The translations under genes were made by a program, and so were the position numbers. Below are positions 1-64,000 of a stretch of DNA of 64,000 bases, piece after piece; within the stretch, counting starts at the first letter, position 1, and each line of letters opens with the position of its first letter. The notes under the pieces are model-generated. The model did no database searches, had not been told where the DNA came from, and saw only the letters and a program-made list of their open reading frames with translations. Origin of the DNA: Guillardia theta CCMP2712 (lineage: Eukaryota; Protista; Cryptophyta); NCBI RefSeq assembly GCF_000315625.1, contig NW_005434658.1, positions 339,139 to 403,138 on the forward strand, read 5' to 3'.

Positions 1-112
1 ACAATTGAGTAAATTAGACAATCGAGCCACAAACTCATTCAGACATGTAGGCAGGCGGGCGGGCGAGAAGGCAGACGCAGCCAAGGGCGGTAGTTCATTC
101 AATAACTGACCG

Positions 113-276
113 GATCCAGCCTTGGCGAGAGTCTTCTTGACCTTTCCATCCGAGCTTTCTCCTCCTCCTCCTCCTCCTCCTCCTCCGATACATCCGCAAC
201 CCATCAGCACCACAATCACGATCCCTGCCAGCATCGCCAGCACCGGCGCGAGCGACATCAGCCCCTCCTGCTCCAT
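113..276 (-). CDS. First exon of an N-terminally membrane-anchored protein; gene runs off the left edge
   Basis: Minus strand from ATG 276 reads MEQEGLMSLAPVLAMLAGIVIVVLMGCGCIGGGGG...KVKKTLAKAGS, then a GTCAGT donor; hydrophobic anchor. Confidence 0.55.
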
Positions 277-914
277 TGCGCCCCTCCTTTCCCGCCACTA
301 CCCCTACCCCTCTACAACACCATTCACATTCATTTCAAATTTTACCCCCAAATACAGAACATTGTTTTTGAAAATTTCAAAATAAAAGATGAAAAATAAT
401 TGTTACTCCAAATGTTTAGACCTGCTACCCCTGCACCCCCACCTCCTCTGCAACAGAGGTCCAATTCTGGGTCCATGATTAGTTCCCCCGGCTCCCAGCC
501 TGACAACATCCTGCGATGTTTTTCTTCTTCTTTTTTTCTTTTACAGTTTGATCACGACCCCCACAAAAGATTCCAGTAGAGGTGTTACCTGGTTACCCCC
601 GAAAAAAAAATGTTTTTTTACTCCAGTACTAACATGTTACACTTGAGTAATATAAAACTGGGGGGAAGGAGCCGAGGTAGGCAGGTAGGAGGAGGGGAAG
701 CAGGAAAGTAAGGCGAAGTGTGCGGGAGTTCTCATCGAGGAGGATCTGAGCAGTACTTTCATCCCTTATCCTTCCCTGCTCTGTGTTGTTTGCCGCCCTC
801 GCAGTAGGCGGTGAGCTCTAGCTTCTCGAGGGCCTGGGGTATGCCTTGAAGCATCTCAGTTCAGTGCCAACAACTGCCCTGCAGGGTTCTGGTGGAGGAG
901 AGCCTCACATCGCA

Positions 915-1952
915 ATGCACCGTCTCAGAGGAAAGCGCTCAGCGGTCAGGGGAGATGTGGCCATGGCTACTCCGCAAGAACTCTTGACACATGACAGCGA
1001 CAGGCAGAGGTTTCACAATATCCTACATGACCTCAGAAATCCAAGGCTGCGCATACACAACCCCACAACCAAACAGCTGCTCAGAGTCCCTGCCGAGTAC
1101 GTGGTAGACCGGACCATGGGCATGTACTCCAACGTAAACCTCATGGCAGCTCTCATCCTCTCGGGAGTCACCAGTGTCTCGCTGACTCCGGTAGACGTCT
1201 CGAGCATCAGTGCAGACAAGAGGACGCTTGCCAACTGCTTCAACCTGCTGGCCGAGCTGTGCATGACGATCAACGCTCTCAACGTGATGTTCACCACCTA
1301 CATCCTGCTGGCTATCGCTGCGGAGATGCCCTCTACCATCTACACCTTCCTGAGCAAGTCCGAAGGCTTGACCTTCATTTACTTCTTTGCGACGTTCCTC
1401 AGTGGAATTCTGATCTTGGTGCTGGGTGTGCTGGCACAATGGCTGCACGGAGATGCCTGGGCGGCCTGGACGGCAACGATTGCGACGGGAACCATCTTCT
1501 TGACGAGTGCAGTACACTATGGATACTTGATGAGCGTTCTCATGCCGATCCAGTACAGTGGGTGGGGTTTTTTCGCTTCGCTCAACCTCTTCTGGGGGAA
1601 GGAGGCGAAGGCAGAAGCAGCACGACAGGGCAGAATCATCGCGTCCGAGGCCGAGAGCCACCTTCCCCTGGAGAGAGAGTACCGGGAAGGGGTAAGGGAC
1701 GAGAAGCTCGATGAAGTCGTCGCAGATCTCACCAAGCTGCTGCATCGAGCTCTGCCGGAAGCAGCGGAGGAGAGAATCAGCCACATCTCCCAGCAGATGG
1801 CGAACGAGGGGCTGGTAGTTGGGGTGCTTGCGAATGCTGCGCGCAAGGACGCGAAGCTGATCTATCAGGTGCTGGGAGGAGATGACGTGAACTTCGAGCT
1901 GCGGCGCGGGGAGCGGCTGGCAGTGATCAACGAGTTGTTAGAGCACGAGTAA
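915..1952 (+). CDS. Intronless four-TM Orai/PGG-like membrane protein with possible SAM-like C-terminus
   Basis: 368-aa ORF (ATG 915 or 963); four hydrophobic helices; TM2 FNLLAELCMTINALNVMFTTYILLAI and TM4 GTIFLTSAVHY resemble Orai helices. Confidence 0.75.
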   Translation: MHRLRGKRSAVRGDVAMATPQELLTHDSDRQRFHNILHDLRNPRLRIHNPTTKQLLRVPAEYVVDRTMGMYSNVNLMAALILSGVTSVSLTPVDVSSISADKRTLANCFNLLAELCMTINALNVMFTTYILLAIAAEMPSTIYTFLSKSEGLTFIYFFATFLSGILILVLGVLAQWLHGDAWAAWTATIATGTIFLTSAVHYGYLMSVLMPIQYSGWGFFASLNLFWGKEAKAEAARQGRIIASEAESHLPLEREYREGVRDEKLDEVVADLTKLLHRALPEAAEERISHISQQMANEGLVVGVLANAARKDAKLIYQVLGGDDVNFELRRGERLAVINELLEHE

Positions 1953-2600
1953 CGAGGGAAGAGAAGGAGGCTATGGTACAAAAGAGTCGACCAGGTCCCT
2001 CTGAGATGTTTAGCAGATTTTTGGGCACAGTAAGGTGCAGCAGAGAACGTTTTTGTAGAAACACTGATGAAACTATCATCATAATGACACACTTATGAAG
2101 CTATCCATCTTCCAGACTTCTTCCCTCCTCCCCTCCCCGCGTTACAGCGCGTCTCCTCCTTCGCCCAGTTCGCCCGATTGTCGCGTCTCTTTTACGTAAA
2201 GCGTAATCGGAATAATAAGAGGTGGTGGGGGTGGTGAACTGCAGGGTCAGTGTGGGATAACTGATATTGAAAATGTAAGAATATACAGGGTGGGGTAGAA
2301 AAGGAGGGGTATATGCTCCCCGACCATGTTATAGGGAGCTCGTAGTTAGCCATGCGAGGGAGAGCGCTGCTACTGGTCCGCCCTGACAGGCTGGGTGGGA
2401 GGGTGACAGGAAGGATGATGAAGGTGAGAGCGAAGGGGACGCTACCCTTGCCCGCCATGGAGAACACGAGAGCGAGGACGAGGAGTCAGGTACTTGAGCT
2501 GTTTCATCATGAGGGGATATTGCCTGGTGGCACCATCCCACGCACGAGACCCCATGAGGGGCATGCAGCAGCCTGGGTGAAGAGGCCAGCCTCTCCGCAC

Positions 2601-5493
2601 ATGAGCAGCATGACAGCGGGTGTTAGATCATGGCCGCAGGCCCAGAGGGCAGCTCCTTCCTCACGACGAGCAAGCTCCGCTAGGAGGGAGACTGCAGACA
2701 TCGTCATCGTAGGCGCAGGTCCTGTCGGGGTGTATTCGGCGATCCTGCTCTCGAGGTTCGGGCTTCCCTGCGTTGTAGTGGACAAGGGAGATGGCGTGTA
2801 TGACCTGGAGAAGAGCATGGAGATGCACCCGCGCGCTCACGTGCTCAACGTACGGAGCATGGAGCTGTTAGACGAGGTGGGGTTGTACGAGCCCCTGGAG
2901 AAGGAGATGCCGCCGCTGGATCAGTGGAAGTACTTTCGATACACGACCTCCCTGATAGGAACTGAGTTCGGGGTGATCGATCACTGCGACGATGGGGATG
3001 GCGCCTACTCGAACCTCAGGGGCAGCAGCCACGTGTTCGCGTGCCACATTGCTCAGCCGAAGCTCGAGTACCACCTGTGGAAGCTTGCTAGGCAGAGCCA
3101 GGGCATTCGGTTCCTTACACAACACGAGATGACGGACATCGGCAAGGACGGGGACGACCTGGTCGTCAAGCTCTGCCCCCATCCGCCCCCATCTGACGCC
3201 GCAGCAGCAGGGGGGGCGGTGGATATCACCTGCAAGTACTTGATCGCAGCTGATGGCTCGAGAAGCAAAGTGCGGGAGGTCTGCAACATCGGGCTGGAGG
3301 GGAAGCGCGGGATCGAGAGCTTCGTCAGCATCCACTTCAAGTGCCCCGAGCTGGCAGGCAGGCTCCAGGGCAAGTTCGCGATGCTCTACTTCGTGTTCAA
3401 CCCCAAGGCAAGCGAGCGAGGGGCTCGAGGAGGGCGAGGAGGCTGAGTGAGTGCATACAGGTCATAGCGTGCATTGTTGCCCACGATATCAACCAGGGGG
3501 AGTGGGTGGCGCAGGTTTCGGGTGTTGGGACCGTGACCAGTGTATGACGTCTTTGGGTGAAGGTGCCGTACTTCCCCCCAGCGCAGGATGGGATCCTGCG
3601 AGCAGAGGAATGCCATGAGCTGATCGCAGCGATCATCGGCGCACAGCCGACGGGGGATGTCAGGGAAGGTGGGGAGGAGGGTTCCAACGTCTCGAGTGGA
3701 ATCGCCGAGGACGGGCGGCCTATCTCTTGGAAGCTCTGCAGGTTAACTTGAAACCTCCCCAGCTGCCCTCCAGCTGACGTCCAGCAGTTGGAGGCCATGG
3801 TCGATGGATGCCATGATCGCCTCCAAGTACTCCGTGGACGGGAGGATCTTCCTCGTGGGCGATGCTGCGCATCAGTTCCCCCCGTCAGGAGGGTTCGGGC
3901 TCAACTGCGGCCTTCAGGTCCCCAGGCTGCTGCTGCCTCCGAGGCCCGGGGTGACCGTTCGCAGGATGCGCACAACCTTGCCTGGAAGCTAGCAGCCGTC
4001 CTCAGGTGCTCCAAGAGCGCCTCCGTCCTGGATTCGTACCAGGTTGAGAGGAAGCCAGTGGCACGAGACACTGCAGTGAGTGAACTTGCTGCGCTGCTCG
4101 GGCCCTGGTCCTGAGGCTCCTGCCATGCAGATGCTGAGCATCGAGAATCACGCGAGGGGGCTCCTGGTTCCTTCAGCGGTCAAGACGACGATGCTCTCTA
4201 GCTCGAAGCTGGCATGATGGTGTGTTTCAGGTTGGGTTGGACAGGGACATGTTGAGCTCCATGACGCAAGGCTTGCCTGCTAGTCTGCTGCAATCTTTCT
4301 CTACCTCAGCCAAGTCGCTGGTCCGAGAGCCTCTTCCATGCCCAGTCACACCCTGACATGCAGACACAGTCACAAAGCCTCCTACAAGTCGCTCAGAGCC
4401 CGCTGTCGCTCATCCAGTCATTCTCCAAGGTGGCGCATCATTCTGCGGACTTCCTCCTCTATCCTGATCTCGTTGCCGCAGGACCCGACCTCCCCTCCAG
4501 CCTCCTCGCACAACCTTGAGAAGATGTTGAAGATTTTGCTCGGAACCCCCATGGCCAGGGCGATGCAACGAACGGTAACTTCGAGTTGGACGGCGAGCCT
4601 TGAGAGCTCATCTCCCATCCCTTTCTCTGCTCCTCTTCCCGCCAGGTGATCGAGCGGAAATCCATCCCTCTTCTCTTCCCGGAGCACGATCTGGGCGCGA
4701 AGTATCCTCTGAACGAGGTCGTTCGGTGCGGAGCGACGGAGAGCACAGGGACGGGCGACTCCACCTCTCCCTCCTTGGGGCCCATTGGCAAGAGCTCTCT
4801 CCCAGCAGGCACCAGGCTCTACAAGCCTAGCGGGAAGCCCGGTTCCAGGCTGCCGCACAAATTTCTCCGAAGGTATCTGGTACCTCTGCCAGCAAGACGG
4901 TTGATGAGTCTCCGACAGGGTTAAGGACGGGAGGGTCGCCTCGAGCAGCAGCTGGGTGTCGGAGCATGCCGTACGATTGCGACTCTCTCCTCTCCTCGCT
5001 CAGAGGCCGCAGGTGTCTCCGAGTGTCCATGCTCCTCAGTTTGTTCTCTTCCTCGTGGGATCAACCAAGTCGATTCAGTGCTGGGTTGACAGGTGACCTG
5101 CGCCCCTTCTCCCCCACGACTTTGAGTGACTGCTGGACCTGTCAGTCTCGGTGCGTCAGACTTCCTGAGTGTCAACCTGGGGAAGCTGGCCCTGGGGAAG
5201 CGAGCTGCAGTAGCTTCGACGATGGAGGCTTGCATTATTGGGGTGACAGGTGAAGAAAGTCCGTCGGGAATGTGAGCAAAGGGAAGGGAAGGGATGAGTA
5301 TGACACAGTTTGCAGGAGCGCGTGCGAGCTCATGGTCGACGAGTCACGAGGAGAGTTCAGAGAGGTTCTTGGCATGCAGCAAGAGGGAGCCGTGCTCGTA
5401 CGACCCGATGGCTACATTGCGTGGAGATTCGTCGGTTCTGCTCTGGACTTGAAAGAAGCAGAGCTGAGATATCTTGCTTCTGTTCTCACTTGA
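2601..5493 (+). CDS. FAD-dependent aromatic monooxygenase (FAD_binding_3, PheA/TfdB-like), multi-exon; start uncertain
   Basis: Motifs IVIVGAGPVG, HPRAHVLN, AADGSRS, GDAAHQFPPSGGFGLNCGLQ/DAHNLAWKL, YQVERKP and LVRPDGYIAWR spread across short-intron exons. Confidence 0.92.
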
Positions 5494-5821
5494 GCAATGC
5501 TACGCACTTTTTGTTGACCAACCCTTATGTAGTCAAGATACGTGATGAAGCAGAGAGTTTTCTCAGTAAAAGAATTCACGAACAATCTCTGATCCCGTGT
5601 GGAATGAAATTTTCCTTCATTTTCCTTCTCAACTGATATCTTCTTTCCTTCACTCCCTCCCTCCCTCCCTCCCTCCCTCCCTCCTTCCCTCCCTCCCTCC
5701 CTCCCTCCTCTCGTCGCCTGCATAGTCATCCACATGCTTGGTCCCCGGCACCTCGGCCATTCACCCCGACAAAGCCTTCTTTGCATTTCATCATATACTC
5801 TCAGATCTGTCAGTGAATGAA

Positions 5822-5894
5822 GCCCTTCTAGCTCAGTCGGCAGAGCGCACGGCTTTTAACCGTGTGGTCGCGGGTTCGAGCCCCGCGAAGGGTG
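5822..5894 (+). tRNA. tRNA-Lys (anticodon UUU)
   Basis: Acceptor GCCCTTC/GAAGGGT, D-arm GCTCAGTCGGCAGAGC, anticodon arm CACGG-CTTTTAA-CCGTG, T-arm GCGGGTTCGAGCCCCGC; 73 nt, no intron. Confidence 0.97.
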
Positions 5895-5898
5895 GGAA

Positions 5899-5908
5899 TT
5901 TTTTTTTT
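5899..5908 (+). terminator. RNA polymerase III poly-T terminator
   Basis: Run of ~10 T immediately 3' of the tRNA. Confidence 0.85.
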
Positions 5909-6720
5909 GACGCAGATCGGCATGCCGAGTCGTTTTTGTGCGGCCGGGCCGCCTACCAGCAAGTTACGACCCCGGGCCACCACTTCCCGGACTCAATAAT
6001 GAAATGCTGAGTCACTAGTACTGAGCAGATCGCACGTGACCGTCCGGGACTCGGGAGATCTGATCTAGTAAGTCTGCAGTGATGCCTGGCAACTTGCGGC
6101 CGCGAAGGACTACTGAGCCATGCTGGCATTGGCCCCGGCCTAAGTAAGCCTTTACCGTTACACTGCAGTGGGAGCCTGAGCCGCCCACGGCTGAGGCAAG
6201 AGTGGAGGAAGGGCCTGGCAACCGGGGCAGGGCAAAGTGCCTCCGACGAGTCAGATGTCGGAAGCGGTCAATACAGTCGCAAAACTTCACAGTGATTACA
6301 GTTACCGTGACTGCAACTTGAACCGTGCCGAAACGCTTGTGAGCATCAGGGGCCTCGGAGATCAATTGAACTGGCAAGACTTCACGTCTGGAGTACGGTA
6401 CTGAGTCATGGCTAGTACTTCCAGGCGGCCGCTGATCATCCGGCGTCACTGGCTCAGTCACTGGCACGCCGCGCCTCGTAAACCATCGGGCCTGCTCTCA
6501 GAGGTCCGGCGGAACACGAATCATTTCAACGATCGGCGTCCTTGACAATTGAGTCCGGTCGCTGAGCACGCATTCAAGCGTGAAACTTGAGGAGCCGGGC
6601 CGCCCCGGCCGAGCCTCGGAGACGAGTGGTAAGGGCCGGGCCGGGCCGGGCCCGCCCTAGTGAAGACATAATAATGGGCGGTATGAGGGTTGTCAGTTAT
6701 GGCCGATTGGAAAGGAGAAG

Positions 6721-6800
6721 AAGGAGAGGAAGAGACAAGGAGAGGAAGAGACAAGGAGAGGAAGAGACAAGGAGAGGAAGAGACAAGGAGAGGAAGAGAC
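6721..6800. repeat. 16-bp minisatellite, 5 copies (AAGGAGAGGAAGAGAC)
   Basis: Five perfect head-to-tail copies. Confidence 0.95.
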
Positions 6801-6896
6801 GGAGGGGTTGAGTGTGATTTCTTTGAGGCAGGGAATCTGCTGAAGGCGCTAGGAAGCAAGGATATGTCTGCGTGTCAGATGGTGGGAGGCTGAAGC

Positions 6897-9804
6897 ATGC
6901 TCGCTCCTCGCCCTGCTCTCTTCCTGCTGGCAACTTGCCACCTCCTGGCATCATCAGGAGTCATTGGTATAGTGCAGCTGCCCCTGTCATCGCCTGGGTA
7001 AGGATGAATCACCGCAGGCACTTGGAATAACATTCCAATATAACATTGCAATGGCAGGCAGGCAGGTTTTCCTGGTGTGCTGAATGGGCCAGGGAAGACG
7101 GTCTGTTACAACTTCAGCTTGACAGACAGTCAAGTCCGCGAGGTCGTATGGTGGACAAGCCCGCGCGTCGCGTTCTACTTGGAGCCATGCGCCGGCAAGC
7201 CGCACATGAAGATCTCAGTCTACGGTTGTCCTTCACAAGGAGGTTGACAGTTGCATCATCATCGAGGATTGTCGCTGACGTTTTACTTCCTCCTCCTCCT
7301 CCTCCTCCTCCTCCTCCTCCTCCTCGCCCTGTTTGTTCTACTGTTCCTCCTGCTGCTCCTCCTTCCGTTGCTGCTCAATCTCAAACAACGGGAAATAACT
7401 ACCGCTTTGCAGGAACGTTGAAACGGAAAGTACCGATCGTATGGTGGTCGGAAGCAAGAAACTCGATGATATAAACATTTTGGAAAGAACCATCCTTAAC
7501 GTAGAAATTGCGAGCGAGGTATGATACGAGACCACATAACGCAAGATGTCACGGTCTAGATAGCAGGGAAGGTAAGAGTGAGCAGATCTAAAACCTTCAC
7601 TGCCCCAGCTGCTTCAACGAGCCTCCTCCTCTTCTCCAGTCTTGTCGTCCCGTCTCCTGAAGATTCTTCTGCTCCCCGAAGCTCTCGTCTCCGCCCTGGT
7701 CTCTGACCTTCTCCTCTACTTTCCCTCCTACCTTTCTCCTCCCCTCCCCCCTCTCGTCTTCACTCATCACTCCACTCTCNNNNNNNNNNNNNNNNNNNNN
7801 NNNNNNNNNNNNNNNNNNNNNNNNNNNNNNNNNNNNNNNNNNNNNNNNNNNNNNNNNNNNNNNNNNNNNNNNNNNNNNNTCGGCTGGCAGTTTGGAGTGG
7901 GAACCTCATTCCTCCTCCTCCTCCTCATCCTCATCCAAGATTCCGCAGCATGTGTCAGGAGTCGGTAGACAAGAGGGGGAGGAGGGGAGTAGTAGATGGA
8001 AGACGTGGTGTTATTGGTCGCGGTGGTGGAGGTGGAGGTGGAGGAGGGGAAGGGGGAGGGGGAGGGGGAGGGGGAGGGGGAAGGAAGATTGCATACGGGG
8101 GTTTGAACTGGACATCAGGGCAAGCCTGTTCCTCCATCATGGGAGTGGGTGGGAGACGTCGAGTCTCTGGTCCTGGAACTCACGCACAAGACTTACTTCG
8201 TGGAGGTGAGGGAGGAGGGAGGACTGGAGGTGACGGGAGAGGGAAAGGGTGGACCAGGAAAACTGAGAGAGAAGAACAGAGAGGAGTGAATGGGAAGATG
8301 ATGGGGAGTAAGCTGGTGAAGGAGGGTAGAAATAGCTGAAGGAGGAGGAAGGGATGGGTTGGCCAGGTGAAGAGGCAGGGAGGCAGGGAGGCAGGGAGGC
8401 AGGGAGGCAGGGAGGCAGGGAGGCAGGGAGGCAGGCAGGGAGGGAGGCAGGGAGGGAGGGAGGGAGGAGGCCCTTCCGCATTCAGCGCGTAACGTGGAAT
8501 CAGATCTCTCATTTCTCTGAGCCATACCCTTCGCTGGATGGCCTCAATACCTACGCAAGCTTCCATCTGCAAGCTCAGGTAAGGAGCCCGTCCCTGCCTA
8601 TCCCCCCAACCCTCAAGATCCTCCTCCTACCCTCTCCTCCTCCTCCTCCTCCTCCTCCTCCTCCACCACCACCACCACCACCACCTCCTCCTCCTCCTCA
8701 ATCTCCTCCTCCTCCCTCCGATCCCTCCTCTTCCCCTACTCTCCTTCCCCTTTCCTCAACATTTATTCTTTCTTCCCCCCTCCCTGACACCGACAGCTTC
8801 TCTCCTCGGGGTCTTCCTTACGATCGTTCTGTAAAGATCTTCGACGTGTCAGTGATGCCCCTCGAGGCTCTGAACCCTCTCGAAAATTTCTGCGGATGGG
8901 ACAGAACTGTAACTTCTCTCCCTCCTCCTCTTCTCTCTCTCTCTCCCTCCTCTCTTCTTCCCCTCTCTCCCTCCTCTCTTCTTCCTCTCTCCCTCCTCTC
9001 TTCTTCCTCTCTCCCTCCTCTCTTCTTCCCCTCTCTCTCCTTCCCTCTCCTTCGTCGTCTCCTGCCAGCAGTCGAGCTCATCCTCCTCTCTTCAGATCTA
9101 CAGCGTTCCGAGGACAACACTGCAGGACAGAATCTTAGGGTGAGATTTTTTCTTGAGAGAGGAGAAAGGAGAGGGGGAGATGGGGTAGGAGGTGCTAATG
9201 ACGGTAGAGCGCGAGGAGGAGCAAGGGCAGGAGCAGGAGCAGGAGCTCGAGCTACTCGAGCAGGAGCAGGTGGTGAAGGTGGTGGTGACGATGACGGATT
9301 CCTTGCAGTGGGCTGCGAGTTGCTTTGCAAGTCAACGACACGAAGTCAGAAATCCGCTGGTATCCTCCCGGAAAGGTACGTCTCCTTCTCCTCCTCCTCC
9401 TCCTCCTCCTCCTCCTCCTCCTCTTTGTTTCCCTTGACTCTCTGCTGCGCTGCAGGGAGGAGTGAAAGCGACCAGCTGTCCTTGGGAAGTGAATGTCAGT
9501 GAAAATTTCTCTTATCAGGTGGAGAGACAGGAGGGAGGAGGAAGGAAGAAACCTGGAAGAGGAGTTAACCAGGAAGGGGAGCGACAGGAAGGGGAGTTAA
9601 CCAGGAAGGGGAGGACAAAGAGAGTGGTCATGGGGCTGGTTGTAGGAAAGGAAGATGAGAGGAAAGGGGTGGGACTGGAACAGACAATGAAATATGCTGT
9701 TTAAGATTTATATCAAAGACATCACTGATTTCGTGGGGACCTCTGGTGTTGAGTACAACATTGGCAAGGTAATTTCGGTTACGATACCCTCTCTTTCTAC
9801 TGAT

Positions 9805-9837
<33 letters not shown>

Positions 9838-10836
9838 AATCACTCTCCTTCAGGCCAAGGGGGTCGTCAATCCTTCCGCCTATCCTCCAGGAGCTTTTGC
9901 TGACGTCCTCAAGCCCACTCTCTGCCCTACAGTCCAGCCCAATGGGTAAACTCTCCTCGACGCTTCTGGTTGAGCTGACAAGGAGCGTCGATGAGCAGGC
10001 AGGGGCCCTGTACTTCCTATGACTGTCGCAGCTGCCCGACGTCCTACCCGCGATGCCCGAAGCAGTTCCTTTCCAACTGCACAGAGATCGCTGCCAGCGT
10101 CCTGAAGCTCAAGGAGGCTCTCAACGGGACAGAGCGGTTGCTGTGCTGAACCTGCACCTCATCCTCCATGACGCTGACGGCAGTCCGATCGATTCCTACC
10201 TCAAGGACCCGACCAACTTCACAATGTGGACGTCATGTGGCCTCTACACCACAGCCAATCGGTTTGGACGGACAAGAAGGTGATGATGCAGAAAAGTGGG
10301 TTGACCCAGGGAAGAAGATAGAGAAAGGGGCAGGCGCAAGAGCAGGCGCAAGAGCGGGAGCGGGAGCAGGAGCGGGAGCAGGAGCGGGATCAGGAGCAGG
10401 AGCAGGAGCAGGAGCAACCACGTTTGGAACAGCGGGACAGCATCGATGGTTGAGTGTGGGTCTGGTGATGACTTGGCTGTCAGGGTGGAGACGAGGCCCC
10501 TCGTGCAGGATGGGGGATGGCTCGCCCTCAAGAACTCATTCAACACCAGCGGGCCCGACGGCGTCTGGTGGACAAGCAAGGAGCTGAACCAGGTGAGGGA
10601 ACATGGGCAGGAGGAGATTGGAGGAGCAGGGAACAGGAGGAGCGGGGGGAGCAGGGGGTGAGGGCGTGAAAGGCAAGGGGGAGGGAGTGGAATAGCGCAT
10701 GCAAGGAAGGAGGCTCATGTCAGGTTGGCAGGACCCTGTGACCGGCATGCTCTCCTTCGATATGCTGGGACTATCCGAAGATCGAAACAATGTAATACCT
10801 GCTCCCGCTCCCGCTCCCGCTCCCGCTCCCGCTCCC

Positions 10837-10873
<37 letters not shown>

Positions 10874-11300
10874 AACCCGGACAGGTCTATATGATCAACA
10901 TCGTGGTGCGGGACGAGGGGACCAATCAGACAGCAGCGTACCATCTCATCACCATCCAGGTGAGCTGACGACGTGTGTGTGTCCTACCCTACTGCTCCTC
11001 ATCCTCTTCCTCTTCCCTTCTCCTGATTCCCCCTCGCACCTTTTACTCTCTTGACCGCCATCTTTCCTCACTCGGTGGTAGATGGAGACGGCAACTTATG
11101 CTCCGCCCAAGCTGACTGACACAGCCAAGAACGTTCTCGTCGGGTTGACAACCTGTAAGGAGAGGGGAGGGGGGGGAAGGACAAGTTGACCATAGCGAGC
11201 AGGCATCGGGGTCCTGATCGCTCTCTTCGCCTCCCTTGCCTTCTTCGCGCATCGCAAGCGGATGGAGAAGAGATCAGTTCGCAAGAGACAGAAGAAGTGA
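6897..11300 (+). CDS. Type-I membrane protein with NDNF/Nord-like FN3 modules, multi-exon, spans an N gap
   Basis: Signal peptide MLAPRPALFLLATCHLLASSG; exon peptides FYLEPCAGKPHMKISV, PLENFCGW, FTMWTSCGLY, VYMINIVVRDEGTNQTAAY; TM GIGVLIALFASLAFFA plus basic tail; TGA 11298-11300. Confidence 0.65.
7780..7879. other. Assembly gap (100 N)
   Basis: N run beside a polypyrimidine tract. Confidence 0.99.
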
Positions 11301-11460
11301 AGGAAGAAGTGGTGAAGGAGGGAGGGATGAGGCGGGTGAAGCAGCACAGATTGTACATTAGCATGTCAAGGAAACAACGAAGTCGATACATTTGATTTGT
11401 TCTTCTCGTGCCAATCTCATCAGCAGCCTCTGCATTGCACACGAACTTGTCCAGTACGCC

Positions 11461-14400
11461 CTAAGACTTCTGTAAATGAGACCGGAACAGCGCGATGACA
11501 GGGGACAGCAGCGGGAGGAAGATGTAGCGGAGGAAGTGGATGGAGACGGTGAAGCTGAGCAGCGGGTGGGCGATCGAATTCTTGGATGAAGCGAGCTGTC
11601 TGTTCCAAGAGGCTCTGAACCACCTCGGCGCTCTCGATGCCCTTTGGAGGAGCCAATCCTCCCCTGCGAGCCTGGGGAGGCCACTGCCCTCCGAACTGCA
11701 TCGCATTCTCATCCTCGTTCCAGCCGAAGTTCTGCTGCATTCCTCGTCGCATGTCGTTGATGGGGTTCGGTAGCCGTCGCGGCACGCCGGGATCCCTCTG
11801 ACCATACATCGGCTCCGGCTCCTCGAGGCTCTCCCACCCACGATCCATCTCTCCTGCATAGTGGTTCATGTGGTTGTGCTCGTACCCGGGAGGCCCGTCG
11901 TGCTCGGGCTCGCTGTCCGTCACCGACGGCCTCCTGCGCATCTCCCTGATGATGTCTCGTCGATCGTTGAACTTGTTCTGCTCGCCTTGGTCGCTGGTCT
12001 CCGCCTGCACTGCGGTCGAGCCTCTTCTTGACCCTCGCCTGAACCTCTCGGGAGGAGGGAGAAGCTGAGGCTCGCTCAGGTTCTCCCCCATGGCATACAC
12101 GTTGGGCGGCTGTAAGGGCATGGCAGCGCTTGCAACCCTGCTGAAAGGAGCACGCGCAATACTCCCGACGGGAGACGTGGGTCTCGACGGACCCCGGGAG
12201 GGAAAGCGAATAGAGCCCATAGGCGACTCTCCTCGTCGAGGGAGGTAGGGCTGCCTGTTCATCATCATGTTCTCCTCCTCTTGAGCCTGACGTGCTGCGC
12301 TCACAGTCTCAATGCCCGCAGACATGGAGGCGACGTAGTGCTCCTTGTGGAGCAGCGAGATGTCGCTCTTCCTGAGCCCATGAATCTTCAGCTTCAGGTT
12401 GATGATGGCGATGAGCAGTAGACTGAAGCAAAATACGTCGAGGCGAGCCCACAAGTCAAACACCCCAAGATCTCGGATTTCTCTTCCGATCTGGAAAAAG
12501 AAGATGTAGGAGGTGTACGCCAACACCCACAAAAGCATAAAGGTCACCATAATGTCTCCCTGTTTCGACTTGAATCCTGAGTACGAGTCCATGAGGAGAT
12601 GTCGTATCCTACACCACAACACAAGATCGTCGTGCTTCTGCAGGTTGAGGAACTGAAGAAACTCCCTCCGTCCTCGGTACTCGGGCATCTTCCTCTGTGC
12701 ACGTAGCCACCTCGCTCGGTATCGTAGGAAAGGCTCTGCCTGCGTTGTAGCACGGAACAAGACTAATTTGTAGTAGAAACTCAAGTCATTGTAGAAACCA
12801 ACGGAAGTGATGAAGAGAAGACGGTAAGTCAAGTAACCTGAGACTGCCGCCGCAGGGATGGAAACCAGGGCGTGTGCCCAAGAGTGCCCACCGCAGAGCA
12901 GATAGAACATCTCGGTATAGAATTGATCCCACGTCTCATGGGGAGAGAAACACTTTGCGGTCGGTTTCTCGGTTCGAGATGCGTACATGAACAACCTGTG
13001 AAGCATCGGAGTAACTCCGTGGGCTAATCCTGCAAAGGCCGCAGCCGTCTGGCTCCACCAGCTGAACTTGTTCTTGAACAGGACATCTGCTATAGCTCCG
13101 ATCTGGTCCACCGCGTGTCCTTCGGGCGTGTGAGCCCTGAAGGCAAAAACAGCATGCAGCTCGTTCTGTCTAACCTCAGAGCTCAAATGCATATTCAGAC
13201 GTCGCAACACAAGCTTGGGATGTTCATAGCCGGAAATGGTTGCAATGTACGTCCCGATAATGATGTACATGGTGAAAGGAGACAAGACTTCCATGATTGA
13301 AATAGAGTCCATCTCAGAATGAAACATGAAGAACACGAGTAACGAAAACACAGAAGGCACCCACAGGGTCATAAGGTAATGCTGAAACGAATCGAAGGAG
13401 GTGTGTGGTTCAGGTAACCATTGAGATTCCGTGAGAATGTCGTAAAACGAAGCCTCCTCGTCGTCATCAGTTTGCATCCAATCCAGGACTTTACACAGGG
13501 GGAATGATATGGGTGCCAGAGCGTCCGAGAATAGCGTCAGCCAAAATTTGTTCCACGAAAAATGATTCTGAACACGCTCCATCCCAAAAAGCTTCCCTAT
13601 CTTGCGATATTCATCGGCTCGCTGCTCCAAAATCTCCTCCATCTCGGCTTCTTCATGACTCAGGCACCGTGCAAACGCCAGAACAAAGTCTTTGCCTGAG
13701 ATAGGAGTGTCTTCCTCTGCAACCATTCCACGCTCCATCTGCCATGTTTGCAGCTCTTGTACCAGGTTGTTGATGAACTCTGTCCCACTGTCATCGGACG
13801 CCCAGGATGCGATGTCGCGCAGATCCGTGAGAGTAATGATTCCGTTGCCATCTGCATCGATCAGTCTGAAGGCATCAGTGACTGCTCGTATTTGATCGGA
13901 CAATGTGGTGCATGGCGCAAATGGGGTGTCACAAACTGGACACATGAAAGCAAACTGCAAGAGCTCCTTCTCCTCTTCGTCACAGTCGAGATCAAGTGCC
14001 TTCAGGAGACCTCCAAGCTGTTCAGGTCCTGCAAAGGAATGTTTCGCAAGGAAGCGAGTAATTCTCGGTGCTGGATCTTCTTTCTTCTTTGTGAAGTCCC
14101 CAAAGCTCCGCAAGCGAGCCAAAACTGCATCAAAATGTTCCCGTGTCGGCGACAGCAATCCGCCAGTTTTTTCGATTTCTTCATGTGCAACTACCGGAAC
14201 ATTGCGGTTCGACATCCTTCGTCGCCTAATATGGGAAGATTCGTTAAAAGAGCCACTGTCAAATTCAACAGGACGAGGACTTCGTGACGAATCTCTCTCA
14301 TTTTCACTTCCAAAGTCACCATCAGAGGCCTTGGCAAAAGTGGAACGAGACGTGTCATACGAGCTTCGCTTGTATGCTTCAGGTTCAGCAGGTTCACCAG

Positions 14401-14968
14401 TGCCCTCCTTGACGATCCTTTCTCTGAAGGCTCTTCGTCGCATTTCCACAGGATCGACAGGCCTCGATTCGAAATGCGATTCATCTCTGGACTGATTTTC
14501 CGACATTCGCCTACCTGAACGTGAAAAAATCGCAGCATCTGTCTCCTTCAACGTTTCGAAGGAGCTATGCACTTCTGCCTGCTTTGCGATTCGCCTGCGG
14601 AACATGGCTTTCTTCTGTGCAGCAGCATCATCAGCGGACTGATCTTCGTCCTCTTGCCTTTCGCCGAACGGACTGTCGTTTTCCATGTACCCGGCATTCG
14701 CAGGCTGCCAGGGCATGTCATCATTGAACCTTGTCTGGATGTTTGGCCCTGAAAATTTCTTGAAGCCCTTTTCTAGTTCAACTTCAAAGGATGACTTCTG
14801 CTGTGTGTTCTTCAACATCTTGTCCCTCCACTGATGTGGCACGTTGCCTCCACTTTCATGGTCGACTCCGTTGGGATCGTTCGCCTCTTCGTCCCCTTCA
14901 AAGTCGTCCGGACTGGAGGTGGCATCTGGTTCTCTGCTATGGTTTCCATTCTCTTCGCATTCATTCAT
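11461..14968 (-). CDS. EF-hand plus PHTF-like polytopic membrane protein; intronless, apparent frameshift near 11570
   Basis: 1182-aa ORF; EF loop DADGNGIITLTD; TM region with HGVTPMLHRL, LNLQKHDDLVLWCRIRHLL, DISLLHKE and LLEQTARFIQEFDRP parallels PHTF; last hydrophobic segment is in the +1 frame, ending at TAG 11461. Confidence 0.75.
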
Positions 14969-15262
14969 CTTGCTTGTACCAATCGATTCTCACAACAAGC
15001 GCAACCAAATTCGATTCAGTTTCAAGTATGAAAGGCAGGTTCTCGAATGCAGCTGCAGCTTACATTCCCGGTCATATGAATACACCCCGCATGGGATCAA
15101 ACTGGTTATGATCTGTAGATAAAGCAAAGGTATCAGAGAAAGCCGATACAACGGCAAAAGAAAACGCGCTGAAAACTATTTGAGCTGAAAGAATATTAAA
15201 AACCTAGTTTTGGAATCCATCGTGCAGGTTTCGGAGGGAAAGAATGCATGCCAAACATGAGG

Positions 15263-15303
15263 ATCAGCATCAGCATCAGCATCAGCATCAGCATCAGAAT
15301 CAG
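15263..15303. repeat. (ATCAGC)n microsatellite
   Basis: About six tandem hexamers. Confidence 0.9.
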
Positions 15304-15919
15304 CTATCATGCAACAGGGAGGGATGTATGTATGTTCTAATTTCAACGACAAAAACACAGCGCTGTTGACCAGTGACGGACAGTAAGACATGGCGGGAGA
15401 AATCAGAAGTGCGAATCTGGACTACATGTAGACAGAAGCTAAGGGATGGAGAGATGAGATGAAAGACGACTAGAGGGCAGATGAAGGTTATGACGTTCGA
15501 GAACAGAGGAGAAAAGCGTTGAGGCGACCGGCGCAGTGAAAAGACATGATCAGGGCCAGCTGTGAGGCAGGGGAAGCGAGAGGAGAGGAGAGGAAGGAGG
15601 ATAACAGCTGATGGATGCGAGTCAGTCTGATAGATGGCTGACGATGGAGGAGGGGAAGAGGAGAGGGAGAGAGGGTGGAAGAGGAGAGGGAGAGGAGAGG
15701 GAGAGAGAGGGGAAGAGGAGGGGAAGAGGAGGGGAAGAGGAGAGGAAGAGGCGGGGAAGAGGAGGGGAAGAGGAGAGGAAGAGAGAGAGGAAGAGGAGGG
15801 GAAGAAGAGGGGAAGATGGGGGAAAGAGGAGAGGAGGAGGCGGGGAAGAGGAGAGGGAGAGGAGTAAGAGAGGCAGGCAGCAGGGTGAGTGTGACTGTGC
15901 ATGATACTTTTAGCCGCGG

Positions 15920-16230
15920 CAATTAAAAATTGTTTTTCTCAAACACTGATTTGGTCGATTGCAATTTTATAAATTCGATTATATTTCAATACTGAAAATA
16001 CTAATTATATTTAAAATCATATGCAAATTTTAGTATGAAAGTTTGTATCTTGGGCCAGCTTTTCATACAAAATATTTGGTTTTTAAAAACAATTCATAAG
16101 TACAAAATAAATTATTAAACTACCATTGACGCAAAAATCCATACAAGAATCTTTCTCCCGTAGATATGGTATTCTAAAGATATAATGCTAAATACTTCTA
16201 AAATACTCGCTATATATATATATATATCGC
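15920..16230. promoter_or_regulatory. AT-rich island with (TA)n between divergent genes; putative bidirectional promoter
   Basis: Abrupt AT-rich block in GC-rich surroundings between starts at 14968(-) and 16323(+). Confidence 0.5.
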
Positions 16231-16322
16231 TTCACTGAGGGGGACTTGCTCATCAACTTTCGATCCACATCCCCTCACTGACCATTCTGTCCGAGCGAAC
16301 GTCAGAGCGCACGTGCGCTGCC

Positions 16323-19035
16323 ATGGGGTCGTTGAGGAAGCGGAGGAAAGAGGAGGAGAAGCGGGAGGAGCGGGAGGAGGAGGAGCGGGAGGAGGAGGAG
16401 CGGGAGGAGGAGGAGCGGGAGGAGGAGGAGAGGGAGGAGGAGGAGAGGGAGGAGGAGGAGGAAGGAGATATGGAGGAGCCTTCGTCCCAAGACCACATTC
16501 AGTCTGAAGGTGCCGCACAAAGGGACAGCGATGATGATGCTGGCAGTGGGCAAATTCAGCTGTTTGCTTCCTTGACCAGGCCGAAGGGACAAAACTCAGC
16601 AGTGAGTAATCGAGACAAGTCCAAGGCAAAATCTCTCAACATGAGGACTGTCAAATCAGAACAGCTAGATGCGAGAAAGCAGCAGGCTCGCACAGACGCG
16701 GCGGGGAACAAGAAGAGCATCGTGATGAATGAAGCAGAGGAGCGAGAGTTCTCTTCTTTGGGCATTGAGAACTGGCTGGTCGCTGCTTGCAACGCTGTTG
16801 GACTGAAACGGCCAACAGACGTGCAATGGAATTGTATCCCTCCTGCACTGGCAGGAAGGAATATTCTTGCTTCCGCCGAGACCGGAAGCGGCAAGACAGC
16901 CGCATTCGCCCTCCCCATCATCCAGCAGCTTTCTAAGGACCCTTACGGGGTGTTTGCCGTCGTCTTGACGCCAACGAGAGAGCTTGCGTTTCAGATCCAG
17001 GATCAGTTTGTAGCGCTCGGTTCCAGGATACAGCTGAGGAATTGTGTGGTCGTTGGAGGTCTGGACATGATGAAGCAGGCGGTAGAGCTGTGCAAGCGAC
17101 CGCACGTGGTGATAGCAACGCCAGGGAGGTTGTCCGATCACATCAACAGCTCGTCTGGCGTGAAGGTGACGCGCATGACAGCTGTCTTGACCCCTCTGAC
17201 GTCGGGCTGCAGGAGGCTCTCGCAAGGACACGGGTGGTAGTTCTCGACGAGGCGGACAGGTGTGCAAGAGATCGTACGGAGTGTCGTACAGGATCTGAGA
17301 GATCATGCAGACTGCTGGAAGATTGCTTCGAAACCGAGTTGGCCAACATCCTCGACGCTCTGGTGGAGCTTGTCTTTTGCTGCGTCGTCGTTGTTTGACT
17401 GGGCTGCAAACAGCCCAAGAATCGCTCTACCTACCTGTTTTCTGCAACAATCACAGCGAGCATAGAGGAGCTGAAGCATCTCGGTGCTATGAAGGTGGTA
17501 GACCTTTCTTCTCTTTCCCTATCTCATTCCCTTCCCGTGTCAGAATTGCTTTGAGTACGAGGCCGACAATCCTAAGACGACTGTTCGGACAGTCCGTGAG
17601 ATGGTGTGCAACCTTGTTTTCCTTTTGTTTTGAGAGGGAATGTGCAAGATTTAGAAGGGTTGACACGTGCTCTCAGTACCTGCACATGCCAAAGATGGTC
17701 AAAGATGTATACTTGGTGCACTTGGTGAGGAACAGCGAAGCCAAGGCCATGATCATCTTTGTCGGGAGAAAGACGACCTGCGTGTTTGTCCAGCTGCTTC
17801 TAGAGGTAAAGCTGCTAGAAGTCTGCTGGGGATGCTCACTGGATGATGGGAAGGAACTGAAAGAAGAAGTTTGTTCGATCCACTCTGGTTTGAAGCAGGT
17901 GAGGATATCCCCTGCTCCTGCCTTGTTGTCCTCCTCAATTCCCGGCAGAACCGGCGTCTAGCAGCCCTGGATCGGTTCAAGGGAGGGAGGTGCCGCATCC
18001 TCGTAGCCACGGTCAGTCTGCATAACGATGATGCGATGGGGTAGAGGGAAGGGAAGTCATGGAGCACATTGATGATACACCAAAATCAAACACTAAGACA
18101 TGCAACTGATCGCGAGCTGATGATACGTTCATCTGAGACTCTTGTTGTCTGCTCCTCACGATTTTATCCCTCCTGTTACCTTCTGACCACGTACTCCTAT
18201 TTTCCCTTTAGGATGTTGCGAGCAGAGGGCTGGACATTCCCAAAGTGGACTTGGTTCGCCCCTCCGATTCCAAGCGCAAGCTGCCTGCCTGATGATATTC
18301 TTTTTCTCTAGGTTATCAACTACGACATTCCAAATGACGCAAAAGATTACATTCATCGGGTGACAACTCCTCCTGCTCCTGCTCCTCCTCCTCCTCCTCC
18401 TCCTCCTCCTCCTCCTGCTCCTCGTCTCTGCCTACCTGACGTTTCCGACAGGTCGGACGTACAGCTCGTGCAGGGCGGACGGGAACAGCAGTCTCCCTCG
18501 TCACCCAGTACGACGTGAGCCCGCCTGCTCCTCTCCTGCATCCTCCCCGCCCCGAGTGACTTGGCCTTGAAGGTGGAGCTGGTCCACAACATCGAGGCAG
18601 AGACGGAGAAGAAGCTGGAGGACTTTGGGCTGAAGGAGGAGGAAGTTCTTGAGAGCATGTCGGAGGTAAGCGCCGGTGATCTCAGTCTGCAAGGAGCTGC
18701 TGACTGCCCCCACCCCTCAAGGTCATGAAAGCGAAGAGGCTGGCCCGAGTTCAGATGCTGGAGCTCGACTCGGAGGGTCAGGATGACAAGAGAAGGTGAG
18801 TCTGAGCGGAGGAGATAACCGGAGCTAGGGGGAAAGAGGCGGGTAGATCTCTGGAAGGACAAGGTGGAGGAGGGTGAAGTGGAGGAAAGGGCCTGTCGTT
18901 GTGCGAGGAAGAGAGGGAAGGAGAGAGAGAGAGGAGGGGATTAGGGATGATCATGGAGGCATTCATGAGGCTCGGAGGTGACTGCCTGGCAGGAGGGGAC
19001 TAAAACGCAAGCTCACGACGGAGAAGAAGAATTAG
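16323..19035 (+). CDS. DBP8: DEAD-box RNA helicase DBP8/DDX49, multi-exon
   Basis: Q motif PTDVQ, AETGSGKTAAF, LSKDPYGVFAVVLTPTRELAFQI, ATPGRL, DEAD, FSAT, DVASRGLDIP, VGRTARAGR; TAG 19033-19035. Confidence 0.93.
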
Positions 19036-20081
19036 GACATGCTTCAAGCAGCCACAGCCTGTCTGGCACGTTCAACACCTTCCATGTATATGTTGTACAA
19101 CTTTCAACCTGTACTAGTATAAGTGAATGTCAGTAGAGATCACATGACAGTGATAGTGACCGGCATGGCCTGACGTACCGTCACTGTACCGGCGGCGCGG
19201 CGGCCCCGTCCGTGCCGCACTGCGGCAGTGCCGGGCGCCCGGGTCCCGGCGTCGAGACCGTCCGGATCCGGCGAGTCAAAGGCTTGCTCTTTCAAGTTTG
19301 CGGCTGTGCCCTGGCCGCAGATAGTCATCCGACTGTCACGCGGCTTTTCTAGTTTCTCTCAGAGTCTCACCGTGTGGCCTGGCCAGTGTGTGTGCGACAG
19401 TCCGATCACTGTCAGGGTCGGGTTATTACTAAGTTAGTCCAGGCCCGCTCCTGATTGTCCTCCCGAGTCCGATATGATACTCCGTCACAGGGCCGGGAGC
19501 CGGCCGAGCCGCTGTGACGGTCAGCCCGGCCCGGCGCACACGACATCACTGAGATATGATTCTGAGGCGGGCTCTTGATGGACTCTCAAGGACCTTCCGG
19601 CTCCGGAGGTGACCTCCTACCCTTACCACACAGCTAAAACATATTATAGCACACCTCGTGACCTTCCCTCAAACGTTGTTTGTTCGCGAAGTATCGTTTG
19701 CGAAAAGATTTCAGTTCGAGCCGGTCAGCTCCGCCCCGCACGCTACCATCACGCCCTCCCACCTTGAGCTACTAATACTTCTCCCTACCCCTCGCCTCCC
19801 ACGCTCTCCCCGCCCCTTCAGGTGCCTCCTCCTCAAGCTCACGTGCCAGTGACGATACCAACTTCTCTTCCTCCCTTGACTTTTCTTATTGTCTTGCTTC
19901 TTTCTCCTGCCGACTGTTCTTCTTTCTCCTGCCGACTGTCGCTGCGAGCCTCTCCTACCTGCCTCGATCAACTTGGCAGTATACAGTCTTGACAGCGTGT
20001 CGAAGATCCACGAACAGGACTAATTGATCACCTATCTCCAGTATCAACTTTATTTTTCAGCAGATCGTGAAACTAGCCAGC

Positions 20082-20822
20082 ATGTCCATTTCTATGCAGC
20101 ACGAAATCAACTTCGCATCACAAAGTGCACACAGCAATGCCAGTAATGTTGAAACTCCTGAAACAACTGTTACTATCAACGCACGATCCCGCCATGGCCT
20201 CCTCCGTAAAATTAAGTCCGTCCAGATCGACCTCAACCTCCTGTCCTCCATGTTTCACATGCGTCAAGACAACGCCGCTCGCTCCCTGGTGAGTCCTCGC
20301 CTGCTCCTCTCGCGCACACAACCTTGTACTGACGGGCATGCGCAGGGAGTGTCGCTGACCAGCCTGAAGATCGCATGCAGGAGGCTGGGGCTGAGCCGCT
20401 GGCCTTACAACGGGGGAGTGCGGGCGGAAGGGAGCGGGAGCGGAAGGGGGGAGGGCAGCACAGGAGAAGGGGGTGCGGGGAGGAGGGAGGAGGAGGCCGT
20501 TGAGGACGAGGAGGAAGGAGGGGAGGAAGAGGCGAGTGAGGGTGAGATTTCCGAAGGATCGAATGAATCAGAAGCTAGCCTGCAGAAACCTGAGATGAAG
20601 GTGGAAACGTGCGAAGAGTATGCGGACCTTGGGCCTGCTCCCTCCAAACTGGATTCGTCCCCCGTTGCAAAATTATCAGATACAAGGGCAGATGTCGTTG
20701 TTGGACAGGTTGCAGAAGAGATGGTCACGGAAGATTTCAAGTACGACTTTGGTGATGTGAGCATCAGTGATATGCGATGGTTGGGTTGTTTCTTGCGAAG
20801 TGATGATTCTAGTCCAATATAG
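20082..20822 (+). CDS. RWP-RK domain transcription factor, copy 1; intron 20289-20345
   Basis: Spliced IDLNLLSSMFHMRQDNAARSL/GVSLTSLKIACRRLGLSRWPY. Confidence 0.88.
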   Translation: MSISMQHEINFASQSAHSNASNVETPETTVTINARSRHGLLRKIKSVQIDLNLLSSMFHMRQDNAARSLVSPRLLLSRTQPCTDGHAQGVSLTSLKIACRRLGLSRWPYNGGVRAEGSGSGRGEGSTGEGGAGRREEEAVEDEEEGGEEEASEGEISEGSNESEASLQKPEMKVETCEEYADLGPAPSKLDSSPVAKLSDTRADVVVGQVAEEMVTEDFKYDFGDVSISDMRWLGCFLRSDDSSPI

Positions 20823-21967
20823 ACCATAAACAAACAATCAAGCCCGACCGGGTGTCTGTTGTTGTAGTGCACATTCTTCCGAGCGGGGCTGGGCTGTTGA
20901 TTATTCTAAATCTTCCCTGTTTGTACATTCACCTCGTATTGCACAGTTTTTGAATACAACACAACACTTGAACCATGCCGTACAGTCATTGACCATCATC
21001 AAGTTCTTCGAGTCATTATTACCAACGGATCGCTTTCTTGTTTGCCCGTCTGTGTTTTTCAAAATGCACCGAACCAACCACGGGCAACACCGTGTCAAGT
21101 CGAATCTTCTACAGCCATCTGCAGCCATGCCCCGACTGTCCTAACCCCGTGACAATAGCATGACGCAGGGGTCAGCAGTCGCTAATTGATGAGCCCCCTG
21201 ACCCCTTCGGATATGTGTGGCCTCGTGATTATGAGTTATCCCGACGAATTGCTGACATAGAGTCTGTTTCCGAAGGCTCGAGAGCATACAATAGAAGGTC
21301 GTACCGTTGAGAGATATGTGTGGTAAAGACATCATGAGACCGGATGACCGTCAGCGGGGGCACGAGAATGGGCCGCCGGACTGACTCATGGGCAAGAGGA
21401 GTCGAAGCTTTCACGGCGGAACTCAATAAGGTGGGTACTATTCTGGAATAAAGGGGGGTAAGGGTCATAACGACCTTGACGGAGAGAACCTCCGAACAAG
21501 GTCGGCTAAAATAAGTTTTAATTATATTTTACTATTTGGTGCGGATCTGAGTCTGTTTTTTGGGTACAGACGGAGTTAGGGCCCGAACGGTGCGCTTTCT
21601 GCTGCATGGACCCCTCCCTTCAAAAGTCCATGCTCCCTCGTACCCATACTTGAGTACCCCTACATTCCTCGGATAAGTACCCGTTCTGGTGTGGGTATCC
21701 GGAGATAGGAGGACCCTACCCACAGACCTGATTTCCTTCCGCTCCTCTCCACATTGTTCACCTGGAGCTCCCTTCCTCCTCCTAAACGAAGAATTGCTCG
21801 TATTTTGATCCTCAAGGTCGCAAGCATCCGGATTCCTTCTGCTCTCAATCAGCTACAGCGTGTCATCCTCAACAAGAAGTGAGATCAAAGCACAGTTAAC
21901 GATTGCAAGAAACATTTCGGACGTCACACTGCGAGCATAAGCACTGCTAGAATACTGGTTCTCAAAG

Positions 21968-22618
21968 ATGGAAGCTGAGAGAGTTGTTACCATCAACGCA
22001 CGATCCCGCCATGGCCTCCTCCGTAAAATTAAGTCCGTCCAGATCGACCTCAACCTCCTGTCCTCCATGTTCCACATGCGTCAAGACAACGCCGCTCGCT
22101 CCCTGGTGAGTCCTCGCCTGCTCCTCTCGCGCACACAACCTTGTACTAACGGGCATGCTCAGGGAGTGTCGCTGACCAGCCTGAAGATCGCATGCAGGAG
22201 GCTGGGGCTGAGCCGCTGGCCTTACAACGGGGGAGTGCGGGCGGAAGGGAGCGGGAGCGGAAGGGGGGAGGGCAGCGCAGGAGAAGGGGGTGCGGGGAGG
22301 AGGGAGGAGGAGGCCGTGGAGGACGAGGAGGAAGGAGGGGAGGAAGACATCATCGAGGGTTGTTGCACAACAACAGATCATGACGGCAATGAATCCGATG
22401 ATGTTTCAGACCTGAGCGTCAAAACTGTCGATGCGACATCAGAAACTGTCTTGGGTCCTGTGTTAGGTGTGGCCTTAGAAGACCAAGACAGCAGTGTGAG
22501 CGATCATGGGAGCGATCATAGGTCTTCGAAGTACATGGACGTAGGAGATGTGCAAGTGAACGTTCAGTGGCTTGGTTGGTATATGAACTGTGACGATACT
22601 AGTCCCGTGTTTCAATAA
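21968..22618 (+). CDS. RWP-RK domain transcription factor, copy 2; intron 22106-22162
   Basis: Same spliced RWP-RK core as copy 1; start may lie further upstream. Confidence 0.88.
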   Translation: MEAERVVTINARSRHGLLRKIKSVQIDLNLLSSMFHMRQDNAARSLVSPRLLLSRTQPCTNGHAQGVSLTSLKIACRRLGLSRWPYNGGVRAEGSGSGRGEGSAGEGGAGRREEEAVEDEEEGGEEDIIEGCCTTTDHDGNESDDVSDLSVKTVDATSETVLGPVLGVALEDQDSSVSDHGSDHRSSKYMDVGDVQVNVQWLGWYMNCDDTSPVFQ

Positions 22619-23399
22619 ACTGCTTTTCGTGTTTTTCGGCAGATAGCAAGCATTTCAATTCCAACGTTGCAGGCTTGCTCCTTGGCTCAATCGTTCACTT
22701 GTTCTTGCCTGTGATCATCAACTGATGCGATCCCTCAACTTCCTGCCATCATCCGATCACTTCAACCGTCATTGTGGCACGATGGCAATCGACCGGCGGC
22801 GCCGGACATGCGGCAGCCTGGCCGCCCGGCGGCCCGGTGCTGACTCTGTGATCGGACTGTACGCCGTGCACACTGAGTTGATAGTACGGGCACGGTACGG
22901 TACGGTCCGATCGGATGATCAAGGATGAGGAGCCGGGAGTCTCGGCGTCACGCCCGGCGTCGGGCCGGGCCCGTCGGACGGCCCGGGCCGCCGCGGGCCG
23001 CGTGCCGTTCACTTTTAGCCCTTTCGTTAATTTCCACTCTTCTTTTCGAGAAAGTTTTTTTTGGGGTGGCGTGTGAATTCAAACAAGTTTTCAACGGCAG
23101 CAAGAGATACCTCCAAAGAGTACCAGTGCAGTTTAGTTATCATTTCTGCTAGGCCTTTACATGTATTTTAACTTTCATTTCAGAGGGTTGAAATGTTTTC
23201 AACATCGTACACGCCCGACTCATGTCTCCCCTACACGCCGGCACGTAGCACCAAACCTGCTCCTCCAACGATGCCGCTGTAAGACCATCCGCTGCTGTAG
23301 CCAGCATCAGATCTCAGCATGCAAGGCTTTGTTAGGTTTGAAGCTCTCTAGTCAGCACAGTTTGAGACCTGAGACCGCTAGGTTCGTGGTGATGCGTTC

Positions 23400-24830
23400 G
23401 GTGACAACAGAGTGTGCAGCAATGGCGTTGTGAGATCCATGGTTCAAAAGGTTATTATGAAGAACAAGATGATGAAAACATGAGGTTTGAATCCAGTGTA
23501 GGAGATCGCTTGTCATTTTGACTTGACACCAACCTTATGGCAGCGCAGAATAATCATAAGATACTTCCCTGCGATGAATGATTTTTGAATTGCATATTTT
23601 CCACATGCGATGCCTTGAAGATTTGTTTGATGGAGATTGCATCATGTTGCAGATCCACGTAATTAGTCAAGCTCACTTGTTATATTAGACATCAAGCATT
23701 GCATAGATTGTTTCACAAGATTTCTGCATGCATTTCGCCCACTGCAGTGAGGATGTTTGATTGCATGTAAACACTGATGCCGCCAGAGGCAATCAAGACA
23801 TCTTAAGCCTTGAACACCGTCGAGAGTCTCCACTTCTGAGATTTGCAGAGTGTGTTGATTTCTTGATGCGTGGGATTAGTTTTGAGCGTTCATCTAGCTG
23901 TGATGTCGGACATTTGAACCGTCAACACAGTATGCACACATGTATTATTTGTTCTATTGTGAAATAAAGTGATCTCAGTCTTGCATTCGAGGCCATGCTA
24001 AAGAGCATTTCTGTATCTTCTTTCATTTCACATAAATGCAGAATGCATGCAGGGGTTGAATGATGATGAAAACATCGCTTCCCCTGTAGACCATTCCGAC
24101 TCACTGTAAGCTTGGGATCGACATCACAAGTGGTAGTGATCTGATTGCAGAAATCTTTATACATTCATGAGGAAATCTTTATACATTCATCATTCTTTGC
24201 AACAATCTAATTACAATGACAACCGCAAGTAGCATCAAATACATGCGCAATGGTCAGCACAATAAGCCTCACATTGGTATCTTCGTTGTGCCTGCATAGC
24301 AGAGATACATCAAAAAGTTGCAAATAAACCTAATTATGCACAATGTATGCTTGTAGCTCTAGTAAGCCACATTGATTGCTGTAGGATTCTCATCCTGTGG
24401 TTGAAACAGACTCTCCATGTCGCCACAGCTACGTGGAGCATGTTGATCCTTGAGCATTTTGAATGCATGCTCAAGCAGAAATAATGTGAAGATGTTGCTT
24501 TTGAGGATCTGAACTGCAAATAATTGAATGTTTCTAGCATATTTGCAAGATTGGAGTGCATGAAAGCACCTCATTTGCAAACTGATGGTGCAGCATTGTA
24601 AACCATACTTCCTCTCTGAATCCTCGTACATACGGCTCTCATGCTTGAAGCAACGAATAAGAGAGCAGAAAAGGTGTATTCATCTTTTGCAATGTATTCT
24701 AAAGACATCTTCATTCCTAGACAGCTTTCTCTGTCATGCAGTCATGTAAGAGAAGCGGAATTCAAAACTTTCTTTCAAAGTCAGAGACTAAGAAAAGGTC
24801 TTAGTCTATCTACATGGATACATTAGACGA
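23400..24830 (-). pseudogene. AT-richer block, possibly a degenerate or intron-rich gene
   Basis: Only short minus-strand ORFs (e.g. MLHVAVATWRVCFNHRMRILQQSMWL); no coherent gene model found; internal 19-bp duplication. Confidence 0.25.
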
Positions 24831-26615
24831 TTAAATTCTCATCCACATTCAAGCAGCAATAGATTCGAAGCCTCTCACCATGATGACTTGTCGTTGCATG
24901 CGGGTGAAGGATCAATCAGCCATCTCTTGCTTGCCTAGGGAGGGGGGATTTGGGGGGAGTGGAGATAGCACCCTACCCCCTATTTCCCAATTTCAAACTC
25001 TTGAATCAAAGGGTAGATTTGTATTCTTTGCTAGCTACCCACCCCGCCGCTTTCGTAAAGGTGATGAAGGGGAATCGGGGGTATTGGCGTGGTGAGCTCA
25101 AACGGCAATCGAAATGCCTTCTTTTCCATTAGCACCCCCACGTACCGTGATACAGTGAAATGCACGGGTATGAGAGAATCTTTCGGTCCTCTACCCCTCC
25201 TGACAAAGGAAGTCACTAGGGTGGAGGCTGATTCGAGACGCCTGTCGAAACCACTTTAAAAGAATAGTACAGACTGTACCAGAGGCACTTCATCCGTACA
25301 TAGATGTGTACGATTGAAGCGCTGACTAAACAATTAAAATGAGGTGCTTCAAAAAGTAAGGCGGGGGACAGGGTACCACGCCAGTATAATTCAAATCACC
25401 CCACCCTACTTTATCCCTGTCTCACTACCCCCCAGTTATAGAGCAAAAACCGGGGTAGCTGAATGGAAGTGTATATATGAACCCCTTCCCAAGGAGAAAA
25501 AAAAAGACCAATTTTGCTAGAGCCTGCATATGGCCTTGTGAACGGCATCGGCGTCACCGACCAGGCTGACGGCCCGCGGATCGGACCGGCGTGAGCAGGC
25601 GGGCCTCCGACGACCGTACACTGACTAGGCTCCGACCGTACCGTGCCGCGGCACGGTGCGGCATCCGACACGGTACCCCGGGCGGCGACCCAGTGCGGCA
25701 GCCTGTGCCATGATCTCAGCCTCGGATCATCAGGATGATGAGTGAGAGTCTCAGCGGCCGCCGGGCGGCGAGTCGGACTCGGACCAAGCGGCTCAGTATC
25801 GTAGTATGTGGTATCCGAGTCTGGACTCGACCGTACTCAGTGATCATGGCAACCGCCTGACGGCCGCCGGGTCCGGGATGATCGGACTCGGGACTCGCGG
25901 CGCCGGGCCCGGGGGTGGCTGGCATGATGCCATTGTGTCGGAACGTGACTCTGTCACCGGACGGTCACGGGTCGCAGTGGCCCACGGGCCACGCGGCACC
26001 GACGGTGCCGGCCGGGCGCGGCGGCGGGCCCAGTGACGGCCGCCTGTCGTCGTCAAGTTCCGAAGTTCAACGAGTACTGTCGGGCCAGGGTCGGGCCAAC
26101 TTAGGCCCCTGCAAGCCTTAAAGGCCGGGCGCCGCCGAGTTGACTCAGTGAAGTCGCCCAGCTGTTCTTTGTAAAGAACAAACATTTGTTCTTTACAAAG
26201 AACATTCATCGTGGCTTTTCGAGGACCCCCCCACCCCCTTTTGTCATTGAGTTTTTACTGGTGGTAATAGGGTGTGTCGAAGGCTGCGCCATGTCGGAGG
26301 GGATGGCGAGAAACGAGGAGTAGAGAGCAGGAGGCAGAGGGCAGAGGGAGGGAAGAGGGGGAGCGATGGAGGATGTCCATGATGTGCGCGGCTGTGTGAC
26401 GACGTCTTGTTGGATGCGAGGATGTTGTGACTGAATTCCAAACCTGTTAACACATGAAGCAGTGGTTTCGGGTAGATTTGCTCGCGATCTCATAATGTTG
26501 TGTACAAGGAGCTTGTGTTGACTAGTGAACCAGTACCATCATCACCATTAATAGCTGTGCATCCACAACTGACCCTCATTCCAATTGCAACTGCTTACTC
26601 TCGTGCAGTTTCAAC

Positions 26616-29584
26616 ATGAAGGCCTTGTCCGTGGTTCTGGTTTGTGGAGTGCTACTTGTCGTGGGATGGAAGTCTGCGAGTCAATCTTATCGGGTAGGTT
26701 GATCTCGGCAAGGATGCAGCAGGAGTGATGTTGCTGTAGACTACCAGCCTCATGTCGGACGAGGGTCTGTCGGCCATGACCATTGGAATGGATCACAACG
26801 CGATGCTTGTACGTTGCATGGAGAAGATTGCTGTGGGGAAGCTCTCTGACGCTGACCCGCAGGCAAGAAACCCGACGCAGAACGCTGCTTACATGCAGGT
26901 ATAACCATTGTGCGCAGGAAACAGCATGTGAAACTCACGATGTGCACTCCAGACCTTCGGATCGTTCCTCCCGAACGCTAACCTCAAGTCTGCGACGGGG
27001 ACAACACAACTGGCGCAAGCTAAGCACACTGCACAGCGCAAGATGAAGGTAGCAAGCAGACTGTCTGTGTGCGAGGCCACCATTGAGTGCCTTCTTGCAG
27101 GCGTCCGCACAGAGCAGGCTCAACCAGAAGCTGGCGGCTGCCATGCAAGCGAAGCTGACCGCGTCGTCGAGGTGGCGCATGCGAGGGGGTTGGTGGAGGC
27201 TCTGATGCGGTAGAGGTAGAGGGGACGAGCTGATGACTCCGCACTTCGTGGCGGCGTTGGATGCGGCTTCGAAGATGGGATCGAGGACTTCGATGCTGTC
27301 GGAGAGGAAGCAGGTGGCTGGAGCCTCCAGTGTTGGAGGTTCGCGCTGATAGGTCTGATGCAGAAGGAAGCTCTTGACGCTCTCAACATGGCAAACTCCA
27401 AGTCTCACATCCTCCCCTCGAAGCTTCGCGAAGTGATCCAATCGCGTGGATGAGGAGGCAGGGAGATTGACTGGCTAACGCAGGAGTACAACTTCAACAC
27501 TGCCAAGCAAACTCTTGGTCAAACCAAGTTGATCTCTCCTTCTCAAGCTGCTCTCCGCGCATACCCGCAGGTGCCGCTTACGATCTCCAGCAGGCAGGGA
27601 TCTGAAGTAACTTTCAGGGGGACGCGACTCAATCTCTCAGCCAGCGAGCCGTTCCTTCTGCAACGGTAACGCTTTCCTGTCCAAGTGTCGCTCCCGTCCA
27701 CTCACGCTGGGTCGGCAGGGAGGCAACCCGGGGCTTGCGGGGAAGGCTGACCAGCAGTTCTTGTCCAGTGAACCCCAGCAGGTGAGGAGCTTCTGTGAGA
27801 GAAGTGACCTGACCGTGTCTGCGAGCAGCTGAGTACCAAGGAGCTGATCCAGCAAGCAGCCATGAAGCAGCTCAACTCTCTCCCTAAGGTCCTCACGCCA
27901 TGTTGGCCTCCTCCCATTTGACTCTGGTCTCTTCACAGCAGTCGGCCGCAGCTCCAGTCCAGCAGCTGGCCGAGCAGGTGAGCATGGCAGGAGGCGGTGA
28001 GCGAACTCTTGACATTTCGTTGTGCTTCCAGCCCCCTGTTGCTCGTCCCTACGCTTATCCTGTCGCCGCTGTGGCTCAGCCCACCATGTACTACCAGCAG
28101 GCACCACAGCCCATGGCCTACTCCTCCTACCCGGCGCAGGTTCCCAACAACCAGATGGCGTACCAGCCTCAGCAGGTGCCTCCCTTGTCCATCTCCTCCC
28201 TACCTGTCCCTCCCCTCCTCGATTTCCTGTTAACCTCCTCCCCTCACTTGCTCCTCCTCCCTCCTTTGGCCTCCACCCTCCCTCCTCTCCTGACATCTTG
28301 TTCCTCTGACCTCGCTACCTGAAGATGTACCAGCCGTCGTATCCCCAGGCTCCCATGCAGCAGCAATATGCTCCCATGCAGCAGCCCGTGTACGCACAGC
28401 CCCTCCAGCAGAGGCCAATGGCTTACCAGGTTGACCTTCCTACCGCATCCTTCTCTTCCTCCTCCACCTTGCCTCCCTTCTTCCTCTTCCTCTTCCTCTT
28501 CCTCTTCCTCTTCCTCTTCCTCTCCCCTGTCGCCCTTGACTTTCCTGTCCTCAGCCATACAACGGGATGGCGCAGCAGACTCAGATGGCCTACCAGTCAA
28601 GCGCGACTCCCCAGTACGCCTCCAGGTCCCTAACCCCGCAAACTTGCCGGCCCTGACATATAAGCAGCAACGCCATGATGACCCCAGCTGAGATCGGCAA
28701 GGCAGCGGCAGCCAACGCCGCCAGCTGGAGGGTAGGAAACTCAAACCCTTGCCTGTTGTCTCAACCACCACTTGAGCATAGACTATTTCTCCTTCCTACT
28801 TTTCCCACCCTCCGCACTCACCCCTCCTCCTCCTCCTCCTCCTCCTCCTTCTCCTCCTCCTCCTCCTTCTCCTCCTCCTCCTCCTCCTCCTCCTCCTATG
28901 CTTCTCACCGATCATTATCATCAACCTCAGCGGCGGCTGTTGATCTTCTTTCATCTTCATTCTTCTGTGTTGTATTGAGCTCTGGCTGACGATGCAACGC
29001 AGGCGCCCGACGAGTCGCTCAAGGCGGGGAAGTCAAAACATCTCTCAGCTCAGCAGAAGCAGAAGATCAGGGAGCAGATGGAGGTGATGCCCTCTTCACT
29101 TCCCCTCCTCCTCTCCCTCCCTCCTCTCCCTCCTTCCCTGCCTCCCATCCCCTCCCCTCCTTCCCTCCTTCCTAGCTCTGACTCCTCCCTTCATTTCGTC
29201 CACCTACTTTCCCCTGCTCTCCCTTGTCCCTGAGGTCCTTCTCTCGTTCACCCGCACTCGTCTGCAGGCGCTGAGACAGTCGATCAAGTCCGACTTCAAG
29301 GCCAACACTAGGATGGGTAAGAGTTGCTGGCGAGCATGCGGCTGCTTCTCACTGACTGCATTCTCCTCCTCCTCTTGCTTCTCCTCGTCCTCGTCCTCGT
29401 CCTCCTTCTCCACTTCCTCGTGCAGCGGACAAAGCTCTCCTCCTCGGACCTGGCGGCCTCTAATATTATTTGTCGTGACCTTAAGTGGCGATTGTTTATT
29501 GAATTTTCCTCCTTCAGAGTAGGTCTGGCTCCTCCTCCTCCTCCTCCTCCTCCTCCTCCTCTGTGACAGCTCCTTCACCAATGA
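26616..29584 (+). CDS. Secreted or signal-anchored low-complexity protein with Q/P/Y/M-rich repeats, many exons
   Basis: N-terminus MKALSVVLVCGVLLVVGW; exon peptides PTMYYQQAPQPMAYSSYPAQ and MYQPSYPQAPMQQQYAPMQQPVY; regular GT-AG micro-introns; 3' end uncertain. Confidence 0.65.
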
Positions 29585-29678
29585 TTTGTCGAGCCGATCG
29601 CAAGCTCTTTGCTGGCATTTGATGCGTCCTGCGTTCGGTTGTGAGAGGATTCAAGTGGAAGCGAGAAAAAAGAAACAC

Positions 29679-29719
<41 letters not shown>

Positions 29720-30894
29720 GACAGTGACAGATCACCTTCTGGGCCTTGAGCACAGCGGCGAACTCTTCCTCGGTGACCTGCAAGGACGCGAGTGAGGGAG
29801 GGGAGGGAGTGCAGGAGGACGAACTTTGATGGAGGCGATGGCGTCGAAGAGCTCCTCCTCCTCGATGTCCACCTGATAGATAAGAGAGCAAGTTGAGGAG
29901 ATCGAAGGCCGGGGAGAGCAGGTAGCAGAGGGAGGGAGGGGCATCAGTAGGAGGGGAGAAGGGGAGGAGAGGTTGCTACGGAAGGGAGGGGAGGGGGCGG
30001 GGGGAACAGGTGCACAGAGGAAGGGGGGGGGAGGGAAGAGGAGGAGGAGGAGGAGGAGGAGGAGGAGGAGGAATGTAAAGGTTTGCAACCTGATTGTGGA
30101 GGTGGGTAAGGGTAACCATGAGATCCTCGAAGGGCTGTGGGAATATAACAGTCACAGGCAGTATGAAAGGAGGAGCAAGAGGAGGAAGAGAGAAGGGGGA
30201 GAGGAGAGGACGAGAGGAGGAGAAAGTAACCATGTCGACAAGTTGTGCTGAAAGCCACTTGAGGACGCCAAGAGCAGCTCTGTATGGGACGTTAGAGGAC
30301 GAGGAGAGCAGAAGGACGAGAGGGGAAGCACGTTGCATGGTGCAACTTCAGGCAAAAGGAAAGGGGAATAAGGGGGGGGAGGAGGAGGAAAGGGAGGAGA
30401 GAGGGACAGCAAGGAGGGGAGAGGAAGGTAGGGAAGGACAGGAGGGAATATACCTGATCATAAAGGATTCTCCGTTGAGAAGATAATTGTCCCAGATGCC
30501 TGAACGAGGAGAAAGCAATGAGAAAAGAGGGAGAGGGAGGGAGCTAGCGAACGATCAGGCAAGCAAAGGGGAGAGGAAGGGAGGGGGCGAGAAAGAGCAG
30601 GGAGGTTGGTGGGAAAGTGACGGAGGGAGGGAGGGAGGGGAGGGAGGGAGGAAGGAGGGGAGGGAGGGAGGGAGGGGAGGGAGGGAGGNNNNNNNNNNNN
30701 NNNNNNNNNNNNNNNNNNNNNNNNNNNNNNNNNNNNNNNNNNNNNNNNNNNNNNNNNNNNNNNNNNNNNNNNNNNNNNNNNNNNNNNNGGGGAAAGACGA
30801 AACAAGGAAAGAATGAACAGACAGCACACAGAATCACGATCAGACTCGACCCACCACTAAACCGCACTCATCATCATCGTCATCATCATCATCG

Positions 30895-30935
<41 letters not shown>

Positions 30936-33900
30936 GTCATCATCATCATCGTCATCGTCATCGTGGTCATCACCAGGTACAAGTCAGTTGTCACTCCAAG
31001 CTCTTGGAAGGTCTCGAAGAGGTCAGGGAGCTGTAAAGACGTCAGACGTCGCTTCCTCCCCTCCTGCCTCACCAGTCGCTCGAAGAAATGCTCGAAGACG
31101 CTGAAGCGAATGCGAATCTGAAGGTAAACAGTCGCCTATCAGTCGGCTGGCAGGAACGATACGCAGAGGAGGAGAGGAGGCCACAAGGGAGCAGGAGGAG
31201 GAGGAGGAGGAGGAGGAGATGAGAACGAGGAATGCAGGGAGATACAAGGGGGGAGAGGAGGAGAGGAGAGAGGAAAGGGATGTGGTTCAGGGTCAGGCAT
31301 GGCGGCTTCCTCTTACCTGCAGCATGTCCATGGCGAAGAAGGAGAGGAAGTAATGACTGCCGAGACGTCAGGACATGTCGGAGCTGCTGGGGTCACTGTC
31401 GACCTGTGGAGGAGGTTGGTGAGAGCGACGAACGCCTGCGAGAGGAGAAGCGAGTCAGACGATAGCGAAGAGAAGAAGAACGGAAGGGAACAAACAATGA
31501 AGATGGTGAGAACGGTTGAGGAGGAGGAAGTAGTCCACGAGGAAGGAGCAGGAGCAGGAGCAGGAGCAGGAGGATGAGATGAGAGGGCAGAAGAGGAGGA
31601 GGCAAGTTGATGAGACGGTCACCTGGTAGGTGTCCATCGTGAGGAGGAGCATCGCAGCGAGGTAGCTCATCCCTTGCACATAACTGGAGAGAACATGAGA
31701 AAGTTTCAACCCCCTCCTTTCCCCCTCAAGCCCTGCTCCCGCTCCCGCTCCTGCTCCTGCTCCCGCTCCTGCTCCTGCTCCTGCTCCTTCCCCTTCCCCT
31801 GCTCCTGCCCCCCCCTCTATCTTCGTTGCCTCACCCAACATCTGGCCTGTAGAAGATGTACGCCTCCAGCACGTCCCTCAGCTGAGCCTCTAGCGGCCCC
31901 CCTTGATGGAAAAATCCTGCCAGCATACAGTGAGCTCTTCGTCGTCCTCGTCCTCGTCCTCGTCTTCTGCCACCTCCTCCCTCCACTCCCTCTCCCTCTC
32001 CCTCTCCCTCTCCCCTCCCTCCTCTCAGCAACAGGACGACGCCAAGCACCGAGTTCTCTGAAGGTGCGCGGAAGATCCTTGTCCAACACCTGAGGAGGAG
32101 GGGGATGTCAGGAACCACTACCTCCTTCGTCAGGCCCCCCAGCCCTCCAACCAAAACTCCTCTCCCCCCATGAATCTTCTTCTTCCTCATAGCTAATTTC
32201 TCTACCGCTGCCTCCATCTCCTCTTCTCAACTTCCAGAAAGACTTGTCCTTTTTTCTTTTCATCTTATCCTCACCCTCAACCTCATGGTCCTGCTCCTGC
32301 TTCCTGCTGCTGCTGCTGCTGCTTCCTGCTGCTGCTGCTGCTGCTTCCTGCTGCTGCTGCTGCTCCTCCTCCTCCTCCTCCTCCTCCTCCTCCTCCTCCT
32401 CCTCCTCCTCGAGTACACGCCCCCAACCGCAACTCGCACTCCCCTCACCTTTAGACTTGACTCGGACCCCAGCAGCGCGTGCTGGTTGTTGGGGTCGTTC
32501 ATCGCTGAGCAGCAGCAGCGTCAGCCCGCCAGGACCCCTCTTCCCCCTCCCTACCGATCTCAAGACTCTTCTCAAGATCCCGTCGAGCTCTCTGCGCATG
32601 GCTCCTGAAGATGTCGTACAGCTCCTGTCGGGTCCAGCTCAGTCCCAGCAGATGGAAGGCGAGAAGGTAAGGGTGACGGCAGCAGAGGAAAGGGAGGAGG
32701 ACGAGGAACGGAGAGGGAGCAGCAGGACAGAGATGGTACGGGGGTAGGGGCGATGCGACTCCAGGAGGAGGGGGAGGAGGAGTAGGCAGAGGGAGGAGTT
32801 GGAGGAAGGAGGAATTTTCACCTTAGTGATCTGCAGCTGATTTCCGATGCACTTTCTCCAGACTTCAACTCGGAGATTCGTGGGGACTCCCTAGCAGCAA
32901 GTGAGACGCTAGGGAAGGCAGAGATGACGATGAGGAGGAGCTGAGACAGGACGAGCAGGCAAGGGACGAGGCAAGCAAGGAGCAGAGCGGAGGGGTAGGC
33001 GATAGGCAAGGAACGAGGGGTGGACGAGCTTCGAGGAAGATCGGCGAGGGGAGCGATGTAAATGTGGAAAGGATCAGCGGATCGTGCGGAGCCTGACTCA
33101 CCAGCCAGCAAAGGGCTCGACACTGCTTGGTTTCCCGCATCTTCTCGAAGTTGGGCAGGATGTCCTGCTGGGGTGTCAGGTGGGGTGGCGACCCAGCAGG
33201 GGCCTGACCTGCATCCACTGCCTCCTCCTCTCAGTCATGCTGAAGTCTTTCTCCAGGCACTTCTCCTGGTAACGTACACATGAGTTCCCTTGCTCACCCT
33301 CGGCATGCCAGGGCGTTACCTGCCTCCTCCGCTCCCTCTGCTCAGCCTGCCAAACACCAAGACGCCATGTCCAGGGTCAGAATGATTGAACCCCCGCAAA
33401 CTTCATATCTCCTTGACTCCCCTCCGCCCTCCCTGCTCTTTCCCCATCTCTGCTCTTGCCCTGCCCGCCACTTCCCTCCCTGCTCAGATCCTCTCGCCTC
33501 CACTCTTCCATTCCCTGCCTTCCCCTCCCCCCCTCATGCTGAGATTCGATCACCTTAGCCGTCTCAACGATCTTGCTCAGCTCAGAGAACCAGAACTCCC
33601 TCTCCTCGCTGCGTGCGGCAGAACCGTGTCAGACGGGGAAGACTGAGCCGAGCAGGCGTCCACCTGTTGGGGGCCTCCAGCAAGAGGGAGCGATGGGTAG
33701 TGACGATGTAGATGCTCAGTTCATTGTCCACCCCGTAATGATGAGGCTGAGGCGAGAGTGAGGGGAAGGAAGCAGACAAGAGGAGAGGATTGTTGTTACC
33801 GCAGTGCGCGAAATCGAGATGATCTCTCCCACCACGATGAATCCGGGCTGCCTAGTGCTTGGAGAAGCGTTTCCTCCAGTTCTGCAAGGAACCTCCATTC

Positions 33901-35590
33901 ACTCCGACGCTTTAACGCATGCTCTTCGACATCTCCACCACAGCTCCTCCCCAAAGGACAATCACTCACAAAATGTTGGAAGTCAGGACTGATTTCGAGC
34001 TCGGGTCTTGCCACATGATCTTGTTGTCCCCAGACAACCATACGATTCTGTCTGACTTTTGCTTCACTCCAACCATTCCTTTCTTGTAACTGTAACATCG
34101 TCACTCCTCCACTACCACCATCACCACCTCTTCCTCTCACACATCCTCCTTGTCCCCTTCCTCCTCTTTTCACAACAATCCATCACCTGTACTTCGAAAA
34201 CACAGCCCCACGATTCAGAACAAGCCTGTTTGCCATGTCGGGGGTGATGACCTTGATAACTCCCGTCAGCTCAACCGCCGCATCTTCCACCACGAAACTC
34301 ACCTGGACATGCTCCCAGTCTCCGTTCGGTCCTGTACCGCAAAATCTGGGAGCTGACTTGATGCTGGCAGCTCCTGTCGTATCTCTATCTCCCCGTGGCG
34401 CCTTGCTTGCTGCCTCGTCAGCATCTGAAGAAGGCCTCGCTGCAGACTGCTCCACTGCCGCCTCGTCCTGCTCTTCAACCTCCATGCTGGACAAGCTATC
34501 GTGGCAATGGGACAAGCTCAGGGAGTTTTCGGCCCTGGAGACAGACATAGATCTCCGGAAGCATCCCGTACGAGGAGGAGGAAGTGGCGGCAGGTCAGGG
34601 CTTTGCTCTCTGTGAGGAGAAGTCAAGACCGTCATTGAGTGATAGACGAGTCACAACAGCGAGAGGAACCGGGCTGGTGAGGGCAAGATTGCAACAAAGA
34701 GAACAAACAAAGAAATGGGAGCTCGGAGGAAGAGGAGGAGAGAGATATGATGAGGAAGTTCGGAAGGTAGCAGGAAGGATGCAGGAAGCGGAAGGCAAAA
34801 AAAGGCAGGGTAATGGTCGCTGCGAGCGCGGGTCACATACCCGTTCTTCTTGGATACTTTCTTCAAGCTTCCCGTAGCAGTGAACTCACTGTCGTCAGGC
34901 GCTTCCTCCCAGTGTGGCGATGTGACTCTGAACTCGGCGCTCGGCTCCATCTTGATGTAAGAGCACGGCACCTGCTCGGGCCAACCGTCAACCCCGGCCT
35001 GCTGCTCCCGCCCAGCTCCGACGCTCACCATTCCTTTCGCGCCATGGTCCGTCCGCGCAAGGCACCATCCATCCTCGTGCACCTCCAACACCTGAGCCCG
35101 AGACGTCACAGGGGTGAAGGTACGCGGAGCGAGCGATAGTCCACCTCAAGGAGCTGACCCTCGGCAAACGCAAGCTCGCAGACCGAGTCAGAGTCATACC
35201 CGAAAATAGCTCGAGCTGGTCCAGGAACGAGCTGCACCCAACAGTCACGTCTATCCCGAATCGAGAATCATCGAAACTACAGCATCTCCGCTGGCATCTC
35301 CGCCATTTCTCCGCGTTCCCGCATCCTTGTCGTCGTGGCTGTCGCTGTACCTTGCCTTGGGGACTCTGAAGACAAAGTGAGAGGCCGAGCCATCCTCTCA
35401 TGCTGTTCGTCTACCTCGTAGAATCAACGTCTTCCACGTCATCGTCCTTGGTTGACGAAGGCTCTGGGCCATTCGTTGATGTCTGCTCAACATAGCAATG
35501 GTCATATTACTCGTGTGACTATGACAGGAATCGGCACAACACTGCCGTTGATGATCATTTCTTACCTCAGGCGATGATTCCGGCATGTTT
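29575..35590 (-). CDS. SH3-PH-TBC Rab GTPase-activating protein (TBC1D12/14-like GAP domain), multi-exon; start uncertain, possibly up to ~35990
   Basis: SH3: ARAIFGYDSDSVCELAFAEGQLLE/VLEVHEDGW/VPCSYI. PH: RIVWLSGDNKIMW...IVTTHRSLLLEAPN...RREFWFSEL. TBC: GVPTNLRVEVW, LDKDLPRTF, YRPDVG/YVQGMSYLAAMLL. Confidence 0.88.
30689..30788. other. Assembly gap (100 N)
   Basis: N run after a (GGGA)n tract. Confidence 0.99.
30868..30970. repeat. (CAT/CGT)n intronic microsatellite
   Basis: About 33 imperfect triplets inside the TBC gene. Confidence 0.9.
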
Positions 35591-38034
35591 TGTTAGCGGG
35601 CAGGTTCTCACTTCATCGTATCTAGGCAAACCACTGAATGTGAGAATGGTGTTCCGTCGTGAAAATCCTTCGTAAGAAAGATCGTTGTATCTCTTCTTGT
35701 GTGTAAAACCCCCAAAGCATGCTCGAGCATAGATGGTAGTGTGCAGTTAGACATGTTATGTCTAGGAAAAATCTCATGATTACAACTCGTTACCCATGAG
35801 ATCCTCACATAGTAACATTGAACACCTTGCACATACCACTGTGATGACTACTCTCAAAGGAGCCCTCCCGTCTCTGCAACTCGCTGCTGTACACGTATGC
35901 TCCTCGTCCTCGTCGTGATCCTCGAGAGACTCGCACTGCCCTCCTCTTCCTCCTCAACCTTGAACTCCTCCTCCTACCTCCCATGTACCTTCCCCTCCAA
36001 CTAGCCCACCACCAGCTCTTGCCATGCCCTCCCCGGGGGAATGTGCCTTCTGAGGTGAGCTTCTCCCAGATGCATACGGTAGTAAACAAAAGGGGGGTGG
36101 GGTTGTGAGAAAAGGTGGGTGGGGTGAGCTGGGAATGAAGGGGTGGTTTCGGCCTGACTTGAGATTGCAAATGGTAGGGTACTAGATTTCTTCCAAGAGG
36201 GTGGTAGGGGGTTCAGTACCTGCATCTAATAGAGGTAGAGCTAGGAGATTTGGGGGGTAGGGCTAGGAGATTGGGGGGGTAGGAGGGGTTCATATGTAAG
36301 TGGGGTGTGATTGAGGACCGGTGGTCATTTATGAACTCTAAAGAGGCTGGAGGAATCTAATGATAGGTTGGTGGATAGGGAGGGGTCATTTTTAGTATAA
36401 TTGATTCATGAAAATGGCGGTAGGTCATACATCGGAGGGGTGATTTCATGTAGAGGTGGGATACCACCCACTGTTAGCCCATCCCTGTCAAAAGACTTCT
36501 GTACCTGGGGTAGGGGTAGTGGCTGCCCGGCACCAGCGGCTCGAGTCGGGAGTCGGCCCCGCTGATATTAACGACTTCAACTTGCGGCCGGGCCTGCAAA
36601 GCGGGCGGCGGAGGCTCCGGGCCCGGCCAGACTCTTCAAGTCTCAGTTAACCAGGCTTAGCCTTCAAGCCCGGACGCCGACCACGACGGTGCTGTCCAAT
36701 CGGACGCCCCTGCCCACTCGCCCGCCGGGGAGTCGGACGGTCAGGCGAACCGGGGCCGTGGCCGGGGTCACTGGTACGGTCACCCGGCTGACCGGTGCCG
36801 GACCGCCCGCGCAGTGAGCGGGGGCGGGCCACTGACCGTACGTGGCGGCCCGGCCAAGCCCTGCCCGGGCCGTACGCCGGTCTCGCCCCCCCGGCCGGGC
36901 GGGGCCGGGCCCCGCCGGGCCCTCGGATGAGATCGGTTCCCGAGCCGGGCCCCACAACGGGCTGAGTGGCGGGGTACTGCGGCTCTGAGGGATAGGGGTC
37001 CTTGAATGGGATTTAAAGGGGGTGGGGGAGGGTCTGCCTCCACGTCGGCATGGCCGGTTGTGCGACATTTCACCGGTGGTTTAGCGCAGGGATCAGGGGG
37101 TGGGGTGAGGATACAGATGACGGGTAGTTCCATGACTTCAGGACGGTAGCCTAATTTCTTAGGTAGTCCTCACATTCCTAAGACGTGGGCGTAGGAAGTC
37201 CTACACCGCTAGGACCCAGGGTTTGAAAGATGTACCGTTTCTTGTCAATGAGGGGTTATGGGGTCCTGGAAGGTATGGAACTGGGGGGTGGGTATTCAGA
37301 TTGGATCGGATTTGATGGATTTAATGGGTACTTTTTGGGTGAAAAGGGTGGGTCCATGTTTCAGGACGGTGGGAATGATTGCAAAGGAAACGTGGATGGG
37401 GTAGGGGTCATGGATTTTACCCAATGGGGTGGGGTGGGTTCAGAGGAGCTGCCAATGGTCTGGGTGGCACTTGAAGTCGGGCTTACGCCATGGCAGGTGA
37501 GAAGAAAATGACGAACAGGCCATGATGAAAACATGCGTGAGAAGAAGAGATGTCATGATAATGAGAAGATGATTCGGAGTTGATTTGATGATAGTGATCT
37601 TAGAGAGAAGGAGAAATGCAGCAAACCAACAAAGGCGGTCAAGGGATCACAGACGAGGAGGGCGATTTGCGGCTTAGGAATGCTTAATTCTCCTCAAACA
37701 AGTATCGACACCAATGAGTCAAGGAGAATTCAGTTTGCTCCCTGTTCCACTGGGGAGCAAACTACTCAATCTTTCCTGTGTTCGGGTAAAGTAGCTGTCT
37801 GGTATGAACACGATTGATCGTCCTCGGGTGAAGCGTGTGCATCTGTCTTTTTGATCTATGTGTTGAGAGAGAAGGATGTAGAATTATGTCTTTCCGTGTT
37901 TGGAGCAATAGCGTGACTAGAAGAAGCGGTAGAAGAAAGTGTTGTAAGGTTACAACCACTCGTTGGAAAACATTCGTTGCTTCTCTTTCAACAAAAGAAA
38001 AGTTGAGATATCTTTCACAAAATCTTAGCGCTCT

Positions 38035-39090
38035 TTGTTAGAAACAAGAGTTGGCGACAAGTATAGCACATGTTTAGGGACGGAGGAGGAGGAGGAGGAA
38101 GGAGAGAAGCAAGCGAGCAGGCTCATCGGTTCGCAGGTTATGGATGAGAACAAGGATGGTGTCGTGAGTGATGCTGAGATCGCCAAGTTTCAAGACTCCG
38201 TCGTCAAGTCCCTGGAGAAGATTTTTGTGCAGGGAGAGTTCAAGTGCATCAGCGACTCCAGGGTTGCATGCACGGCCGAGGATATCAAGCTCTACTTCAG
38301 GCTGACTCCCAAGACCAAGGGAGGCGGCCAGCCGGAGAACGAGGAGGAGGCGTCCAAGATCATCGACTTCTGGATCAGCTCCTTGTACAAGGAGCTCTCC
38401 TCCCCCTTCTCCGACTTCAGGCAGGATCAGTTCACCAAGAGGGCCATCTCATGCTACGTGATGCCCGAGTGTGACAAGGCAGAGTGCAAGAGAGTGAGGG
38501 ACCTCATGAAAGCTAGGGACAGCGCGATCTGGGAGGCCGACAAGGACATGGTCGACAGCATGCAGGCCGCCAAGAAGGCTCTTTCGGCCAGAATGAAGGC
38601 AAACAAGGCAGACTCGGCCGTGCTCAAGAGCTCTGTGGCGTTCAAGCTCGCCGAGGCCAAGTACGACAGTCTGAGGACTTTGAACAGAAGCTCCAGCGAG
38701 TTGGAGGCTGAGTACAAGGCGAGGCAGCAGGAGCACGAGAAGGTGGTTGACCAGGCGAACAAGGTCGCCACCTTCGCCAAGGAACTGATGACGAGCGCCG
38801 AGAACAGCCGCAGCCGCGCGGTGGTCAGCTCTTATCAGGCCACCATGACGTGCAGGAACTTCAACAACCTCTGCTACTCCGCCATGTCTGCCTGCGCTGA
38901 GTGCGGGTGGAACAAGGAGGTCAAGGCTGCCAACAAGACCCTCTACCGTTACGTTTGCCCGGACAAGACGCCCGGCAGTGAGGTCGGCCCCTTCACCGGA
39001 AACTTCTACGACGCGGACAGGCAGACCTACTTGACCTCTGACTTCGAGTCTCCTTCCTCCCTCGCCAAGACTATCGTAGGATCCTCGTGA
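38035..39090 (+). CDS. EF-hand, helical/coiled-coil, Cys-containing hypothetical protein; last exon from ~38137, upstream exons unresolved
   Basis: EF loop DENKDGVVSDAE; long open frame with GC3-rich coding bias; TGA at 39090. Confidence 0.75.
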   Translation: MLETRVGDKYSTCLGTEEEEEEGEKQASRLIGSQVMDENKDGVVSDAEIAKFQDSVVKSLEKIFVQGEFKCISDSRVACTAEDIKLYFRLTPKTKGGGQPENEEEASKIIDFWISSLYKELSSPFSDFRQDQFTKRAISCYVMPECDKAECKRVRDLMKARDSAIWEADKDMVDSMQAAKKALSARMKANKADSAVLKSSVAFKLAEAKYDSLRTLNRSSSELEAEYKARQQEHEKVVDQANKVATFAKELMTSAENSRSRAVVSSYQATMTCRNFNNLCYSAMSACAECGWNKEVKAANKTLYRYVCPDKTPGSEVGPFTGNFYDADRQTYLTSDFESPSSLAKTIVGSS

Positions 39091-39257
39091 AAGGAGCTGG
39101 GAGGGAGCTAAGCTGAGCTGGCCTTGTGCTGAGCATTCATTAAGAAGTACATTTACATGAATCCTTCGAGAAAAGGACGGTTAAGCTGTCACACTAGAGT
39201 TCGGTCGTACTCCATGGTAGCGGACCGGCCGAGCGTGTCCTGCGGGGGATGTGAATG

Positions 39258-41832
39258 TTAGGGGAAGGGAAAGACGGGACAGTGGAACTGGGAGAGGGGG
39301 AGCAGGTTGGAGGAAAGGAGGAGTGGATAGGCAGGCATGGAAGGATTGTGAGCATGGAGGAGGACGAGGAGGAGCAGGAGGGGATGGCGGATGGAGGTGA
39401 GCGCTGGTACCTCGTATGTCGTCGTGTGGTAAGGGTAGTCGGACATGCCGATCGTGATGCTGGATCCGAAGGGATCCAACGTGGGCTGGGGAGGAAGGAA
39501 GTCAGAAGTCAAAGTTATCATTGAGGCTCCTGACCTTGGCTGGTTTCATAGTCGACTTCTCACTGGTGAAGTCCTGCAGACAAATGAAGGACAGAGAGGG
39601 AGAGGGAGAGGGAGAGGGAGAGGGAGAGGGAGAGGGAGAGAGAGAGGGAGAGGGAGAGGGAGAGGGAGAGGGAGAGGGAGAGGGAGAGGGAGAGAGGNNN
39701 NNNNNNNNNNNNNNNNNNNNNNNNNNNNNNNNNNNNNNNNNNNNNNNNNNNNNNNNNNNNNNNNNNNNNNNNNNNNNNNNNNNNNNNNNNNNNNNNNGGA
39801 GAGGAGAGGAGAAGAGGAGAACAGAGTTTTGGGGAAGTGACGGGTCACCATGGGTGTTCTTGAACTTGTTGTCGACGAGGATCTCAGGGACGATCCTCCC
39901 GCATGCCATCGACAAGTCCCTGGGGTGGGTGAGGGGCGGGGAAGGAGCAAGTCAAACGGCTGACCAGCGGGAGGGGATCACGTTGGGGTATTTCTCCATC
40001 GGCTTCCCGTGGAACATTCTGAGACAAACTTCTCAGGCAGAAAGATCTCCTCCTCCTCCTCCTCCTCCTCCTCCTCCTCCCTCCTCCCTCCTCCTCACCT
40101 GTAAGAAGATGTCTGGATTCCTCCTCCTCCTCCCCAGGCTAGCAAGTTCTGCTGGCTGTCAGCTGCTGCCGTTACATCAGCTGCTCCCACCTTCTGGCCC
40201 TCAGGACGTGGCGCAGGTTTCACCATCTTGGGAGTCTCCATGCGTGCGAGGACGGGGGCAGTCCTATGGGGAACCTGTGCGGGGTGAGGGTGAAGACGAG
40301 GAGGAGGAAAGAAGTTCAACCTTGGGGGGAGCATAGGTCACAGGAGCAGAGAGGCTGGACGCGCGGAAATCAACGTTGAGCTTGACTGGTGGGAGAAGAG
40401 TAAGAGCGAAGCAGGGAGGATGAGGAGGAACTCGAGAAAGGAAGAGAAGGAAGCAGAGAGGAAGAGGAGGGAGAGGAGGAGCATGATATAGAGGGAGAAC
40501 AAGGATAAGGAGGATGAAGAGGAGGAGGAAATGGATGGTAGTGGTAGTGGTGGTGGTGGTGGTGGTGGTGGTGGTGGTGGTGATGATGATGATGAGGAGG
40601 AGGAGGAGGAGGAGTTCGAGGAGGAAGAGTTCGAGGAGGAATCACCGAGCGGCACTTCCTTAGGGACATACTGCACGAGGTACTCGGAGGAATACGCGTT
40701 TCTCGACTGCTCGTAGGCGATGGAGAGGGATCGCATGAGCCTCACAAAGTCGTTGAGCTCTGACCCCGTGTAGTTCTTGATCTCTGAGCTGATCGTCTCC
40801 TGTAAAGGTGTTAACATCCTGCACCTGTTCCTCCCGTTCCTCCCCAGCAAGATTCTTCTGCTCTCTCTGTCGATCTTTCCCTTGCCCCTCTTTCCCCCCT
40901 TCCTCATCCTGAACCAAGCCTCCCCTTATCTCCTCCTCACCTTCGCCTTGGCATTCATCAGTTCGTTCAACAGCGGCTGCAACACCCTCCCCACGTCCCC
41001 CTGCGCTCGCTGCTGCACATCCTTGAGCGACTGCCCGAGGCCGTTGCAAGTCTGCTGGTACATCGTCGACCAGTTTCTCAGCTCTGTACCATCACATCCA
41101 TCAGCATTAAGATCATCAGACATCACTCTCCTGTACACGATCTGCTGCCCTCTCTTCCCTTCCCTTCTCTTCCCTTCCCTTCCCTTCCTCCCGCTCCCTC
41201 CTCGTCCTCGTCCTCATCCTCGTCCTCATCCTCCCCCGGAACGCCCTCCCCCCTGCCCAACATCCACAACCCCTTCCCCTGCTGCCCTGCTTCCTCCTCC
41301 TCGTTCTCACCGAGCTCCTTCTCTGCCTCCTCCAACGGTGTCAGAGTCTTCTCCGCTGACGTAGTAGTAGAAACAGAACCCCTGCCCCTCTTGTCAAACC
41401 TTGTCCTCCTCCTCCTCCTCTCCTGTTCCCCCCGCTCTTCCTCCACCCCCACTCCTCCTCCTCCGCCACTCCTCCTCCCCCCCACCCCAACTCCTCCTCT
41501 GCATGCGCTCTGACCTGCTAAACCCCTCGGGCCCTGTCTTGAAGAACTTGTAGAAACGCTTCTTGTACGGAGGATCAGCCTGGTTTCCCCTCATCAGCGC
41601 AGCAAGCTCCTTTCGCAAGCTTCAGCGGGCGTCACCTTGATCGCCCAGTCTTCAATGGCAGCTCTTGCTTCCGTCCGGACGTCGTCGAGTTCCTGCATCG
41701 CTAATCATGCGCTCGACTAGGAGAGGAGGAAGCTCACGAGGAAAGGCTTCACTGGCATCTTGAGAACCCCTCAAACCTGCACGCATGCTGGTCAGACCTG
41801 TTGGCGAGGACATGGCTCCAGGAGGAAGACAT
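39258..41832 (-). CDS. Hypothetical helical protein, multi-exon
   Basis: Exon-like segments MQELDDVRTEARAAIEDWAIK, ELRNWSTMYQQTCNGLGQSL and ETISSEIKNYTGSELNDFVRLMRSL, separated by microsatellite introns. Confidence 0.6.
39698..39797. other. Assembly gap (100 N)
   Basis: N run after (GGGAGA)n. Confidence 0.99.
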
Positions 41833-42409
41833 GTTGCTTCGCGAGGAGGAGGAGGAGGAGGAGAAGAAGGAGGAGGAGGAGGAGAAGGAGGAGGAGCAGG
41901 AGCAGGAGCAGGAGGAGGAGGAGGAGGAGGAGGAGGAGGAGGAGGAGGAGGAGGAGGAGCGAGGAGGAGGAGGAGGAGGAGGAGGAGGAGAGCAGGAGCA
42001 GGAGAGGACAGAAACTATCGCATGATAGACTCTAATGCACTATAAGGCATTCTCAGCCAGGATCCCTGGAGCATCGCATCCCTTCTCCTCTTATCTGCTC
42101 CCTCCCCCCTCCCCCTTCACCCTCTTCTCTGCTCCTGTGCTCTCTGCTCCTCGGTCCCTCCTTCTGCTCCTTCCTCGAGGTTGTTTCGCTCCCTCCTCCC
42201 TCCCCTTCCTGCCTCCCCTGCTCGCTCCGGTTAGCCGGGCATCGCCTGCCGTTGATCCTTCAACAAATTTCCAACAGAACCTTGCAGGCATATTTTGTTA
42301 TATTCTTTCACAAAATATATTATCAAGTTTTCAAATAAACAATCAATAATTACAATATAAGTCCACAAAAGACCCTATTGGGGAAAAATAGGGAGGCAAA
42401 ACGGTTTTC

Positions 42410-45356
42410 ATGGAGGCTCGAGTCCGGGAGGCGGCACAGCGACGGAAGTGAGAAAATGCTGCTGCTGCTCCTCCTCCTCCTCCTCCTCCTCCTTTCCCTC
42501 CTCCTTCTCTCCCTCCTCCTCCTCCTCCTCCTCCTTCGCTCCTACTACTGACCCTGACCCTGATCTCCATTGTCCTCCCTCCTCCCCTTCCGCCTCCATT
42601 GTCCTCCCTCCTCCCCTTCCCCAGAACTCTTCCCCACTCCAGGCTTGCTCCTCTGTCGAGCTGACCTGGTCACTCCAGAGAGCCATGCGTCCTCGACCTG
42701 ACGCCTTCCAACGTCCGAGACTACGAGCAAGTGAGTAGGATCGCTGAGGGCTTGGCAGGGGGAGGAGAGGGTGACGTGAGTGGGTCAGGGCCGGCTGTCC
42801 CTCCTGCACAGAGATGTAGAAGGGATCCTCGAGAGACATCAAGGTCAGTTGAACTTCCTTCTGTAGGCGGGAGGAAGAGGGAGCTGACTTCACCGTCCTG
42901 CAGCGGAGTACTTCGTGTCGAGGCTGGAATGTGCCAGGATTCGCTCGGGGTTCGAGATGAGGGTAAGGAAAGAGGTAGAATTTCTGGGTGTATCCGACCT
43001 CCCTCACCGCAGGAGGAGCTGATCAACTACAAGAAGGCGCTCTACCTCCTCTACCAGGTCTCAAGGCTGCCGGGCTGGTGCTCGGGGCGTTGGGCTCACT
43101 CCGGTGAAGGAGGGAATGCGAGTTGAGAAGGACCTCCGGCAGCTGACCGCTCTGTGCCACTGCCCCATCGTTGCGAGTGAGTCGCGGCAACAGAAAGTAG
43201 ACAAGGGCGCGTGACTGCCGTCAGGAGCAGCTGATCGCGATCGGCCGGACGGCGGCCCGGAGCCCCGGCAGCAGCAGGGGTGAGACGGGGCGGAGCCAGA
43301 GGAGCTCAGGTCCTGAGTCGGTTCCCCAGCTATGAGAGGCTATCAGAAGCACTGATGCAATGCAAGGGTCTAGTCCTGGCCATGCAGGATGCCCGGACCT
43401 TCACCAAGGTTGGGAAGATTCGATGATGCCCATGTCTCTCTTCAGCACTCTCCCATGTTCCAACTCCATCATGGCCGAGTCCTGCTGCTCTTCCCTTCCT
43501 TCCTTCCTCCTCCCCCGCCCACCTCCGCTCCTCGCTCTCTTTGCTTCTATCCTCTCAACGCGCTCTGACGCCCTTGCTCCACCTCCTGCAGTCGATATGC
43601 AGCGTCCCCCGTCATCCCGACGAAGAGCGCTTCCCTCAGCTCAAGTTCGCCTCCTCCCCGCACCAGCGTCCGGCCTGACCATGGCGGCAGATACCTTCCT
43701 GATTCCCTAATGGTCCTGAAGAGGATCCGGCAGTGTGAGAAGTTCCTTACCAAGACCGGGGGGTGCAGGGCCGAAGCTCTTGACATCCCATCGAGCCCCT
43801 CGCACGAGATCTCCTGGGGCAGGCGGGGATTCGAGGATAGGCTGCTGAGGACAGAGGGGGAGCAGGTGCTGCCTGCCGACGTCAGGGAGTACCTGTGGAA
43901 GAGCTTCGTGGCGAGAGGGGGCTCAAAGCTGATGGTGATCAGAGAGGAGCTGTACAACTATCGCTCTGCCCTGTCCTCCACCCTCCCGCTCTTCGACTCC
44001 TGCCTCGATCGCCTTGCGATGTTGGCTGAGCAAGAGCTTGACCTGCGGGAAGACGAGGAGAAGGGTGAGGAGGAGGACGGGAGCTCCCCCGTACGCAACT
44101 GCCGCTCCTCCATCAAGGCCAGGAGGCAACTGCAGCTGCTGCGAAGCTGCCGTGAGGGAGTCGAGGACACAGTCGGCTGGTTGTCGACGATTTTGGGGAT
44201 GTGGAGGAGGGAGAAAGGAGGAGAAGAGGGAGAGCAGGAGAGCGTGGAGGAGGGAGAGGAGGAGAATGCGACGGGCGGAGGAAAAGAGGAGTCCTGCAGG
44301 CAATCGCAAGTGCGGAACTTCGTGGCGGGAGAGGGCAGGAACTTCTGCCTCCCAAAGAACTTCTTGTTTCAAGTCAGGCTGAACCATCTCAAGAGGATCG
44401 TCTCCTCCTTCAAGCCCCTGGCCCAGCAGGTCATCAGCAGGAGTGGCTGGCCCCCTCCCCACCTCATCGCAGCTGGCAAGTTTCAATGTCGAGCCTGCGG
44501 CTTCTCGTTCGGGGACCTCTGGGTCCACCGGGGGGTCTGCGCGCACTGCGAGGAGGAGCAGCGGAACAAGGGGATGTGCCCCTACAGCGACGAGTGCAAC
44601 TTCTCCTACCGATGCTTCTGCCCGCACTCGAAGAAGTACTCTCCTCTCTCCTCGAGTGACCAACTCCTCTCCCTCCTCCCTCTCCCTCCTCCCTCTCCCT
44701 CCTCCCCCTCCCTACTCCCTCTCCCTACTCCCTCTCCCTCCTCCCTCTCCCTACTCCCTATCCTCCTCCCCTCAGCTTCTCGTTCACATTCTCCTCATGC
44801 GCTGACTCTTGACGTCATCAGGTGCATCCGGTGCGAGGATTGGTCCTGCGACACCTGCCGCCTCCACCGGCTGGACGGAGCGGGCCTGGTTGACCTTGTG
44901 AGGAGACTGCCAGCCACTCGCCTCTTCCTCGACTTCGACCAGACGCTGTGCAGCTCCAAGTCAGGGTTTCCTCCGGTCCCAGGGAAGCATCGGCTGCAGG
45001 AGGACGTAGCGGAGCTACTTCGCTGCGCACAGAGAGCGGGAGAGAACGAGCAGGGAGAGGGGGGAGGAGGCTGGGAGAGGAGCCTGCGCGTGAGCATCGT
45101 CAGCAGGAACCCCCACAAGAAGGAGATCATGGAGATGCTGCAGCGTCGGGGCATCGGGGACAGAGTTGAGGTCTGCTGCGTGAAGGTAGAGAGGACGACC
45201 AAGGTAGGGAAGATCGCTGACGATATGAGGGGGGAGGAGAGAGGAGCTGTTGCTGTGTACGCCGACGATGATGTGCGGGAGCTAATTGATCCGACCTTGA
45301 CCGCATGCTCGGGCCTGCACAGGGTGATCTTTTCCTTCCGAGAGCTCACCAGCTAG
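42410..45356 (+). CDS. Multi-domain protein with a Cys/His-rich zinc-binding region and a C-terminal HAD-superfamily phosphatase
   Basis: CRAC..H..CAHC..CPY..C..CFCPH/CIRC..CDTC, then LFLDFDQT (motif I), IVSRN (II), K (III), YADDD (IV); polypyrimidine intron ~44635-44821. Confidence 0.75.
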
Positions 45357-45547
45357 GACACCCTCAACGGGACAGGAAGGAGAGGCAAGTACCAGGAGGA
45401 ATCGCTGGGGGGGAGGGGGGAGGAGGAGGAGGGGGAGGAGGGAAGGAAAACGAGGGGAGCAAGGAGGGAATGCGATGAGAATGAATTATTCAGTCATGTA
45501 CGTCTGGAATCATAATCTCCCTCTCTTTATACTTGCAATGCGACAGG

Positions 45548-46266
45548 TCAGATTATGGCGAATCCCCGGTCCTCACTGCTAGCAAAGTGCGAGTACTTGA
45601 TCGCAAGCTTGTTGAACTGCTTCCCGCACTGGTAGGGTGTTCGGTCTGACAGCCTAGTGCAGTCACGAGCCCCTTCACGGGGAGGGTAGTCGATGTTGTT
45701 CTCCTCCACCAGCAGCGTGATCGGCTTCTTGTGCACTACCTCCGACCAGATCTGCTCGTACCTGCTGAAGAAGAGCTTCTCGTCCGCCTCTGTCCTGGGT
45801 CTATGCGCGATGTTTTCACAGTTGTCGTCGAGAATGCTTGAGATGGCGAACAGGTCTGAGCACGTTTCCATGTCGAGGTGCAGCCGGAAAACATCGTACT
45901 CCTCCGATATCGGCTCCTCCTCCTCTCCATTGTCCAAGATAACAGGTTGATGCTTGTGGAAAACGAGGGGCTTTGCTCTCACTTTGTACATCTTGACACA
46001 GGTTTCTGATCTCTTCCCGCAGCGAGCCTCTCTATTCCTTCGAGGTAGTCTTGACTCCTTGACGTTGATTGGGGATTCTCGTTCTTCGAACTTTTCTCCT
46101 CAGCCCCTTTCCTCAATCTAACACCCTCCTTGTCCTTTCTTGTCTCGTTTGCTTCCTGCTTCACCTGTAGTATATCCACAACACTTTCTATCCTCTCTTC
46201 TCCTCTCCCGTAGTGCTCTCCTCTCCGCTCTTCTCTCCTTTCCCCTTGTTTCTCTATTCTCACCAA
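45548..46266 (-). CDS. Hypothetical protein
   Basis: 147-aa globular-looking ORF 45548-45991 plus an upstream charged exon; no recognised motif. Confidence 0.55.
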
Positions 46267-47436
46267 ATCCTTTTTAGGGTCCTTTATTGTCAGATCCTAC
46301 CCCACCCCCTCCCTCCCGTGTTTTAAAATCCCGAGTCGCACAATGACCGGTAGTAGTATATCACTACATGTACCCTACCCCCCTCTTTCAGTCGAACCTC
46401 ACAAGTACCCCTCGAAGTATTAATAATATCCGAGTTTCTTGTGGGGTGGGGTCATTACGAAACTCAGTGACCCCTTATATTACACTCTGCGCGTTGTCCT
46501 GACACCAACCACCCCTCCATAGCATTCCGGTACACTACCCCACCCCACCCAAGCATGAGTCAGTCGGTCATGACTGAAAAAATTCCGTGCCGCCGAGAGA
46601 AGCCGGACACCCCGCAACCCACCCTACCCACCCTACCAGCAACGACCGACGAATGAGGGATACGACTACCCCCATGGGGATCAACAAATTAGCTTCAGTT
46701 GAGGGGTGAACAGGTTGCGGCCTCCAAGCCGAGGCTCCAACCCCACCCCCCCCCCACGCCCAATCCATAAGCGACTCCTCGGAAGGTCAATGGCCGTAGG
46801 ACCCACCCTTGCAATGATAGAAACTTCGAATAGAAAGAGACCCCTCCTGGGCGTTTAACGGCTGGATTTCAGTGGATTTGGAATGAAACGGGAGGGGTAG
46901 TTGGTCCTGACTGTGACGGCCCAAAGCGATCGAGGTTCGGATGCCACGGAACTTCGGAAAGCCAGGGGGGTGGGGTAGTCAAGGCTAAGTCAAACTCCGA
47001 GTCAATGCCCCGGTGGTAGGGGTCATTGCATGGGTGTGCCGAAAGGGATCAGGGGGGTGGGGTACTCATCTATCCGGAAATTACACGATGGCACTGCGCA
47101 GGGAAAAGACGGTTAAATGAACGTTACACAAGGAGTGAGTGACCTCTTCAGTGTCAAGGGTCAGAGTCTCCGGAAGTTCAGTGCCGGGCCCGACCCGGGG
47201 CCCGGGTCCACTTTGAAGTTTGTGCGGTCCTTGTCAAACTTCCTAACCCACCCCCCTTCTTGTCAACTTTCAGAGGTGAATTAGAAATTTAGGGGGTGAG
47301 GGGTCCAGGACTGGTACTGAAGGAAGGTAGCAAACGGGGTCCTCTATTGTTCGGGTCCATGACAAGGGGGGTGGGGTGGCTAAGGATCAGGGAGGGGGTG
47401 GGGTGGACTTTAGGTAACATAGCACTGGAAATTCAG

Positions 47437-48729
47437 ATGGGAAGAGCGGAAGAGAGGTCGATGCCGCAGAGAGCAGCAGCGATCCTTGTGCTAGCGCTGC
47501 TAGCAGGATCATGCAGATGCTCTCTTGCGCAGCCAGACCTGTGTCCCATCGGCACGTACAGCACAACAGGATCTGCTGTAGCTGGACTGGAGTACTGCGG
47601 CTCGACGCCCGGCGAGGGGGCGTGTGCATGTAATCAATCGAGCTACCAAGATAGTTCGAACTTCCCATGCACAGCAGGAGTGGACAACAACATCACTGAC
47701 CACATCCTGACTGCTGTTGAATCCGAGCGATGGTGGAGGATCGACCTCGGAGGATCCAAGTATGTCTACAACGTGACTCTCTGGCCCAGGTTGGATGAGT
47801 TTTACCTGGAGGACTCAAACACATCCATCTACATCGGGTCAGTCTCGTCCGACCCTTTCAGCAATGCTCTCTGTTGGAACTTGGGAGAGTTCAAGAGCGA
47901 CACGGCATCGCTCAGCATCACTTGCTACTTGCAGGGTCAGTACCTCTTTGCTTACAAGGCTAGCGCCAACGGAACGATGAACTGGGCCGAGATCGCCATC
48001 GCTGGCTGCGACGTTTGTCCTGCGGATAAGAACCGAACAGCCTCTGCAGGATCGACGTCGGTCAACGACTGCGGGAAGTTCTTGAGCTGTCCTGCCGGGT
48101 ACTTCAGCCTGTTCGCTGGTTGCCAAGCTTGCAGTGAGGGCAAGTACAAAGGAGAAGGATATGGAGGGTGCTACAACTGCTCAGAGGCCATCGCCTGCTC
48201 CGCCGGGGAGTACTTCTCTCCTTGCGATGGCACGCGCGATGGCGGCTGCATCCATTGCAGCAACCTCACCTTGTCTGACTGCGCTCCTGGCAACTACTTG
48301 TCGCCATGTGGAGGAACACAAGACGCGGCTTGCCTGGCATGTAGCAACGAGACCCTACAGTGCCCTGCAGGAGAGTACTTCTCAGCTTGCAACGGGGAGC
48401 GGGACAGCGGTTGTATCGCATGCAGCAACGTGACCTTGGAGTGTCCTGCGGGAGAGTACTTCTCAGCATGCAACGCCGTGCGAGACGGGACATGCTTGCC
48501 GTGCAACATCACTGTGCTAGACTGCAGCATAGGAGAGTACTTCTCTGCTTGCGACGGCACCCGCGATGGGGCTTGTATCCCTTGCAGCAACAAGTTGGAA
48601 GGGGAGAACACCAAGTACACAAGCCCTGGCATCCCTTTTGATGAAAACAACTGTGCTTGGGACTGCGTCAGCGGTTACTTGCTTCGTATGGACGACACAT
48701 GTCAACCATATTGTGATTTGCACCCTTGA
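47437..48729 (+). CDS. Secreted F-type lectin/F5-8C-like domain protein with 27-aa TNFR-like Cys repeats; intronless
   Basis: Signal peptide AAAILVLALLAGSCRCSLA; WWRIDLGGSKYVYNVTLWPR; about five CPAGEYFSAC..RD..C..C repeats; many N-x-S/T sequons. Confidence 0.85.
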   Translation: MGRAEERSMPQRAAAILVLALLAGSCRCSLAQPDLCPIGTYSTTGSAVAGLEYCGSTPGEGACACNQSSYQDSSNFPCTAGVDNNITDHILTAVESERWWRIDLGGSKYVYNVTLWPRLDEFYLEDSNTSIYIGSVSSDPFSNALCWNLGEFKSDTASLSITCYLQGQYLFAYKASANGTMNWAEIAIAGCDVCPADKNRTASAGSTSVNDCGKFLSCPAGYFSLFAGCQACSEGKYKGEGYGGCYNCSEAIACSAGEYFSPCDGTRDGGCIHCSNLTLSDCAPGNYLSPCGGTQDAACLACSNETLQCPAGEYFSACNGERDSGCIACSNVTLECPAGEYFSACNAVRDGTCLPCNITVLDCSIGEYFSACDGTRDGACIPCSNKLEGENTKYTSPGIPFDENNCAWDCVSGYLLRMDDTCQPYCDLHP

Positions 48730-49201
48730 AACACTGTCAGTGACGCACATTGTTTCGAACGAGTGATCAAGTTGCAAGCACACACAAGGAGGTGTGCGGT
48801 GGACAATACTGTACAGGCGGACCTCTTTGCACTGGAGAGCATGACGGGAAATGCTGTGTTGTGAAACGTTGTTGACAGGCTTACAGAATGTGAGGTTGTA
48901 AACAAAATAAATTCGTTGTGAAGCACTTTCGCTCTAGAGCTAGTGCAGCAAACTATCTCCTCCTCCTCCTCATTTCCTTGCTCCTCCTCCTCACAGTTGT
49001 CTTGCCACTTTGACCTAGTCCCCCCCCTCCCCGCCTCCCCCCCGCCTCCTCCTCCTCAGGCCCTGGAATGTGCGACGACGAAAGGTCGCCTTCGCATGTT
49101 TCACGACAGCAGCATGGCAGGCAGCAGTGACAAGGTCGGGCAGGGGCGAGTGCAGCATTCAAGGTCGACATTTACAATCCAACGCTCTTCCCTTCTCATC
49201 C

Positions 49202-49393
49202 TTACGGCACAACCCGAGCTCCTGCAAGAACCTCTACCTTGCTCACGAGCCCTTCTCCCACCCTCTGCGCCCAGTGGTCAGAGCAGGACAGAAACATGGA
49301 GAACAGATCAAGGATGAAGAGGAGCAGTAACAGCAGACGAAAGGGCAAAGAGGGGGGGAGCGGTAGGAGGAATGAGGACGAGCAGGAGACAGA

Positions 49394-49436
<43 letters not shown>

Positions 49437-51194
49437 TGAGTCACTTTTACCTTGAAGCCGCACAGCATTGACAGGTAGTCCGGGATAACTTCCTTGTCCT
49501 CTTCCTTCCCCTCCCCAGCATCCCTTGCGCCCTTGATGAGGGAGAGCGGGAAGGTGTTGGAGGCGTGAGCGACGGTGAGTTGCCCCCCCGCCGCCATGGC
49601 AGGGGACCAGAGAACGACGATGCAGTCTCCTCTCAGAGTGTCTCCCCAGAAGACTGCAAACCTGAAAGGGACATGAGCTCCTGCGAACAGATTCTGCTAC
49701 CTCCTTCTCTGCCTCCTCCTCTCCCTCCTCTGCCTCCTCTGCCTCCTCTCCTCCTTACCTCCCATACTTCTCCTTCAGCTCTTGTAACAGGCAAGTGAGA
49801 GGGCAGAAGCCGACCAGAAGGTTCTCCTGTACAGTAATGAGACAAAAAACGAGGGAGGAGGGAGGGAGGAGGGAGGGAGGTAGACAGGAGAAAAAAGAGG
49901 GGGGGGGGGAGGAGAAGGAGGAGGAAGGGGAAGTGGAAGAGGGAGAGGGAGAGGGGAAGGGAGGGAGAGAGGGGACGGAAGAGGTAAAGGGAGGGGGAGG
50001 AGGAGGGGGAGGAACTTGCCTGGTGCTTCTTTCGCATGTTCTTGAAACTCTCAACCCCCAGCTGTGACTTCTCGAGCGACTTGCCGCTCTTGACCCAGAG
50101 CACGACGTCGTAGCTGCTGATGTTGCGCCGGTAGGCCTGCTGGAGGACGCCCTCCCTCCCCTCGCAGACCCTCCGGCTGATTTTCTTCAGCGCCTCCCTC
50201 GCAAGCGTTATGCTCCTCCTCCACGCCATCTTGCTGAGACACTTGGACACCCATCGCACTCCCCCCTTGTCCTGCCGCGTGCAGACGCAGATCGGAGCTC
50301 CTCCTGCCTGGTCCCTCGCTACCTCTGCTGCGTCGACACACTCCTTGTAGAGCTCGTTGGTCATCGGGTTTGAGTCGAACTCGAGGTCGACGACCTGCGG
50401 GAGAGGTGAGGAGAGAGGAGGGAGAGAAGGGAGAGCAGGAGAGCAGGAGAGCAGGAGAGCAGGAGAGCAGGAGAGCAGGAGAGCAGGAGAGCAGGGAGGA
50501 GCGGTAGAGGATAATTCTGTGGGTGTACCAGAGGAGTTCCTTCCCAATCGAAGGTCGAGATGAGCCAGAGGAAGCGGATGAAGCCAGCGAGGGGAGAGGC
50601 CGGAGGAGCGAAGGGGAGCGGCGAGATGAAGCAGGAGGCGACAAGCAACTCCACAACCTCCTCCCTCACTTCAGTGGAGAGGAAGGAGGAAGCAACCCAG
50701 CGCTTGCAGAGACGGAGGGTTCCGGGCATGGCTGGGAACTTCTGAGAGACAGCGACGAGGGAGGCCACGTGCTGTGGTCGGTGAAAGAACTCTTCCTCGA
50801 GCATGATTGCCTCTGCCTTCTCGCCCATGGCCTGCGGGAAGATATGAGGGAGGAGGAGTGGAGGGGAGAAAGAGTGGAAGAGAAAACAAGACAAGAAGCA
50901 CACATGAGTAGGAGACAGGAGGACATAGAAAAGGCAAGGGGGAGGTGAAGTAGAGAAGGGAGGAGGAAGAGGGGAGGAGGAGGATGAGAGGAGGAGGAGA
51001 GAAAGAGAGGAGGAGGAGAGAAAGAGAGGAGGAGGAGAGAAAGAGAGGAGGAGGAGAAAGAGGAAAAGTACAACTGTACCTTGAGCAGCTTCACTTCTCG
51101 GTTGTTCCAAATGTATAGACGAAATGCATACCCGTTGCCAAGAACCTTCAGAAGGGTCAGAGGGACCAGGAAGAGGCGAAGAATAAAAATGGGA

Positions 51195-51242
<48 letters not shown>

Positions 51243-53884
51243 TTACCTGCAGGTGGTCAGAGAAGGCCTTGGCAACGAAGGAGCTGCTCTCCATCTCGTT
51301 GAGACACCTTGCCATCTGGAGGTAGAAGGCCGAGGTCAGGGTCCTCATGGCCTCCACCTCGTCCGGCCATTTCCCGCTCTCCTGCAGCTGCAGTACACAG
51401 TCGATGCTCTCAGCGTTCAGCCGAAGTCGCGCCTCCTCCTGCCGCTTGCGCTTCTTGCTCCCTTCCTCCGGCCCCACCTTGAACGCCAGTGGGTGGACGG
51501 AGACGTCGAGGGCTCCGAGGCCTCTGACCCTGGTGGAGAGAGGCTGGAGGGAGAGGACGGGGAGAGGAAGCTTGGAGGGACTGATGGACATCATGGTCTT
51601 GGCAAGCTTGTCCATGACGTTGAAGGAGGAGGAGGAGGCTACTTCCTCCTCCCTCCAGCGCCCAAAGCTCCCTTCCCCTTGCTGCTTCAAGATCTCCTCC
51701 GAAGAGCCGGCGATGCCAAGGACGCGGGAGGATCGGAGCTCTGGGATGTGTCGCTTCAGCGCGTAGGCGGCGATGGCGGAGGGTATGGCGTTCCTCCCGC
51801 CGGCTCGCTCAGCCTCGTCCCACGACAGGGTCTCCTGGATGGATCCGTCCTTGAACCTGCCAAGCACATCAGTGAAAACATTCCCGCAGCATCCTTCTCC
51901 TCCATCTTGTTCTCTCTCCTTCCGTACTCACTCACTGGGCCTCCTCCCCCTCCCCCTCTCTCTCCCTGTCTACCTCTCACCTTCGAAGTTCGGACTTGTT
52001 ACCCCAGAACTTCCGAAACTCTTTCGCAGCATTCGCATCGTCAGCCGAGGGCCCTCGGTCGATCTTTCTCGTGCTGGTCTCCTCATTGAGTAGCATGCCC
52101 ACAAAGATCCTCCTCCTCCCGCTCGCTGCCCACCCGCTCCTCCCCCCTGCCTCCTCCAACGTCTCGAAGCTGTCCTGCAGGACGCTGTTGCCTCCCCGTT
52201 TCCCGGCGATCTTCTCTGAGAGAAACATGTTCGCCTCCTCTGTTCGATCTGGAAGGACTCGAGCAAAGTGCATGCGGTCCCCTAGGGCCTTGTCGAGCAC
52301 AGAGAGCACTGCCTTCTCCACAGCCTGCGCGTTTGACATCCCCGGCTCTTTGTTGAACCCGATCGCCTCCTTCCACTCTCCTCCACCCAGCCTCTCCCCG
52401 CTCGCATCCTCCTCCACCTCCTCCAGCTCTATCACCAGGATCTCGTCGTACTTGCAGAGAAGAGAGACGCGGGTCAGCATCAGCGGGCTGAAGCCATCGC
52501 GGAGGTCGTGTTCGAGGCAGAGGAGGGCAGCACGGGCCTCGTGCGTGAGCTCAGAGACGGCGGAGTGAGAGAGGCGGCTCAGCACGTTGACAGCAAGCGA
52601 CTGGTCCAGCAGGACCGCTGGGTACCTGCCCCTGAACTCCTCCATCGCCTCCTCCACTGAAATCTTGGCCTCCTCGGTCGGGGTCAGGTGAACTCCACTC
52701 TCGAGGTTCTCCCGCTTGGAGAGGAAGACGAAGGCGGCTCGAAGCATGTGGTAGCTGCTCATCCCCCGCGAGATGGTTCGGTTCTGAACGAGGTACACCA
52801 GCAGCATCGAGAGCATGAACCCGTTGAGCCCGTCCCACGCGCTGTCCAAGCACCGCTGCCGCACCCATACCTTGAGCAGGAGGGCCGCGTCAACCAGCGC
52901 CTGGCACCTCGAGAACTCAGCATGCAGCACATGGAGATGAGGAAGGAGCCGCAGCTGCTCTGCCATCAGCGCGTTGTAGTGCGGCGTCGGGGGCTCTAGG
53001 GCGATGTCTCCGTCCTGGCTGCGAAAGTTGTTGCGGGTCGGGCGGAAGCGCTGAAGGGGGAAGAAGTCAGCGGGAGGGCAGACGAAGAGCTTGACAAGGA
53101 ACTTGGCGCTCAGCCCTGCAAGGGCCCGGGGCTTGAGGACGAGGACCAGCTGACCCCTGTGGTAGCCCGACCGTGAAAAGCTCACAGACTCGACCAGGTT
53201 GTTCCCCGACGAGCCTAGGGCCTTGGCGATGTGGGAGAGGTACATGTTGCGCTTGTACATGAACCTTCCGTTGAGGAAGTCTTTGGCGTGAAGGCAGTCG
53301 GCCGGCATCTCCACCGCCATGTCGACATTCAGGTCGGGCTTGACCAGCGTCCTCAGCAGGAACGACCCGACCAGCTCCACCTGAGTAGGGGGAAGGAACT
53401 GGAACTGCTGTCCCTTGACGGTGTAGAGAGCATCAAGACCCTTGTCCTTGATTGTGGACCGCGGGATCTTCTCGAGGAAGCTCTTGAAGGAGTGCAGCCA
53501 GTCCTCAAGCGGCCCCAGCTTCGTGTAGTCTACCTCGACCTCCGACTGCAGCTCGTTCATCTCCAGTCGAAGGAGGGAGGATTTGTAGAGGAGCTCTGTC
53601 TCTTTCAAACCCTTCATCTCATCGTGCGTTGGATCATCCCATAGCTTATCCCTGGACTTGCTCTCCTCGACCTTGTCGTCCTCCAACTCCTCCCCACCAT
53701 CCGAAGACGAGTCTTCCTCCCCCGCTTCCTGATCGACAGTCACTCTGTTCTCTTCCTCTTCCATGTCATCGTCGTCAATCAAGGACAACCCTGGATTCTT
53801 TGCTGGCTCTACGGCTGTTGCTGATGAAGATCCTCCTCCTCCTCCTCCTCCTCCTCCTTCCGTTTTTCTCTTCTTGCCTGCCAT
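49202..53884 (-). CDS. NOL6: Nucleolar protein 6 / U3 snoRNP Utp22 (Nrap family), multi-exon
   Basis: LVGSFLLRT, VDMAVEMP, KDFLNGRFMYKRNMYL, PTPHYN, LLKVWVRQR, DRGPSAD, FRKFWGNKSELRR/FKDGSIQE, ESGKWPD, LCKRWVAS, GFIRFLWLISTFDW. Confidence 0.95.
50431..50493. repeat. 8-bp tandem repeat (GAGAGCAG)n in a NOL6 intron
   Basis: About eight perfect copies. Confidence 0.9.
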
Positions 53885-54116
53885 GGTTGGCCGCACGTGA
53901 AATTCGCCGAACTACGACCACCCCCTTGAATAACCATTTCGATTTGAGAATATCTGGGGTGGGTACTTATTTTACTCAATTTAATTGTATACGAGATTCA
54001 AGTCTGCCTCAGGAATTATATAGGAAAATCAGAACGATCGTTCGTTGTTGTTTTCTAATATCATAACTATTAACTGTGACCTGGGCTTTTCTGCCCTGCA
54101 CCTCGTCCAAGGAACT

Positions 54117-54595
54117 ATGGCCGCTTTGTTCGTGCTCGCGATGGCGTCGCTTCCCGCCATAAGCGCTCTTCTGCCCTCGGCTCACCCGTCCTCCCTCTCC
54201 TCCCCTTCCTCTTCCTCCTCTCTCGCCTTCTCTCCCTCCTTCTCTCCCTGTCTGCTCTCACGTCGCTCCTCCCTACTGGCTCCGCAGCTGTCAACACCCC
54301 GCGTTCCGAGCCTTTCCTCCTCGATCGATGGCTGCAAGAGTATCAGCAGCAGGGACCTGTTGGCACCCGAGCGACCATGCGCGCGAGCACGGACGAGCTT
54401 GCGTCAGACAAACGGAGACGATGAGGACGTGGAGGTGATTGGACGTGCCATCAATGTAAAACTTGTGTTGCGATAGAGCCACGGGAAGTTTTGATTTGCG
54501 TTTTTTCATGGCAGATGTATGTTGCAGCAGCTGTCGTCTCGCTTCTTGGGCTGTTCTTCTACTGGAACACTGGTAACCTAGACAAGATCTTCTGA
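54117..54595 (+). CDS. Small single-TM protein with a bipartite (signal plus transit-like) leader
   Basis: MAALFVLAMASLPAISA, Ser/Arg/Pro-rich stretch, intron ~54455-54514, then MYVAAAVVSLLGLFFYWNTGNLDKIF*. Confidence 0.7.
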
Positions 54596-54773
54596 TCTTT
54601 TACATTCAAGGATGAGAATTCTCCTCCTCACTTTCCTTGTTCAACTCAGCGATTTTTTGTGTTTGCCTTTTTGTATGTGTCAACAATGCCTGATGCACGG
54701 TAACTCAAAGTACAAGAGAGACACGCGGTCCCATTCTCACTACATCTCCTCAGCTGTCTCCTCAGCCTCTCTT

Positions 54774-57700
54774 TCATGTCGACTGGGCAGTGGGCGGATC
54801 CTGCTCGTACGACTTCCTCGTGCACTGTACCTTCCTGACCTGCAACGATGCGTCAACCAGCCTCTGGGCAGCGGGAAGGCACATTACCGCTCCTGTCGTC
54901 GGGCTGCGAAGATCCAGCGTGAGGTGGGAGCCCTCAGGGCCAACTGCGGAAGTTTCAGCATGAGGATGAGGGAGCACGGCGGTTGAAGGACCGATCAAGT
55001 TCGAGATCTGCACCGGTTCCATGCCAGGATGCAGGGAGATGTCGTTGACTGCAGGCACGAGAACAGGTCACTCTCAATGGGAGGCAAAGGTATCCTGGCA
55101 CCTTTCAGTATGATGTCGCCCGGGAATATGAGGCCTGTAACGACAATGATTCAGCCACGGGAGCAGCCTGCCGGGTAGGCCAGACCGGATCGTTCGGCGA
55201 AGCCATTCTCCTTCAGTCTCCTGACTATCCAGTACCTGTAGGTAGTAAGGATGTGAGGGGAGCTAGCTCCGAATCATTCACCTTCCAGTTGGGTCTCGCT
55301 GTACTGTGAAACCCAGTCCAACCGTCTTCCTCGTCCTGTCCTCCTCGCTATCCTTCAAAGCCCCAAACTTGCTGTCCATTGCTGGCTTTGAAGCATCAAT
55401 GGAGCCCTCCATTCTGCCATCTGTGCCATGTTTCTTGACCACGAGTGGGATGGGCCTTGTTCGAGCTTCTTGCAGCAGCTTGCGAACATGCTGTCATGCT
55501 CATTACTCAACCACACACGAACAGATTGAAAACACTGACATCTGCAGAGTGCACCGATACCTCCTCTCCTTGTACCTCCAGGAGCTCGTCTCCGACAGCA
55601 ATCTAACGGCAACACATTCAGTTATTGCTAGCTGAGGTCGAATTGTGCGCAAAGAAGCATCATAACGTCTCACCAGGTCAACTGGTGCAGCCACAACATC
55701 CTGGTTGATGGACTCGACTCGGAGCGGGTGCATGTCGGATATGCCGAGGACGATCTTTTGAGGCTCATCAGCAGCTATTACCTGCAAGCTTTGTCTGACT
55801 TTCTGAACATCTTCAATGCTGAGATCATAGTCTATCAGGGTGTAATGCTTGATGATTTGCATGTCTGTCCTGTCTGTTGCGATCAGTGCCTTGATGGATT
55901 CGATGACCTCCTTTCCAATTGTTTTTGACTTCTTTCCCTCTGAGCTCGAGAGGCACGAGTCATTCGTTGAGCCTCTTGACTGTTCGTTGTTGCCATGCGT
56001 GCCAGTGAACAGCTGGCTGAGGGCTCCGAAGACGTCCCCACCTCCTTTGGAAGTTTGCGGGTTCTGGAAGAGAGTTGCGGTTAGTTGGAGAGCATCGTCC
56101 AATATGTTCTTGCTCTGAGAGATTTGGGTACTCAAGGTATCTTCCTTCAACGTTTCCTTCCCTGATTCATTCGGCCTTGTTTCATTGGCTTCTAAAGGAG
56201 AATCCTCCGATTCCACGTCGGTACCAATCTCCGAGCCCTCGGTGTCAACAACACTTTGAGCCTGCTCTTTCGAGGACTTGGATGCCGTATCAGTGTGGAG
56301 ACTGTCGGCTCTGGATGCCCTTGCCCGCATCGCGTCAAGTTCGCTCTCGAGGGTCTCGATCTTCATCTGAAAATCCTGCAGCTGTGCTACAGCTGCCTCG
56401 TGCCTTCGCAGTTCACTCCGCAGCAGCTCTTCGTCTACTCGATGGGTGTGGATCTTCTTCTCGAGATCGCTCACCTTTGCTCTCAAGGCATCAACCTCAA
56501 GGTGCGCCTTGGCTTCGGATTCATTCGCTGCCTTCAGCCTGTTCTCAAGATCCATCATAGAGCTCTGCATCCCCGATTTCACATTCTCAATCATCTCCTT
56601 CGATGCAACCTCCCATTCCGACTGATCGCGTGAAAACTGATTGATCTTTTCCGTGAGCCGTTTGTTGTCCGCCTTGGCAACCAACAGGGCCTCTTTCAGC
56701 TCGTCAAAGAATGTCTCGGACTCCGACATGATCGTTGAGAGCTGCCCAGGTATGCTCGCCGCAGTCCGCTTGAACGACAAGTCGGTCTGAAATCCTCGGC
56801 TATGCAGGAACTTGGGAATCACTGCGCGCCCTTGTGATTCCTTTACTTCTGTACACGTCTCCTCAGCAACCGTCTCAAGGTGCAAGTCTTGATTTCCCCT
56901 CAGCATCTCTTGCTGGCCGTCGAGCACCGCAGGATCCATCGCATCCATACGGTCACTTGGCGATGAGAACAAAGAGAGGGTGTGCCGATTGACCTCCTCC
57001 TTGAGCGCTTCCGCGCACTCCTCGTCTTGATCGATCTGTAAATCTGTCAAACTTTGACTCGTGAGCAAGATCTGCGCAAGCTCCTCTGCACTTTGTTTCT
57101 GCAGTGAGCAACCCCGCAGGTCTAAGGAGGTGATTGTCTTGTTGACCCTGAGAGCAGCGCAGAGGATTGCAATCCCATCAATCCCTAACTTCTCGTTATA
57201 GGCTAGCGAAAGCATTTCCAACTTCGGACTGCAGGCAAACATGGCGATCAGCTTCTTCAAAGAACTGTCCTCCAGATTGCAAGCTTCAAGGCTCAATGAC
57301 ACCAAATTCTGCAGATCCTGCACTACCAGCCCAAGTTCTGCAAGGTCCAGGACATTGTAGAGCACGCAGCCGCTAAGGTGAATCTCTTTCAAGTTAGGGT
57401 TCATCTGTATGTTTTGGAGTATAGTGTGCAGCTTCAGTTGTCCTCGCAAGGAGGGAGCGCACTGCGGGCTCGTGGCAATGTCTAGGATCTCAAGATGCCC
57501 TTCAGCACGGGCACAGATCGAGTTCAACACGTCATTGTCTAGACAACATTCATCGCCGCATCGTACAACCCTCCAGAGCTTGTTGTCATGTCCTACCCTC
57601 TTCCATGTCTTGTTCACCATGCTCATACGTGAGATGAACGCTGATCCAAAGTTGGCGTGGAGGAACTGAAAGAGGACAAGGAGCACCTGTGCGACTTCCT

Positions 57701-59357
57701 CTTGAGTCAGGTACGAGATGCTCCAAGTTCTGTTTAGCGTTTCAATCCTCTTCTTCGACTTTGCTGGGCTCACGTCGCCTTTCAGCTCATCCTCTTCTAT
57801 CAAGACCCAATCTGTCATCGAGGCAAGCTTCTGTCCTTTTCGACCTCTACCACTAGGAATGATATCAGGGTCGTTCCAACCGGGCCCCCGGTAGAGATCT
57901 GGATCATCATACCCTGAGTTTCTGGCATCGACGTCCTTGGAACCAGTTCTTTTGGGCCCTGACAGCGCCTGAGCTTTTGATCCGAGCACCATCGATGCCA
58001 CCTGGGTCAGCAGAGATTTCGCTGAGAACCTCCGAGATAGCTGCTCACGCTTTTGTGAGTCTCGCAGTCTGGATTGCGGGAGGTCACTCAGCATCCTCAC
58101 GAGAGTGACATCAATCATCGAGTCTCCCCTCGACAGCCCCAGTCGCACGGAGGTCCCGGGCTTGCCAAGGATCAGCCCCTTGAAGTCGTCAATCACACGT
58201 CCAACAGGCTTCCCTTCAACTGTCCGAAGAATGTCTCCCGCCATGATGCGCCCGTCCTTGAAAGCCGGCCCGTGCGGTAGGACCTGGGTGACGACGATTC
58301 CCTCCCCTGGTCGATTTGCAAGAGCAAGACCGACACCCACAAGTCCCTTCGTCGCCATGGGCGAGCTGGTCGAGTTAGTGTTTGCCACCTGCTTACCAAC
58401 CACCGTCCCCTTCCCCGTTGTCGAGGATCGAGTTTTTCCTCCTGCGCCGATCCTCGGAAGTCTGTAGAAAGCGCAGATGCTATTGCACTTGTGCGCTCCA
58501 AGGAAACGCTTGATTCCGTCCATCCCCAAATTTCCTTTTCCGTAGCCCTTCCTATCACAGGTGTGAATTTGTGGATCAGTCCATAGGTCCCCTACACCCT
58601 GCAGATCGCACACCAACAGCCTGTTCCCACTCGCCTCCCAGGTGAAGTGGCTGAATGCCTGAGGCGTGTTCCTTTCGTCATCGCTCCAGTCCCAGTTGTT
58701 GTTCCACTTCCTGTAGGTTCCAGAGATGAACTTCTCAACACCGCAGAAAGGGCGTCCGGGTCGGTCCACCAGTTCCAGCACGTAGGCCGCTATGAAGTCA
58801 ACTGACTTGGGGGGGCTCTTCTCGTTGAACCTTTGAGCCCACATCCTCGCCTCCATCTGCATCTGAACGTCCTCAAAGAACTGCTGAGACGACTCACCCG
58901 CGTCCTTAGAGAACTTGACGACACACATGCCAGCGACGCCAGGAGTCGCCAAATCCCACATTCGATGCGCAGTACGCATCGCCCCCTCTGCGAACGGCTG
59001 CTGTTCGATCCTGCAAAGGAACGCGGTCCTCGTCCACTTTCCTGCTCTGGGATCGAACTCATGCCTAATCGCCTTTTCCACCCCACTCAGGTCAAACGCG
59101 TCATGATCGGCATACTGCGGCATGTATCTCTCCCCGACATCGGCCTTGTCGGCCTTCTTTGCAGCAGCGTTGCCTTCAGCCGCCTGCCCGTTCTTCTCAT
59201 CTCTGTCCTCGTTCCCAACGATTAGGATCGCAAGCAACGGAGTCTTTCGCTCCTCGTACTGCTGCTGGGTGATCTGGCCGTTGTCCAGGAGCTTCTTCAG
59301 TTTCCGCAGCTCCTCAGCAGCCTTCTCTTCCTCGGATCGCAGCTTTTGGCCACGCAT
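54774..59357 (-). CDS. Alpha-kinase (eEF2K/MHCK-type) multidomain protein: SHOCT-kinase-PDZ-F-box-LRR-coiled coil-PDZ-PDZ
   Basis: FAEGAMR, VVKF, VEKFISGTYRKWNNN, PQAFSHFTW, CDLQGV, TDPQIH, GKGNLG, HKCNSIC; first exon 59357-55674, then micro-exons to the stop at 54774. Confidence 0.93.
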
Positions 59358-60337
59358 GGTTGCGAGACAGACCCTTCACCGCATCATGTGGCGATGGACT
59401 GAGACGTTAGAGCGCTTCCTTACGGCATCACAACCTCCTCCATGTCAACGAGGTCAGATGACCTAGATTATGCCTCGCCGCGTGCTACCTGCAGGAAACG
59501 CACCGTCAACCGACCCGAAGAGGATGGAAGGAGACTCTTGCTCCTGAGGATGCGCTCACGTCGCGTGCCCGTAAGGCGCAACTCCCTTCCTCACTCTCAT
59601 GCTCATGCACGGCATCGGCTCTCTCCTCTGGGACATTTCTATGGCGCCACTTGGAGCCTTTCCTCCCTCTTCCTCCTCGCAGCCATGCATGATCTTCTGC
59701 TAGATCCCTGGAACTTGTCGCCTGCAACAGTATCTCTCCTTCCCTTCTCCTCCTTGCTCCTCTCTCGCTCACTTTGCTCCCTCCCTCCCTCCCTCCATGG
59801 ACGATCGCTATCCCACAAACCTCGCGCCACCATAGCGCCACTACCCCCACCCCCCTGCCCGAAACTCTCCGACTCATTGTTTACTCAATCGCGTTCTATT
59901 TGGACATCTCGATTACATCAAGCTCGCTCCGTTGTAGAAATAGTGGATCTGCAAAGGCATCAAATTCTAATCTAGAAAAACTTAGTACAGATTGATCCAA
60001 TTTGGAATGTCCCACAAATGACCATCCCCACCCCCGAATAACTTTCTCCTGTGGGATTCTACTAGTGCTAGCTGCTAGTTCCCCTCCCCTTCCCCTTCCC
60101 CTTCCCCTCCCCTTCTCCTCCAACTTCCCACTCTCCTGCTCTTGCCTTCTCCTTTCTCGCTTGTTTCTCCCTCTCCTCCCTCCCCTCCCTCCTCTCCCTC
60201 CCCTCTTCCTCGTCTCCTTCGTCTCTCTCTCCTCCCTCGTCTCTCCCCACTCCCCCCCCTCCCTCCTCCTCCCCCCTCTCCTCCCTCTCTCATTCTCTTC
60301 TTCTCGGCGCCACCATCTGTCTTATGAAGCAGCCGCC

Positions 60338-61940
60338 ATGTCGGGCTCAGCCTTGCTTGCAAAGTTCATCATGCAGTACCTTCCGAGCTGCTCATGCGGC
60401 AACGAAGAAGACATCGGAGTGACAAAGGAGAGTCTCCCCACCAAGGAGAATGACTCGACCCGAAGGTCTTGGACCACTCTCCTCGCTCCCTCTTTGCGCT
60501 GACCCGGCGTGACTGGCGCAGGGCCGTATCGATCAACGAGTTCTTTACCATGAGTGAGATGCAGTACATGGGCCGGTGGGCAGACGAAGTGCGTGTGATC
60601 TTCGACGGGACCCTTCCGCCCTCGTGAGCTTGACGCTCCTCCGATTACCAACACCTCACTCTCTCTCTGCAGCATGCACGGGAAGTCGATGCTCGAGAAT
60701 GGCGTGCCCATAGCGCTGGTGAACCCGGCAGCACCTGACCCCAAGTGCTTGGCAGCATGCGATACCCGTCTCTTCCTGACCTGCGGCTTGCTGCAGGTAT
60801 GTGATCATCCACGAGATCATGCACCACCACATGGACAACCTGGGATGCCCGAGCTTGCTGGTGAGTGTCGTTGAAGAGCCGCCGGAATCTTCTTGGCTGC
60901 GGGCCGTCAGGTGGGGAGGACGGGAAGGGAACGTCGTCTCTTGCGTGAGAGTGTCTGTAGCTTCAAGGTGTTCACCAACGGGATCCTGGTGCAACTGTGG
61001 GAACTAATCCAGCACTCCCGCTTCAACGTCATGTGATGCAAACCCTGTTGGGAGCCTCTGAGGGAAACGACTCTGACCCTTGTTGCTCTCGCTCGCTCGG
61101 TTGGCTGCGCATGGAAGGTTGAGGAGGGTGTTCCGGTATTGGAGTCCCTTGTGCACGATGGTGGTTGTGAGATAGAATTCTGGGATCAGGTGCGGGCCGG
61201 AGAGTGCGCGCGACCGACAGTACATCCGCTACATGGAACAAGGAAAGTTGCACTCGTACGGGCTGTAAGATCATGAACTCTCATAGCTCCTTTGTAACTT
61301 GTAGTCCAGAGAGAAAACAGGCAACACGCAAGCTCGTAATCTGGATGTGACTGCCCCGACGTGTCGTAGAGACGAATGACCACTGCTTGTAGATAGCTGT
61401 GCACTTGGCGGTGATATGGATGGAGGGATCGGATGACGTGAAGCAGAGAGTGATCGATTTCATCCTCCGCACATACAAGGATGGGAGCGATATTGTGTGC
61501 CTCTGATGATGATCTTGCCCATCTGACAGCGTGACACATGACAGCTTCGGTTGGGGGAGAGCATCGTCTGTTGCATACAACCCGAGGATGTAGACTTCTT
61601 TTGCATGGACAAGAATGAGGCGCGCAGAGTCTTTTCAGACATGGTAAAGGAGATGGAGGTCAGGGTGTGTGCGACTGGTCGCCCGAGACCTGATCCTTTG
61701 CTAGAAAATTTTGCGAATAATCGACACCAAGATGCACGTGTACGTCGGCGACATCGCGGTAGAGGGCAAGTTGATCAATGATCGTAGCTGGACTTCGACA
61801 AAGGCACGGCCGCAGGACTCCTTGCGTTCCTGACGTTCGTCTTCAGGTGATGTTCTCGAGTCAGCCTCTCGACGTCAACATGCTGAATCAAGCAGGAAAT
61901 GTTTAATTACAGAGGTTGGATTTCGAAGGAGAAACAATAT
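60338..61940 (+). CDS. Hypothetical protein, many small exons
   Basis: ATG in GCCGCCATG context; exon-like pieces AVSINEFFTMSEMQY, VIIHEIMHHHMDNLGCP and LGESIVCCIQPEDVDFF; end uncertain. Confidence 0.55.
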
Positions 61941-61949
61941 TCAAATGGA

Positions 61950-63349
61950 ATCTAGGAAGGACTCCCGACCGACCACTTCACGACCCGTCGCTCTCCATAG
62001 CCTCCTGCCGGACCCGAACAGGAGGCTTGCGACTCCTTATCCAGCTGAGATGGAGCTGAGCTGGGATTGTGCCAAACCCGTTGGGCCCGGCAACAGTCCC
62101 AGTCTCTGCCACTTTCTCAACCCAGAAGAGATCAAACCCGTTTCCCTGTGGTCAACTTTCAGTCTCACAAAACCGTGACGCGGCATGGCCTCCAACCTGC
62201 AGCAACGCAAAAACCTGCCACAGTTCACCCCAAGTCTTGAGCCTCTTTGAGACGTCATCGAGGTGCAGCTCTAGCAGGATCTGAGCAGAGATCAGCCCAA
62301 AATTACGAGTCGCTGCGCAGCATACCTGGTCGACCTGATGGAGGACAGACGTCGGCTCTGACTGGAAAATCTTCATCATCCCATCCCACTCGCATCCTAA
62401 CAAGCTTCAGATCCGAACATGTCTCCGAGAGGCCCTTACCATTGCAGTCGAACTTGAGGAGGTCCACCTGACAGCCGGAGTGCTCGGTGGTCCGAGCAAA
62501 CAAGCACAACTCGGGCTCTGTTGACTTGATCAGAGTCTGAAGGCCGTCCACCCTCTTGGAAGTTGCCTGGAGCACTGATAGGTCAGTCTGAAGCAGAGCA
62601 AGTAAAGAAGCGCACTTCATAGATCATCGACTGCGCCATCCAGTTTGACCCTCCAACGATCCTCCACCCTGGGCCAACGGCTGCGATGTCGTACCCAGGG
62701 TGCAGCTTCGAGTTGTACTTTTCTTTGACGTTGTCTGTCTTCTCTAATTTGAACCTCTTGAGCTTCACAGATGCGCTCTCCTCCCCGCTCCCAAGGCCTT
62801 GGTTGTGAAAGTTGACCTGGAGAACGGATCAGCTCCATAGCAAGCGGCACAGGCCGGATCGGTCACCCATCCTTCGAAGTGGGTGGAGTCCTGACTAAAG
62901 TCGTTCTGGAAGAACTCGACTTGGTGGTCGAACCCATCAACCTTGCAGCCAAACTTTCTTGCAAGCTCGATCTCAAACGATGGGTCCAGCCCTATCCCCA
63001 CACTCAGCACCCTACAGTCTACCTGTACCAGTCCCAGTGACGAGAAGCTCTGCGATGAAGTGACGCCGACTTGACTGAGCCTGTTTCCTAACGGCCCATC
63101 AAGACATACCATCCACCCCTGATGCCCTTCCGCCCCTATTCTCATCGGCCGAAGACAATCGTACATGACCTCCCCGTTCAGCATTCGCTGCAGCAAGACC
63201 TCTTCGACGGACTTGTGCGTACCCATGGACACTGAGATGCTCCCTGCGTTCGACGCGATGAGAATCGCGAGTACGACGTTTGACAGGAGAAGGACAGCTG
63301 CTGCTGTCTTGAACGAGATCTGCAGCTTGTGATTCATCAATGTCTGCAT
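61950..63349 (-). CDS. Type-II membrane Methyltransf_22 (METTL24/FkbM-like) SAM-dependent methyltransferase
   Basis: N-terminal anchor; RIGAEGHQGWMVCLD, CRVLSVGIGLDPSFEIEL...GCKVDGFD, VDLLKFDCNG/CEW, Q/ILLELH. Confidence 0.85.
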
Positions 63350-63793
63350 CCTCCTACGAAACGACAGGCAAAACGTCAGACTTGCATAGCAAGGGCAGCA
63401 GCAAGCAAGCTGGTGGAGAACGCGAGTGAGGACATCTGCATGTGGTCAACTCACTTGGGCAGGTCTGTTTCAGCCTCCTCCATCTCCCTCCTCCTCCTCA
63501 GCCATCGCGTCGAGTCACGCACCATCCCCTTCGATCCTGCTTGTCCCACCATCCTGACTGTCGGGGACCCCACAGACCCTCACTGACACGGGAATTCTTG
63601 AAGCCCGGGCGCCCCGGGCCGGCCGCGGGCCCGGACTGGGCAGCACCGGCAGCGGCTCCGCCGCCGCTGCGCAGTCAGGCGGCCAGGTTCTGTGAACTAG
63701 ACTGCGGCTCTGAGTCAGCCGCCGGGCGAGGTCGGATGGCGGCCGGACTGCCGCCAGGCTGCGGCCGTGAGACCGTGGCTGCCGAGAATGTAG

Positions 63794-63908
63794 TTTACTG
63801 AAACTTTATTCTCTCCAGGTTGGACCTTGAAAGAAGGCATGCAATCAAATTGTCCTTCTGCAACGACTGCCCCCGCGAATACTGGAAAATTCTCAAGCCA
63901 TCGAAACC
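63794..63908 (-). CDS. Probable last exon of a gene entering from the right edge
   Basis: TTGCAG acceptor, then FDGLRIFQYSRGQSLQKDNLIACLLSRSNLERIKFQ*. Confidence 0.35.
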
Positions 63909-64000
63909 TGCAAGATCAGTAGGCCGTTGGCAAACGGTGACGGTGCACAGTAGTAACACGCGTGTGCTGATGTTAGAGGACTACACCATGCTTCTTCGCG

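Follow-up and report, generated by a model that had tools for sequence, protein, structure and literature searches.

In animals, store-operated calcium entry takes place through a pore formed by Orai. The family (PF07856) has been solved as Drosophila Orai (entries 4HKR, 6BBF-6BBI and 7KR5), and fly E178 corresponds to human E106, the selectivity-filter Glu at the outer end of Orai TM1. Orai proteins are pan-eukaryotic, with lineage-specific expansions in haptophytes (PMC7016017). Jiraiya/TMEM221, which is found in animals only, shares a common origin with Orai and has lost the Ca2+-binding residues; its proposed mode of action is association with other components (PMC7016017). AlgalOrai of diatoms is a divergent Orai clade of photosynthetic protists without animal-type STIM (PMC11085791). 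In algal calcium signalling, the way in which Orai-type proteins work in organisms that have no STIM has yet to be explained (PMC11085791, PMC7016017).

The DNA analysed here, referred to as the window, is a stretch of 64,000 nucleotides from the nuclear genome of the cryptophyte Guillardia theta (G000:C16:339139-403138). One of its ORFs, at positions 915-1952 of the forward strand, had been proposed from its sequence to encode a four-helix channel of an Orai/PGG fold without the Ca2+-selectivity glutamates. Our analysis upholds the first half of that proposal, in that the fold and topology of the membrane domain are very probably Orai-like; the link to PGG was not supported.

The gene, its paralog and its protist relatives

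The ORF is intact and intronless and encodes 345 aa plus a stop. Its reading frame is open from 846, the first ATG lies at 915 and the stop codon occupies 1950-1952. Transcript-like contigs from three studies span 663-1481, two of them beginning at 663 and 680, and a 2026 RNA-seq run contributed 11 reads at the ORF, nearly all of them over 1569-1967. No splice junction was seen in the ORF in either the transcript-like contigs or the RNA-seq reads. Expression of the ORF looks low. Translation could start at M1 or at M17, since residues 1-25 are neither conserved nor confidently modelled. The features of the gene and of its predicted product are as follows.

663..914, + strand: 5' untranslated leader; transcript-like contigs of two studies, one from 663 and one from 680, continue unbroken into the ORF
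915..1952, + strand: CDS, 345 aa plus stop; 100% match to G000:C16:340053-341087, read without joints
915..1091, + strand: N-terminal region, predicted cytosolic, residues 1-59; pLDDT 50 for residues 1-20, then >90
1092..1184, + strand: TM1 with its cytosolic extension, residues 60-90 (AlphaFold2 limits); predicted axis-lining helix
1185..1211, + strand: outer TM1-TM2 loop, residues 91-99 (family column counts); place of Orai E106 and of the outer acidic residues
1212..1319, + strand: TM2, residues 100-135 (AlphaFold2); contains N110 (95%) and the T127-T128-Y129 motif
1329..1358, + strand: short cytosolic helix in the TM2-TM3 loop, residues 139-148 (AlphaFold2)
1374..1448, + strand: TM3, residues 154-178 (AlphaFold2), without a conserved acidic residue
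1455..1580, + strand: TM4, residues 181-209, and a short helix, residues 211-222 (AlphaFold2); contains P211 (93%) and W217 (75%)
1599..1661, + strand: predicted cytosolic helix after TM4, residues 229-249; aligns with the Orai TM4 extension
1701..1949, + strand: SAM-like five-helix domain, residues 263-345, from structure matches; pLDDT 86-98

The genome has a second copy of the gene, GUITHDRAFT_135583, which is encoded on the opposite strand at a distance of 7 kb upstream (G000:C16:332075-333019). This inverted paralog is intact and shares 86% protein identity with the 345-aa protein. The dN/dS of the pair is 0.41 overall and 0.31 in the membrane domain, values that point to purifying selection. 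A profile search of 1.84 billion representative proteins returned relatives in 138 clusters (50% identity) at E <= 1e-3, in 77 clusters at E <= 1e-10 and in 12 at E <= 1e-30, and most of the matches cover both the membrane part and the C-terminal part. Because of these 138 clusters of relatives, the intact second copy and its dN/dS of 0.41, and the transcript coverage, we conclude that 915-1952 is a genuine nuclear gene and not a chance ORF.

The named members of the family are from G. theta and Ochromonadaceae sp. CCMP2298, together with one MMETSP transcript; the remaining members derive from environmental assemblies of eukaryotes. In the Atlas, the clusters closest to the 345-aa protein bear the labels Haptophyta, Cercozoa and Chlorophyta, and one of its language-model neighbour clusters carries Orai-1. 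A word-indexed homologue search recovered 3-4 relatives, all without Pfam labels, and performed no better with the alignment as query. In a shape search of the ESM Atlas, the best match was an unnamed giant-virus cluster (TM 0.69 by the row) and no Orai-named cluster was returned. A search of BFVD viral structures gave nothing significant. Neither the 345-aa protein nor any of the relatives scanned (141 members) reached a Pfam threshold. In the literature we found no description of this protist family or of a fusion between an Orai-like and a SAM-like domain, and likewise nothing on Orai in Guillardia or on PGG together with Orai. The family is unannotated, and it has two parts, a four-helix membrane domain and a cytosolic SAM-like domain. 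The original prediction had overlooked the SAM-like domain at the C-terminus, the inverted paralog and the wider protist family.

Resemblance of the membrane domain to Orai

Four TM helices had been claimed for this protein, and four hydrophobic segments were found by a 19-residue Kyte-Doolittle scan, matching four long helices modelled by AlphaFold2. With an alignment of 46 sequences, the AlphaFold2 model of the whole protein had a pLDDT of 90.6 and a pTM of 0.75; the TM domain alone, residues 45-262, was modelled at a pLDDT of 92.1 and a pTM of 0.84. The modelled helices comprise residues 60-90, 100-135, 139-148, 154-178, 181-209, 211-222 and 229-249. Residues 1-25 are variable and of low confidence, and the conserved P50, L55, L56 and P59 precede TM1. 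Clusters of Lys and Arg occur before TM1, within the TM2-TM3 loop and after TM4, suggesting that both termini should be cytosolic, as in Orai. At position 144, in the helix of the TM2-TM3 loop, Arg is found in 75% of the family and Thr in the G. theta protein. The helix that follows TM4 has conserved A235, G239 and A246, and the VIA alignments to Orai extend to model residues 245-262. The predicted topology is that of Orai, with four TM helices, cytosolic termini, a long TM1 with an extension and a post-TM4 helix.

At the level of sequence the resemblance to Orai is faint. A Pfam scan of the 345-aa protein detected neither Orai-1 nor PGG, and no Orai-1 match was present at E <= 10. When relatives were scanned against 24,736 models, Orai-1 was the most frequent family (3 of 46 and then 6 of 141 relatives, best E 0.0032) and the only recurrent one, the next family having 3 matches at E 0.07 or worse. 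All six Orai-1 matches were below the 25-bit gathering cut-off, the two that are listed with scores having 13.3 and 16.1 bits. In two close relatives, positions 23 to 83/84 of the Orai-1 HMM map to query residues 78/79-136/137, that is, from TM1 through TM2. This placement coincides with the by-eye alignments of TM1 and TM2 to Orai1 in the original prediction, all of whose quoted strings occur in the protein (residues 76-92 for TM1, 105-136 for TM2 and 192-202 for the TM4 motif). The family motifs [SA]-A-L-x-L-S-G in TM1 and T-T-Y-x-L in TM2 resemble S-A-L-L-S-G and S-T-C-I-L of Orai, and these Orai motifs are consistent with the placement of the Orai-1 HMM in the relatives. The TM4 motif and a Trp at the end of TM3 had also been read as Orai likenesses. 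Both exist in the protein as described, but conservation in the family stays below 55% throughout 192-202 and at position 176, and since they are not conserved they are probably chance resemblances.

Direct comparisons with Orai gave no further sequence link. An hhalign comparison of the family profile with G. theta's own Orai proteins gave a probability of <1%, and BLASTP against these proteins was blank, the two exons of the C24 Orai gene being compared separately. In the G. theta assembly (87.1 Mb, 669 contigs), a search with the family profile found the two paralogs only and not the Orai genes, and a search with PF07856 returned the C24, C5 and C3 loci and not 915-1952. G. theta's own Orai genes pass the Orai-1 cut-off, with 28.5 and 35 bits. 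The exon with 35 bits is a canonical Orai exon (L001, minus strand) in which the Glu is kept, in a T-S-A-L-I-A-G-F...Y-E motif. When the G. theta Orai-like ORF was used as a homologue-search query, one near-identical protein was returned. In the search of PDB sequences with the family profile, Orai was not among the 60 best of 85-103 matches. Judged on sequence, the putative homology to Orai is below every statistical threshold, and the recurrent Orai-1 signal is itself sub-threshold.

The remaining sequence matches were considered individually. Direct matches of the protein to Pfam and PDB sequences, namely Tautomerase (E 3.6e-4, in the SAM-like part), TetR_C_30, DUF3262 and KCNQ1 (E 0.7), are noise. 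With the family profile, a BurrH TALE-like repeat protein reached a summed E of 5e-6 through 15-18 repeats of at most 7 bits each, at profile positions 301-338, and M1-M2 of glycine and GABA-A receptors matched weakly over profile TM3-TM4 (E 0.003-0.06). Because no structure search supports either the BurrH or the Cys-loop receptor match, we read both as compositional or helix-hairpin resemblance. Kinship with the transmembrane domain of Cys-loop receptors is highly improbable, given that these receptors are absent from every structure search and that the sequence matches amount to one helical hairpin in a different topology. The same very low probability applies to kinship with the plant PGG domain, the second half of the original proposal. 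What favours it is only a TM1 pattern ending in Pro. Against it, PGG is not recurrent among the Pfam matches of the 141 members, and a PF13962 search of the G. theta genome was empty, this gene included, as were the same searches of control genomes. The outer TM1-TM2 loop reads T-P-V-D, not P-G-G.

A comparison of an AlphaFold monomer with Orai structures by Foldseek had been suggested as a check, and when it was run, two aligners agreed on solved Orai chains as the best match in the PDB. With the whole model as query, Foldseek returned nothing significant, and 4hkr_B led the matches listed in both probability (0.57) and target TM-score (0.50). VIA-align placed the seven Orai entries listed by Foldseek at ranks 1-7, with Z 8.7-10.0 compared to 7.1 for the next chain; at Z below about 13, helical proteins may share a common arrangement only. 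These alignments cover 122-146 residues of 127-160 at 16-18% identity. For the TM-only model, Orai chains took Foldseek ranks 1-6 with probabilities of 0.75-0.90, compared to at most 0.25 for non-Orai rows; the E values of the Orai rows were 0.38-0.78, which is not significant, and their target TM-scores 0.49-0.58. In VIA-align, eight Orai entries were within the top nine (Z 8.6-10.3). The best superposition, of the TM-only model on 6bbi_B, aligned 135 of 138 residues at 3.0 A and 16% identity.

In an exhaustive search of 48,161 representative chains, Orai ranked second in both runs (Z 8.4 and 9.2), tied with soluble or designed helical bundles at Z 8-9.6. A Z of about 10 may therefore reflect a common helical arrangement. 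The bundles match the first three long helices only, whereas Orai matches all four and the helix after TM4, and it is the sole top match to span all four helices, covering up to 98% of the solved chain. Sequence identity in the structure alignments was 16-18% in the Orai rows compared to 2-10% in the other rows. Collectively, the structural evidence is consistent with an Orai relationship and specific in coverage, but it falls short of proving homology because, for helical proteins, a Z under about 13 may mean no more than a common arrangement.

These results bear directly on the possibility that the protein is a convergent four-helix bundle unrelated to Orai, acting as a SAM-clustered membrane scaffold or adaptor rather than as a pore. 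In its favour, every sequence link to Orai is below threshold, the protein has none of the residues on which Orai function depends, and helical bundles in general reach Z 8-9.6, close to the 9-10 of Orai and in the range below about 13 that may denote a common arrangement. However, only Orai covers all four helices and the post-TM4 helix, with about twice the identity of the other matches; Orai-1 is the sole recurrent Pfam family, with matches on the corresponding helices; and the four-copy model is centred on TM1. We consider convergence unlikely, and true homology of the family to Orai probable.

TM1, the four-copy model and the SAM-like domain

Conserved positions in TM1 form a stripe that comprises R66 (R/K in 93%), N75, L80 (98%), S83, G84 (small residues), G/S87, A89 and L90. 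Immediately outside it, position 91 is S, N, T or A in about 65% of members and D or E in 25%, P92 is kept in 96% of the family, and position 94 is D in 58%. Of the family, 95% keep N110, which lies at the outer end of TM2, and 93% keep P211. This TM1 can be set against that of Orai in two registers. In the structural register, model residues 58, 61 or 69 lie opposite fly residues 145, 148 or 156 (fly offset 87). In human Orai1 numbering this is an offset of 15, with L80 opposite L95 and T91 opposite E106. In the motif register (L-S-G-x-A-x-x-A-L), one residue over, P92 is opposite E106 and the motif fits better. The same difference of one residue separates the two Pfam Orai-1 matches. A Glu at the E106 position had been reported absent, and the residue there is indeed Thr91 or Pro92, depending on the register. 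The reported lack of an E190 equivalent is borne out by the family column counts, in which TM3 has no conserved acidic residue. The basic pore ladder is also absent: the equivalents of human R91, K87 and R83 are L76/M77, S72/N73 and M68/G69, respectively, and R66 is the only conserved basic residue in the inner part of TM1.

We modelled four copies of residues 57-222. Three runs gave ipSAE values of 0.81, 0.81 and 0.78 compared to 0.00 for three controls, with a contact agreement of at least 91% and a partner pLDDT of at least 75. Among proteins solved as pairs, 21 of 30 attained the mark applied to such models, whereas none of 23 solved as single chains did; this calibration used two copies, and in it eukaryotic proteins seldom passed unless they had an older solved relative. 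The pass of the four-copy model may echo memorised solved Orai complexes, and its four copies compare with a hexameric ring in Orai. Within the model, opposite copies touch solely through TM1 residues 80, 83, 84 and 87, which suggests that TM1 is on the axis along the conserved stripe, as in Orai. In neighbouring copies, TM1 packs against TM1 at the same levels and TM2 packs against TM3 and TM4. Packing along the axis is tight, and the residues that line it are Leu, Ser and Gly.

In the predicted model, residues 263-345 have the five-helix SAM fold. Their best match was the LEAFY oligomerisation domain (4ude_B; Z 8.5, 1.7 A, 68 of 78 residues), followed by Sla1 SHD2 (3idw_A; Z 7.9, 2.0 A, 64 of 66 residues), and the SAM domains of CASKIN2, ASK3, tankyrase and SARM1 matched at Z 6.6-7.0. 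Overall, the SAM and SAM-like superpositions were at 1.7-2.4 A over 61-68 residues. No Pfam SAM family matched this domain alone, and none was among the recurrent matches of the family. SAM domains typically self-associate. In the G. theta genome, no SOAR domain passes the Pfam cut-off.

Our favoured reading, which we hold to be probable, is that this protein belongs to a remote branch of the Orai superfamily in which a TM1-centred ring is assembled or regulated by a SAM-like domain. The membrane domain would assemble as a ring with TM1 at its centre, the axis being lined by L80, S83/G84, S87 and T91. Rings of Pro92 and Asp94 would cap the axis on the outside, with N110 nearby. The SAM-like domain would plausibly drive assembly, clustering or regulation in place of STIM coupling. 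Ion conduction by the family is putative, and we propose it tentatively, as falling somewhat short of probable. If the protein conducts, it would not be a Ca2+-selective, STIM-gated CRAC channel, because it is without the Glu ring, the TM3 Glu and the basic ladder; conduction would then not be Ca2+-selective and other ions may pass.

The protein may instead be a non-conducting derivative of Orai, an analogue of metazoan Jiraiya/TMEM221. There is precedent in Jiraiya itself, with its common Orai origin and lost Ca2+-binding residues (PMC7016017), and the absence of Glu106, Glu190 and the basic ladder, the tightly packed Leu/Ser/Gly axis of the four-copy model and the added SAM-like domain, which suggests protein-protein interaction, all point the same way. 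In contrast, the most conserved stripe of the membrane domain lies in TM1 and includes polar and small residues (N75, S83, G84, G/S87, a polar residue at 91 and D94), accompanied by the near-invariant N110 of TM2, and such a pattern is more in keeping with a lined conduit than with a pure scaffold. We regard such a derivative as quite unlikely. A bolder version of our favoured reading, in which the family is a third branch of the Orai superfamily beside Orai and Jiraiya, widespread in algae and other protists and having TM1-lined pores, an outer Pro/Asp ring where Orai has the Glu ring, and its own SAM-like assembly or gating module rather than dependence on STIM, seems to us possible but doubtful.

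Comparison with known systems

The 138-cluster unannotated protist family gains a first structural hypothesis from this analysis. If the favoured reading is true, the known range of the Orai fold is extended, to an Orai-like membrane domain that is without every residue conferring calcium selectivity on Orai and is fused to a SAM-like domain, and the family would serve as a natural experiment on the parts of the fold that conduction and selectivity require. Under the bolder version, it would be an Orai-fold channel with a new selectivity and a self-contained control module. If the bundle is convergent, the result is an uncharacterised family of four-TM proteins with a SAM-like domain, of modest interest.

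Among the described systems, SAM domains share their fold with residues 263-345, a likeness in structure that is not accompanied by a Pfam SAM sequence match. To our knowledge, no SAM-like domain has been reported for Jiraiya/TMEM221. That protein is described as a four-TM protein derived from Orai without the Ca2+-binding residues, and its likeness to the G. theta protein is drawn from this description (PMC7016017). AlgalOrai retains the counterpart of the Drosophila E178 Glu, and its sequence identifies it as Orai, whereas neither is the case for the present family.

The closest comparison is with Orai itself. Orai has the selectivity Glu, the TM3 Glu and the basic R91/K87/R83, whereas the G. 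theta protein is without all of these and has Thr91/Pro92 at the filter. The tail of Orai is a STIM-binding coiled coil; in its place the G. theta protein has a SAM-like domain. The same G. theta genome also holds a canonical Orai that keeps the Glu. Both proteins have four TM helices, predicted cytosolic termini, a TM1 that is long and extends into the cytosol, and a helix continuing from TM4, and the position of TM1 on the oligomer axis of Orai is predicted for the G. theta protein as well, from the four-copy model.

Mosaic identity of the inverted paralogs

The Orai-like gene at window 915-1952 and its inverted paralog 7 kb upstream (L005, G000:C16:332075-333019) were compared at the nucleotide level. 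The two copies are a mosaic: identity is 99-100% across codons 61-120 and 271-330 and just 51-72% across codons 1-60 and 151-180. The dS between them is 0.30 in the TM part compared to 0.03 in the SAM-like part. Together, the mosaic identity and the dS pattern suggest recent gene conversion between the two copies.

The SAM-like domain carries a helix-loop-helix pattern, E-G-L-x-x-x-x-L-x-x-A-A...G...L, at window 1800-1920 (residues about 296-335; positions 301-338 of the profile built from protist and algal relatives). With this family profile, BurrH, a TALE-like protein built of 33-residue repeats, gave a summed E of 5e-6 over those repeats. Individual repeats scored 7 bits or less, and the match was judged to be a helix-hairpin resemblance.

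Flanking DNA

Directly upstream of the transcript start of the window 915-1952 gene, window 95-580 is low-complexity DNA whose two strands would translate into poly-Pro and poly-Arg. The neighbouring gene was identified by FAD_binding_3 matches to its first exon-like ORF (E 7e-30) and to a later ORF (E 1.5e-10), the latter also containing a GDAAH motif.

Window 2352-3446 and 3804-3992, + strand: FAD-dependent monooxygenase gene with introns

Possible relatives of the fold in viruses, and Orai genes of G. theta

The predicted structure of the window 915-1952 protein (m8e45dbcc2655) was used for a shape search of the ESM Atlas. The nearest predicted structure was an unnamed 201-aa cluster (listed with TM 0.69; 177 residues, 3.7 A) that is 69% viral, with Nucleocytoviricota the commonest. 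This membrane fold may also be encoded by giant viruses that infect protists. A BFVD search gave no confirmation of this.

Two of the G. theta loci that matched Orai-1 are as follows.

G000:C5:959705-963256, ORF 1417-2160, + strand: second Orai-1-positive gene (L002), 28.5 bits
G000:C24:540906-544148, ORFs 1321-1746 and 1107-1340, minus strand: canonical Orai gene (L001), Orai-1 matches

Read by eye, TM1 of L002 ends in ...Y-V-N-Q-N-P-P, and its filter position apparently has no Glu. L001 is a canonical G. theta Orai gene, with at least two exons. Its first exon matched Orai-1 positions 3-84 at 35 bits and has retained the selectivity Glu, in the motif T-S-A-L-I-A-G-F...Y-E; the second spans positions 115-159.

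Follow-up and report, generated by a model that had tools for sequence, protein, structure and literature searches.

Could a single polypeptide both phosphorylate a protein and hand it to a ubiquitin ligase? Most substrates of SCF ubiquitin ligases need prior phosphorylation by a separate kinase. The question is raised by a nuclear locus of the cryptophyte Guillardia theta CCMP2712, where an alpha-kinase and a putative F-box with leucine-rich repeats (LRRs) lie in the same open frame. We analyzed a stretch of 64,000 nucleotides around it (the window), and we find that the locus is one real cryptophyte gene, encoding about 1408 amino acids. The ORF list of the window has it as a single minus-strand ORF (59357..55503, 1284 amino acids). 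Exon 1 is one open frame of 3.7 kb that encodes a SHOCT-like helix, the alpha-kinase, PDZ1, an F-box-like segment, the LRRs, and a stretch that resembles a coiled coil; downstream of it, seven small 3' exons carry PDZ2 and PDZ3 (Table 1). The preliminary description of this DNA had listed these same parts, and the architecture is real and conserved in cryptophytes.

Table 1. Features of the alpha-kinase gene, by position in the window
Feature	Amino acids	Position	Strand	Remarks
Whole coding region		54774..59357	-	8 exons, 1408 codons; frame-consistent model, total length divisible by 3
SHOCT-like helix	15-42	59232..59315	-	PF09851, 28.2 bits (cut-off 27)
Alpha-kinase catalytic domain	123-295	58473..58991	-	PF02816, 187.5 bits (cut-off 21.3)
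PDZ1	336-418	58104..58352	-	PDZ_6 29.6, PDZ_2 29.9, PDZ 26.6 bits, all above cut-offs
Acidic motif pair GYDDPD ... GW-x-DPD	~481-499	57861..57917	-	linker between PDZ1 and F-box
Divergent F-box	552-597	57567..57704	-	long H1, 4-residue loop insertion, H2 and H3 ending in LW
Linker and RI/NLRC3-type LRRs	598-797	56967..57566	-	repeats of 28-29 residues; ribonuclease inhibitor, E 1.9e-20
Coiled-coil-like region	~870-1015	56313..56750	-	HAP1_N 22.2 bits, Pox_A_type_inc
Conserved helical motif	~43 in length	55773..55901	-	just before PDZ2; 44% identity to L006 ORF, E 9e-5 (tblastn)
PDZ2 (interrupted by introns 1 and 2)		55425..55766	-	exon 2 alignment to L006 ORF
PDZ3, across exons 3 to 7		54888..55328	-	ordered exon alignments to L006 ORF
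Intron 1		55603..55673	-	71 nt, GT..AG
Intron 2		55479..55518	-	40 nt, GT..AG; sole frame-compatible GT..AG pair avoiding a stop
Intron 3		55236..55281	-	46 nt; splice model and ortholog alignment
Intron 4		55135..55185	-	51 nt; exact 17-codon gap at this site in L005 ortholog alignment
Intron 5		55049..55101	-	53 nt; splice model
Intron 6		54944..54991	-	48 nt, in frame, GT..AG, inferred; removal restores collinearity with ortholog amino acids 401-416
Intron 7		54840..54887	-	48 nt, in frame, GT..AG; optional, weakly supported

The whole domain arrangement is conserved in a family of at least seven cryptophyte sequences. A transcript from Hanusia phi (P0001) has the same domain order, shares the start methionine and the N-terminus, and is 83% identical overall; conservation is highest in the F-box-LRR stretch, where identity rises to 93%. 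The database protein for the G. theta gene was not among the matches of our protein word searches. Elsewhere in the G. theta genome, we did not find the F-box-LRR module again. The paralog on C93 combines an alpha-kinase with C2 and not with an F-box.

The alpha-kinase domain looks intact. The match to PF02816 spans the full profile (1-185 of 185), in agreement with the complete kinase of the preliminary description. In PDB the domain matches MHCK A (E 9.6e-56) and eEF2K (E 3.9e-51), and the alignment to MHCK A preserves the motifs DxQG, TDPQIHT, GxGNLG, and HKCNxxC. Specifically, the catalytic Asp-x-Gln, the metal-binding aspartate (in TDPQIH), the C-terminal glycine-rich loop, and the histidine and cysteines of the zinc module align identically, and all of these are invariant in six family members. 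K148, a candidate for the ATP-binding lysine, is also invariant in the family, and its stretch lies outside the printed PDB alignment. All of the catalytic and zinc motifs that the alignment covers are thus kept. The SHOCT-like element that had been described ahead of the kinase does pass its Pfam cut-off, marginally in G. theta and with 29.1 bits in Hanusia P0001. SHOCT is mostly a bacterial, C-terminal motif, so its N-terminal place in a eukaryotic protein is atypical.

PDZ1 passed all three of the Pfam PDZ models that we used (PF00595, PF17820, and PF13180), in agreement with its original assignment. In the acidic linker that follows it, six members of the family agree without exception at G493, P497, and D498. 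Neither this linker nor the 43-residue helical motif before PDZ2 has a match in Pfam.

Five or six RI-type LRRs come directly after the F-box segment, and their similarity to ribonuclease inhibitor bears out the type that had been proposed. They also match NLRP and NLRC3 proteins, and the proteins that they resemble most are RI, NLRC3, and LRR proteins of the axoneme; LRR_6 scores 24 bits on the cut-out segment. An AlphaFold2 model that takes in this stretch (pLDDT 80.5) has alternating strands and helices, and with VIA-align it is closer to RI (Z 20.6) than to FBXL2 (Z 16.4). CC-type repeats of the FBXL class were not found in this segment, and no FBXL protein was among the sequence matches of the F-box-LRR segment. 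In a Foldseek search with a 271-residue model, SKP2 and FBXL2 came out on top, and the alignments of this larger model to FBXL2, SKP2, and FBXL5 begin at their F-boxes. Because the LRRs dominate the alignment of the whole model (as in the match to RI), it is uninformative about the F-box by itself, so we folded the F-box separately. As for the coiled coil, what remains of the claim is a set of weak matches to coiled-coil families, and it is from these that we infer it.

Is the segment before the LRRs an F-box? By single-sequence comparison, it would not be recognized. The G. theta segment, when cut out, has 17.9 bits (E 0.0027) against PF12937, which is below the cut-off of 24.3 bits; when the entire ORF was scanned against Pfam, no F-box came up at E ≤ 1; and the segment is not listed in a genome-wide scan for F-box-like sequences at E ≤ 0.01. 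When we compared the F-box-LRR segment to PDB with phmmer, every match was an RI, NLRP, or axonemal LRR protein and F-box proteins were absent, so a search with a single sequence is insufficient here. The orthologs score higher: P0003 passes the cut-off (28.8 bits) and P0002 comes close (22.3 bits). With a profile of the family, 13 of the 14 matches in PDB are F-box proteins (E 7e-4 for Skp2), and hhalign aligns the family to 13 F-boxes from G. theta that pass the Pfam cut-off (94.4%, E 8.9e-8, 37 columns). The AlphaFold2 model of a 68-residue segment (pLDDT 81.6) has helices at 8-26, 28-34, and 39-45. Among the 45 Foldseek matches listed for this model, 41 are Skp1-bound F-box chains, with rmsd of 2.4-3 Å over about 50 columns; every E-value for this small model is above 0.1.

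These results make us confident that the segment is homologous to F-boxes, which is to say that it is divergent but real. It is only at the level of the family and of the predicted fold that it is recognizable as an F-box. The claim of an F-box is thereby upheld by the family profile, by the profile-profile comparison, and by the predicted fold, but not by the G. theta copy taken alone.

Whether this F-box still binds Skp1 is a separate issue. The alignment to F-boxes covers only the second half of H1 along with H2 and H3. The LPxE start of H1, which in F-boxes is tied to the contact with Skp1, is conserved in no member of the family, and both HMMER and hhalign left it unaligned. Also, H1 is lengthened and there is an insertion of four residues in the loop between H1 and H2. 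These changes, the sub-threshold score of the window copy and its absence from the genome-wide scan, and the resemblance of the LRRs to RI, NLRC3, and axonemal LRR proteins, all of which have no F-box, would fit if the helices derived from the F-box have lost Skp1 binding and merely cap the N-terminus of the LRRs. The protein would then be an alpha-kinase that is scaffolded by PDZ domains, LRRs, and a coiled coil and is unconnected to ubiquitination, much as MHCK A is targeted by its coiled coil and WD40. We take this possibility seriously, but we do not consider it probable. The core of H2 and H3 (the C/N-K/R-x-W and LW positions) is kept across the family, and the fold search with the segment by itself gives almost exclusively Skp1-bound F-boxes. 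The helices of F-boxes interlock with those of Skp1, and on their own they are seldom stable. The fusion of the sister kinases to UBA and E2 also argues against a mere cap. The proline of LPxE is missing from about half of the F-boxes in G. theta that pass the Pfam cut-off as well, and Skp1 genes are present in the genome. Overall, we think that the F-box probably does bind Skp1.

If it does, the F-box would dock on the Skp1 that the genome encodes, and the protein would become the substrate receptor of an SCF-type cullin-RING ligase. The LRRs and the PDZ domains (PDZs typically bind C-terminal tails) would hold partner proteins, the built-in kinase would phosphorylate these partners or the receptor itself, and the SCF core would ubiquitinate whatever is held. 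A single polypeptide would thus couple the phosphorylation and the ubiquitin tagging of the same target. The coiled coil would probably dimerize the protein. We view this full scheme, in which a target is phosphorylated and then delivered to SCF, as quite possible, though somewhat short of probable. In its favor we counted that the kinase, PDZ1, F-box, and LRRs are in one uninterrupted ORF and that Hanusia phi has them in the same order; that the UBA and E2 fusions of the sister kinases give this kinase clade a second link to ubiquitin; and that eEF2K is a client of SCF, that Skp1 is encoded, and that many G. theta F-boxes also lack the proline. Against it we counted the sub-cut-off score of the window copy, the absence of LPxE, the loop insertion, the RI/NLRC3-type LRRs, and the Foldseek E-values. 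A broader idea, which is speculative and on the unlikely side, is that one clade of alpha-kinases was wired into the ubiquitin system as a cryptophyte-specific design, in which the kinase is an SCF receptor that writes a phosphodegron on targets captured by its PDZ domains and LRRs, with the E2 fusion in sister genes. This would be a self-contained relay from kinase to ligase, and no counterpart to it has been described for alpha-kinases.

The F-box could also bind Skp1 mainly for the sake of the kinase's own stability or location, via auto-ubiquitination, with no delivery of third parties. F-box proteins are commonly auto-ubiquitinated. Control of this type over the stability and location of a kinase was reported for MEKKα of Dictyostelium (PMC5666861). 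We consider this reading unlikely as the main role, as three PDZ domains and an LRR array are a large outlay on partner binding; the same data fit the delivery scheme, and the two readings are compatible.

The earlier reading saw few introns in the 3' part of the gene, but the model needs seven. The intron at 55603-55673, which had been predicted, has GT..AG ends, and the exon that follows can be aligned to an ortholog in its PDZ2. That ortholog is an uninterrupted ORF (L006:7497-8843) with two PDZ domains that pass Pfam's cut-offs (PDZ_6 66 bits and PDZ 59.4 bits). Exon 2 (55602-55519) is identical to it at 14 of 21 positions (amino acids 240-260, inside the PDZ_6 stretch at 224-280). The end of exon 3 and exons 4, 5, and 7 then align in order (amino acids 341-351, 354-369, 371-379, and 401-416), inside or adjoining the ORF's second PDZ stretch (338-398). 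Exon 6 has no significant alignment to this ORF, and exon 8 has a weak alignment only (amino acids 419-426). The least certain junction is intron 2, where the ortholog alignment gives no direct support. Introns 6 and 7 are both in frame and contain no stop codon. When scanned singly against Pfam, none of the exons for PDZ2 and PDZ3 has a match, so the two spliced PDZ domains of the preliminary description hold up by collinearity with an orthologous ORF but not exon by exon. With PDZ2 and PDZ3 assigned via this collinearity, the predicted protein carries three PDZ domains. That two or more adjacent genes were read as one is highly improbable: the exons for PDZ2 and PDZ3 do hang on seven predicted short introns, and the Hanusia transcript ends shortly before PDZ2, but the kinase, PDZ1, F-box, LRRs, and coiled coil share a stop-free ORF, the two halves of PDZ2 must belong to one gene because intron 1 splits them, the 43-residue motif is in the kinase exon here and in the PDZ-pair ORF in L006, which links the parts, and the 3' exons are collinear with the ortholog.

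We class this protein as a new domain architecture assembled from familiar parts, and we regard its mechanism as a proposal. We searched the literature for alpha-kinases with F-boxes, for Guillardia, and for this PDZ architecture and did not find a description of the combination. The claim that no such architecture was known holds for the literature that we could search, but not for the databases, where members of the family are already present without names. The known partner domains of alpha-kinases are WD40, SEL1, vWA, Ig, and the TRPM channel; this family would extend them to PDZ and F-box-LRR, and in relatives to E2 and UBA. If the scheme is true, then the gene is a natural fusion of a kinase and an F-box receptor, a "Rosetta stone" case of the coupling of phosphorylation and ubiquitination. 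Should the F-box fail to bind Skp1, then this is just another multidomain alpha-kinase from a protist. As a test object, the gene offers the kinase domain and the F-box-LRR, with Skp1 as the third part.

Among alpha-kinases, MHCK A from Dictyostelium and eEF2K are closely alike in the catalytic domain, with the catalytic, glycine-rich, and zinc motifs in common, and like the G. theta protein they add modules for targeting, such as a coiled coil, to the kinase. The targeting parts differ: WD40 in MHCK A, and SEL1-like repeats and calmodulin in eEF2K, while the F-box, the RI-type LRRs, and the PDZ domains are absent from both. eEF2K is degraded through SCF-βTrCP (PMC8438118), so it is a client of the ligase, whereas the G. 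theta protein is a putative receptor subunit.

In SKP2, FBXL2, FBXL5, FBXL17, and KDM2A/B, the F-box is directly followed by an LRR solenoid, as it is in the G. theta protein, and F-box/LRR proteins are the top Foldseek matches whether the search uses the 271-residue model or the F-box by itself. KDM2A/B also have an enzyme domain on the polypeptide that bears the F-box. The G. theta protein differs from the FBXL proteins in having LRRs of the RI/NLRC3 type (28-29 residues) instead of the CC type (26 residues), an F-box with a longer H1, a loop insertion, and no LPxE start, an alpha-kinase as the N-terminal partner, and three PDZ domains.

MEKKα of Dictyostelium has a conventional kinase, an F-box, and WD40 on one polypeptide (PMC5666861). 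As in the G. theta protein, a kinase and an F-box share a chain, and MEKKα is tied to ubiquitin-mediated control (PMC5666861). However, its kinase has the eukaryotic-protein-kinase fold and not the alpha-kinase fold, it has WD40 instead of LRRs, and it has no PDZ domain. As the lineages are unrelated, the two fusions are independent.

In the nearest paralogs of the kinase in related cryptophytes, an alpha-kinase is joined to UBA and to E2 (UQ_con, 127 bits); we found no locus of G. theta at which an alpha-kinase and an E2 are linked. The kinases of these PDZ-alpha-kinase-UBA-E2 proteins (P0006, P0007, P0009, and P0011) are 50-52% identical to the one from G. theta. They have the E2 catalytic domain and UBA in place of the F-box-LRR, and the PDZ ahead of the kinase, but like the G. 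theta gene they include PDZ and join the kinase to a module of the ubiquitin system.

This nuclear gene of a cryptophyte alga encodes an alpha-kinase domain, an F-box-like segment, leucine-rich repeats (LRRs), and PDZ domains in a single protein. We scanned an 87-Mb, 669-contig assembly (G000) in which the window is G000:C16:339139-403138. In a reading of open frames, the kinase part is a single frame of 1284 codons (see table). The alpha-kinase and PDZ1 both pass Pfam's cut-offs in this frame, in the order given in the preliminary description, and its SHOCT-like N-terminus also passed. There were weak matches in this ORF to LRR_6 and to coiled-coil families. SHOCT is normally a bacterial, C-terminal motif; here it lies at the extreme N-terminus of a eukaryotic gene product, and it is kept in Hanusia phi and detectable in another family member (P0004). 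The linker between PDZ1 and the F-box-like segment contains the acidic motifs GYDDPD and GW-x-DPD, which are found family-wide in an otherwise variable stretch. These did not match any known family, and may act as a short linear motif or as a site of phospho-regulation. The neighboring gene has a poly-Gly and acidic N-terminus ahead of its Nrap domains and looks ordinary.

Features of the gene and its neighbor. Positions are in the window; aa are residues of the protein; matches for the 3' exons are to the downstream ORF of L006, an orthologous metagenomic locus.
Feature	Position	Strand	Evidence or remark
Open frame	59357 to 55503	-	1284 codons
SHOCT	aa 15-42; 59232-59315	-	Pfam 28.2 bits, cut-off 27
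Alpha_kinase, full length	aa 123-295	-	Pfam 187.5 bits
PDZ1	aa 336-418	-	three PDZ models of Pfam passed
PDZ1/F-box linker motifs	57861-57917	-	GYDDPD, GW-x-DPD
43-aa helical motif	55773-55901	-	44% identity to L006 ortholog
Intron-rich 3' stretch	54840-55673	-	seven introns
Exon 1 tail			L006 ORF residues 134-175
Exon 2			L006 ORF residues 240-260
Exon 3 end			L006 ORF residues 341-351
Exon 4			L006 ORF residues 354-369
Exon 5			L006 ORF residues 371-379
Exon 7			L006 ORF residues 401-416
Exon 8 (weak)			L006 ORF residues 419-426
Neighbor gene, Nrap domains 1-3 (Nrap/UTP22-type nucleolar protein)	51977-53896	-	next downstream, same strand

The closest database relative is a transcript from Hanusia phi (P0001), with 83% identity overall and 93% identity across the F-box-LRR stretch. 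Word searches recovered the same domain order in P0001, P0002, P0003, P0004, P0005, and P0018. P0018 starts within PDZ1 and P0004 stops early, which suggests that these two are ORF fragments cut by introns. We did not find a second copy of the F-box-LRR module in the G. theta genome.

The kinase domain looks intact: catalytic DxQG, TDPQIHT, the loop sequence GxGNLG, and HKCNxxC of the zinc site are all kept in the printed alignment, and these residues are invariant across six family members. Its nearest relatives are MHCK A from Dictyostelium (E = 9.6e-56) and eEF2K (E = 3.9e-51). Alpha-kinase loci are numerous in G. theta, with 31 matches at exon level above the Pfam cut-off. The closest paralog in this genome, at C93:94645-95160 (L004:3644-5398:-), combines the alpha-kinase with a C2 domain, and other relatives bear EF-hand, WD40, ArfGAP, or Sel1 domains. 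In other cryptophytes, the paralogs closest to this kinase domain (P0006, P0007, P0009, and P0011, one of them from Hanusia phi) contain PDZ, alpha-kinase, UBA, and E2 domains (UQ_con, 127 bits), and one also has a WW domain. These proteins are a second, independent fusion of the same kinase clade to the ubiquitin system. We saw no linked alpha-kinase and E2 locus in the G. theta genome.

Judged alone, the copy in the window does not pass as an F-box by HMM. A whole-protein Pfam scan gave no F-box model at E ≤ 1, the cut-out segment scored 17.9 bits against F-box-like (PF12937; E = 0.0027, cut-off 24.3 bits), and the window copy was absent from the 19 matches listed in a six-frame, genome-wide scan with this model. 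The F-box of the preliminary description does hold up in its orthologs, in profile comparisons, and in the predicted fold. The orthologous segments all match PF12937 in the same register, with 28.8 bits (above the cut-off) for P0003, 22.3 for P0002, 17.6 for P0004, 15.4 for P0018, and 15.0 for P0001. When a profile of four family segments (A3) was compared to all PDB sequences, 13 of the 14 matches at E ≤ 10 were F-box proteins: Skp2 was the best (E = 7e-4), followed by Fbw7, FBXW8, GID2/SLY1, and FBXL3. Aligning A3 to 13 Pfam-passing F-boxes from the G. theta genome (A4) with hhalign gave a probability of 94.4% (E = 8.9e-8, 37 columns). For the 68-residue segment, the AlphaFold2 model (pLDDT 81.6) has helices at 8-26, 28-34, and 39-45, and F-box chains from Skp1 complexes account for 41 of the 45 PDB matches listed by Foldseek (rmsd 2.4-3 Å over about 50 columns; the individual E-values all exceed 0.1, which is to be expected with such a small domain). 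Together, these scores, profiles, and predicted folds indicate that the segment is very probably a diverged F-box.

As previously described, the LRRs are of the RI type, with repeats of 28-29 residues: the best match is ribonuclease inhibitor (E = 1.9e-20), followed by NLRP proteins, and the nearest relatives in the protein database outside the family are NLRC3 proteins. For a model of aa 530-800 (pLDDT 80.5), SKP2 and FBXL2 were the top Foldseek matches. The VIA alignments to FBXL2, SKP2, and FBXL5 start at those proteins' own F-boxes, and RI is the best fit to the LRR part (Z = 20.6).

PDZ2 and PDZ3 were proposed to appear only after splicing, and the proposed intron at 55673-55603 does have GT..AG ends. 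At L006, an uninterrupted 448-codon ORF directly follows the kinase ORF and contains two PDZ domains, with two stretches for each of the models PDZ_6 (66 bits) and PDZ (59.4 bits); L005, another orthologous locus, has one PDZ-bearing ORF downstream. The window's pieces fall in strict order on the L006 ORF (by tblastn and exon-by-exon local alignment), with no significant alignment for exon 6. However, the 3' exons, scanned singly, did not match Pfam, so the two domains are supported by collinearity and not by their own HMM hits. With seven GT..AG introns (40-71 nt), the modeled gene stays in frame and has 1408 codons, and the L005 alignment has a matching 17-codon gap exactly at intron 4. Two of the introns are 48 nt, in frame, and without a stop, so they were invisible to the ORF scan and to the preliminary description. 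Introns 2 (40 nt) and 7 are the least certain junctions. These very short introns all lie in the last 900 bases; the first 3.7 kb of the gene is intronless. PDZ2 is divided by intron 1, and the conserved 43-aa motif before it (which has no Pfam match) lies in the kinase exon in the window and in the PDZ ORF in L006, so the kinase part and PDZ2/PDZ3 are one gene.

We propose that the F-box would dock on Skp1 and that the protein would thereby act as a substrate-receptor subunit in an SCF ligase. Partners would be held by the LRRs and PDZ domains, the kinase may phosphorylate either these partners or the receptor, and whatever is held would be ubiquitinated by the SCF core. The G. theta genome contains Skp1 genes. 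Alternatively, the F-box might be a relic that does not bind Skp1 and merely caps the LRRs of a scaffolded kinase. The alignable part is limited to H2, H3, and the second half of H1, the H1-H2 loop has a 4-residue insertion, and the family does not conserve the LPxE start. The missing LPxE is not decisive, as about half of the genome's own Pfam-passing F-boxes lack the proline. We consider a relic possible but somewhat doubtful. It seems unlikely that the F-box serves mainly for the kinase's own turnover, as has been reported of MEKKalpha from Dictyostelium, a kinase with F-box and WD40 domains (PMC5666861). Given the collinear orthologs, an artefact of the gene model is very unlikely.

In the literature that we searched, we found no description of an alpha-kinase with an F-box, in agreement with the preliminary description, or of alpha-kinases in Guillardia. 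If the proposed SCF receptor is correct, then the protein would work like an F-box/LRR protein, but it differs in two features from the classical FBXL class, whose members combine LRRs of the CC type with an F-box that carries LPxE and is recognized at the Pfam level. In its catalytic domain this kinase is closely related to eEF2K, which is a target of SCF-betaTrCP-mediated degradation (PMC8438118). All of the parts were known before, and MEKKalpha is a precedent for a kinase and an F-box on one protein (PMC5666861).
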